From the NCBI GenBank assembly GCA_003971905.1, contig RSEE01000019.1, positions 310,001 through 374,000 of the forward strand: a DNA stretch of 64,000 bases, given 5' to 3'. The first letter of the stretch is position 1. Every line of letters starts with the position of its first letter. The notes beneath the pieces were generated by a model, which was not told the DNA's origin, did no database searches, and saw only the letters and a program-made list of their open reading frames with translations. This document shows positions 1-64,000 of this stretch, piece after piece. Made by a program: the position numbers and the translations under genes. The DNA comes from Moniliella sp. 'wahieum' (taxonomy: Eukaryota).

Positions 1-451
<451 letters not shown>

Positions 452-1258
452 ACTCGCCTAGCCACTTTGTTCCCATGTGTACTCTATAATGTGATGCGCG
501 TTATCACATGTGCACTGCATGTCATCCCTCTGGCCTCTCTATGTTTGTACAGCGCAATACAGTCCATAGCTGGGAAGAACCCAGTACATAGCCCTCTCTT
601 CCTTTTCCTTTTTGCGGGTGTGTGGGCCCCCAGAGGTAAAGAAAGATGTGCCCGTCGATCTTTGCGAAGAGGATGGCTGGGTAACTGTTCTAGGCCTTTG
701 CAAAACGCAAGCAGGCACGTCAAGCTCAAGCCAGTACCTGGGACACATTCCAGATCGTTCTTCCCTGACTATGGCGATACTCGGGGTATCTAAACGACGC
801 CCTATAAAATAGTTGAACACACCGGAAATGCTACCAGCGAAGAGCCTCTCATTGTGGAGATGGTTGTCGCTCATATACCGCCACGCTCTTTCGCATCGAG
901 TCGCGTTACATTCGATGCAGAAACGAATGATGGTAGCCTTTGCCTCCTGATTGGGTGGGCGCTAAGCTGAACTCAAAGAAGAGGGAGTTTGAGGGGCCTC
1001 CCTTAGGGGCCCGATGATGGACGCATCACTTTTCGCAAGTCGGCCACAACACTTGCAATGACAACGTAATCATTTTTGAACTGGCCCAAGGCGTCCACCG
1101 ATGTCCACCTGACAGGGCGGAATGGACGGTGACCATTCCGCTGCGGGCCTTGGGGTGTTCAACGTTCAACGTTTCACGTTCAACTACGAAAGTCGTCGAT
1201 GCCTTTCGTCGTCCATTCGGCCTTCCAGCCTGCCCATCACCATCGCCATCTCTTGTCC

Positions 1259-3521
1259 ATGGCGTCCACCCTGTCACTGCCGCCGCCCCAACATGGCGCA
1301 CCGGATGATGCCGACGGGGCGCCGCCGCTCCTCCTCCCGCAACTGCTGCGCAACGCTTTGCCGCTGGCCAGCTCATCCTCCCGCCTCCCAGCATGCGCAC
1401 TCTGATCGACAAGACTGCCCACTACATCGCCCGCAATGGTCCTGGCTTCGAGGAATCCCTGCGAAAATCTGATGCCGAAAAAAAGGAGAATCGCCTCCCA
1501 TTTCTTCTCCCAACTGACCCATACCATGCGTATTTTTCCCGCACACTTGACCGTATTCGCCGCGGCGAGCCTCTCGATCCAGTCGGCATTCCTGGCGCGC
1601 CTGAGGGGCAGGCCTTGCAAGACCCTCCGCTCTTCAGCAACAGCAGCAGACGGAGGACGAGGATTCCGAGGTTCCTCCTCCTCCTTCCTCTCTTACGTCT
1701 GACATCCCGACCACCACAGCGCTCGACTTGTTAGTATCAGCTTCCTGTCCCTCGGGTCCCCACACATTAAGCGTTCCCAATTGCTGACCACTGTTTGGAT
1801 TGGAAACAGAGATGTGATCAAGCTTACTGCGCTTTTTACTGCGACGCGTGGACGCGAATTTGCAACTCATCTGCTCCAAACGGAGAACCAATCATACCAG
1901 TACGAATTTCTGCGCCCCTCCCACTCGCTCCACCCGTTCTACAATCGCTTGGTGGAACAGTACCAGCTCGTCATCGACGCGCCTAGTGCTATCCAAGTCT
2001 CTGCGCGATGTGCCCCCAGGTGCGCCCGAGGACACGCCTGTGGATGCCCGTCAAGGACCCGGCGCTGGTGGACAGCGCTCTCTTCTCGCCCAAGTCCGCG
2101 CTCGCACTGCATGGGAGCTCAAGACGAGGGAGCGAGCTCGAAAGGAACAGGACGAGGCCGCGCTGGAGCGTGAGGAGTTTGAAGTGGTGGACTGGCAAGA
2201 CTTTGTGGTTGTCCAGACTGTTCGGCTTTTCAGCGGAACCGAGGAGGACGAGGAACTTCCCCCTCCGTTGAGCAAGCGCGATCTGGAAAACATGACTCTG
2301 GCCCAGAAGAAGTTGGCCGCCATGGTGGGCGAAGAAGCTGCGGAGGAGCCGGGCACCGCGGTCGGCCGCGAGAAAGAGGATGAGGCGATGGAGATGAGCG
2401 AGGAGGAGGAGGAGGAGGGAGCCGTCGCCGAAAAGTCGCCCGGCTCCCGCACCATCTGGTCCTCCTCCCCCAGATCCTACGGCTCCTGTCGCCGATTCTG
2501 CCAAGGGACGCACCCAGGTTGTCAAGACAGCTTTCTCAGGCCCCATCCGTGTTCGGAAAGATTATGTCCCTGGCACCAAGCAACCCAAGGTGGAGCAGGA
2601 CACGATTTGTCCTGTTTGTGGGCAACGCGTTCCCCTTGACGAAATGGCGGAGCACGTTCGGATCGAATTGCTTAACCCTCTCTACCGTGAGCAGCGTGCA
2701 TCGCTTGAAGCGCGCCAGGCGCAGCACCAGACACTCCAGTCGGGCGCTGATCCTGTGGCTGCGCTCAAGGATTTTGCCGGGCAGCGCACCGACATCTTTG
2801 GTGGAGATGCCGACCCAGAGGCTGAGCTGAGGAGGCAAGAAGCGGCTGCCCAGCGTGAGCGCGAGGCGCGAGACCGCGAAGCCTTGGCATACGATGGCCA
2901 TTTGGGAAGCAAGACGGTGATTATGGAACGAGCCAAGCAAGCGGCGAAAGTGGAGGAGTCCCGCCGGACTGCGGCGGTGCCTTCGGCACCAGCCGAGATT
3001 GGTCCTCGGATTGGTCTGCCTGCCCGCCCCGCAATGGGGTTGCCCCCAGACCTGCCGACCTGCCTCCCAAGCCTCTCGACCTTCCACTTCCAGGAGCCAG
3101 TCTGCCTCCGGCACCTGTGCTCGGCAAGCACCCTGCCGACGGCCCAGCTCTGAATGAGCCCCCGGCCCAACGCCCTGTACCTGCTGCCCCCAACCTGCCC
3201 CCTGGTACGTTGGTTGCAGAGGACATGTGGACTCAGATGCATCCAGAAGCAGTGACAATTACCGTTCGGATGCCTGTCGCCCCGGCCGAACATGAAGGGG
3301 TGCCGGCTTGCGATGGGCGCACGATTGCGTTGGACCCTCTGCCGCCCCTGGCGACCATGTCGCAGGTCCGGCAAGTGCTGTATCAGTCTGTCCTGCATGA
3401 GGCGATTGGTATTGCCCGCATCCGTCTGTTTGTCCGTGGAAAGCCCACTACGCTCAAACAGACCTTGGCCCATTGGAACTTGACGGATGCGGACGAAGTG
3501 GCGGTTGTGATCAAATGGTGA
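1259..3521 (+). CDS. PRP21: Splicing factor 3A subunit 1 (U2 snRNP); several frameshifts, probable intron ~1730-1809
   Basis: Two SURP modules (LIDKTAHYIARNGPGFE...FLLPTDPYHAYF; DVIKLTALFTATRGREF...YEFLRPSHSLHPFYNRLVEQY), the PRP21 motif VDWQDFVVVQTV, CPVCGQRVPLDEMAEHVRIELL, and a C-terminal ubiquitin-like domain ending VAVVIKW*. Confidence 0.9.
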
Positions 3522-5540
3522 GATGGGGCGTAAGGCCTTATATTCAGGACCGGTTTACCGGGCACCCTCCTTGCCCTCGAGACCCGTTCGTGGTCTCAGC
3601 ATTCCCCGAGGGTTGATGTTACTCACACGCATGTACGGATCGGTCTTCCCGAGAGGCTCCAAAATACGTTGAGAATAACACATGCTTCGATCTAGTCCCC
3701 AAACATCGTCATCCGACATTCATCTCGCTCACTACTAGTCCGAACAGCCAGCAGAGCCTCTCCAGTCCCTGCTACGTGTCACGTAATTATCCTTTCAGGC
3801 TCCAAGCAGCCCCAAACCCAAGTGGACAGGAAAGTGGCATACGATAGGCAGATGCTATGGAAACGAAAGCTGCAGGGGCATGGACTGGTTTAGGGAATTA
3901 GTCTACATGAAGCGAGTATTAGTATTGGAGCGGCGCCCGTACTACTACTTTTGGCGTTTGCTCAGTGCGAGCGCCTCGTCATGTATGTGTGGCGCTGTCC
4001 TGTATTCAACAGTGCTCCGCTCCCTGATGCGGGGAACTAACCCCGTGTGGATACCAACTAAGGTGGCTGGCAGCTTCGGCCCATCAAAACCAAGATCGGT
4101 ACCTCATGCTGGACAATGAAGCTTGAAGAGTACATTGCGGCTTATCGCCGTAGGAGGCGCATGCCTCTCCGTGTCCCAAGCTGCAGTAACGAACCGCACC
4201 CGGTTTGGGAGGTTGTGACGCGTTGACGCCGCGTAGGAGGGGAGATATTTCCTCACTCGCTGTCCTGATGGCATCCTTGCAGAGGACTGTAGTTTTGCAG
4301 GCTACAAAAAAGCCTACGCGCTATAGGACTACTATATTAGTCAACCCTCACAGTTCAACGGGGGGGGGGGGGTTAGTTGTGAGGTTGCGCGCATTTCTTG
4401 CCGCTCCCGTGTTTCTGGAGTGGCGTGGAGGAAAAAGAGATGATCATTGATTGCACCCTAGGGGTGATCACCTGGGGTACACCCAACACACAGGAGCAGA
4501 GTGGGGGAAACCTTGGCACAAGTGATCGGGTGTTTCTTAGGGGGCCTCTTGCCGACAGGCACAATCACAGCATGCAAGAAGGGTGCGGTGACGAGGAGCT
4601 TGGCCAGCTATCGGCTATGCGAGACAATGCATCCTGTCTTAGCACATGCATCACCGAACAGTGTCGCGTAGCCACAATGCATACCTCCCAACGCAGCCAG
4701 CCCCCGTTCGATGCGCCGTGCAGGGTGGGTGGCAGGCGTTGGAGGGATTTTGTTTCGGACGAGGGCATGCGTTCAATTGGTCGCGGGACCAGGCGCTACC
4801 GCCTGTGGCCGTATGAGTTTCTTCCAGCCAGTCGAGGCGGAGAGGCAGCGGTGTGGCGGCGGAGGGCGCAGGGGAGGAGGAGGGCCAGCATGCAAACCGT
4901 AACCAGCGGGCGAGCACAGAGCCCATGCGGACGAGACCCAACACGGGCGGGTCCGGAGAGGAGCGGAGGGCGGCGGCTGGGTAAAGCGCTCAGCGGCTCA
5001 AACTTTGGGGTGGGCGGGAGGGTGCGCAGCCACACAGCACAGCCGGGCGGAATGGCGCGGCGGAAGCGGAAGGCGGGCGGGCGGCGGCCGTGGCTGGGAC
5101 GCAGGCGAGCAGGCGGGCACAACTAAATGATGCCGCTGGGAGGCGCAACCTAGCCTCCGGTGAGGCCCAAGCCAGCCTGAGTTTTCGGTTGGGCTCCGCC
5201 GTTCGTGGCAGCAGCTGCGACATGCAACTTTCAAACGCGGCCCTGTTGGGAGTGCTGCACGGGGCATCGGGGCGCAGCGGGTGGCCCGCAGCACGCGGGC
5301 AGTGTGTGGCGCGCCGCCAGACGCATTGGGGCCGTGGGTGCATGCGTTTGGTTTGTATTGGGGCCAGCCGCCCCCTCCGTCGCTTGGCCCGCCCTCGCCA
5401 CGCCGGGCTCCCAACCTCGGCTGCTCGCCTCTGGCCCATCCACGCTGTATAACCCCCACTCGGCCTGCGATGCGCTGCTCCTGCTCCTGCCACCACCACC
5501 ACCGCCCCCTCCTCCCCCCCCTCTCGCCCATCCACTCCCC

Positions 5541-8500
5541 ATGGCCGCCACATCCCGGTCCGACGGCAGCTACGTCCACCTCGATCACCTCTACGACTTC
5601 GACCTGCCCACCACGTCCTCCCCCGTCCCCGCCTCCATGACAACCGCCACCCGCCCCTGGTCCTCCATGCCGCGGCGGCCACCGCCGCTGCCGAGCCAAG
5701 CGCCACGGTTGCCATTCCCGTGCCTGTCGCCCCCTACGAGATTTGGATGGTGGCCCAGGCTCCAACGAGCAGTTTGCGCGTCTGCCCCCGTCCGTCGTGC
5801 TGCCCGAGGGCACCGACGCGCACGATGCTCAGGTCGTGCTCTGCGCCAACTTCCTCCGCTTCCTCGCCGACACCATCCACGCCCAGCGCGGCGCCCAAGC
5901 CGCTGATGTGCCTTCCGAGGTCAAGGTCCTGCAGCATGCTTGGTTTGCCTTCAACACTACCTTCCTGCACCTCGCCCCCACGGGCCAACCGGGAATGCAA
6001 TCGGTCGACGTGCACCACCTCACCGCTTCCCTCGACGTCGATGCCCGGACTGCCGTACTGCGCGCCTACCTCGACGCCTATGTCCTCCTTGATGCATTCA
6101 AGAACAAGGACCCGGCTCTGCGCGATATGCAGCTCCGACACCGCTTCTCTTGCGCCTGGCTCAGCAGGACAAGGCCAAGGTTTTTGGCGTCTTTGGTGGC
6201 CAAGGCACCAACGAGGTACGTCGGCTTTAAATAACTGCCCTGCCTCTCTTACTAACGTTATACCCCCCCCCCCCCCCACTTTTCCAGATCTACTTTGCCG
6301 AGCTTCAAGCCCTCTTCAACACGTACCGGCCACTCGTCGAGCCCGTGGTGCGCGATGCCTCTGCCCTGCTTGAGACACTCGTGGATGAGGCGCGTCAACA
6401 AGGCTTTGCGAACTTTTACTCCCAAGGCCTCGATGTTGCTGGGTGGTTGATGGGCACCACACCCCAACCCGACAATGCCTACTTTGTCCCTGCGCCCGTG
6501 TCGTTGCCGTTGATTGGTATGACCCAGCTGCTCCAGTACCTCTTGTGTGCCGTTGCTCGGGATTGAGCCCGGATGAGTTCCGTCGGACTTTCGTGGACAC
6601 TACCGGCCACTCGCAAGGTATCATCTCGGCCGTCGTTCTGTCTTCGTCCGATACGCCTGCTGCGCTTCACTCCAACATTGTGGCCGCCATCCGCTTGTTG
6701 TTCCACATTGGCAAGCGTGGCCAAGCGGCCTTCCCCTCGACCACGCTGGAGCCCAAGTTGGCCGACGACTCGGTTGCTGGCGGTGAGGGTGAGCCCACAC
6801 CCATGTTGTCAGTATCCGGCCTGAGGCGTGAGCAACTGGAAAAACACATTGAAATCACGAACTCGTTCTTGGAGGCCGACCGTCACGTGGCCATCTCTCT
6901 TTACAATGGCAAGCGCAACTTCACGGTCACGGGTTTCCCGCGCTCGCTCTTTGGTCTCGTTTCGTCTCTTCGCGAGATCCGTGCCCCAGAGGGTGCTGAC
7001 CAGACGAAGGTGCCATTCAGCCAGCGCAAGCCTGTCTTTAATGTTCGCTTCTTGCCCATATCAGTCCCCTACCACTCGGGTTACCTTACTGGTGTGACGG
7101 ACACATTGATCGGCGTTGATTACGCCCCCAATGAAGCTCCGTTTGAGCCTTCCAAGCTGGCGGTACGTGTAAGCAACACGACGACGGTTCGGATCTCCGT
7201 TCGCTCAAGGATGGGAGAGCCTTGCTTCGCTCCCTCTGCGATCAGATCTTCACCCAGCCTATCCACTGGGAGACGATTGTGCCCCCCGCTCCTGCGGTGA
7301 CGCACCTGATCGACTTCGGCACGGGCGGCATGTCGGGCATTGGCGTGCTTACAAGTCGCAACCTGGAGGGCAAGGGCGTCTATTCGCTCTTCCCCTCGGG
7401 ACGTCATGCCAAAGCGAGTGAACTGTACAATTTGACTCGGTGGGGCGGGAGGTTCGGTGGGCCCAGGCGTTTGCGCTCGGTTGGTCCGTACGCGTGAAGG
7501 CAAGTTGTTGTTGTGGACACGCCGATGTCTCGGTGCTGGGCAAGCCGCCACTGATGGTGCCGGGCATGACGCCCACCACGGTTCAAGCTGGTTTCAACAT
7601 TGCGACCATGAACGCCGGTTACCACATTGAGCTCGCCGGTGGTGGACACTTTACGCCCGCAGATGCTCCGTGAAAAGTGGAGGCCATCTCTCGGCCACCC
7701 GTGCTGGCGAAGGGCTGACGCTCAACTGTCTGTACATTAACCAGCGTCTGTGGAACGTCCAGTTCCCCTCTGGCAAGAGATGCGTCGTGAGGGCCTGCCT
7801 CTCCAAGGCTTCTGTGTCGCTGCCGGTATTCCAAGCCCCGAGAAGGCCAAAGAGATCATCGACTCGCTTCGTGCAAGTGGGATTGAGCATATCAGCTTCA
7901 AGCCTGGCTCGGTCGATGGCATCAAGCAAGTGTGCACTATTGCGGCAAAGAACCCGGACTTCTCGATTCTGCTCCAGTGGACTGGTGGTCGTGCTGGTGG
8001 TCACCACAGCTGTGAAGACTTCCACCAACCCATCTTGGCAACCTACGGCCGCATTCGTCAGCACCCCAACCTTGTTTTGGTCGCCGGCTCTGGCTTTGGT
8101 TCTGCCGAGATTTCTGGCCCTACCTCACAGGCGATGGTCGCGCGATCAGTTTGATGCCGAGCCCATGCCGTTCGATGGTGTCCTCTTTGGCTCCTGGGTC
8201 ATGACCGCAAAGGAAGGCCACGCCAACAACGAGATCAAGCAGCTGGTTGAGGCCAAGGGTGTCGAGGACAAGGAGTGGGAGGGCACCTTTACGCACCCCA
8301 CTGGTGGAATTGTGACTGTCACTTCGGAGCTGGGTGAGCCCATTCACAAGATTGCGACGCGTGGCATGAAGCTCTGGGCTGAGTTGGACAAGAAGTGCTT
8401 CACCCTGCCCAAGGAAAAGCGTCTGGCCTGGCTTGCCAAGAACAAGAACTGGGTTATTGAGCACCTCAATGCTGATTTCCAGAAACCCTGGTTCCCTGCT

Positions 8501-11500
8501 TATCTTGATGGAGAGCCAGCCCAAGGGGTGGAGGACATGACCTACGAGGAGACGATCCGTCGCGCTCTTCGCCTTCTCTACATTCAGGCCAAGCAGCGCT
8601 GGGTGGATGTGTCCTTGCGCAATTTCTTTGGCGATTGGCTGCGGCGAGTGGAGGAGCGTTTTGCCCACACACGGGCCAGCAAGCCTCTCTCCTGCAGTCC
8701 TACAGCCAATTGGACAAGGACCCAGCTGCGTTTGTCGACAAGTTTATCGGGGTCTTCCCTGAGACGACCGACATGCTCCTTTCGGCTGAAGATGTTGCGT
8801 ACTTTATTGTGCTGTGCAATCGCCCGACGCAGAAGCCCGTGCCCTTCATCCCCCTGTTGGACGCCAACTTTGCAGTGTACTTCAAGAAGGACTCGCTTTC
8901 GTACTCGGAGGACCTTGACTCGGTCTTTGACCGTGACCCTCAGCGGGTTGCCATTTTGCACGGCCCTGTCGCTGCTCGTCACAACACTCGTGCCAACGTC
9001 CCTATCAAGGAGATGCTTGGTGGTGTAGAGGACAAGCTTGTGGAGCTCATGCTTCAGCGCTTCTATGGCAACGACAAGAACAGTGTTCCCCAGGTGGATT
9101 ATCTGGCAAAGCACCCCTGGGTATTGATCTTGCGGAGCTTGCGGCGGCCCACAATGTGCGCGTTGACCAGGCGGAGAACAGGGTGGAACTTGGGTTGCCG
9201 TCCGATGTCAAGCAACTGCCTGAGCCGTCGCAGTGGTTGGATGCGTTGGCCGGGCAAGAGGCTTCTTGGCTGCGTGCTCTGCTCACCTCGGTCAGCTTGG
9301 TCCGTGGGCGGGGTACATTGACAACCCGCTTAAAACGCCTGCTCGCTCCCGGGCCAACCAGGTGGTGCAGCTTGCCCACGGTGCTGAAGGCCCTGAACGC
9401 CTGACTCTCTTGGGTGCCTACCGTTCCTACGGTCCGTCAGACAAGCACACCCCCATTGTCGACATCACCTTTGCGCCGGCCACCAAGGCCATCACTGTCG
9501 TTATCAACGAGCTTCGTCGCGGCGAGCTTGTGCCGCTTACGATGGAGTTTGTCTACCACCCGGAGCAACCGGGTGCTTTGATTCATGAGCGCCTCGAAGG
9601 GCGTGAGCGTCGTATCAAGAGTTCTACTGGAAGTACGTATATATTATTCATTCCGAAGCCGTTCTTATCTTGATCATCTGCTGACTTACCATTTCTCAAG
9701 GCTCTGGTTCAACGAAAATGCCCTCCTCGTCGGCTCTCGCTAGCAAGGAGGTGTTCTCCAATGAGCCCAAGACGCTCAATGGCGAGTCCATCCAAAAGTT
9801 CTGCCAGGTCGTGGGCAACAACAATGTTGTCTACCAGGTGGGTGGGCAAGCGCCTATGGACTTTGCCATTGTTGCTGGCTGGGAGGCCATCATGCAAGCC
9901 TTGACGGCGAAGATCGACGGTGACTTGCTTAACCTCGTGCATCTTAGCAACAGCTTCGAGATGGTTCCTGGCGCCTCTGGCCTCCGCGTGGGAGACAAGT
10001 GCAAGGCTGAGGCTCGGGTGCTGAGTGTCAGATCTCCGCCACTGGCAAGTCGGTTTCAATTCAAGGCAAGGTCCTGCGACAGGAGGCGAGGAGTGGAAGC
10101 CCGTTATTACGGTCGTATCTTCTTCTTCTACCGTGGCAAGTTCAGCGACTATGGCTCCTGCTTCGAACATCAGCGTGACCGCTATTCGTTTGAGATCAAG
10201 TCCAAGGCTGAGGCTGCTGTTCTGATGGCCAAGGAATGGTTCTCCTGGACCGCCCCCTCACCCCTCGAGTCGGGCACGGTGCTGTATTTCGATGTGGACA
10301 ACACTATGCGCTATCAAAACGCTACGACCTTGCTGATGTGCAGGCTCAGGGGGTGTCTATATCAAGGACTACAAGACGACCTTATCCAGGTGGGTGTGGT
10401 GGAATACGAAGCCGACTCGATCAGCTACGGCAACCCGTTTCTGAGTACATCAAGCGCGCGGTGGCAGCTCTCAGATGCCGCTGCGCCTCGACCATGGCTA
10501 CACCTTGAGGGCGAACGGACCTGAGCAAGTTTACTGCTCCGGCGACCAACGAGCCCTATTCCCTGGCGTCGGGTGACTTCAACCCCATCCACATCAACCC
10601 CTACTTGCCGACCTGGCTTCGCTCCCTGGTACCATTACCCACGGTCTCTTTTCGTCGGCGGCCACGCGCCGATTTGTGGAGGATATGGCGGGCGAGGGCC
10701 ATCCGATCGTGTCCTCTTTCAAGGCCCAGTTTGTTGGCATGGTCCTCCCCGGGGACGAGTTGACGGTTACTTTGCGCCACATCGCTATGCACGGCGGCAA
10801 TAAGGTCATTTCTGTCCAGACCGTCAACCAAGCGGGCGAGAAGGGCTCGAGGGCGAGGCTGAGGTGCCAGCCACCACGGCCTACGCATTACTGGGCAAGG
10901 CTCGCAAGAACAGGGGAGGGGATGGACTTGTACTCATCTTCGGACACGGCCAAGGCGCTCTGGGATGAAGCCGATCAGCACCTGAAGGCCACCATGGGCT
11001 TTAGCATCCTCGAAATTGTGAAGGACAACCCCATGAGCAAGACGGTGCACTTTGGCGGGTGTGCGCGGCATGCGATTCGCGACCGTACAGCAGCATGATG
11101 TACGAGTCGACGGATACTGAAGGCAAACCGGTCACCCTCCCGCTTTCCCTGAGATTACGCTGCGCTCGCAGAGCTACACCTTCCAATCGCCCAAGGGGCT
11201 TCTCTACGCCACTCAATTCGCGCAGATTGCGTTGGTGCTCGTGGAGCTGTCGCCTACCGCGATATGAAGGACCGTGGCCTGATCCGTCCGACTCGGCATT
11301 TGCCGGCCACTCGCTGGGCGAGTACGCTTCCCTGGCCGCTGTGGCCTCGGTGCTGCAAGTTAAGGACTTGGTCGATGTGGTCTTCTACCGTGGCCTGACC
11401 ATGCAGCGTGCCGTCAAGCGTGACGCCGAGGGTCGCAGCTCGTATGGTATGATGGCCTGCAACCCGACTCGTGTTGGCCCCTCCTTCTCGGACGCGGCCT

Positions 11501-13330
11501 TTGCCGAGGTGGTGGACTCGATCGGGCGCGTGTCGGGCAAGTTGATCCAAACTGTCAACTTCAACGTCTCGAGCCAGCAGCTGGTCGTTGCTGGTGAGCT
11601 GGTTGCACTTCTGACGATGACCAACGTGCTCAACTACATCAAGCTGCAGAAGATTGATCTCAACCGCTTGCTGGAGACGATGAGCCCCGAAGAGGTGCGA
11701 GAGAAGCTGGAGGAGATTGTCTCGATGGTGTTTGCTGAAGCGGAAAAGGAAGCTGCCAAGGCCCTCTCCAACTTCAACGCGGTTCGCCACCATCCCTCTG
11801 CCCGGTATTGATGTGCCCTTCCACTCGCGCTACCTTATGCCGGGTGTGGCCCCTTCCGTGCCTACCTCTCCAAGCGGATCAACGTGGATGCCATTCGTCC
11901 TAACCTGCTGGTGGGCAAGTACATTCCCAACTTGATTGCCCAGCCGTTTGAGCTTTCCAAGGCGTATGCGGAGACGATTGTCAACCAGACGGGCTCGGGT
12001 CGCTTGGCCAAGGTGGTCAAGGAGTGGGAGAAGGAGGGCTGGGCATCGCCGGAGAAGCAGCAGCGGCTGACAACGTTGTTGGTTGTTGAGCTCTTGGCTT
12101 ACCAGTTTGCTTCGCCGGTGCAGTGGATCAAAACGCAGGAGCTGCTGTTTGGCAAGCCCTTCCAGATGGAGCGCTTTATCGAGTTTGGCCCCAGCCCCAC
12201 CCTGAGGCATGGCGGTGCGAACCCACAAGGCATTCTACAAGGCGTCGGACGAGGCCCGTGGACTGCGCCGTGAGCTGCTTTGCTCTTCTAAGGACAAGGA
12301 AGCGCTCTACTATGCCTTCACCGACCCCGAGGCGGACGAGGCGCCGGTGCAACAGAGGAGGCGGCCCCTGCGCCCGTGGCTGCTGCACCTGTGGCTGTGG
12401 CCGCTCCCGTCGCCGCCGCGCCCGCTGCTGGTCCTACTCAGGAGGTGCCGACGAGCCGGTCAAGGCAATCGAGACGCTCATGTCCATCCTGGCTCAGAAA
12501 CTGAAGAAGCCGCTCGACTCGATTCCCAAGGACAAGGCCATCAAGGAAATGGTCGGAGGCAAGTCGACGATGCAAAATGAGATTGTGTCGAGCCTGATCG
12601 AAGAGTTTGGCATGGTCCCCGACCGTGGAGAAGAACTGCCGGTGGAAGAGCTGGGCGCCGCGCTTCAGATTGGGTACAAGGGGACTCTGGGCAAGTACAC
12701 CTCGGGCCTCGTGTCGCGGTTTGTGGCGTCCAAGATGCCTGGTGGCTTCAACCTGTCGGCCGTCAAAGCGCACCTGTCCAATCGTGGGGGTTGGGTGCCG
12801 GACGGAGCGAGTCGGTGCTGCTAGCGGCTGTGGCTGACGAGCCGGCCAAGCGGTTGGGGTCTGAGGGCGAGGCCAAGGCCTGGCTCGACTCGGTTGTCCA
12901 GGGCTACGGAAGGCGGTCGGGTGTCTCCTTGAGCCAGGGCGGCGGTGCGCGGGCGGTGGTGCTGCGACGGGCGGGGCGGCAATCTCGTCGGAGGAGCTGG
13001 ACAAGCTGCGCGATGCAGAGCACCAACATGCTCGGCGGCAGATTCAGCTGCTGCAGCGCTACCTGGGTGTGGACGCGCGGGCCGAGGGTCGCGCTACGGA
13101 TGCGGTTCGCTCGGAACTGGCGCAGGCCCAGGCTGAGCTGGATGCGATTGCGGCCGAGCATGGCGAGCTGTACACGAACGGCATCCGCCCAAGTTTGATG
13201 CGCGCAAGGTGCGCACCTACTCTTCTTCGTGGAACTGGAGCCGGCAGCAGGCGCTCCTGCTTTACTATGACATTCTCAAGGCCGTCTGGGGCTGGAGAAT
13301 GGGCGGCTGACGTCGCTGGAGCACGAGTAA
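5541..13330 (+). CDS. FAS1: Fungal type I fatty acid synthase, beta-type chain AT-ER-DH-MPT-ACP (no KR/KS/PPT); introns 6216-6287 and 9633-9700; many frameshifts
   Basis: FGGQG and GHSQG (AT); GGRAGGHHS and [16 protein letters not shown] (ER); SGDFNPIH (DH); FAGHSLGEY and PGIDVPFHS (MPT); [21 protein letters not shown] site [11 protein letters not shown]; then [19 protein letters not shown] and a TAA at 13328-13330 after one frameshift correction. Confidence 0.93.
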
Positions 13331-13907
13331 GGCGGCTGCCCGTGGCAGCGATGATGGGTTTCGACGTGTGGTTAGGAATATCATGGCATGTGGTTCGGAC
13401 TGCTGGAGATGTTGCATAGAGGTGGATCTCAGGTAGGATGCGGCTCCGAGCCAAGGGAGGCAAAGGGAACAGGCAGTGAGCGACTGGGGAGGATGAGACC
13501 AGCTTCCAGTCAAACTGAATAACCCAAGTGGGAGGTGTAGTGTAGTGGGAGGTGTGCAGAGGACATATGAGTCTATGGCGTGGGGGCCCCATGGCCTCAC
13601 GCGGTGAATCGGTACCCTGCCCTGCGCATGCCGGCGCACGGTGGGTGAAACGTTGAAAACAAGCCAGTGCAGAAGGATTAGAAATGGCACACTGCCCCCC
13701 CGGCGGCCGCCCGTCGAGACGCACCCCTTCGCCGCAGAGGGGCAGCGCCTGTGTGGCCTGCTGCGTTCCCAGCACCGGCTGGGGAGCAGTGTCCAGCCCA
13801 GCGGCCGAGCCGGGTGGGGCCGGGCCAGGCGGCCGGACGGATAGCCGCTGCTTGCTTCTGCGTCGCGCTCCACCACCCCCCTCCCCACCCTTCTTGCCCC
13901 CTCCAGC

Positions 13908-14602
13908 ATGAACTCGATCCGCACCGTTGGTCTGTCGCACTCGATCCTGGCGCGCCGCGTGCTTGTTGGGGCTGGTGCTGGGGCGCGTGTGGCCGCCGTG
14001 CGCCCGCTCGCGCTGGCGCCCCTCCTGGCTCGCCCGCTCTCGACCCAGACGCCAGCCAAGAAGCCCATTGCGATCCAGGAGTTGTCCCCGGCCCAGGAGC
14101 TGCAGCAGCTCGATGGCCAGCGCAACCGCCGTCCCACTTCGCCTCATCTCGATATCTACCAGCCGCAGCTGACCTGGCTCATGTCGGGTCTGCACCGTGC
14201 CACGGGTGTGCGACTGTTGGCAGTACGTCCTGCTTTCCTCCTTCTGTTTGGCGGGCCTTGCTGTTCTCCTGTGCCTCTGCCTCCCCCCCCTCCCTACCCC
14301 CATGACTAACGTTACCGTTACTTCAGTTCTGTACGCCTACTCGATTGTCTATGGCTTTCGCCCTGTTTGGTGTGCAGGAATACGTTTCGCCGGAGGTGGT
14401 TGCGATTGCGGGCTCGCTGCCGTTCTGGTTCAAGACGCTTGTCAAGGCCCCGCTGGCTGCCGTGGTGAGCTTCCATGCGTTCAACGGTCTGCGCCACCTG
14501 CTGTGGGACACGGCCGTGCTGACCATCCCGGGCGTGTACAAGACCGGGTACGCGGTTCTCGGCGCGACGGCGCTGTCGACGATCGCTTTGCTTTTGGTGT
14601 AA
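13908..14602 (+). CDS. SDH3: Succinate dehydrogenase cytochrome b560 subunit; intron ~14223-14326, small frameshifts
   Basis: Arg/Ala-rich mitochondrial presequence, QRNRRPTSPHLDIYQPQLTWLMSGLHRATG, FHAFNGLRHLLWD, VYKTGYAVLG. Confidence 0.92.
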
Positions 14603-15564
14603 AGTGGCGCGTCGGATGGTATGGTATGTCCATGTGATCTATGAATGTGCGCAAGGGATCTGTAGACTGCATACGACACGTTCCCCTAGGTGCCGATGGC
14701 TCTCACGACGGTGGCGCTCATGAGGCCTGCGAGAGATTGAGCCCAGGGGCTAGCAAAACGGACCTGCATGGCAGGGCGAGGCGGTACGGAAGCAGAGGCC
14801 AGTGGGCATTTCAACCTCGGACGAAAGTGAGAGCGAGACGCGTACGAGAAAACGTGGAGGGATGACGGAGCAGTAGAGTTGAATGGGGCAAGCGGTGCCA
14901 ACCTGTTTCCCAAGTTTGGGCATCGATGTGATGGGGTAAAAAAGATGTTGGTTGGAGGACAACGTTGCTCGTGGCTGCTGGCCCTACACTTACTACTCCT
15001 CGTCGCCGCTGGATATTGAATGGTTTTTTGCCATAGACTGCCCTCCAGTCTACTACACACTGACAAGTGGCATGTGCCAGTTGGAATGCTGAATGCTGCT
15101 GGAAATGCCACACACCGAGAGAGAGTTCGCGACGGTGAACAGAGGGAGATGCGAGAGAGCAATAGATGAGAGATGATACGTCGACGTGGGTGAAGCATTC
15201 CATGACGGTACCGCAGATAGATGAACGACCTTAAACACGTCTCGCCCGGGCCAGCACGACTTTTTAGAGTAGTATAGGTTCCGGTTCCACTGGCTTCAAG
15301 ATTGTTGTTGTGTCCTTTGTTTCGTCCTTGTTTCGTTTGGTTCGATGAATTGAGATTGGCTTCCTCTAAAATAGACCTTTTCGATCTGCGATAGCAAACC
15401 ATAGTAGGAAGCCATAGTATGACAAGCGACAATGAATACACGGAGCCCCATCATCGTAGACGGTATGCGCTTTTCTATCCTCTCACGACCTGAAAGATAG
15501 CCAAACACATCCGTGGCACCACTTTTCATGGTAAGCAGCCATATACCCCTCTGAGGTCAGGACC

Positions 15565-15618
15565 CTCTGAGGCCCCCCTTTCCTCTGAGGCCCCCCTTTC
15601 CTCTGAGGCCCCCCTTTC
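15565..15618. repeat. Tandem repeat, 18-bp unit CTCTGAGGCCCCCCTTTC x3
   Basis: Three exact copies read directly, preceded by a partial copy (CCTCTGAGG at ~15548). Confidence 0.9.
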
Positions 15619-16177
15619 ACTTCCAAACCGGATGTACTAAGTATATAGTAAATTGTAGTGCGAAGAGTGCGTACGAATGAGGGCGGAATAGACCTGCATG
15701 TGAGCGAGTGCGCGCTGTGGGCGATCAGAATGAACCATCTCCAGGCATGCCACATTCATCGCATCAATCCACCAGATGCATCAAAAGCACCTCTTTTCCC
15801 CAGCTGCTTCTTCGCGCGCTATCTATATAGCCTTCTTCGCTCGTTGGCCTCGCCTGAAAACCACCGCACGCGAACAAGTGTAACATGTAACACAGCACGC
15901 ACCCAGTATCCCAGCCATGTGTGTGGCGGCTGTCAGGAACGTGCCTACGTGACGCGGGAGGTACCTGGCTGCTTATTGCTTCCGTTCGGCATTCGATGTT
16001 CGGCACGGCAACCATTCAATGTTCAACTGAACGTTCAGAGCCGGGAAGTCGCGCTGGGGGAACGGCGGGCTGGCCCAGTGCTCCGTGGGAGCGCTCAGGC
16101 GCAGTCCCCAGCCTGGCACTGTCCAGCCCTGCCCAGCAGGTGCCAGGGAAGCGGGGCAGACACGCTGTCAGCCACCC

Positions 16178-16215
16178 AGCAGACGCCCGGCAGACGCCCC
16201 GGCAGACGCCCCGGC
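16178..16215. repeat. Tandem repeat, ~12-bp unit CAGACGCCCCGG x3
   Basis: cagacgcccgg cagacgccccgg cagacgccccgg c read directly. Confidence 0.8.
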
Positions 16216-16530
16216 GCTGGGCGGCAGCGGGGCTTGGCACGCTTCCACAGGCGCCGTGCGCCATGCGAGCGCATGCGACCCAGTCCCTCCCCTCCGCGGT
16301 CGTCTGGTGTGCTGGGGCGTGCAGATCACACAGTGCGCAGGCAGCGCAGGGGCACGGGGCAGTGGCGAGCGCGCTGCGCGCGGATGCCTTGGCTGCGGGC
16401 GGGCTGCGGCAGAGTCACTGACCAACTGCAGGAGCTCGCGTCGGAAAGCACAGCGCCAGCGCGCCCACACACTGCTCACGTGCGGCACGCCGCTGCCTCC
16501 TGCCCCCTGCATGTGCCTTGTACCCGCCCG

Positions 16531-16568
16531 CCCCGCCTCGCCCCGCCTCGCCCCGCCTCGCCCCGCCT
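16531..16568. repeat. Tandem repeat, 10-bp unit CCCCGCCTCG x3 plus a partial copy
   Basis: Read directly, upstream of the GH79 gene. Confidence 0.85.
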
Positions 16569-16777
16569 GCCCTCGGCCCCGCACCTTGGCCTCCATCATC
16601 CCCCCGCGTGCTCCTGCCTACACCTCCTCCCTGCCCATCTCCCTGCGCGGCTGGCTGCTGGCACCCGCTGCTTCTCCTCCCCCACCCTCCTTTCGCTCCT
16701 TCCCCCCTCCCGTCCACCCCGCCTCAACTGGCGTGTCCCGGCCCACCCCCCGCGCCGGCGACGCCGCCCCCCCACAG

Positions 16778-19700
16778 GTGCAGCTGCGGCCGCATCCCTC
16801 CTTCTTTTCGCCCTGTCCCTGCACCCTCACCGCCCAGGTCACCCTCACACCGGACCCCACCATCAATGGCATGGCGTCCGGCGTGTCGCCTCTGCTCGAT
16901 GCCACGTTTATGGGTGTTGGGATTGAGCCCAGCAATCTACTCTCTTTTACCGGCGTAGACGCCCCCAACCCACTCACCAACCAGCTTTTGAGCAACATTG
17001 CTGGCTACATGGGCGCCCCACCTCACATCCGCATCGGCGGCAACAGTGGCGACAATATGCTCTACGATGCCTCCAACGCGTCGCTCGCCATCGTCAACAA
17101 CCCCAACGCCGTTGGCCCTGGCAATCCTGGCTCCAAAACTGACAGCTGGACGTATGGTCCTGGCTACTATGCTGCAATCGACAACTTTCCCAAGAGCACA
17201 CCGATCACTTTTGGCATCAACCTCGCTTACAATGGCGACGACTCATCCCGCGCGCAGTGAACACAAGCTCAGTCCCTGTTCGATTCCCTGAAGAACGTGG
17301 GTGATCAACTCGCTCGAGGTGGGAACGAACCTGACTTGTACATTGTCAATAACTACCGCCCTTCGTCCTGGTCCACAACCGACTACGGCAACGAGTGGAT
17401 CGCCAAAGGGGATGCTGTGTACCAGCAGGTACTTAAGCGCTCAAAAAGCCCCAGAATATATTCGAAGCTGCCTGCACGGCCACCACTGCGACCAAATCGG
17501 GCCATGCCACCGTATCGCCAACCTGATGGACACTGGTGTTGCTTCGGCCAATGGCCAGTACCTACGAGGCTGGAATGGCCATGACTATTATTGTACGTCG
17601 AACGGTCATGCCCCCTAAGTACCTAAGTTTGGTCCTGACCACTCCTTCGTGCCGAATAGACTATTCGGCTGTATCCAACTTCAAACTCACCATCGACCGG
17701 TTGTTGAACTCTGCCCCTGACGACCCAACAGTTTCCCGAATGGACTAACCAAGTGCAGCAAGCTAACCAGTCTGGCAAGGCCTACTACCTTCGCGAGATG
17801 GGATACGTGGGGCCGACGGCATCCAGGGAATCAGTGATACTTTTGGTACGTACTCTTCTCTTCTCTGCGATAACTGCAAAGTGCGGATAATTCTGACTGG
17901 GATTGCCAGCCAACACGCTCTGGACGCTCAATTTTTTTCTGTTTGCCTCCACTGTGGGCGTGTCGAGTGTACAGATCCACATGACCGACAACTCGTTTGG
18001 CTCACCCTGGCAACCCAACGTGCAGAATGGCGTCGGTCCTCATGTTCGCTCTTCCTACTATGCCTTTGCGGCAGTAAGTCAGCTGTTGGGGACTGGGTGC
18101 AACACCAACTTTGCTCTGCTCCAGCTGGGCAATGTCCCAAGCCCATACAGCAACCGCTTGGCTGCGTACGCTGTGTACCGTCAGAACACGCTCCAGAGTA
18201 TTGTGTTGATCAATTCCAACCCCACCGGTGCTGATACTACTGTTGCCCCCCCGCAACGCCGCTCGCATCGTTCCAGGGCTATACATAGGCGCCAATCGAC
18301 CCCTACGGTAAGCTTCACCGTATCGGTCCCCAAACTGGCAGGAAAAACATTCTTCCTCTCCACACTCTCTGCACCCCTCTCTACCTCGTCCACCAACACC
18401 ACGTGGAACGGAATTGAGTACGAGTCTAGCGGCGATGGCTCTCCTAACCTGGTCAACGCCACCAATGCCCAACAAACGGTTCAAGTTGGAGCCGACGGAA
18501 CACTCCTTGTCACTGTGGCCGACAGTACGGCTGTGGTGGCCAATCTCAATGTCGTGCTGGGGGGGATGATGGAAGTAAGAGCCTTTGTGTTGGGAATGGT
18601 TCCAGCGCCCCAATGCACCAACGGCACCTGGTGCGAATCCCTCCACTGGCTTTACGGGCTCAATTTCTTCATCCCATTCGCTCTCCAAAAGCCATTATTG
18701 CCATTGCGGCTGGTGGAGGTGGAGGTGGAGCGGTGCTGGCGGTGATCGTCGTTGCTGTGCTACTTGCGTGCATCCGCAAGCGCCGCCGCGCCAAGGAGCT
18801 TGATGTTGCCGTTGCAAGCGCCAAGATGGGTCATTTCGACAACGCTAAAACCAAAGCGGCCGCCACTACACTGCGTATCCCCCGTGGATATGACGGACGG
18901 GATAATCTCGCCTCGCCAAGTCACGAGCATCTCATGGACGGGTACGCCATGTCGGATCGTCCACGATGGGGTGCTTCGACGGGCGCAGTGGCGGCGGCAG
19001 CTGGGTACCAGTATGCCAGGACCACAGCAAAAAGATGTCGAACACCTCGATGAGTTCGATGGAGAAGGACCGATGGAGAGCTTCCCGAGCCAGCACAAGT
19101 TCGCTCACAGGCATACCCATTCGGCAGACACATTTGACTCGCGTGGCATCCGGGACGAGCCATATGCCTACGACGAGGCGGCTTGGGCTCAGATGCGCCC
19201 ATCTGCGAGCGCAGGGAGGCGCGCCTATGGCTATCCTGAAGGCTACGGCTCAGGCCAGAATCCCACCTCCTATGGCGATGGATACGGCTCCTATCCCGAC
19301 ACTCGGTACGATAATGATCCTACATGGGGTGGGGACGGGTCAAACCAACGCACCGAGGCTACGATGTACAAAACGATCCGGCGTACACGTCATACAACTA
19401 TGTCTATCAAGACGCGGGCCGCTCGGCTCAGAGCCCTACCGCACCTCAATCAATGCTACCCCAGTCTTCTCAGCACGGCTACAATCCAAGTTCCGAACCG
19501 CTCTCTGGTCGCACTCTTCTTGCCCCTGGCCAATCCCGCTCTGGCGACAGAGCCGGTGCGATCGGAGCCTTGGTTCTGGACGGCTCGGGATTGTCCAACG
19601 CGCCGAGCACGGACACCCGCCCGCGTCGGGGAAGAGCACGTGAGGTGGACTTAGCGGAAGTACGACCGGACATGCAAGCTCCCAACTGGGCCTTGGCCGC

Positions 19701-20386
19701 GGCCCCACAGCCCTCCGAGGGTTCTGCCACCCCACGAGCGCGCCCACGGTCCCTGTCGCAAGGCGCCTTGGACCTAGACCCATCGAGGAGGGATGTGTCT
19801 CGGGATGTTCTGCGTGAAGTTCGTGCGGCAGCGGCGAGCCCAGCCGCTACCCCAGCGTCGCTACGCCCGGCAGGGCGGCAAGAGACATGGGAGACAGGGA
19901 CGACAGGGTCGAGGCAAGCGACGCAGGCGACGCAGGCGGAGCGTCCTCGGTCCTATTGCCTCTCGCATTACCCCCGTGCGCCGCGACACGGGCGAGCGTG
20001 CGGAGCGGCAGGCGTATGCGGAGTGGTATGCCCAGCACTACGGTTCGGCCGACCAGGCCGAACGCGCTTCGTCGGGAACTAGGGCCGGGGCGGCGCCGAG
20101 CTCCGCTGGAGCTGACCTTGCCCCCGGCAACTACCCCAGCCAAGAGGCGTACAACGACGCGTATCACCAGTACTATGCCCAGTACTACCAAGCCCAAGCT
20201 CGTGCGGCCTCTACGGCGGGTCAGCCGCGCGGGGGCCAGACGGCAATAGCGGCCCCTTCTGCCAGCGGATACAATAACAGTCCCCACCAATACGCACACG
20301 AAGAGGCAGGTGCACCGCGCAATGCCCGGGATGCAGTGCGCCAAGCGCGCGCCGGAGCTCAACGGGCGGCCGGTCCCCCGCGCTGA
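16778..20386 (+). CDS. Glycoside hydrolase family 79 (beta-glucuronidase/heparanase-like) with a transmembrane helix and a long low-complexity tail; start uncertain; introns ~17594-17659 and ~17846-17910; frameshifts
   Basis: Hydrophobic leader AAAAASLLLFALS; FMGVGIE; IRIGGNSGD; acid/base motif LEVGNEPDLY; probable nucleophile YYLREMG; NTLWTLNFFLFAS; VRSSYYAFAAVSQLLG; TM segment IIAIAAGGGGGGAVLAVIVVAVLLACI followed by RKRRRAK. Confidence 0.78.
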
Positions 20387-21076
20387 GCATTGTCGGTGGC
20401 TCCTGTCCTACTTCCCTTGCCTTCCTTTGTTTTGTTCTGATTTGCTTTACTTGCCTGCTTTGCTTGATCTCGTTGCTCTGTACCCCACATTCTTTGACTC
20501 TCCTTTTGTGTCTTGCGATCTCCCCCCTTGCCCCACCCTACTTTTTCTTGCACTTTTCTTATCTCTCGCATCTTCCTTTTGGTCTATCGTATTGCAGATC
20601 GCATCGATCTTCCTGCGGTGGTCTTGTAACTTTACTCCAAATTGCATATGCCCTTGGTACCCCCCGCCCTTTGGGACGCAATGTGTGTGCCCTCGGCCTT
20701 TTCTCTTTCTCTTGCCTGTTTCCTTTGCTTTGGTGTGCCTCCCATCTACTCTTCTGCGCGTTCTCAGCACCTCGTCACGGCTTGCTGTCCCGCACGTTCG
20801 TTCTTCTCTGTCTTGCACGCCAAAACACGCGCTTCCTTAACGAGAAACCTATACGGAAGATAAAGGGCAATGTGATGGAGGGATGGATCGCTGTTGCCAT
20901 GGATCACAGCGGCCTTGCCGACCAACGATGGTCTCTTTGAGAGCTGGTGTCCGCACTACTGATGCTACAACCGGACCAACCCAGAACCAGAATCCATCTC
21001 CCATCTCGAGGCTCACTAGTGTCTTTGCCTGCACTTGCATCATGAGTAGAAATGTATAAATAGGGGGGAGAAGGGG

Positions 21077-23127
21077 TTACTGACTGGTCACGGTGTTGCC
21101 GGCGCCAAGACGAGGGCCGGACTGGGGGACCGGCTCCACGTTCTTGCTGCCACGAGGCAGCGAAGACAGAGGTGGCAAATGCTGTACAGGGGAGGGGTCA
21201 GCCAAACGGAGGGCATGCTGGGAGGGAGCAGGGGGTATCATGGGCGGCGAGGAGCTGGAGCCTTTGGCGGCCACGTCACAGGCGGGGAGGAGGTTGGGAG
21301 TAGATGGTGTGGAGGCGTAACGGAGGAGGGGGAAGGGGGGGGAGTAGGCGTTGTTGAGCCGATAGGCGGCTCTCGATTGGAGGTGGAGGCGGTGGGACGG
21401 AACATGTGCAAAGGGGCAATGGGTGCTTGAGAAGGAGGCGGAATGTGAGAAACACGGGGCCGTGCACAAGGTCCCACACTAGACCGAGGGTAGTATGGGC
21501 GAAAACAGAGTCGGTAGCTATCCGGGCCAGCCTTGTTGGGAGAGAACAACGAGGAGAAGGCAAAAGAGAGAGCGGATGAGGGAGGGGAGGAGCCAACAAG
21601 TTCTTGGGACCCCCCAGGCTTCCGGGCAGGCCAACTTGCCCACCCGCGCACGCATCAGAGGGAGCAAATCCAAGTGGGTCCAGTCGTACTTGTCGCTAAT
21701 CGTCTCACCAGAGACTGCGTACCCGCCATCCGGATCGTGTACCTCATCCGAAAGCGTGGGGATATCGTTGGGTCGATCGTTCAACGTTTTGGACGCAAAC
21801 AGTTTCCGCATCGTCTTATTCGCTCCAACTCGGGAGGAGCGGGGTCGTTGCAGGCGCGTCATCTGGCCCGCGTGTAAGGTCAAAGGGAAAGCACCCCGGT
21901 CGAGGTAGATGCAACTGGCGGGGGTTGAAGAACCATGGTTCTCCAGGCGTGATGCGTTGGGGGGGTGGTTCTCTTGGTCCCATGCTCTGTTTCATAAACT
22001 TGGCCGCCAAACTGCTCAGCTTGTTTCTTCGGTAGGGCATCACGGCGGCCGGCTTAACGATGCGTTCATACATTGTCCGTTGCTCAAACTCATGGTGCGC
22101 CGCCTTGGCTGCATTCTTCTCCAACCGGGAAAGCTCAAGGCCAAGCATGATCATGACAGTGTCCACGTCGAGCGGGCCGGAGGAACGGGTGACAGCACAC
22201 ATGCTCAGATGCACCTTCCGCCTGGCAGGGGGCCAAACGGACGAAAGCAGATAGGGCACGATAATAAAGGAGCAAGAGAAGCCCTCTCGATGAAGCTTAG
22301 GTCCAACTTGCACTCCGGGCGGAAGAACTGCACCCGCATTAACAATTGGTCCCGTGAGTAAGCTTTACGCTCTCGTTCTTGCTGTTCTTGCTTTTAACCA
22401 ATGCGAGCTCTCGCTTGCGCTGTGCGTTACGCGCTCGGTCTTGCTTTTCAGCCAATGCGAGTTCTCGCTTGCGCTTCCGGCTCTCCTTGCTCGTTGTGGA
22501 TATACGCGAAGTGGCGATGGGTCCTGGGAGCAACGTGTTGCGTTTTGCACTTCGCTGGTGGGTTCCGAACGCTCAAAGGCGTATCCTTAGAGCCCGACGA
22601 CGAACAGGTGCGGAGGTTACCGGACGCGAGACGGAAGAGAACACGAAGATGATGTGCCTTGTCGGGCAGCCACCGTTGTTTGGGAGCGAACGGGGGCAGT
22701 CTGGCACCGGAACCGAGAAAGGTGAGCGACAAGGTAGGCGGCTCAGGCTCTGGTTCCGGCTCCGATACAAGCTCAAGGTCCGATACAGTCTCAGGTTGGG
22801 TCCTATCGGAATCCGTATCGGACACAGCAGGGTCAGTGGGTGCGGGCCGGATCTCCTCTTGCTGGCAACGCTCGGAATTGGAGAGGCGACTGAAGAGCGG
22901 GGCATTGAGCAGTCCAAGGTCGGCCGATATCGTTGGCTCGCAGGTGCCGGGACCCATAAGACAGGTAGCGGGGTCATATACGCCGTTGGAGAGGGTGGGG
23001 CGAGCCACTGGTCCGATGTATCCATACCTCTTCCTCGCTATCCGAGGGGGGCACGATGGGCTCACCGCCGCTGAGCCGGCGGCGGCGGAGAGGAGCGGTC
23101 GCGGAGCAGGGCAGGACCATTGCTCAT
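21077..23127 (-). CDS. Hypothetical protein (low-complexity, frameshifted; boundaries uncertain)
   Basis: Chain of overlapping minus-strand ORFs with protein-like segments (DTVMIMLGLELSRLEKNAAKAAHHEFEQRTMYERIV; KYDWTHLDLLPLMRARVGKLACPEAWG; basic KRKRELAL repeat) and an ATG at 23127. No family recognised. Confidence 0.4.
22386..22475. repeat. Imperfect direct repeat (~36 bp, period ~53-54) inside the hypothetical CDS
   Basis: tcttgcttttaaccaatgcgagctctcgcttgcgct versus tcttgcttttcagccaatgcgagttctcgcttgcgct; encodes (K/Q)RKRELAL twice on the minus strand. Confidence 0.8.
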
Positions 23128-23504
23128 GAATGGCACGAGAACTCCGCCGCCACTCAGATGCATCGCTTTCTGCACACGGTCGAGAACAGGGGCGGGTAGG
23201 AGGCTTTCAAAGGGATGGTGGATGTTGGCGGAAGTAAAAGGGCGGAGAGAAATTCATGTTTATTCAAGGGAATTTCGCGACCTCATTTTGGGTTAATTAT
23301 TAGCCGCGTCCTGGGTCCCTCGCCCACTTCCCATCGCACGCCCCCATACGGCTGACAGCCACGCCTATACGTTGATCACCCTTCCCTAGTCTCGTCAACG
23401 CGTCAATCCAATGTCTGAAGCGATTTTGTACATGACCATTCTCATTTTTGCGCATAGCGATGCAGCAATAGGGCTGCCCACCCCAGGGACCGGTCGTCAG
23501 GAAT

Positions 23505-23993
23505 TTACCTGCCGCGCCCGCGGCCACGCCCGCGCCCCCTGCCTCGGCCACGATCCGCCTTCTTGGCAGCATCGCGGCGGCGACCCTTGGACTTGGGTGT
23601 GTCATCGACGAGAAGCATGTCGAGCGGAAGCGAGTCGGGAAGAATCCAGTAGCGAACCGTACTGCCGCGGATGGAGAGCGTGTCGAGTGATTGGGGCTCT
23701 TGGCCCTTGACTGTCATCTTGACTGTCTTGAGGTGGGTGTTCATCTTGACGTCCACACCTGGGGAAAGAATACAGAGGTCAGTACCAGGGAGTAGGGAGC
23801 AGAATACCATAGAGAAGAAATGCCCAAAGCGGACGCACCTGTGACAGTACCGTGAACCACAGTGCCGTTCTTGAGCTCGATGGTCACCGTCTCATTGTTC
23901 AGCTTCATCAAGAAGCTGGGAAAAGGCGTGTCAGTCGGGCACGAGCAGGAAAAATAGGCAAGCACACCAAGACACGTACCGAATGAGCTGCAT
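23505..23993 (-). CDS. SMD1: Small nuclear ribonucleoprotein Sm D1; introns 23916-23979 and 23759-23838
   Basis: Spliced product [46 protein letters not shown]...[23 protein letters not shown] followed by an RG-repeat tail; canonical GT-AG sites keep the frame. Confidence 0.96.
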
Positions 23994-24901
23994 GGTCGGC
24001 CACCTGTCCTGGCTACTACGCGACCCACGAGGAAAGCAGTGATGGAGGTGGGAATGCCGATGTCGTCGCCTGGACACTGGACTGCAAGCAATCCTTGCCC
24101 AACTTGCCGTCAGCGGCGGAACCATGGCTCATTCCGCCCAGCATCAACCCTACCATCCGCCATGCATCATTCGTCACGCGTCATGCACGTCATGCATCAT
24201 TCATCAGTACAGCAAGGATTGATGGATTTCAAAAGCCTGGGTAAACGCGCCTGGCAGCATCATGCATCACCGGCCCATCACCGGTCACCTGACGCGTGTG
24301 GCGCCCAGGTCGCCACGTGACGACAGGGCGCTGGCGTGCTGTGCTGAGCCTCAGCGCTGACGAGCAGCCTCTGACTAATCGTACCTCCCGCCTGCTAGCG
24401 TCCGAACCGCAACCAAAAAAGCACTGGCTCAGCCACAGGCCTGCCTCCGGCCTGCTCAGGCGCTCAAGCGGCAAGCAAGGTGGCAGCCACCGGCAGCAGC
24501 CCTCGGCGCCAGCGCCCAGCTGAGCTCAGCCTGAGCATCCCCACGTCCGCCTCGCCTCCTCGATTCGCCCAGGCAGCCCTGCTCAGCGCCACCACCAACC
24601 CCTCTCGGCCTGAGCCACTCAACTCAGTACTCAACGTTGACTGGGCGACCGTACAGCCTCAACAATCTCCGTCCCGCCGGCCGTTGCCATTGCCAAGGTG
24701 GATGTCTCCCCGACTGACGGTGGCGTCTCCTGTTGCTAGCCCACGTCGCAGACATGCTCGTTTTGCCATCGATGGGTTCGATCCCCCCCTCCCCGCACTG
24801 TTGGGCCGATACCATCAGCTTCGCACAGGCCCCTTCCCCTCTGTTCGACCATATTGCAACAGAGCTTTCAACCTGAATCGTCGCGCAAGGATCGACCAGA
24901 G

Positions 24902-25984
24902 ATGAATTCGCCAAAGTTTTGCCTGCTGGCAAAGTACCCTACACACTTACACCCAGTTCGTCCCCGAACGGGCTGTCCACCCGTGGGTCTGGTCGCCCAG
25001 CAGCTCCAGTATATCGATCCCACGAATGGTGAGTGCGACGGGTATCCTTCGACCCCCACGGGTAACTCTATGGAGATGATGTTCGAGGTCCTAGGAGAGT
25101 GGGTTTCGATCGAAACGGCTCAGCGCTTCAACACAGCTATGCTATACGATGTGTCGCACAGCCTATGCAATTGCCGTCAGGTGTGCCATAACAAGAGCCA
25201 GTGCACCTGTCTCCCGATGGGGCTATTTTCGAGGGCGTACGCGTTTGGAGATGCTGATGCCAACGCCTAAGCAAACGAGCTATCTTGATGCTGTGGCAGA
25301 AGTGGCTATCGTGTTGTGTCGCCGCCGTACAGTCATCCTCGATGCTTGGACCAGCGTACTCGGATCCGGAGAGGAGCCAGTGCATGGTGTGCTACGAGGA
25401 CTTCAATGTGAGTATCCTTTCCTTGATTCAGTTGACCCAACTGAGGGCAGTTGATGGCTACTGGAGAGCTGACTGCGCTGACCGCCTATGCGTTTCTGAC
25501 GACCATTCCCGCAGTCCTGTTTGGTATAGACCTTGCCGTCTTGGCATGCGTTCCCCATTCTGTGTCCAACACCGTCTGAGTCTGACTGGATCAGCTGTTT
25601 GCTTGCCTGCTTCGCTGTGGGGAAGGGGCTCCCATCTCCTCGTCACGCGCTACACGGCATGCATCATTCCTCCCAGCCAAGATGGTTCCCACGGGACATC
25701 AGCCCGAATCAGCCCATCCATCAAGTGTGCGCCGCCATCTCGGAATCACCTGTCGACGTTGTGCGTCCCCCAGCCCGTTTTTTTCTCGACCCTCTTCTTG
25801 GATGGCGATGCGCATTTTCTCAGGGGCCATTCGCCGATCCACCGAGCCTGGTTGGTTGCTGGCAGCGAATGGACCAGACGACAAGACAGTCGGAGTGGAG
25901 GCGGGTGCGCACTGGGCTTGCAAAGCGCCACATGCGTGCCCCAGATGCCTGCAGTGGATTGGACAGGAGCGGCCTGGAGCCTAG
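24902..25984 (+). CDS. Possible RING-H2-like zinc finger protein (fragmented); intron 25408-25450
   Basis: QCMVCYEDF followed by a GTGAGT donor and CAG acceptor; later HALH..ACII (needs a frameshift) and ACPRC near the end; additional Cys-rich segment CNCRQVCHNKSQCTC. Confidence 0.35.
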
Positions 25985-26554
25985 CGACTAGTGACTAGTA
26001 ACTAGCAAGGATGGGTTCGATTCCTCCACGCCAAATCTCTCCTGGGGCCTGGTGGCCCAGCAGGCCCAGCAGCGCCAGGCAGCGGGCCAGCCCACGGACA
26101 AGCGCCCAACCGAGCAGCGCGGAGCGCGCTTTAATTTGGCCATTTGGGGGGGTTGCCCCTTTGGGCGGGGGGTGTCTCGCGTGCCTGATGCAATATGCAC
26201 CTGAGCCCTGGGCCTGAGGCCTGAGGTCAGGCCGGTCAGGCCTGAATATGCATGATGCTGGCGCTCAGCGCTCTTGCATCACGCGTCAGCCATGCATGCA
26301 TCGCATGTTAATGTTATGCATCATGCATCATGCATCATGCTCCATGCGTCGCCAGCATTCCAGTGCACAGCGCTCGCCGTGCGCCACACTTGCACCCTGC
26401 GCCACCCACTGCTGGTCAGTTTCCGTGTTGCGGACATGCGCGGTGGGCCAGCTGGGCCATTTTTGCGCGTGTTCCGCGGAAGCGGCCGCGGGCTGCGGCC
26501 TCCCCCCATACCCAGCCGCCGGGAGCCCTTCTCCCTCCTGGCCAAATCCTCTCC

Positions 26555-28324
26555 ATGGGCGACCTCTACACCGAGCTCACCCAGTCGGCCTCGACCGACA
26601 TCGGCGTGCTGCCTGTGTCCGTCTACGATGTTGCTCTGCCGGCCTGGGCCGCCTGGGTGCGCTCCCACCTCCTCGCCCGTCTGGCGGGCGAAAGTGCATG
26701 GCTTGCCGCCCACCAGCGTTCCATGCGCGCGCGCCTTGGCCGCAAGGGCGACATCTTCTTTGTCTACACCTCCCTCCTCGGCACCCACAGTTTCTTCCTC
26801 CTTTTCCTCCCGCTCACCTTCTGGCTCGGCGCGCCTTACAACGGCCGCGGCCTGGTGGCTGTCACCGCGCTTGGGTGCTGGCTTGCGTCCTGGGTCAAAG
26901 ACTGCCTCTGTCTCCCACGCCCCTACGCCCCGCCTGTTCGCCGTCTTGCTCTCGGCACCCATCACCACGAGTATGGTTTCCCCTCCACCCACACTGCCAA
27001 TTGTGTGGCCATGGCCTTGTACGGCTGGTTCCTCCTTCGTGATCGCATCCACGCCGCCTTGCAGCCCGACTCTGCCCTCCCCATTGTCCCTGCGTTTATC
27101 CAGCCTGTGCTTGGAGTTGCGCTTTTGCTGTACTCCTTGAGCGTCAGCTACGGCCGTCTGTACGCTGGAATGCACAGCTTGATGGATGTGATCGGTGGAG
27201 CAGTGGTGGCTGTGTTGGTGGTTGTGCTGCAGCGGGTTGGCCAGCCCTGGCTCGAGACGCAGCTGCTGAACCCCTCCTTGGCTATTCCCATTCTCCTCAA
27301 CGGGCTTACCCTCTTGCTCGTCTCGCTACATCCCCAGCCGGTGGATGATTGTCCCTGCTTTGAAGATGCAGTCGCTTTTATGGCCGTTCTGGCAGGGGTC
27401 AACACAGGACGATGGTTTGGCCTTCGCGCGGGCTGGCTTGCCTTGAATGACGATCCGCTTCTGATGCGCAGCAAGATGGATCTCTTTGAGCCGCGTACCA
27501 ATTCTCGTCTTACGTGGGGGGATAGTATGGTGGCACGCATAATTGAACACGCTCTTGATCTGCCGCGTCACTTGTTCAACCCCCTTTTGGGTGTCTCTTC
27601 TCAAATTGGAGAGCCTTGGGCCGAACGAGCGTATACGCTGGTCCCCATCCTCATCTTCCTGTTGGGTACCCTACACCTGTTGGTGGTACGTCTGGTCGTC
27701 AAATCCCTTGCCCGAGCGATCCTGCCTCCACTCTTCCACCGCGCTCAGAAAGCTACCCATGGTCTCATCGTCTTGCACCGCCGTTACTACGTCCCGGCGC
27801 GCGAGTACGGAGGTATGGTGCCCCCCCAACCCCTGAGCCCTACCCCGTCGATTATGATGGACGAATTCGAATGGCGTGCGCCGACACCGGTCCCTCCCAC
27901 CAGTCCTCCTATGGACTCAGTTGCGCCTTCTCCCACCCCATCTCCCCCATGCTTCTCTCTCTCTCCCCTCGCGCCCAAGGGCACGACTGAGGCCCAGGCC
28001 GAAGGCGCTGAGGGCTTGCGCAAACGACACCCCAGTCCCCCTGCAGTACTGCGGGGTGCGAGCGACAACGCGGGTGCCGAACCTGTGCTCGAACCCAAGC
28101 TCGACTCGGAACAACCTACTGTGCCACACTACGATGTCGATGGTACGTATCTATCCATCACAGCTTCCTGCTTCCTGCTTGATGGCACAATTGGAGACTG
28201 ATACTGACTTGTCGGGAATGGACTAGTGTTGATCAAGTACCTTACCTATGTCTCCATTGGCTTTCATGCCGCCTTGGTGGTTCCCGTGCTTTCTCAGCGC
28301 TTTGGATGGCTACCACTGCCCTAG
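26555..28324 (+). CDS. LCB3: Sphingoid long-chain-base phosphate phosphatase (PAP2 family); intron 28143-28226
   Basis: PAP2 motifs KDCLCLPRP, EYGFPSTH and GRLYAGMHSLMD; HPQPVDDCPCFED; several TM segments; spliced end HYDVDVLIKYLTYVSIG...WLPLP*. Confidence 0.9.
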
Positions 28325-29859
28325 CGGGCATCGCCTCGGACACTAGCTACTGGACACTCATGCATACTGCTGTCATCGATCATCGTGTGGGTGTGGGGAC
28401 GCGCTCGGTAGTGTTTGTAGGAGCGATAGTAGACGGGCAGCGCTCCTGGCCTCTGACTTCTGGCTTCTGCTACTGCTATTAGCGCTGGAGGCTCCGCGGG
28501 ATTCAACTGGCTTCTGTGGCTTGCCGGCCATGGGTCTGTGGAAGAATCGGGCTGCCAGAGGGCAATGCACGCTGCAGTAGAACGATCGATGGGTGACCGG
28601 TGAGGCCGAGTAGCGGTGGATCACCGGTGATCGCGCAGAGCCGAAACCGCAGTTGTCCATCTAAACTGCGAGGACAGGCTACGCTTTCCTCGCTTATTAG
28701 GGCGAGATTGCACCTGTGCATGGCGGATGCTGCCACTTACGCCTTACGGGTGACGGTGGGTGTTCGAGCCCATCCTCCCGCCTTGTCTCCCTTGCCTGGG
28801 TTAGGGCTACGTCAAGAGTAGGCTGTCGTGTCTGAACGTTGAGCAAACCCATGCGCTCCGTTGGGCCCAAACGAAGCACATATGTTCCAACTAGGAGACC
28901 AAGTCCTCTGATACGGCTGAGGAGATCCGTGCGTGGGTTTATGCATGGGCCCCTGACTTTTCCTACTTCAATTATTTGGTCTTTGACCTCGAACGCAAGT
29001 GTGCTCTAAGTTGAGCTGCCGGGGATCTGGACGTCAGTTTCTTGATCTGTTGAGCGTCTCGCTCTTGTATAGTGAGATTATCTCCTCGCGCCTTTTTTTT
29101 TCATTTCTCTGTGGCTGAGAACCGAGAACCTGCCCTTTATGTTGGGCTTTTCTAACATTTCCTTACTTAGTTTGTGCTCCTTTCTCCTGTTTTCGTTGTG
29201 CGGTCTATTCCTTATAGATCCTGCCTGTATGACCCCTGATACATGTTCCTTTCCCCTAGCGGGTCATTTCTCGTCTTCTTGTCCACGTCCTAATCATCCC
29301 TTCCGTTCTCGTTTTTCGTCCTTGTACAGCATCCCTTGTGCTCGGGGGCCGATGGTAACAGGCGCAGTCCGAAACATGGGGAGGTACTCAAGAATCTGCA
29401 TGAGAAGGGGAGGGAGAACAATAAGACACAAATGAGATGCAAGTATGGAAGTAAAGGAAGACAGGTAGGTGCCGGCAGCCAGATGGCCAGTACTGGGAGG
29501 GCTCATAATTCGCAAGCTGAGCTCTGGCCTCAGGGAAGGGTGCGATGCGCCGTTCATCAAGCAGTCCATGAGCGGCTATGGTGAATCCAATCTTTAGGAC
29601 GAGCCAATCAAACAGGCGATCGGGGAAGAAGATTCTAGTTGGACGTCCAACGTTCAACGACGAACATGGATGTTGGCATTGAGGAGGAGTAAGTCAAGAT
29701 GAAATGTAGAGCTGAGATGAGGGAAAGGGTAACTGAGTACTGACTGACTCCTACAGCAGCTTGATTTCGGCTGCTACAATCCCCCACCCTACAAAACTCA
29801 AGGGGCGGAACGTCGAGCGCTGACCCCAGCCAGCAATGGCGGTTCTAGGCTCGGTTGCC

Positions 29860-32800
29860 CTAGGCTCCCTTGATGACAAACCGACCAGGTAATAGAGCTG
29901 GCCACAGAACTTGAAACGCTGCCAAGCCTGCAACCGACCAGAGCAACACGCCCATGTACGTTAACTGCACCTTCGTCCCACCAACGTTGATGATGCAGAC
30001 CGCGAGGGCAATGTTGAGGATCAGCCAGGCGAGGAGCACGTTGGTTCGGACAGCGGCATAGTAGTCCTTTTGCCGAGCCTCGTGATCGACCTTGGGCGTC
30101 TCGGGGGCGGCTGCGAATGCAAGACGGTACAAGCGTCGTCGTACAATTCGTCAAGGTCCTTGGGATCTGTTGGAACGGCCACTTCCACTGTGCCTCCGGC
30201 ACCGCCCTTGACCACACCCAAGTCGGTTGCAACAGAGTCGGAGCCCTTGGTGCCCCAACTGAAAGAGAAACATGATGTTAGAGCGGGCACACAGAAAAGA
30301 GAGGGTAAGGAAGAGACAGGTAACGCACCTCACATCGAGTGTTGGAGAAAGCATACACGTTGATCACGTTGATCATCGACGGCGCCATAAGGACATACTG
30401 AACCAACGAGGTGAACATATGGAACGGGTCAAGCCACAGCAGGCTGGCCAAGAGCCAAATACCGTAAGTAGATGAGAAGGAAACGACCACGTCAATAAAC
30501 ACCATGCTGGACCCTAACGACTTGTGCTCCTTATTCAGCTTGACAATGCTCAGAATGGCCAACGCAATGGCAGCAGCTGTCATGTAGGCAGTTAGAACCG
30601 CAAAGACAATCATAGCGCCCATGTAGGCCCACTTATTGCCCGCCGGCCGGTTACCAAGGGACAAGATGAAGCAGAACAGGAGCACGGCGAGGTACACGTA
30701 GGTGAGGATGATGTTGGGTACCTTTAGTCCATGCACCTCCTCGCTCACCGCCCGCGTGAGGATCCAGAAGGCAATGAAAAAATTGGAGAGGGAGAAGAAA
30801 GAGAAGAAGAGCGTAATGGCCTGGTAAATCATCTCAATGTGGAGGAAGAACTTGCGCCAGAAAGAGTGGGCCGAGCGATAGATGTAGTAAAATTTGACGA
30901 TCGAGTGAAGACTGGCGAGAAGAAGGAACCGTTGAGCCAGCGACGCCGGGCCAATCAGTTCCGCGACGCTGTCAGGCACATCTGTCACGCCCTGTGCAGT
31001 CTTGACATAGTGCAGGATCCATTGTGAGCCCCGTTTGGCGACTAGTTCCCAACACAAGTACGATCCTCCGCCAAGTACATGTTGCTTGTGAAAATGTCGG
31101 CATCGGCGTCGCCCCCATGCAATGTTTCGCCCTTGAAGTACTCCTTCAGCGGGCCCGCACCTGTCTCGTCGTTTTGCAGGGCCACATACCGATAGGCGGA
31201 AAAGGCGCCCGGAAGGACTGTGATGTACCCGAAAGCAGATTCGAGCGGCTTATCCAGGATGTTGCTCATCTTGTACTCTGGTTGTGAAGAGTCGTTAGAA
31301 TGGTGCAAACGTGAAGAGGAATGACCGACGTACCAAAGTTCTGAGTTCCTACCAGGGATTGAGCAAAGCACTCCAATATTTGCCCTTGAGAGCAACAATC
31401 TCTCCGCAAGCCCCCCCACATTCTTGTTCACATCGAACGCTTTCCAAAGGTGATAGATGGAACGGCTGCGAGGCATAGTTCCCACATCAATCAAGATGCA
31501 TACACTGGGCTCAAGCACGCGGCCGAATGCGTTGAAGAACCAGCGATGTGAATTGATCTTCTTCTGGTTGCGCTCCTTGAGGCAGAAGATGATCTGGACG
31601 GGGACGATTTTGTCCTCGGAGGTCCTAAAGCGAAGCTTCTCATCAATCGAAACCTGGGTGGTGTACTCGTAAATATGAGCAGTGACAGGCTTGCCGTTGA
31701 CCACGTTCTTGGCTACGCCTTCTTGGTACACCCCCATGGCAGCCAAGACAGCGAGGGTGCGCGAATTGATTTTCTTTCGGCCATCGCTGACAATGCAGAC
31801 CACCACCTTCTTCCATCCGGCCGGACCCCAGGTCTTAGAATTCTTACGGCTGCATAGATGCGCAATGTTCTCCATCACGTGGTGCATGGTGCGCGTAAAG
31901 AGCACTCGTCCTCGTTGTACATGGTGAGGCAGATGAACAGCTCTGTCTTACGGGCAGGCTCGTATAGCGATTGGCGCAATTCGTACAACTCATTGGAAAA
32001 GTTGTCCGGCTCGCAGGTGGCGGCTGTATAGCGCATGCGAGTAAACTCTGCTGCCTTATCATCGGCACACTTGGCCAGAAGCTTGGGGGCACGCGGCAGT
32101 CAAGAACTAGATTCCCTGGAACAAATCGACCTTGCGCATCGTCTTGTACCGCCGCGGCACCCTTTGCGGAATGCGGCCATAGCGGATGCCGCCGGTCTCC
32201 TCTCCCTCTTCCATAGCCACCGGGTTGTACGCGCCAGGTACTTGGGGGACTTCCTCTTCCTCTTCCTCCTCTTCCTCCTCTTCTTCCTCAGAAGGGTTGA
32301 AGCACGCCCGCCCATGGGGTACTGGTGATACTGGTCATCATAGGTTGATTCAGGCTCTGGCGGTCGGCTAGTGTATGAAGGTCATCGTCACCATAAGGCT
32401 TGGAATACGCCTCATCACCGCCGTAATCGTACTGGAGCGGGTCGTGGATAGACTTGGCGAGGGGGCATAGGAGAGGTGCCGATTGCAGGCTGGGTGGCCG
32501 GAGGAGCAGTATTATCGTAAGCATGGTTTGGTACTGAGCTGCGTCGTACGGCTGGCAAAAGGGTCGTCGTAGCTGTAGCTGGACACGGGCCTGGGGGGTC
32601 AGCGTCATAGGGATTATTCAGTTGAACAGGGGGGGAGTATGGGGCGACGGGAGCGACGGGAGCTGTTGGGGCTGGTGCGGGGGGCTGTGGAGTGGCCGGG
32701 GCCGGGAGGGGGGTGTAGGGGGGCTGGTAGGGGGCATAGGCCGCTGGGGTGGGAGCCGGCGGGACAGGGGTGGGAGCCCAGGAAATGCCGGCCGGTGGCG

Positions 32801-33004
32801 GCGGCGGAGCGTAGGCATGGAGGATGCCGAGTGGCTGGCTCGATGCGGCCGGCGGAGGAGGCGGTGCCAGCGGTGCTGGCGCCGGAGCCGGTGGGGGCAG
32901 GGGGCCGGGCAGCGTGTAGGATGCGGGTTCTGGCTCCGCCCCGGGCGCATCGGCGAGCGGGGGGGTGGGCAAGCGCGGAGGCCCTGTGCGCCGTAGTGGG
33001 ACAT
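29860..33004 (-). CDS. Chitin synthase, division 1 (class I/II-like), with Pro-rich N-terminus; introns ~30260-30328 and ~31279-31331; frameshifts; 3' end approximate
   Basis: [80 protein letters not shown] region (frameshifted), SWGTKG; ATG of MSHYGAQG at 33004. Confidence 0.93.
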
Positions 33005-34975
33005 GGGAGGGGATGGGGGGGATGGTGGTGGTGGTGGTGGTGGTAGTGGCGGGGGCGCCGGTGCCGGAGCCGGTGCGCAGAGAGAAGGGCGATGGAGATC
33101 TGGATGCAGGATACCGGATACGACGCGCAGCCAGGAGGCATCCAAGGCACCCGGGCGCACCGCACGGGAGCGCACCGCCCCCACCGAAGCCGCTGCTTCT
33201 CCGCAGCCAAGGCGAGTGCAGCGCCGTGCCGGCTGCGGCGGCCGTGCGCATGCATGCAGCATGGCGCCAGTGCTCCCGTGGTTGGCTGCTCCAGGTGGAG
33301 CAGCCGGAGAGAGGGGGAGACGCTGCGAGGCGCCCCGCCTTGCCCCGCCGGCCGTCGCTTCCAAATTCAAATTTCAGTCGGGCGGTCCGGCGCGGCGACA
33401 TGCCGTAATGGCAGCGCCTGCCTCGAATGCGGTGGCGGCGCACAGACCAGCACGGCTTCCGCCATGCTGCTGTCCACCGGCTGCCTGTCGCTATCGGTTG
33501 CGATGCCACACATGTGCTGCCGAAGGTGAAGAAGGCATACCTTGGTCAGCGCTGAGGCTCAGTCCCACTCCCCAACCTCCCACTCTCTGCTTCTGCACAC
33601 ACCCAATTCGCTTCAAATTCCCTCATTCTATGGTTTCGCGAGGTATTTTTGGCAAATGCAACGACCGCCAGGCCATCACGGATGCTGCCGATTCGCACAC
33701 TCGTGATGAGAGCGCCAAATCAATATTGGGCAGCCGGCTTTTGCCTGGCAGGTACAACTGCGATACCTGACGGATATTGCCGAAGAACAGCCAGTTCTCC
33801 TCCTCCACATGGTCCCGAACGTAGGTGTTGCAGAGGGCGTGGCTGCATCGCCAGCAGCCAGGCATTGTCGGCCAAAGCTCGACGGTTCCTCTGGCCACCC
33901 ACAACTCTCTCTCGGCATTACTTATGCTAGTATAGGCCTCTTTCGCCACAGCTTCTGTCGGGATCAGACCCACCTGGTCACCGATGGTTACCAGATTGAC
34001 TGAACCCTGTTTTGTTCTAGACCCTGTTTCCCCTTTTGGTCTATGCTCCCCTTTTGTTTTCTCCGTGTGACTCAGCTCACCTGTTCTCCTCTTCTCCGAG
34101 GTATATATACCTCGCTCCTATGCCACTCGATGAATATGATCTCTATCCTTTCCTCCATCTCCATCTCCTGATAGCTTCAATTACATTGGTCTCGCTGACG
34201 GTAGTCTACCTGGGTCAGAGAGGATAACATGACATTTCCCGAGTAACAAAGCCACAGGGTGTGCTCCAAAACCGCCGGCAAAAAAGCTGTAACCCACAGA
34301 GGAGACACCATGAATACTAGTCCCCGATGATAATCTTCTTCAGCCATAGAGCCCGACGGAAGATGCTTCGTCTCTGCAGAGCATCTCGCCTGTGGACACA
34401 GTATGCCACTCGCCAGCTCCAGGCCCAAACATTATGTCCTGCCCTTCCTTGACGTCCTGTTACCCAAGTGAAATCAGAGGTGCTTTTGCGCTGGGAAGTA
34501 TAGTTTGCCTATCAGACACACTACATGGCTAATCGAAATTTCTTGCGCACAATCTTGCACAGCCTTGCCCACCTTGAATTTTGTACGTAGTCCTCACATA
34601 TCTATCCGGAACCTTGTTACCAGCATTTTCGATTAGCTATGTACCTGTTTTACTATCTCTATAAGATACCCATACCCCTGCGCACCTCCCATCATTTCTC
34701 GGAATCGCAAGAATAAAGCAAGAGGGAGATGTTTGGATCCTACACCCCCGAGATTGATTCTATCCAGAGGAGACGCATCTCCCTGTCCTGCGCCCGAATC
34801 GACCACAGAATCTATCATCACTGCAATCCTAGTAGTATACAAAAAAGAGAGTGAAACATAGTGCCTCACGGTCCTGTCCATGTATATCATCGAAGAAACA
34901 CTACAAAATGCCTTAATGACCTCGGTTGAACTTTGAACGTTGAACGTTGATCCTTGTATCTCCTACCCCAGATGG

Positions 34976-36027
34976 TGTTGTCATGGAGGGGGTCCCGAGG
35001 TGGGACCCCCCCGGTAGTTTAGGGGTATAAACCTTTGGGCAGGTCAATCAGTGTCTCGTACGTTAGGTCCTGCTCCAGATCCTGGTTGAACCGAGCGGGT
35101 GTAGAGGCGAGGAAGAGACCCTCTAGTTTGGGTGGCTGCCTGCGTGCAAAGGCCGCAGTCCAGACCCTCCGAGGTAGAAGCCGCGTACGTAGGTCGTTAG
35201 ACCAGCTGAAGGGGCCTAGGAGCTCCGAAGTTACTCTGTACCTCGCAGCGTTACCACACTGGGTACACTGTATAGTAGGCGGGAACAGACAGAGTCCTAA
35301 AGCAGAGCAAGCCCTACTGATGAGAGTAACCGCATCTGTGGTGTACTTGACGTATGTCGTAACTTCGTAAGCGAAAGGGTGGTATAAGGTGGAAGGGCGA
35401 GAGAGGAACTGGTAGTCGGGGAGACCAAAGACAGGTGACAGGATGGTCGACAAGGACCGCAGCGAGCAAGCCTGAAACATGGCTGCTATAAACAGCAGAA
35501 AGGAACCAGGTCTCAGGTTCCTCATGATGCATGACAGGTATAGACAGAATGCAGGGCACTTTCCAGAGGGTAAAGACTAATACCCAACCCTTGCTCTCCA
35601 AGACGCTCACGCTGCGTATTCGGGCCCTGATGCTGCGTGGTCGGGCGCAGCAGGAAGGGTTCTGCCAAGACTGGACGCAATGGACACAAAACAACGTACC
35701 GCTCGATGAGCCCATGCCACCACGGCGGGCCGCGGATCAGTGATATCCGCAGCATAATGGATAAGGTGTCGTCTGTCTCTCTCTCGCTAGTCTAACAGGA
35801 CTATGGTACCCAAAACCTCTTTGAACCCCTCTATAACCGTAATAAGATACATGAGAGACAAACCGTGGGTATATACTATGAGAAGACACCAAAAAAGGCT
35901 ATACGAAAAAGACATTGGCCATCTACTTTGATATAGCCCAACGCGAACTGCACAGCAAATGCGCGATGAGGGATATAGGCGAAGCGCTTTTCCCATACCT
36001 CTCGCGTTTACTATAATGCTCGCCACA
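34976..36027. mobile_element. Degenerate, TpA-rich transposon/LTR-like relic (tentative)
   Basis: About 1 kb bounded by TGT...ACA, with a GGGGGTCCC/GGGACCCCC inverted repeat near the left end, stop-riddled frames and visibly frequent TA dinucleotides. No convincing target-site duplication (TSD) and no recognisable domain. Confidence 0.25.
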
Positions 36028-36273
36028 ATACTAAAAGATCAATGAAGAGGGGATCATCAGTGTATTATCATCATTAATACGCTCTTCTGGATAGTAAAAC
36101 GAAAGGGGAGGGGAACAAAAGGAGCCAGCATGTGCAAGCCCGTTCTGGTGTGGGAGCAACATCGCCAGAACAAAAAAATCGAAAGAACGTAAATGAGAGA
36201 CGTATAAGGACACCATCATCAGATACGAGAGTCCTGCGCTCGATCTCCCGAGAACCCAAAATGGGTGGGCCCT

Positions 36274-38228
36274 TTAGAGGTTCTTCCAAGCCTGGAAGAG
36301 GGGAGTACCCAGACCGGAGGCCGGGTCCCAGCCCTTCTTCGCAGGGAAGTAGAGAGTGTCGTCCTCGCCGCACCCACCAGTCTTGCCCGTGGTAAGGTCG
36401 GTCAGAGCCGAAGGGTTGCTGTACAGCTTGGAGTGGAACCAGCCCACGCGGCCCTTTCCGTTTTGCTCGCGGTAGTTGTTGAGCAGGGCAATGTGGGCGG
36501 CAACAATCGGAGCCGCAGCGCTGGTACCGCCGACGGTCGAGTCTTGCCCAGAGACGGTGATCTGAACGTTGAGGCCAAGGGCAGCCAAATCGGGGAAGGC
36601 GCGGCCCTTGGGGTTGAACTTGCCGCTATCCAGGTTGCCAATAGTGTTCAAGTACGCCTTGACTTGGCTCGCCTGGTACGAAGGAGCGTCAAAGATGTTG
36701 GAGAAACCAGCTCCACTGTGTTCATCCGTGTCAGAAGAAAACCATGGCATAGCGTCAAGAAGAAAATGGGAAATAATGGGAACGTACCTCCAGAAGCCGC
36801 TCTGGGTGCTTCCATCCACGGGCACCTCCGGGCTCGTGTTCTGGGTTGCACCAACCGAGAGGATGTAGGGGCAGCCAGACGGGAAGGTGGGGTTGAAGGA
36901 GGAGTCGCAGGTCTCACCCGACGAGGCCTGTATTCGTTCAAGAAGAATATAGGATGGGTCAATAACCGATCAGGTTGAGAGAATTGGTGCGGGGAATGTG
37001 GACGTTGGACTATCAAGGGAGGGAGAGGTTGAATAAAAGAACGAACCTGATTTGAGTTGACACCGTTGTCACCCGAGGCAAGCACAACCGTCGTACCACC
37101 AGCGGTCAACTTCTGGGCAGCCGTGCAGAGCGAGTGAGCGTCGCCGTTGGAGAAGTTGGACTCGTCGTCGCCGTACGAAATGGTGATCACACCGGGCTTG
37201 GTGCTAACAGTAAAAAAAGATAGGATAAAGTCAGTTTTATTCGAACAAATAACACAAGGAATAGGACAGAGAAAAATAGCAACACTCACCTCTGGCCAAG
37301 GACGTAATCAAAGCTGTCAACGAAGAAGTCGTCGTTGGAGGGTTTTCGCTCCCGTAAGAAAGGAATGTGGTGGCAAGCGGAGCGCTAATGCCGCTAACCA
37401 TCTCAACATCGAGCATTGACTCGGTACCCGGGTTGCTAGGGTCATTGGTTCCTCCACCCGCAGTCTCGATTTTGACCTTGTACGAGCCCTGGCTGGTTTG
37501 GGACTTCATAAACGAGGTGAGGTCGCTCTGCGAAACGTACTGGCCAATGTAGCCCATAACCAATGTGTCAACAGTCCCACTCTTGGGGGTGGGAGTGTAG
37601 CTATCCGAATTGTACTGGGACTTGATGCAGCTGATGGAGATCGCGTCGTCGTTGCAGCCACCGGCGCTTGCACTACGCTCGATCATCTTCTGGGTCTGAA
37701 CGGGGGCAGAGCGACGGACGTTGTTGAACGAAGTGAAGGGGTGAACGTTGACAACGGCATCTTGCAGTTCATCCGGGACAGTGTATTGACTGGTCCGCAA
37801 GATCTTGTTACCGTACCGGAGTGGGTAAAGTGGGACAGGCTGGCGTTCCAGGCCGCGTTGGCCTCCTTAGCCGAGTGGGTGACAGTGATCTTGTCGCCCC
37901 ACTTGTTGAGCTGCATCTTCTTCCCGCCAAACTTGGTTAGGTGAGCCTTGACGGACTGAATGTGGGCGTCCGAAGCACGAGTGTACCCCTGAAGTTCTTC
38001 ATCAGAAAGCCACTGGCCATCCGACTCGGCAATCTCAATCATCTTGGCGTCCAGCGCCGCCTGACCTGCAGCCGAGAGCTGGACCGAGTAGGTTACCTCA
38101 GTGGAGGGGTCGACTGGGGTACCCACCGAGTAAACATGGGGAATTTGCTTGGGAGCAACAAGGCGCGCCTGCGAGCCGGCCGCAGCCGCAATCACGAGTA
38201 GAGAAGTGAGGAGGTTCTTGCTGAACAT
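36274..38228 (-). CDS. Secreted S53 sedolisin / tripeptidyl-peptidase-like protease with prodomain; several introns and frameshifts
   Basis: Signal peptide MFSKNLLTSLLVIAAAAGSQA; catalytic ESMLD (Glu/Asp); VITISYG; ASGDNG (oxyanion Asp); GRAFPDLAA; GGTSAAAP (Ser); calcium site ...GWDPASGLGTP. Confidence 0.92.
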
Positions 38229-38292
38229 AAGGAAGTTGTCCAAGGCGGGAGGGGTGGGGATGGGATTCTGAATTGCTGGGGCCTGTGTGTGC

Positions 38293-38300
38293 TATTTATA
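38293..38300 (-). promoter_or_regulatory. Probable TATA box of the S53 protease gene
   Basis: TATAAATA on the minus strand ~65-70 bp upstream of the ATG at 38228, in otherwise GC-rich DNA. Confidence 0.55.
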
Positions 38301-40441
38301 CCCCTGCGACGGCCGTAATATTGATACCCATGTCATATGACCACCACTGCATCCATGAGGAGAATGTGATTATCATCTGCCCCCAACACCTCCTTTGTCG
38401 TTGTGGTCTGTGCACCTACTATCGCAACCACTGGTGATTACGCAGCGGGATGGGCAGGATTCAACGATGGCACAACCGATGGCTACCACGCGGATAGACG
38501 ACAATTAGATTTTGTCCGAGTGCACTTTGACACTAACCACCATATGATTGGGACGAAGAGAAGCGTGGGCGACGCGTAGCGCCGGAAGCAAAACACGAAT
38601 GCAAAACACAGCTATTAGGGCATGGGTGACATGAAGGTTAGTGGAGTCACTAGTCAGGCCTCAGGCTGTTGAGAGGCCCAAAACAAGGTTGCGAAAGCGC
38701 AGCCATGGCCATCGCGGTATGCAGTTCCATCCCCATCCTGCACCATATGGTGCATGCATACTACAGGATGACATGCTTGACATGATGACATTCTGAGAGG
38801 CTTTGGTGCCCGATATCGTGACGATCGATGCCGATGAACCCCATTAATGCGCGGCGTATGTATTTCACAGCGTTAAAAGCGTGTATAAACACGTTCAAGG
38901 TGAGATTGATCGATGATTGTGGGAAGCGAGACGGCGTATTGAGACGCGGTGACCGTATGAATGAGACGCGGTGCATGTGATGTATGTTGCAGATGGCAGG
39001 TCCTCGCTGCGGAACAACGCGGCGACTGCCAAACCACGGCTGTCCTGCCCAAGCGGAGAAGCACGGTGGGGTGTGGCGCTCGGGGGCCGAGCAGGCCGAG
39101 CTGGCGAGTTGATCACGTTGATCCTTGCCCGCACAAGGGCAGTGTCCTCCTCTGAGGGGTGAACGATGATCATGCGGTGAACCATGTGGCGCCTCTCAGG
39201 TGCTCATGTGCTGAAGCATCGTGTCATGTGGCCTCCAGTATACACTGTGCGATTCGCCCCCAGGCCCCATGTGCAACAACGCGCCAAGCCCTCTCCTTGG
39301 CTACCCGAGCATATGCTCTTGTCCTGTTTCTCCATATATCTCCTGCGCCCATCCCACACTCTATTACCCTTAGACGCCCCGCTGTTGCGTCACTCTCAAA
39401 CTTCGACATCTCATTGATCATCATCGAAATGAATATACTTCTACAATAAGGTTGGAATGGCCGAAGCATACGGAGAACTGAGAGGACGCATCCTTCGGAC
39501 TTCCAGCTATCAATAACTCGCTTCAAGCTCCAATAAGTCTCAGACTCTCTTGGAGATCATATTATAGGTCTCAACACGCTCAACCATCGTATCCATCGAT
39601 GAGAGCACAAATGTGGCGTTCACAGAGAGGTCTCCAACTCTCGCGGCCTAATCGATATCGATCACAATCCGGGGGTGTTGTGTGCCACCACACACACTTT
39701 CGCTAATAGATACACAGCCATTGGGAACTTAATGAACTGCGCACAACACAGTAACAGACAACTGTTACATGTTACAGCCTCACGGATGCTGTTTCAAGCT
39801 TCAAGCCTCAAGAGCTTCAAGCTTCAAGCTTCATGTAGCCGCGAGCTTCAACATGTGGCTGGCACATACCAGCGCACGCCCAGCACCTGTCCATATGCTA
39901 AAGAGCCCGCGGTGGAACAAAGGGGGCATATCACAGAGCTGTGCTGCTGCTGCGTGTGCCCATACCTAAGATCATGCCAGAGCTGAAGGCACCCTCCTTT
40001 TCATTTTCGCCTCGTTCACGACGTTCGCGGCGCGAACGCCGGTCAAGTCGCACGACCGAACCAAAGAGGGGTTAACCCGGTTAACCTTTAACACATTGTA
40101 CCAGACATAATTCACCCCTCTTGTTGGCGTTCTCTTTGTGTAGTGAGCATGTTGCATTTTGGTATTAAACATCGCGCTGACCCAGGGATGTCATGCATGT
40201 CATGTACCATCCCGACAAGCATGGTTGAGCCTCTGATGACCCGCATGGGTGCACCTCTCTATACAACGAGCACGGGATATTACGAGCAAGTCAATTGGAA
40301 ACTTGGATGTGTGGCTCCTTCGCTAGCGTATACAGGAAGCGGGAGAGATAGGGGTGAATGGTGGGACAGAGGGGGAATTCAATTGCTACCCCCGGGGAAG
40401 CGTGCACTCAGGATGCTGCAAGATGGTTTGTGGGCCAGAAG

Positions 40442-43183
40442 TTAAGCGACAAAATCCTGGTCCCCAATCCGATCCCAAGTGCGCTCCCGTTCTTCCGGCT
40501 GAGTCTCGTCCCAAAGGGCACTGCCCGATCCTTTCGAGCTGGCCCCGACGGTGGTCGAGCCAGCGCGACCGTACATTGATTTTTTCCATACGATGGGCTG
40601 TGGAACAAGACCGAGAGGGTTAGCCAACGATTATTGCGGTCAGGGAGGAGACATACCTTGAGTGTCTTGAGTGCCCCACGATGGGCTTGACAAAGGGCCG
40701 CAATGTAGCGGCACGTTCTTTGTCTTCGTCCTGATCAGGATTGTAGTAGTACCACGGTTCGAGTGCATTGCCCGCCGCATCCTTGCCAGCTCGCTCAATC
40801 GCATCAAACTGAGGAAGAGACTGGAGAAGGAGGATCAAGTACTCGGTCCATGCTTTGCGTTGGATCAGGGCCTTGCGTGCCTCCGATACCCCCTGGGCTA
40901 CAGGCAAGGACCAAAGGGGATGAGCATCGCCTTGCTTCATCCCCACCCGCTCTGCCTGTTCCCCGGCTTCACCTTGCAACAGACCCGCAGTCCCAGCCAA
41001 TACTTGACGACAAGCTTCTCCGCCTGCCATGGTGGCCGTGCGGTGGAAACAACCACACCCGCCAAGAGACCAGGAGGTCATACGTGGGCGCCAGTGCCCG
41101 TACCGCCTCCCGGGCCTGGTCCCTCGCCATCAACTCATTTGCCTCACCCTTCACGTCGGTCGGAGCGGAGCGGGAGCTTCCTTACCGCCCCCACGGGTCG
41201 AACGGCGAGTTTTGGTCGATTTGGCTCGCTTCGAGGAAGGCATGCTCTCCCGTTCACTCTCCCTGCCACTCATGACTCATCTTGGCTGCGTTTCTTGCTC
41301 GAATCTTGGGAGTAAGCGGATAAGGCGGGTTTGTTAGAATGCTTGCCTTCAGCTGGAGTAGAAGTAGTAGGCGTTTCGCTCCTCTTGCGATTAGATTGTT
41401 TCGACATCTTAGCTGCAGGGGAAGCAGGAGGTTTGGTCCCTGCAGTAATGAGACGCCGAGGTACAGTCTTGTAGACAAAGTCACCGCGGGGATCTTGGAG
41501 CGGAAATTGAGCTCGACTGATCCATTGGGAGCATCAACCCGTTCACCTTCAAGTGAGTTTTCTGTAACAGGACCATTGACTGACAGCGGTGGGGCCATGG
41601 TGGAGTCAGAATTAGCGGCAGCAGGGTGTTGGATTGATTCTTGCGAGGGTGCGATCGCTTGTTCTTTGAGAGCCTGGCTGGTCGCGGGAGCGGGAGCAGG
41701 CTCCTGGCAGGGCTCTGCAGATGGGATGGGCGAAGAGCGGGTTGCAATTTCCGTCAGGTCACTTGAGGGAACCTCCACATCGGCTTCAAGTGTCTGGCAC
41801 GGGGCGGGGGCAGGTGCCAACGAGGAGGTCTCCATGTCAGGAACAGGAAGAGTAACATCAAGCTCGGTGTCCGACTCGAGCTTTTGGGCTTGCATCTGCA
41901 TCTCCTTGTTGTCCAGGAATCGGTGTAAACCGGCGCTGAGGACTGGGGCACATGCTCACCTCGCGTTCCGGCGATTCCCGCACAAGAGTAGGAGGAGATG
42001 AGGGAATGGCAAGACCAAGCGGGGGCGAAGACCGCAGCGCAAACGCGTCCGGACAGGGCGACGAGCTGCGCACCGAACAAGGTGGGGAGGAGGAGTTGTG
42101 TCCCCCGCGGTTGCGTTGAGAATGGGAAGGATACATGTCCATGTCTTCGTCCGAGCCAAGCTCAAGTTCCTGCACTTCGGGCAAGGAGCGAAGCACCTTG
42201 AAGGCCATTGGAGATGGCTCGATCGCGTCGCTAGAGGGCACCAGGTCGTATCGGATTTGAGCTCGGTATCGTACAAGGGAGACGAGGCTCGCATTTGCAC
42301 CTCTTTCGGACGGATCGAGATGGGCTTCTTGCACACCAGGGACAGAGAACCGAACGCGGGCAATACGACGGATCGCCTCGTCCTCTGTCTCAGTGTCGTC
42401 ATCGGTTGGGAGGACAACAGGTGCGCGGTCATCGTCGAAAGAAACTGGGGAAGTCTTGTGCTGCTCGACGGAAGTGCAGGCGACGGTCGGTAGTCGGGGC
42501 TGACACCTCTGAGGCCTTTGATGCCGGTGGGCGGACATTGGGAAAGTGCTCGACAACATAGACGCGGATACCGAAAAAGTCCAACTCGGTTGCAGCAGGA
42601 AGAGAAAGGTGATCTTTGGCGTCAGAGAGCACATTGGGTTGGGGACCCTCTTCGACCTCAAAGTCAAGTTGGTCGAAGAGATTGGCAACTTGGTCTTTGG
42701 GCAGCTCCAGGGTACCGAGGGCAAGGCGATGGGAGGTGCGGGGACGGCAGCGAGTGCCATCGATCAAAAGTCCGTTCTGGCCCACAACACGAATAACCCA
42801 ATGACCTTTGGAGCCGATTTGAACCCACTCCACGACCGCGTGAGCGCGACTCACATGACGCGCCTCGGCGGGGAGGGCAATGCTGCGCGACACGACATCG
42901 TTCGTGGACGCGGTAGGGCTGCCAGCCAACGGCGCGCGACCGAGGGTGACATGCACGCCACGAGAGACGACAAGCAGGTATGCCGGCGCGTCGGATGTAG
43001 CCGAGGGTGCGTTGGGATGGTGGCGTGCGCGCGTTGCGGGAACGATGGCGGACGGAACGCGGTAGAGCGCCGCCGAGGGCGAGGGCGTACGCGCGGAAGG
43101 CAGGTCGGGGTAGTGGTAGGCAGATGTGCCGATCTTGATGGGCGAGGTCCCGGGGGCAGCAAAGCCGGGGAAAGGATAGCCAT
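40442..43183 (-). CDS. TOS4: FHA-domain protein of the Tos4/Plm2 family; frameshifts, short intron near 40610-40656
   Basis: FHA motifs VTLGR...VSRAHA...IRVVGQNGLLIDG; long Ser/Pro-rich middle; C-terminal IERAGKDAAGNALEPWYYYNPDQDED resembles the Tos4/Plm2 conserved motif as I recall it. Confidence 0.75.
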
Positions 43184-44007
43184 GGCTCGATGATGGAGGA
43201 ACGGCGAAGGTGGGAGGGGGGGCTGGTGGGGGCGCAGAGAAAAGAAAGCTGCACGCGTCTGGCCCGCCTCGTGTCTTCTGCGTGCACCTCTGCTGGCGGA
43301 CAGAACCCTACGCGCTGCGCGCCGCTGTCGCATCGCGTCGGGCAGACATGGCACGAGCCACCGGTTTAGGCGGAAGGCGGAATGGACGCGCCGGCCGGTG
43401 AAAGTTGCAAGTCGGTAGCTGCCCCTTGCAAGCTGCCCGCCAGGCCGCAAGCAACGCGCTTTCAATTTCAGCCCAAGCTTTGTTCGTTTCAAATGTGCCG
43501 CTGGCTACAAATGCGACGGGTGGGGCTGTCACAAGCCTGGTGTGTCCTGGTGTGCGCTGTGCGGCGTCGTGCCGTGTCGGGGCAGCTACAATCCCGCGCT
43601 GTACCGCCGCTGCCTGCCGCTGCATGCCGCCCTGCTGTGACCGGCAGGCCTGTTCTGCCTGGTTTAAAAGCTCGTGACAGCCGACAACCCTAATACTCCT
43701 GCAGGGCCCCGTGCCTGTCGTTGCCGTCAGAATGCAACACACGCGCCTCGTGCCGGATGAATGTGCCGATCCACGCATTCCAGGTGTCTCACCTCGCCGC
43801 CTGGCGCCTGAGCGCCAGAGCAGTACTGTGCCCAACATCGAGTTTAGTGTGCTACAATCCTAATTAGGCCTTAGGACTCCCATCGTATCCGCCTTGTACC
43901 CCGTCGCACTTTTGCCCTCCGTGGGCCCTCTCACCTTCTTCCCCCACAACCTTCTCTTTCGCTCCCTCTCCTCCTGCCTCCTCCACACTCTCTTCAGCCG
44001 CCGTCCC

Positions 44008-45341
44008 ATGCCCCTCAATCTGGCTACGGCGGCCCATGCTGGCATGGCTCGCTCTTTCGCCTCCCTTCCGGCCCCATCGCTACCTACATCTACACGGCCG
44101 CAAACTCACTCTGCTAGGCCCTTCGGTCATCCATCCAATGTTCCTGACACCTTGTCACTTTTTGCCCGCCAGGCTGCGGCGACCGCGGCAGTCGCATCCT
44201 CTTCCCTCTCCTACTCCAGGCACTCCAATCCACTATTTTCGGTACCGACCGTGTCATTCAATCTGAGATCAAGACTATGCACGCGGACTCAACTGTTGCG
44301 TTTCGACAACACTTCTAGCATTACCGTTGCCATCATTGCGGTGGTTGTTGTTTTGGGTGGTGTCTTTTTGGCTTGCATCTTCGCGTCTGCCATCCTGAGC
44401 AAAACAATGCCCCCCGACACGAAGCATTCCCGTACGCCCAGGCGGCAGGGCCGCCATCAATGTACCAGCCTAGTGCATCGAGGTCTAGATCGAGGTTATT
44501 CAAGCACGCAACTACCTCGGAGCTGGACTACCCTTCTCACCTGTTTGAATTGGGAGCTGCGCCGGCTGGTGGCATTTCGCAGCACACGCGCACTGGATCC
44601 TCAGCCTTGAGTTTGTCAGGTCTAGTTATGCCCTCCCGTCGCAGTATCAATTCCGGGCCATCTCAATCGTACCAACCTCCAGGTAATCCAACATTGCCGC
44701 CAGCAGCTGGCTCTGGGAGGGTTCATTACAACGGCCGTGAGATGACCATCAACATGGCGGGGCCTGATGCTAATGCTGAAGCGAAGCGTGCGGCCGAAGA
44801 TCGTCTCAATCGTGAACGGAATCGCCGCAGCACCATCATTCGCGGCCCTCCTCCCATGACTGATGGGAAGCGTACAAGTCGATACAGTCGGTTGTCGATG
44901 GTTGCGAAACAGCCGCAACGCACGCGCCAACATCGCGTTTCCATCCACTCTACCTCTGACGCCATTGAGGGCACGAAGGGAAATATTTCTGCTCGCAGGC
45001 GTGGCGTCACGTCTACCGGTGCTGGTATGGTGCGTACTCCCAGTAATCGGTGGAAAGGTGATGACGAGAGCGGCGGCTACACGGGCTGTCGCGGGAGCCC
45101 TCACAAGTCCATTTCGCGCGTATCGAGGCGCCCATCCGACTCCGGTCGCCAAAGTCCATCGCCTTTTGACACTAGGGCGGTCAGTATGATCTCGGCTGAT
45201 TCGGACAGAATGTATGATGCGATCTCGGCTTACGACTCCGTCGAGCCCCAATGGAGTGCTGCCACACCAGACTCCCAGGTTAATCTGCTGGACCCGCTCC
45301 AGACTCATGGGCCTGGTCCCTTTGTCATCGCCCATGGCTAA
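44008..45341 (+). CDS. Hypothetical single-pass membrane protein with Ser/Arg-rich tail; frameshifted
   Basis: TM-like ITVAIIAVVVVLGGVFLACIFASAIL followed, after a frame change, by a 300+ codon hydrophilic ORF ending at 45341 and a pyrimidine-rich 3'UTR-like tract. Confidence 0.5.
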
Positions 45342-46489
45342 AGTCGCATGCATTATTTTTATTGAGGAGGAGAGTGCCGATATTCTTCCCTTCCTCATCG
45401 TTCTCTTTCACTTATTGGCTTTCCCACCACGATTCTGCTCCTATGCCCTTTTCGTGTGCCCTGCTTTCTCAGCTACCTTGCAACTCTCAGGCACATTACC
45501 TATGTGTGCTGAGTCCTGGTTGGAGTTGGGCGGTTTTCGGACTCTTTTCTCCTTTTTTGGGGTTTTGTTTTCTACCTTCGTCTTTCGTTTGCGAGATATC
45601 CGAGAGGTCCCACCTCTCTTATTGTCAGACTGGCCCCAAAAACTTGGTTCTCTATTGCTTTCATGCGGTAAACGGGGTCGTTTTTTTGCCCTGGTGCGGT
45701 GCACCTTGTGAGAATTTCCCTCCCCGGTCGTCTCCCCGACTTGATGTATTATCTCTTCCCCTACTCCCTCTCGTCTTTGGGTTCTACTCTCCTACTCCGG
45801 TTATTCTCCTACTCCGGTTATGAATCGCTAGTACCACCCCCCACTGCTATCTCACATCGTGACGGGATACGTAGTAGAGGGATGCTTTCCTTCTCACATG
45901 GAGTATATTCGGTGGACGTGGCGGGCTCCTTTCATAGTCTGCGGGACCAATGGTGTCCTCAAGACGCTGAAGACGGTGAAGGTGCTGGTATTCTTTCGGG
46001 CTTCGCGCGTTTACCGGATTATAGTGGTGCCCACCAAAAAATTCGCGAAATGAGGTAGATTTGTGCTACTTTAATTAGTGCGCCAACGTGGTGCGTGGAC
46101 TTGCTCACTGAGATCACCGACGGTCGATGATGCTTAGCTCAGCTCCTCCCTCGGACATGGTGCGGTAGAAGCGGAGAAAACACTGGACGTCGATCGAAAT
46201 GGCCGGCCACGTAGGCTGTTGGCAGTGAGCGTAGTGAGCATTACCAATAGGCTGCCCTTGCACTGCTCCTGTGCCACGTGGTTTATCCCCAAGGTTTTGT
46301 TCGGACTTGATACGCCTCATGCTTCAAGCTTCACTCACCGCTTCAAGCTCCAAGTTTCAGAGCATGTCTTCTCCGTGCCTTCCCCTGCGCCGCTATTTCC
46401 GCGTCGGCTTTTCAATGCTCCCTCCAAGACGACACCTTTTCCACCCTTCCACCGTCTGACACTTCCTTTCCCCCCCCCCCATCTCCACC

Positions 46490-48797
46490 ATGGCGCCGCG
46501 CACCCTCTACCAGAAGATCTTTGACGACCATCTCATCCGGGAGGAGGAAGATGGCACCTGCCTTATCTACATTGACCGCCACCTTGTCCATGAGGTAACT
46601 TCGCCGCAGGCATTCGAAGGCCTGCGTCTCGCAAATCGTCCTGTGCGTCGCACCGACTGCACTCTCGCCACTGTCGACCACAACATTCCTACTAGCAGCA
46701 GGAAAAAGTACGTGGACACGGCCTCGTTTATCGAAGAACCCAGCTCGCGCACCCAAGTCGTCACCCTCGAGCACAATGTCAAGGAATTCGGCCTTACCTT
46801 CTTTGGCATGACCGACGATCGACAAGGCATTGTCCATGTCATTGGCCCCGAGCAGGGCTTTACCCTCCCTGGTGCTACAATTGTCTGCGGTGATTCGCAC
46901 ACCTCTACCCATGGCGCCTTTGGTGCGCTAGCCTTTGGCATTGGTACCTCCGAAGTGGAACACGTCCTCGCGACGCAGACCATCATCCAAAAGCGGGCCA
47001 AAAACATGCGCGTCCAAGTCGATGGCGAGCTTGCGCCTGGAGTCAACTCGAAGGACATTGTTCTTCATGTTATTGGACTTATTGGTACCGCGGGGGGCAC
47101 TGGGAGCGTGATTGAATTTTGCGGGACGACAATTGAGAAGCTGTCGATGGAGGCGCGCATGTCGATCTGCAACATGTCTATTGAGGGAGGCGCACGTGCC
47201 GGTCTCATTGCTCCCGATGAGGTCACATTTGCGTACTTGAAGAACCGCCCGCTCGCTCCCAAGGGCGAAGAGTGGGAGAAGGCGGTGGCATACTGGAAGT
47301 CACTTCCTTCCGACCCAGACGCCAAGTACGATGTGGTGGTCAAGATTGATGCTAAGGACATTCCTCCCACTGTCACCTGGGGCACCTCGCCTCAGGATGC
47401 GATCAGTATTACCGCATCGGTTCCCGACCCGGCCAAGGCTAAGGACGAGACACAAGCTGCTGCCTGGAAGCGCTCACTAGCCTACATGGGTCTCGAGCCT
47501 AACACGCCCATGGAGCAAATCAAAATCCACAAGGTTTTTATCGGTTCGTGCACCAACTCGCGTATTGAGGATCTGCGCAGCGCCGCTCAGGTGCTCCATG
47601 GCCGCAAAGTGGCGGAGGGAGTGTACGCCATGCTCGTGCCCGGATCGGGCTTGATCAAGAAGCAAGCCGAGGCTGAGGGCCTGGACAAGGTGTTCAAGGC
47701 GGCTGGGTTTGACTGGCGCGAGGCTGGCTGCTCCATGTGTCTGGGCATGAACCCGGACCAGCTCGAGCCTGGGGAACGCTGCGCCTCTACATCCAACCGT
47801 AACTTTGAGGGCCGGCAGGGACCTGGGGGTCGCACTCACCTCGTCTCTCCTGCCATGGCTGCCGCTGCGGCTGTGACGGGGCATCTGACTGATGTGCGTA
47901 CTCTCCTTGCCGGCTCGCCCAAGACTGCCGCGGCTCATGCCCAAGTGGAGATCCTGGACGGCAAGACCTTCCTTCCCCCTGCGGAGGCCCCACCCACCCC
48001 ACAGCCGGAGGAGCCGCAGGCCCCTGTGGATGCACCCCCGAGTCAAACGGATGAGGACTGTTTGGAGGATGTACCAATCAGTATGGAGACCACGGCAGGC
48101 AGTGGACTCAAAACGTTCACCACCCTCTCAGGCATTGCAGCCCCGATTGAGCGGGCCAATGTGGACACGGACTTGATTATCCCAGCCAAATTCCTCAAGG
48201 TGATCACTCGTTCGGGTTTGGGAGGAGCACTGCTCAATACTCTCCGCTACAACAAGGACACTGGGGCGCCAAACCCCGATTTTGTCCTCAATCAAGAGCC
48301 CTGGTCACATGCCAAGTTTATTGTGGCCGGGCCTAACTGGGGCTGTGGTTCGTCGCGTGAGCATGCGGCCTGGTCCTTGCTTGACTTTGGCATCCGTGCC
48401 GTCATTGCGCCTTCAATCGCCGATATTCACGCCACCAACCTGTCTAAGAATGGGATTGTGGGTGTTGTCCTTCCCCAAGAACAAGTGGACCGGGTTATGG
48501 CGGATGCCAAGGCTGCCAAGACGGTGACGGTGGATCTACCGAACCAGGTGGTGGTACTCGAGGACGGTTCTAGTTAGTTTCCCCTTCTCCATCTCGCCAT
48601 TTACCAAGCACTGTCTTATCAATGGTTTGGACGACATTAGTCTCACCCTCCAGCACGAGAAGTCTATCGAGTCCTTTGAGAAGACGCGCTCTTTGAAGTA
48701 CCCTTGGCTCAATGGCGTGGGCTACAAGGGCCCCGGCCCCAAAGCCATTCCTATCATCTCGGGCGATGCTGTCAAGAAACAAAAAATTGACTGGTAA
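46490..48797 (+). CDS. LEU1: 3-isopropylmalate dehydratase (fused large and small subunit); interrupted by a 4-bp duplication at 48571-48578
   Basis: [93 protein letters not shown]; the continuation [15 protein letters not shown]...KKQKIDW* is in the shifted frame. Confidence 0.97.
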
Positions 48798-49812
48798 AGC
48801 AGTCTCACTGTCTGTCATCTTGTTGTTATACGTCGGCTCGCGGTTATGCATGGTAATACCGTTCTCTTGTTTTTCTGCAAGCAGTTTCTTCACATAGAAT
48901 TTCTCGATATATAGTCTCTTAGTTTGTTTGTCCTGCTAGCACCTCATCGACGGTGCCATTCTTCCGAATGCAACTCTCGTTTGCAGGGGGTATCGCAAGT
49001 TCAAGAGCTACCTACCTCACTCTCCGCGCTGAGATCGACCCAAAAAGCATGCAAAGTAATACACTACGTCGGAGATCATGCCTGGGACATTCGAGGACCT
49101 CCGTCCCCAGGCTCTGTTGATTATACGGCGATTCGATGTGGATCAATATGTGGAAATGCCTGGAAAAGCGCCTGACCCTCTACCGCGACTTGTGTGCTCT
49201 CAATATGTACGTGGGCCTGCTGTGCTAGCATGTGATGATGCTCGTCACTCCCTCATCGAGTCATCCGCATCTCATATCTTTTCTTGTGCACAGTTCTGAG
49301 AAAATATTAGCCGCAGCCACAGAGCCGCGGATGCGCTTCTAGATGAAGCCGACGATAGCCCGCCACCGTGGTGTCAGTGTGTCAACAGGCATGGTGTGCT
49401 TGCTTCTGGACTTGTTCCATCTGCATAGAAAATCGGCAGCTGATGCGATGAGATGACGCGGCACTTCCCGTATTTTATGGGGAGTCACAAGTGTCATACT
49501 CGAGCCCCTATATCCGCGTTTGCCAGTCGCAGTTGGCCAGTGGAGGGTGATCGGTGAGCGAAACGTTGAAACACGATCAACTCCGCACTCCGGAGTAAGT
49601 TGATCGCTGACGCGTGAGTGAGGCGGGGTCGATGATCCGGCCCGGCCCGACCACCGATCTGACGCAGTCTAGTCCATCTGACGCCCGCCAGCGCACCGCT
49701 CGCCCAACCACATGGCTGGCGACCGCTGTGACTCGGGTCACCGGTGAACTGCCACCATGACCAGTGAACGGGTTAGTGTATTTTTTCGCCACCATCGCAG
49801 CTCAGCGTGTGG

Positions 49813-51750
49813 ATGCTTGCCGCTACGCCCCCACCACCTCCCCCGTCGCCGCAGTCATCCTCACAACCCGCACGGGACCCCCCAAAACCTTCCAAGCAGC
49901 CCCCCTTGTCTACATCATTTGCGCGCCCACCCACCTCTCAACCTTGGTATCCGGCCCCGCCTGCGTCCAGGTATGCGCACCAGTCCCCACACTGCTGTCC
50001 CATCTGTCGAGTGCAAAGGACGCCAATTACTCAGGCTGAGTGCTGACCATCTCTTCTCTATTTCCGGGTTCAACAGCAGCCTTCCCTCTCTCTCATCATT
50101 GTTTTGAATGATCAACTCGCCCCGAGGTTTCCATGATCAAGCTACTGCACAACATATAACGACGGACCGGATTGCAAGGCTGGAGGAGCGGGCGGCTTTT
50201 GGAGTAGAAGCGGATTCCTGCATGCCTGCGTGTACCCCACCTTGCCCCGTTCGCGTCGTGATTCTCCTCGGGAACCTTGCAGGGCACTTGCGATGGAATC
50301 TCCCGCTTCTTTCGACATAGAGGAGCGAGGAGATGAAGAAGGCCCTCGCCGCAAGAAGCCCAAGCTCGGTCCCCTTTCTTCTTCCAGCCGTGGTTTAACC
50401 TCGCGCTGCGCTCGTCATTGCAAGTCTGAAGGGACTTCTGACCTCAAGCGTTCCTATAAGCTCCTCGGTTCATTCACTTGTCCTATTTGTCTCGACGTGA
50501 TCAAGAATGCTGTGGCTACCCCTTGTGGCCATATGATGTGCGGTGAATGTCTCTTCAACATCTTCAAAGCAGATGCCTTGACGAAGCAAGAGAAGGACCG
50601 TGGTCAGCAGCGTTTGACGGTGCTGTGTGATATGGCTCGAGGGGTACCGGAAACTCCAGTGTCTCCAGCTCTTTCCGGCTCGAGTACCCAAAGCCGGGCC
50701 CTCTACTTTCTATCTGCCCAGCAAATCGCCAACGTCCTCGAATCCGCCACTCGATCCACCACTCAATACTGGCTCATTCGCTTTATTGAGAATGCTCGGA
50801 CCAAGGTGGGTCATAGGACCCACCGATCTTGGTCCAACTTCCTCTGTGAACTTCTTCGTATGGCTATCTGCCCGGGAGTATCTCTAGCGAGGGAGGGGCC
50901 ACCTCAGGGTCGGTTCAAGATATGGGTGTATTCCTCGCCACGGCCTCCTCCTCTCACCTGGCGTCGTTACTCTGTTCCACCCGGGCACCCAAAGGCACTA
51001 TCGAGCAGGCCGCCCTAGATGCCGGAATCAAGCTTTCCGCCAATCGATCGGTTGATCTGGATCTTCAAACCTGTAACTCATCCCTTGGCGCCTTACCGGT
51101 GATTTGGTCCTTGTTCTCCACCGCTGCACCCGACTGGGTCCAAGTATTTGACCAACTTAAGAGCACCACTGAGTTGATTGAGGTGATACGGAAGACGGGC
51201 GTGCGCCTGTCGCTACAAGAGCCGTTGGCCCAGGGTTTCTTGCCCAATGCGTCCTCTGACGGTCTGTCTTTGGTATCGGCACTGGACATTGCCCAAGCAA
51301 ACGACACGAGTCAAGTGCTTTCCTCAGCCGATGCTCCGAGCCCAGCTGTTTCAAGTCCTGGACCAGCTATCGGCCTGTCTTTGGACACTGACGGATCCAA
51401 CCCGGACCTTCGACGAATTTCTTGCTGCGGCGCAAAGCCAGCGTGCCGACGCATTTAGACGTCGGGATCCTCACAGCCCCTCACGTTTCCGTCTCACCGC
51501 GGATGAGTTGGACCCTTTGCTCGGTACGCCTTGCCCTGTTTGTCGGACCTCCATACCCGGTGGCTTCTTTGGCAAGATCCAACGGCAAGGAGTGCAAGGC
51601 CTCAAATTCAAGATGGGCAAACCGCTTCAGGACGCTGCTTCTCCAGTTGCCGGTGGCCGCCCCCGTGGCTCAAAAGAGAGCAGACGGTCACCACAACACC
51701 TACTGATGGTCAACGAGAGCTTCCCCTGCCATCATCGTAACCCCACGTGA
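49813..51750 (+). CDS. RING (C3HC4) finger protein, possibly Slx8/RNF4-like, with the last Cys pair displaced far downstream; probable intron ~49971-50077; frameshifts
   Basis: FTCPICLDVIKNAVATPCGHMMCGECLF at ~50475-50560; TPCPVCRTSIPGGFFG...GVQGLKFKM at ~51525-51615; NLS-like PRRKKPK. Confidence 0.65.
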
Positions 51751-52523
51751 GATCTTCCCTTCCGGTGGAACGCACGGTTCTTTCCCCTAAGGAAAGAGGG
51801 TGATTACGCGGGAGGTGTATTATGTATGAGTTTGCTCCTTTACTTAGCAGCAGACGCGTGTGGAATCATCATCATCTTTAATTCAAGGACTGTTGGTATC
51901 GGTGCGAGTCGTCGGGCTTTGATAGAGAATACAGATAGTAGAACCCTGCTTCACACCGACTCAAATCTTTCGGTGCATGCACTCTCGTCATTGGTCGTTG
52001 ATGAACGAGTTGACTTAGAGCTCGTTGGCAAAGCATTGGGGTGCGCTTGATGGAAGGAGATGAGCGTTGATGTTGAGCGTTCAAGCAATACGCTTTACGC
52101 GCGCGTTCCGGCTCATCAGACCAACTGTTTGAGGTTGGTTGAGCGGAGGGACTTTTTGGTATACTTGCCTCTCACGGTGCGTATCCAATGCCTACGGGAC
52201 GCTTGCCGAACACACGTCAAGCAACTGTCGCGCCGTGGCAACCTGTGACCGAAAACAGTGGGCCCCGACTAATAAGAGCTGGGAGGTCGATCATGACCAC
52301 CGAGGTTGAAGAAGATCGAGTGGAGGTAGTATCGGTCGCCGAGAGAAATACAGGGGAGAATAGCCAGGAGGGGCATAGAAGAAGTTCACTCGAACGAGCC
52401 ACCAGCTTCAACCTTCAACTTCAAGCTCTTCAAGCTTCAAGAGCTTCAAGTGAATCCCGGCATGCATCAGGTCACGCGCTACGCGTTTTTAAGTCGCGAG
52501 GACTTGGTGACGCCGATAACGCA

Positions 52524-52596
52524 TGACGCGTGACGTATGACCTGTGACGTGTGACACGTGTGACATGTGGCATGCATGACATGTGACATGTGACAC
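52524..52596. repeat. Imperfect tandem array of TGAC(A/G)(T/C)G units
   Basis: tgacgcg tgacgta tgacctg tgacgtg tgacacgtg tgacatg ... tgacatg tgacatg tgacac read directly. Confidence 0.75.
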
Positions 52597-54007
52597 CTCG
52601 CGTTGTGAGGCCCAGTTACTAGTTACTCAAGTACTTAGTCACACTAGTCACTGCCACTGTGGGACAGGTTCAAAATGTTCAGGAGACGTTCAGGCCCTCA
52701 GCGCCGCAGCGGCGCTCAGCCGCTCAGCTGAGCCGCTCACGCTCAGGTTAGGCCATCGATCATCGACGTCATCGAATCGATCCTCCGGCCTGATACACTG
52801 CTGCAGATGCCTCGGCGCCAGCCATAGCTGCACATAATGGGGGTACATACATGTTAGGGTCAAACGGGCGAACTTGTGTTTCTTCACCAAAAAGGCAGGA
52901 GTAGCCCTTGCCAAAGGCTCGAGATCGAGAGCAGTTCCGAGCCCAGCATCTTTTGGTTCAGCGTACGAAGCGCTTCAAGCTGCAGCGCACTTGGCGCACT
53001 TAGCGCTCAGGCTGAGCTCCCCTCAGGCCGCCGGCCACGACGCCTCCTTCTGGGGAATACGGGGGCACTGCAAACCCATGTATCGCTTGCCTGGCTGTCC
53101 ACACACTCCGGCAGCTTCGTCAAAAAATTCAGCGATTTAACTGTGCATGAGTACCATGAGTGCGGGCTGAGCCTCAAGCTCACAGGCCGAAACTGGTCCA
53201 GTGCGCTCTCAGTACTCAGTTTGAGTTCAACGTTCAGACGTTATTCAGAATAGCTGAAGCTTAAGAGCGCCGTTTAAGTGCTTTTGAGCGATAGACGTTG
53301 AGCGCTGAGGCGCTGAGACCGGTCAAAAAAGCTATTTACTTATGAGGTCATCGCCGTGCTCGCATCAAAACATCTCACACACAGGATTCCTCCTCTTTCC
53401 GGCTTGGAGAGGTCTGGAATAGGGTCTTGGAGCGTGGGAAGAGCAGGACATCGTAGTTATGACGTTTTTATACACACGAATGGGCCTTCCACATTGGTGA
53501 TCGGCCAAATATGCACGACACGATCCCCATTGCAGAGGCAACTGGAGGACTGCCCCGTACTGCGCAGCATCATCTCTGTCTATCTCCTCCTCCCTCTCCC
53601 CCGCGGAGTGAACCAATCACCCCCCACAACCATTCAATCTCGAGCCTGAGGCCCTAGGCCTCTGTGCTCAGATGCGCTCAGCAGCACTCAGCCTCAGCGC
53701 TCAGGCCCAGTGCCCTAGCCCCGGATCCCTATACCAGTCCATGTGACTCTCCAGATATCGTGGCCTGGTTCAGATCGAATCTCAGATCTCACTGGGGTTC
53801 GCATACGCACCTATCGGTTCACCGAGACCGCGGATGTATCGTCTCTTCAACAGCTCTCTTCAGATTGTGGGTATCATTCTCTTTCCTTCCTCCCACCACA
53901 CCCTTTTGCCTTCTCATCTCTCGTCTGGCTGAGCCTGTCGACTTTGGTGAGAACACCGCCCGCGTTATCTCCTCGCAATCCCGCTTTATCTCGGCTATCT
54001 GGACGAC

Positions 54008-57000
54008 ATGCCGACAGGAGACAATCCCGTTGGTCTGAACCAGTCATCTACTGCTGGCAACACTTCGTTACGGGCACCGAATAGCCCAACCATCAAACGC
54101 AAACCCGTTCCACCTAGACTGCAAACTGCCATTGACGGGGATGTAGACGAGGCCACCCCGACAAAGAATGCCAAGATTATGTCGATACGGACTGCCTCAA
54201 CCACAGTGTCTTCTCCACCTCAGGCATTACGGGGGGGGCATACGGCAAACGCGCCAGAGCATACGGGTCCTACCACTGGCACAAATGTTTCTACTGCCGG
54301 ATCTCCCTCAGAAACAACTCCATCAAACACCCAGCTACCCTCTCGTCTGGTCAAGTGCGCCGTGGTGGACATGGTCGCACCCCGAGCAGTGAAAGTGCTA
54401 AGGGGCTACAGAATTTTGTCTTCCCCAGTCAAGGCCGTGTTACACCTGCTGACATGGGTGGGCGGAGTACTCCGGGATCTATGAACGCTGCCCCTGGCAC
54501 GACGACACCTGAGCCTGGCGCTTACTTCACCCCGCCTCGGAGTGCTGCAGGATCGATAAACTCCTTTTATGACGCTCCGGCCACTCCCGGAAACGGAAGC
54601 CGTCCAGCTTCTGTTGTTGTCCCAAGCAGCCCCGTGTCTCCGTCTATCAACTCTAAATTCTCTCCTGCTTCTCCTACCCGGACCATTTTCCCAACTTCAC
54701 CTGGCTCCCCATCGTCATTGACCCGGCAAGCAATCAATCGGAACGCAAGTGTTGCTCGCAGCGCCTCTTTGGGACATGGATTCCACCGTCCTCGCCACTC
54801 ATCCGGTACAGGCCATATGCCTACGGTCCAAGAGGGTTTAAACCGTGCACGTAGTCATGGTCATACCCGCCGCGTCTCTCAGTACGATGACCCGGTGAAC
54901 CACGGTCTTATGAGCTTAATCGGGTTTGATTCAGCCTATCCCTCCCCTGCTCTCAATGCCCACACATCCACCAAACGGATAACCTCGACGCACGGTGGCT
55001 CTGCCGTACCATCCCATCCCTCTTCAGTAACTGGATCAAGCGACAAACTCGACAGCCCATTTGCGGCAGAGCTTCCCCAGCCTGGAAGCCAGAAGGTGAG
55101 CAGCAGCGGCTCGGGCAGCGGCTCGGTGCATCACAGTTATGGCCACGAAGACCATGGTACAGGCTACTCCTCTCCTATCCGATCCAGCATCAACTCAAGT
55201 GGTGAACCACACTCCAACACTCTAGTCGCCTCTTCTGATGGGAGTACTTGTGGCAAGTACCACCCCATTACGCGTGATGGAACTGGGAAGATGGGTTTCC
55301 GTGACATTATCGACATTGCAACCATGAGTCCTCTGTCCTTCGACCGTCTGGATGAGGTGGAATCGGACGACGACCTTCATGATCCTGAAAAACTAGAGGA
55401 TGCGCTTCACCGAAAGATTTCCTTGCGCAGTTGGCGCGCAGGCCGTCGCAAGACCGGACATGAATACCGTGAGGCTATCAAAGCGGAGGAGAATCGGGCC
55501 GAGAAGGATGATGTCGCCGGCCCCCCTCCTGGCAAAAAAACTGAGGCAAAGAGGGTGGGAATTCGGGCCTTCCTCAATGTTGGAAGCATGCTGATCGTGA
55601 CACTGGGCGTACTCATGCTTTTTGCTGGCTACCCAATTTACAGTCACTACAAACTGTACAGCTATCACAAGTACGGTGCTTACCAAATTGGAGGTACTAA
55701 TGCATCGGGCCAAGTAGGGCAAGTCCCTGGCATTCGCACTCCTCTCATCGACCCTGACACTCCCAAAGATGCCTACACCCGCGTGGGACAAGATGGTGTT
55801 ACCAAATACGAGCTGGTCTTCTCGGATGAGTTCAACACCCCCGGGCGCAGTTTTACCCGGAGATGTAAGTCAATCTTGGTTCAAAAGCGCAACCAGAAGT
55901 ATTATACTGACACGATTTCTTTCCACAGGATCCCTTTTGGGAAGCCGTCAACCTGCACTACTGGCGTGAGTACAGCTTTCCCCTGCATATACCCGACTCG
56001 AACACGATACTAACCTATACCTCGATTGCGAACAGAACGAATAATTACGAGTGGTACGACCCGGCGGCGGTCACTAACCCAAGACGGGGCACTTTCCATC
56101 ACTCTCAGCCAACACCCGGACCACGACCTCAACTTCCGTGGTGGTATGATCCAATCGTGGAACAAGTTCTGCTTTACTGGCGGAATGATTGTGGTTAGTG
56201 TTCGCCTTCCTGGCCAGGCTGGTGTTGGGGGGCTATGGCCCGCCATCTGGATGATGGGTAATCTGGGACGTGCCGGATACGGTGCATCTCTTGACGGCAC
56301 CTGGCCCTACACTTATGACTCGTGCGATACAGGTACCCTGGCAAACCAGACAGATCCAGCTACTGGTATGTACCTCTTTTCCATATTTTAGCCACCACGT
56401 GCCTTTCTGACATTCAAACCACTCTTTTACTACAGGTTTACCCAACAGCACGACTCTTGGAGATTGTGGTTTTAACAGTCAGTTCCAGAGCAAGGCCTTA
56501 AGCTATCTGTCCGGCCAGAAGCTTTCTTCGTGCACTTGCCCTGGCGAGGACCACCCTGGACCGCGGCACAAGGATGGTACCTTCAAGGGTCGTGCTGCAC
56601 CTGAACTTGACATTTTCGAGGCTCAGATCAGCGACACACATGAGATGACCGTCAGCCAGAGTCTGCAACTGGCTCCCTTCAACGCCTATTACAAGCTATC
56701 GCAGCCAGCGGAGCTGTTCAGCAACGCTTCTTGGGTCAACACGTATACCGGGGAGCTGACGCAGCAAGCAGCCTCTGGTATTACGCCAACGGACCAGACG
56801 GCCATACAATATCTTCCCGATGGTTCCTTGGGCGGGTTCTCTGAGTATGGTGTTGAGTATGTTCCGGGGTATGACGGATTTATCAAGTGGAACGCCGGCG
56901 GAAAACCTGCATGGATGATCAACTCAACCCACCTCCAGGCCGACCTATTGGCTGGTATTTCGCGTCGACCGGTACCCGAGGAACCATTGTACATTATTAT

Positions 57001-57454
57001 GGTACGTCTCCCTTCTTCTGTGCCGCAAACTGGATTGCTGACAGGCTCTTTCAATCGCTGGCAGAACCTGGGTATGAGTTCAAACTTTGGGACGATCAAC
57101 TGGGACCAACTCCGGTGGCCAAACCGGATGGACATCGACCATGTGCGTGTTTATCAGGAGCCCGGCAAAACCAACGTTGGTTGCGACCCAAAGGACTTCC
57201 CCACACGGGACTATATCAACCGGCATATTGAGGCATATACGAACCCCAATTTCACCCTCTGGGGCAACACACGCGAAGAAGGTGGTTATGGGAAGGAATG
57301 GCCTCGGAACAGGCTTTATCCTGGCGGATGCAATGCTCCTGCGTCCACTTTGCCCGGTAGTGTGTTGCATCCAATGCCTCGTGCCAAGACATATGAGGGC
57401 TGGCAAATTGGCCAGGACCCGTCCCTCTGTGCAGTCCCCAACACCAAGCAGTGA
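54008..57454 (+). CDS. KRE6: KRE6/SKN1 beta-1,6-glucan synthesis-associated GH16 type II membrane protein; about four introns; frameshifts
   Basis: DDDLHDP; TM NVGSMLIVTLGVLMLFAGYPI; LIDPDTP; LVFSDEFN; GGMIQSWNKFCFTGG; GLWPAIWMMGNLGRAGYGASLDGTWPYTYDSCD; catalytic GRAAPELDIFEAQ; IDHVRVYQ; GCDPKDFPT. Confidence 0.95.
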
Positions 57455-57979
57455 TATGCGCGCTTTCCCAGTCTGGACGTACTACATCTACTTACCATCC
57501 CTCCACACCTGCCGGCTCTCCCTTTTTTTTCTATGTGAACAACTTCTACCAGCACCTTGATGTGGTGTACCATCCCCACTCACCTCCTCTTGCACGATTG
57601 TGTTGCGCTTCGGCACGCGCTATTGCCTTTTTTGCATGTGAAACGCTTGTTTCTCAGTATCATTTGTGTGGTCTACACCTACCTATAATGTTCCCCTTTG
57701 TCCCTGTCTCTTTTGAGCTTCTGTGAATAGAACACACGGGCGACTCAATTAGCATGTTGAACTCATCGAACTCATCTGTGGCCGTAGTGACAAAACTATA
57801 TAAGCTTACTCTTTTCTCCGTTATCAGGGGCGTAAAGCCCTGTTTCTTCTAGGTGTGAAGACATGAGGCCGGCTCAGACCTATACCACCACCATCGCCAT
57901 TGCATTGCTCCTCTCCAAAGGTTGTCCACACCCAATCCCTTGGGTTTTCCTTCAGGCTTGCATCCAGGCCTGCAGTGGC

Positions 57980-59072
57980 TCAACCTAAATGGGTGTCTTG
58001 AGGACGGATCACGACCTTGATCCCGCTCACTCCGTCCTTGTTTTTCTTTAGCGCAGCTGGCAGACCGTTGAGGCCGCCAGGGGTTACTTCAGGACGGTTG
58101 GGAAAGAACTCTCCGCGCTCGAGCCAGCCGCTGACAGCGGCAACAAACTTCTCTGCCAAGGGGCGCAACTCGGGCGAGTGGCCAACGCCCATCACTGGCT
58201 TGAACTGAATCGCGGGAGTGGCCTCCGCCGCAGCCTTGAGGCTGGGCTCGGTAGGGGGCAAGACTGTGAGAATAGGAAGCACGGTGGTGCTGTTGGTCAC
58301 TTCGTTGTGCTTCTTGATAATCTCCACCGCCAAAGCTTGCGAGTCATCGGTGGAGACAGCGTCCGAGGTGGCGACTAGAGTCTTGCCATCCAATGCTTGC
58401 ACAAAGTCGTTCACGGTTGCCGTGTGACGGTTAAGGACAACATCTGCACCCAACTTCTTGAGCCACGCCGTGTGGGCAACGGACGAGTTGGTGACCACGC
58501 GGAAGCCCGACAGACGAGCGAGCTGGATTGCATATTGCCCCACGCTAGACGAACCACCGAGGACGATCACTGCCTTACCCACCCGTCTGGGAACCGCCCT
58601 GATCCCAAGGGGCAGGAGAGATAGCAGCACCTTGTTCAGCATACAGTCCAGTCCAGGCAGCGGCAGCCGCCAAGCAAATCCCCGCCGCCTCGTCGTCCGA
58701 AACGTTGGGTGGGGTACGAGCCAAGAGGGATGCGGGTATCGTGACGTATTGCTGGAATGTGGAGCGCTCAATGTTGCCGAGGAGGCCCTGGAAAAAGACG
58801 CGGTCGCCAACCTTAAGAAAAAGGACAGAGTGGGTCAGCTTCGAGTAGTCGTAACTAAAATGTGCGTACCTTCAATTCTTTCACGTCTGCGCCCACTGTA
58901 ACGACCTTGCCCGCCGCGTCGGAGCCCAGGACGGTGGGAGGAGTGAGGAACAAGCCATGCTCGACGATTTTCCAGTCAGCCGGGTTGATCGCAGTGCTGA
59001 TGACAGCCACCAGAGCCTCATCGGCAGCGGGAGTAGGAACAGGCCGGGTCTCAACCACAGGCGGGACGCCTT
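57980..59072 (-). pseudogene. MDR-superfamily zinc-independent enoyl-reductase-like gene (LovC/YNL134C-like), 5' end removed by an insertion; intron ~58812-58869
   Basis: VETRPVPTPAADEALVAVISTAINPADWK, VLGSDAAGKV, GDRVF, TFQQY, VLGGSSSVGQYAIQLARLSG, GVSGIKVVIRP. Upstream of GVPPVVE the frame hits TAA with no ATG, right where the AT-rich element end begins. Confidence 0.75.
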
Positions 59073-59159
59073 CACGGGCGGGTGTGAAAAATTAAAATTT
59101 CGCTTAGATGACCACATCACCCAAAAATGAGTAAATTTTTCCGAATATTACCTTCGGCA

Positions 59160-59476
59160 CTTTGGCCACATGAGGTCAAGCGCTTTGGCCCAAGAGGTCA
59201 AGCGCTTTGGCCACATGAGATCAAGCGCTTTGGCCACATGCGTTCAAGCGCTTTGGCCACATGAGATCAAGCTTTGGCCACATGCGCTCAAGGCTTTGGC
59301 CACATGCGCTCAATGGCTTTGGCCACATGCGCTCAAGCGCTTTGGCCACGCTCAATGGCTTTGGCCACATGCGCTCAATGGCTTTGGCCACATGCGCTCA
59401 ATGGCTTTGGCCACATGCGCTCAATGGCTTTGGCCACATGCGCTCAAGCGCTTTGGCCACATGCGCTCAAACGCTT
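59160..59476. repeat. Subterminal tandem array, 14 copies of a ~23-bp unit CTTTGGCCACATGCGCTCAA(GCG/TGG)
   Basis: Counted 14 occurrences of CTTTGGCC. Left copies carry GAGG/GAGA in place of GCGC, and several copies have small deletions. Confidence 0.97.
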
Positions 59477-61309
59477 AGCTGTTGATTGGATGCGTGCTTG
59501 TAGGCTTTCTAACCGGCTGGTTGGATGGGGCTGGCATCGATCCAGAACTACTAGATTTATAGGCAGGGTAGGTATTTCTTAGGTATAGAATGCATTCGAA
59601 GATCGCTGGGAAGCGATGACACGGCAACCACGGTTAGGTGTGACGTCAGACGGAAGCACCACAACATAGTAGAGCAGTGAGCGGTACAGAAAGTGGCAGG
59701 TTAGTATGAGGGGAGCGCGCACTAGGGAGACGCTGGCCAAGTCAGCAGCAGCATGGGGTTAGCGAGAGACACAGAAAATGTGCGACGGACTCACAGGTCA
59801 GGCGATCAAGAGGGCCAGTAGCGAGGTCAAGCGGGATGAAGGCGGAATGTACACTGGTAGGGCGAACAAGGTTAGGAACAGCGTTGGCATATAACAGAGA
59901 AGGGACGTACGACGGCGAAAAAGGTCAGATGAGTCGAGGCGAACAAGACGAGACGAACCAACCGTGGGATTCCGTGCATGCAGAGCAGCTGGGTAGATAG
60001 TGTCAGTGGCAGGACAACTCCAAGCGCGAAGTACGGGGGACATACGATGGCAAGGCAGGCCAGCCAAGCGAGAGGACCTCAGGCGAGGCAAAATGGAACC
60101 AGACGGACAAGGCCGAAGGTGAGCGAAACGGTGCATGCACATCACGCATGCTACCCACAAGGTCAGCAGAAGTGTGGGGAATGCGAAGGAAGCGGGCACG
60201 TACGATGGCGCTGCGGATCAGGTGAAACGAGGGCAAGATGGCCACCGAGGGGGTGTCTGTGTAGGCGGGGTCAGCAACAGAGCGCTGGTGGGCAAGAGAA
60301 CACATACGACAAAAGCAATGCAGACAGTGAGAGGGGGCCGGGGCGAGAGGCAGAGGGGGCGTTCACCAGCGATACTGACGAGGCGAGGAGGACGGAGTGT
60401 GGCGGGAGAGGGAATGGAGACGTACGGCAGCAATGCAGACCAGGCGCGGAGAACCGAGCGATGGGGACGGGACTAGCAAGGCGGGCAGTAAGCAGTGCAG
60501 GCAACAACGATGGTGATGTTAGTGGCCAGGGGAAGAAGATGGTGCTGTTGCGCCGTGGCACAGCAGAGCACTCTGAGATGTGTTGGCTGCAGAGATGGGA
60601 TACTGGTTGCTGCGGGCGCAATGAGAGGGGCGGTGGTGAGGAGACAGGATGCAACCACAGAGGAGCAGGAGGTTAAAAGGAGGCGCGTGTGGCGCAGCCA
60701 CATTCTGTGCGCACAGACCAATCTGGACCACGCCAGGGGCCTAGGTAAGCTATTATATCTGTCTATTAACGCCACAACACTAGCGGCCCCCTGCAGCAGT
60801 GTTCAAGGGTCTAATCATCAATCAAGCTTCAAGAGCGCTCTCTTGAGTTTGCCGATTTGCGACTTGCTGTAGTACTAGTTGTCTCTGTTGCGACGGTGAC
60901 TGGTTACTGGCTTCGCCGAACGCGACGCACTTGCAGCTTCTCTAGCCCCGAGGCTCCGCGGGCTCCGAAGACTGCTGATGCGCGCGTACCCGCGTAAGCC
61001 AACGACGAATAGCCTGTCCAGTATAGCCCTCTCGTCCTGCTTCCTACCACCAACGCCTATCTCTCGCCCGCAATCGATCGTTTACGCTACTGTCCCAAAC
61101 GCTTCAGCATTCATTGCGGTCTCCATAGCCGGGTGAATCGCTATACAGGTCACGATTATCCTCACTTGATCCATACTAGTGGCCTACGGTGTTACATCAA
61201 GCTTCAAGTGAATGGGCACCACATGACTTCTTATGTTCACGCACGATGCACCAAAGTCCTTGCGCAGGCCGAATGAATGGTCAGTGCTATATCACTGGGA
61301 GGAGCTCCT

Positions 61310-62721
61310 CTAAGTCTTCGGAACTGCGTTCAGGTCCGGGAGCAGCATCGAGCAATGCGGATACACGTCCGCCGGGCCGCCTGCAACGTTTAGCTGACTC
61401 TGCAGCGTGTTCACATATGTGGTGGCATCTGGTGGTGTGTTCGAAGACAAGTTGTTAAACTCTTTTTCCACCCTCGTCCACTGGGCCTGGGCTGTTCGCT
61501 CAGTAGTGTCGCTGCCGTTCTGCGTGAAAACCTGAAGGCGCGCCATGGCAATATGGACAAGGGCAAATTTTTTCACAGCGCACGCTGGAAACCGCTTGAG
61601 ATGAGCCGGGAGCGTGTTGCGCATGTTGCCCAACTTCCCCCAGGTCTCACGAATGTAGCCGTCCAGGTTGAACACCGTCCTGTCGGCCTGCGTTGGATGA
61701 GGGCCTTGATGGCGGTACTGGAAATGGGTTAGGAGGGGTTAGCTGCAATCCTGGACACATAATGAGAGATTATGCGCACTCGATGCAGTAAATCATGCCG
61801 CAGAGTATTCCAATGAGGAGTCAGGACCTTCTTGAGCTCATGGAGAAAGTCGTCCATACGTCCTCTCCAAGCGAGGTCAAGAGGTATGCACAGGAGTTGC
61901 CGCTCGCGCGGTTGCCGTAGCAAGTGGGACACGCGCGACCACAGGTGGGCATTGCTAGTAATGGACGCATTCGGGGCGCACCACACGATGATCGCAAGGG
62001 CAGCAACCCACGTCTGCAGGCATTGAAGTTAGTCCTATAATAACCAATGAAGAATATGAGGCGAGCATACCTTGTTTGCATCCAAGAACGACCGGTAACC
62101 CTGGGGGCTCGCATTGGCAGACGCCATCAAGTTCTGATAATGAGTCTCCATTCTAGTCTCGATGCGTTCCATACGATCGTTCATGTGGTTGACAGCCCCT
62201 ACGAGCATACGCAACGTCGTCACAATCTGGTCGGTATTAGACCCTTCCTGTAAATCTCCCTCGTTGAAGAGGGAAGGGACGGCTGGAAATGATCCTTCCC
62301 GTTGGGCCCTGGGCATCGTATCATCGCCGTTGTCGAGCAAAGTGTCGATAGTTGGAAACATCTCGCCGAAAGTGCTCATCGCGCTGTTCCCATCGTTTTC
62401 GGTATCAGGAGCCGGAGTTTCCCCCTCCGTTACGGCCTCCTGGGTCATATCATCATCCACGTCGATGTTTCCTGTGGTGGTCATGTCCAAGGCATTGTTT
62501 GCATCCTCGCCATGGTACTGGGCTTGGGTTAGAATAACATTATTCTCAGAGGGAGCTGTCCCTTGCTGCGACAGTGTTGTCGGCCGCGCCTGGCGTGTCG
62601 CCCTCGCAGCAGAAAGCGCTGATCCAGGACGGACAGAAGGTGTGCCCGCCCCTGCCAACGAGGTGCGGCGCCGGAGAGGAATCCGACTGGGGGTTCCTCT
62701 TCTGACAATTGGAGGGGCCAT
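61310..62721 (-). CDS. Unknown ~430-aa protein inside the transposon; exons 62071-62721, 61780-62013, 61310-61717
   Basis: Two GT-AG introns (62014-62070 and 61718-61779), both with CTAAC branch points, join three ORFs in frame without correction. Basic then acidic disordered N-terminus, coiled-coil-like LRMLVGAVNHMNDRMERIETRME, helical C-terminal domain. Confidence 0.75.
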
Positions 62722-63436
62722 TGTCGGTACAGTTGGTAAGCTGTATAAGCACAACGGTGTTGGTTGGGAAGGAAGTTGTAATGCGCTTATACACAAGGAG
62801 GACCACCGGGCCTACGGCCCGGTCAGCTGGGGCTTCGCTCCAGCTTGATGCTGCGTCGCCACCTTAGCACCTTTTCCACTTCGCCACCGTAGCCACCGTT
62901 CCACGGTCGCCAACACCGACATAGAGAAAATATAACCGATGCTTGCTGGCTGCAGGGGGCGTGGAAGGTGGCACGGGGCAGCTGATGTTAAAAGTGCACA
63001 GGGCGAATCGAGGGATAATATAGGACCGGATGGTGAGAACCGGAGGGTCCTGATATCCTGGCGATCCCTCTGGTTCCTTAACCTTGGTGGCGCATCCAAC
63101 AAGCAACCCCCGCAAGATGAACGGTTATTAGGTTTAGACGCAGGGTTCCCCCTGTCCCAGCCTTACGCTCTGTCAATGAAATAGACGCGATCTAGGGATA
63201 TTGTGAGAAGAGCCGCATCAGTATGGTCTGTGTGTTTCGACCAGGGTCTATCGCGCCCCGTGCAGTTCAAGGAGCTCCGATGTTGTAACCATTAATTCAA
63301 TTTAACTTTTGCGTTTTCTTTTCCCAAGATGCATGATCTCCGCATCCCTAAGGTATAGCCTCTGTTGCTCTTTTTGATGCATCCTTGTATTAGGCGTGTC
63401 GTTGGCTGGTGGCGTATTCGACCACCACGACCAACA

Positions 63437-64000
63437 CTATAGTGCTATCGCATCACCCATTAGGGTGGCCATCTGGACTGCCACTCTCATCAGATAGGGG
63501 ATCACGAATGTAATACGCCTTGGAAGAGCATCAAAAAGAAGCGGGAGAGCGTGCGTCTCTGGTCTGTATGGGACAGGGGGGGCAAGGTTTAAGGTTGGAG
63601 GGCCGCGATTGTCTGTCGGGCCGGTGGCAAGAAAAGCACCCACACCCATGCATCATGTACAACCCATCGCCCATCCTTACCAAGTCGCCACCGCCATGCT
63701 TCGACCTCGGCTCAGTGGTGCCGCCCGATGGAACAAGCTCGCACACGTGCACAATGGGACAGAAGCATCTGCTGTACCTGTTTCCTCGGCCTGGTCCACG
63801 GTGCAGCAGAACGGGAGGTTGCTGTTCCAGTGCCGTGCTTGCCCAGTTCGACCGATGACCCAGTTTGATGCACTCAAGCACGCGAAGGTGCGCAAGCACA
63901 TCCATAACGTGGTGCTGGGTGCGAGGATGGGGGCTAGTCACGCCCACGCCATTGACGAGGTGGCCGAAGATGCGAGCATGCCCCCCCAGCCACCTAACGC
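63437..64000 (-). CDS. C-terminal fragment of an upstream element ORF, possibly the transposase; 5'-partial, frame uncertain
   Basis: Open frame entering from the window edge (WLGGHARIFGHLV...VMDVLAHLRVL). Position and orientation upstream of the accessory gene fit a TnpD-like gene; sequence similarity is weak and from memory only. Confidence 0.3.

Follow-up and report, generated by a model that had tools for sequence, protein, structure and literature searches.

Four topologies of fungal type I FAS are recognised; one of them, the Tremellomycetes type, has its break inside the 4-helix bundle (Fischer et al. 2020, PMC6972935; preprint 10.1101/336578). In that work, yeast FAS engineered with the Tremellomycetes cut assembles and complements (PMC6972935), removal of the first alpha helices from this cut enzyme abolishes assembly/complementation (PMC6972935), and co-translational pairing of FAS chains is thought plausible (PMC6972935; 10.1101/336578). 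In the same scheme every cut site belongs to a single lineage, and FAS of the smut type counts as a one-chain enzyme (PMC6972935). For Xanthophyllomyces, two FAS genes are reported, with gene ids that lie far apart (PMC4393869).

The DNA analysed here, referred to as the window, is a 64,000-nucleotide stretch of the Moniliella sp. 'wahieum' genome (contig C19, 310001-374000; assembly of 69.5 Mb in 223 contigs). A first-pass annotation had described in it a FAS gene carrying both MPT halves and the ACP, and the order of Pfam matches on the + strand bears this out: FAS_N (below the Pfam cut-off), SAT/AT, ER-helical, meander, DH/MaoC, Acyl_transf_1, Fas_alpha_ACP and FAS_I_H, followed by Sdh_cyt (Table 1). 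The motifs quoted in that annotation, GGKSTMQNE and one other, are both present in shifting frames. ATG 5541 and ATG 5638 are candidates for the start codon, and the length is estimated at ~2,570 codons once two introns are removed, which adjusts the earlier figure of ~2,550; the presence of these introns is a correction to the first-pass annotation. The end of the gene and its distance from SDH3 were called accurately: from the FAS stop to the SDH3 ATG (13908) there are 577 bp, previously given as ~580. Likewise, no KR-KS-PPT had been seen beside the gene, and the whole window gave no tblastn match at E<=0.01 to the alpha chain of T. anomala or of C. neoformans. The SDH3 intron is absent from the contigs of related organisms (runs X2, X3).

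Table 1. Features of the FAS beta locus, in window coordinates
Feature	Position	Strand	Basis or remark
FAS beta gene (AT-ER-DH-MPT-ACP and first half of 4-helix bundle)	5541..13330	+	Pfam; C14 alignment
Intron 1 of FAS beta	6216..6287	+	GTACGT...CTAAC...CAG; predicted from sequence
AT active-site motif GHSQG	6605..6619	+	PF16073 match
ER helical region (PF08354), spread over three frames	7963..9018	+	
Intron 2 of FAS beta	9633..9700	+	splicing yields YWKLW; predicted from sequence
DH / MaoC-like region	9750..10835	+	PF13452, PF22235, PF01575
Complete MPT, GHSLG at 11305	10913..12130	+	halves contiguous; separate genes in ascomycetes
Single ACP (PF18325 positions 2-162)	12450..12931	+	GGKST motif, Ser codon 12564-12566
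First half of FAS_I_H / 4-helix bundle	13015..13280	+	profile positions 3-91; yeast Fas2 ~335-425
C-terminal tail: GRL-GLEN repeat, then GRLTSLEHE	13281..13330	+	stop TAA 13328-13330
SDH3 (succinate dehydrogenase cytochrome b; intron 14223-14326)	13908..14602	+	PF01127; unrelated neighbour bounding the FAS gene

The window copy of the beta gene contains numerous frameshifts, and its reading frames shift along the gene. A second copy lies on contig C14, which is 97% identical to window positions 11500-15000; aligned with each other, the two copies differ by 110 mismatches and by gaps that almost all span 1-2 bases, 53 of them in the window and 22 in C14. The 1-2 base deletions of the window copy look like sequencing errors, judging from this alignment, and a base missing at 11287 is present in near-identical public contigs. 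C14 reads the beta C-terminal peptide in a single frame without correction, which vindicates the base that the first-pass annotation had restored near the gene end, and SDH3 again lies downstream. Since C14 ends with the same junction followed by SDH3, a misjoin confined to C19 does not explain the gene end, and the earlier concern about a misjoin at ~13300 was not borne out.

A genome search with PF18314 located the missing KR-KS-PPT partner on four other contigs. The domain is cut in two: the window gene carries positions 3-91, and C16, C4, C43 and C120 take over from 92 onward. Each of these alpha copies has its own ATG preceded by non-coding DNA (MSSPAAAASWHDGPSSALSRELT on C16) and runs on through KR, KS and PPT. 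Frame-aware alignment revealed 0 stop codons over 1,360-1,366 residues, and frame slips that the copies mostly do not share; each of the six catalytic motifs examined was found in four of four copies, and identity to the T. anomala protein described below is 75-76%. Within the 20-30 kb of flanking DNA examined there is no beta-like sequence, and upstream of all four copies lies a matching, divergent (head-to-head) ELO-family elongase gene. The alpha and beta genes are unlinked. Together they cover the eight fungal type I FAS domains in canonical order, and the motifs AT GHS, MPT GHS and ACP Ser on beta, and KR Tyr, KS Cys-His-His and PPT on alpha, were all found.

The four alpha copies form two pairs, with 95% DNA identity within pairs, flanks included, and 91% between pairs in coding DNA only. 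Lower bounds on copy number are at least two full beta copies (C19, C14), at least six LEU1 matches in three pairs and at least two for PRP21; decayed, deleted FAS 3' remnants adjoin SDH3 on C127 and C198. By these counts the assembly looks like that of a hybrid or polyploid that has lost gene copies unevenly.

To place the cut, both chains were read in yeast Fas2 coordinates: beta homology extends to residue 425, alpha homology starts from 427, RE lies at ~430-431, and the cut falls at ~429-431. All 11 named Tremellomycete alpha chains examined (from Cryptococcus, Tremella, Naematelia, Dioszegia, Cryptotrichosporon, Trichosporon, Cutaneotrichosporon and Apiotrichum) begin 9-13 residues ahead of RE[LI]T, and homology of the Moniliella alpha chain begins at RE[LI]T as well, the same residue as in 11/11, a match that draws on several taxa for the alpha side and on the Moniliella genome alone for the beta side. 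The leaders are unrelated, WxDGPSSALS in Moniliella and T. anomala versus MD[QK]ESIVR-like in Tremellomycetes. Among database proteins, the alpha N-terminus is matched best by a 1382-aa protein of Tilletiaria anomala (Georgefischeriales, Exobasidiomycetes), which has the same start and the same leader, WxDGPSSALSRELT. The site is read through in proteins of Tilletia, Ceraceosorus, Sympodiomycopsis and Microstroma, and also in Agaricomycetes, Rhodotorula and ascomycetes. No complete split-type beta end was identifiable among the best 150 of 563 representative proteins, nor was a split-type end seen in a metagenome scan of 56 loci, 51 of them with a readable WNW motif; that scan turned up one contig end, one intron and two stop-riddled copies instead. 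Several Exobasidiomycete proteins, among them ones of Ceraceosorus and Microstromatales, begin inside MPT.

Homology of the beta chain had been taken to end at KGRL, and the divergent tail beyond it had been proposed as a possible new chain-docking element. The last nine residues, however, match a conserved linker: GRLTSLEHE aligns with the GRLT[AT]VDRE linker of uncut FAS (23/23 uncut basidiomycete-like proteins), at a score that 0 of 10,000 random draws reached, and the six residues after GRL, taken alone, give P ~0.001-0.002. Placing the tail in register on its second GRL fits, but reading it as an ungapped run-on into the helix that follows does not (P 0.37) and was rejected. Given that GRLTSLEHE is a homolog of the linker, beta stops at the E of DRE and alpha resumes at its R. 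What is new in the tail, on this alignment, is only the 7-residue repeat GRLGLEN. Across the contigs of relatives (runs X2, X3; ~80% alike) the tail peptide is kept, its 10 codons showing 6 synonymous changes and none that alters an amino acid. The docking proposal is therefore weakened for GRLTSLEHE, the homolog of a conserved linker, and may still apply to GRLGLEN, which is both new and conserved. The X2 and X3 contigs, which come from one study, stop 77 and 83 letters past 13281 and were not counted toward a transcript end. On the alpha side, the leader shows a marginal likeness to the linker (P ~0.03, picked post hoc), and nine of nine Tremellomycete leaders tested were not significant. 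A complex prediction with the C-terminal 116 aa of beta and the N-terminal 180 aa of alpha, run without alignments, scored 0.00 and was given no weight in either direction.

The lineage of the two chains was examined in trees that lack a named primary Ustilago FAS and include few Exobasidiomycete orders. The alpha tree (27 rows, 1331 columns; 11 partial or redundant rows left out) joins Moniliella and T. anomala as sisters (100/100), nested in a 100/100 clade with Sympodiomycopsis, Microstroma and further relatives, and places the Tremellomycetes in their own 100/100 clade. T. anomala is the nearest relative among those sampled only. A tree constrained to unite the nine split rows is worse by 303 log-likelihood units (p-AU 1.6e-37 in the AU test), and by descent, as these sequences record it, the Moniliella gene is not a member of the Tremellomycete FAS clade. 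In the beta tree, too, the gene falls with the Exobasidiomycetes (100/100), where it is sister to the others (85/94) and not nested among them. With both chains grouping in this way, the source organism is, on the sequence evidence, smut-related and not a Tremellomycete, and the earlier caveat that it might prove to be one was not substantiated. The minimum number of changes between split and uncut states is two, a count that is blind to gain versus loss. The simplest reading is that there appear to have been two independent fissions at one point, with a known architecture probably having evolved twice at an identical residue. The first-pass annotation had offered a choice between a Tremellomycete-type split with unlinked genes and an independent fission; elements of both are retained, namely the Tremellomycete cut point and an unlinked partner, in a lineage that is not Tremellomycete.

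We consider it very probable, because of the gene ends, the partner genes, the complementarity of domains, the intact alpha motifs and the phylogeny, that this is a genuine two-gene fungal type I FAS, produced by a fission in an ancestor shared with T. anomala, independent of the Tremellomycetes and within the same D-R-E loop. In this arrangement the beta chain supplies AT-ER-DH-MPT-ACP plus the initial helices of the 4-helix bundle, and an alpha chain from an unlinked gene supplies the rest of the bundle, KR, KS and PPT. The beta C-terminus and the alpha N-terminus would intertwine in trans to restore the bundle, probably while the chains are being translated, and PPT on alpha would activate the ACP on beta in trans before the barrel closes. 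The product would be a standard alpha6-beta6 barrel, by analogy with the engineered Tremellomycetes-type yeast FAS. The fission itself may have arisen through a small duplication followed by reciprocal loss, leaving RE on both chains, an overlap that fits such a history; a stop and a new start arising within the loop would look similar.

An alternative history with the same end point is a single early split, in an ancestor common to Tremellomycetes and Ustilaginomycotina, undone by several later re-fusions in Agaricomycetes, the Ustilago lineage and other Exobasidiomycetes. It would account for the identical cut residue in both groups, and it is not touched by the AU test, which rejects monophyly of the split genes and not a history of re-fusion; single-chain FAS, moreover, works in both natural and engineered form (PMC6972935), and with the beta gene placed as sister, not nested, the cost of an old split followed by re-fusions drops a little. 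Yet this history demands at least three precise re-fusions versus two fissions. The GRL/GEL...DR[ED] spacing is kept in 23/23 uncut basidiomycete linkers examined, the same linker occurs without a scar in ascomycetes, Mucor and Entomophthora, and the two split groups have unrelated alpha leaders. We regard an ancient split as improbable. The shared cut point could also be explained by horizontal acquisition of the split genes from a Tremellomycete, which is refuted for alpha by the alpha tree and the AU test and opposed for beta by its Exobasidiomycete-like sequence, leaving this the least credible of the explanations considered.

Two further explanations deny that the enzyme is made as two chains. 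The beta truncation might be an assembly artefact or a pseudogene, the true FAS being single-chain, as the indel-rich assembly and the decayed 3' remnants on C127 and C198 could suggest; against it stand the identical junction on C14, the four alpha copies with their own ATG, the identical alpha start in T. anomala, the purely synonymous changes in the tail of relatives, and the finding of no other ER or ACP copy in genome searches, so that we hold it to be very improbable. Trans-splicing of both transcripts into one mRNA seems just as implausible: an intron does lie a few codons before the loop in a Rhodotorula-like uncut gene (L093), but the conserved coding tail and stop on beta and the conserved ATG leader on alpha would then be superfluous.

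If the two-gene reading with its own fission is correct, an independent second cut at one and the same residue suggests that the intertwined 2.6 MDa FAS can be broken at few positions. The system would offer a natural replicate for how co-translational assembly is regained between unlinked genes, and a site tolerating new termini that FAS engineering could exploit. The chemistry of the enzyme is ordinary, and a FAS of this topology was previously known to work (PMC6972935). More speculatively, the D-R-E loop could be a recurrent fission hotspot, cut independently in two basidiomycete subphyla by small duplications that left linker on both chains, with GRLGLEN and the WxDG leader as a lineage-specific docking pair; the smut relatives, some of whose Exobasidiomycete proteins begin inside MPT, might then hold more cut sites and form a natural FAS fission series.

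Compared with the described types, the Moniliella FAS departs from the Ascomycota type, a two-gene FAS cut inside MPT, in that its MPT halves are contiguous, and from the Rhodosporidium type, a two-gene FAS cut after ER in the SBS sheet, in that ER, meander and DH are contiguous. Nearest by sequence are the Ustilaginomycetes-type single-chain FAS (PMC6972935) and the uncut Exobasidiomycete FAS, which share with Moniliella the MPT halves and ACP on one chain. In Moniliella, unlike the Ustilaginomycetes type, the domains are not all on one polypeptide, and the D-R-E loop, where Moniliella is cut, is continuous in the uncut enzymes of Tilletia, Ceraceosorus, Microstroma and Sympodiomycopsis. Neither a split FAS in relatives of the smuts nor a second fission origin was found described in the literature searched, which was mostly without subscription papers or FAS-evolution surveys, where the T. 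anomala split may be noted. The T. anomala UBC 951 protein (KDN47731.1) is annotated as 'thiolase-like protein' and not as a split FAS; its alpha start, leader and 75-76% identity are held in common with Moniliella, and by this comparison the two almost certainly share one fission event. The Tremellomycetes type (Cryptococcus neoformans, Tremella, Trichosporon) is like Moniliella in its two genes, its division of domains and its cut inside the 4-helix bundle. It differs in its alpha leader, of 9-13 residues versus 18-19 of unrelated sequence in Moniliella, and in belonging to another subphylum and forming no common clade with the Moniliella FAS; consecutive accessions of the Cryptococcus FAS genes suggest adjacency, and the Moniliella genes lie on separate contigs.

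At each of its four copies (contigs C16, C4, C43 and C120), the unlinked KR-KS-PPT partner gene, FAS alpha, lies head-to-head with an ELO/GNS1-SUR4 fatty-acid elongase gene across a gap of about 1.1 kb, and the two genes possibly share one promoter. The search for KS domains also turned up a non-reducing PKS-like gene of SAT-KS-AT organization.

Decayed remnants of FAS beta, with internal deletions, were found 5' of SDH3 on contigs C127 (L022) and C198 (L024). These remnants belong to a second copy set, the alpha genes of which appear intact, and two alpha types may be served by a single beta type. The six matches of the LEU1-like aconitase-family gene fall into three pairs (98-100%, 83-84% and a partial 68-70%), a pattern suggestive of a paralog or of hybridity or polyploidy; PRP21, 5' of FAS in the window, has two matches only. 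The SDH3 intron is absent from contigs of the unlabelled sequencing runs X2 and X3, which may therefore be RNA.

Coordinates of the features discussed
Feature	Location	Strand	Note
ELO/GNS1-SUR4 elongase gene	L010:3351-4220 (G000 C16)	-	matches on C4, C43, C120
PKS-like gene	L001 (G000 C48:151005-154745)		
SDH3 intron	window 14223-14326		
LEU1-like gene	window 46460-48577		
Intron, Rhodotorula-like FAS gene	L093:490-590		

Four Exobasidiomycete-like proteins, P0027 (Ceraceosorus bombacis), P0030, P0031 and P0032, share a start methionine inside MPT (MS[IV]LQKADP), reflecting either a further, unreported split or a gene-calling artefact common to all four. The Microstromatales-like FAS proteins P0028 (Sympodiomycopsis), P0034 (Microstroma), P0003, P0033, P0035 and P0036 (~1,940-2,030 aa) start at differing methionines within MPT, for which a split or an upstream annotation break is possible.

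Ustilago maydis 'FAS2' (P0400, 3704 aa) is continuous across the cut site, where its linker is divergent, and seems to be missing the PPT-like region normally present at the C-terminus. In a Rhodotorula-like uncut FAS gene, an intron lies directly 5' of FGRLTTVDR, within a few codons of the cut.
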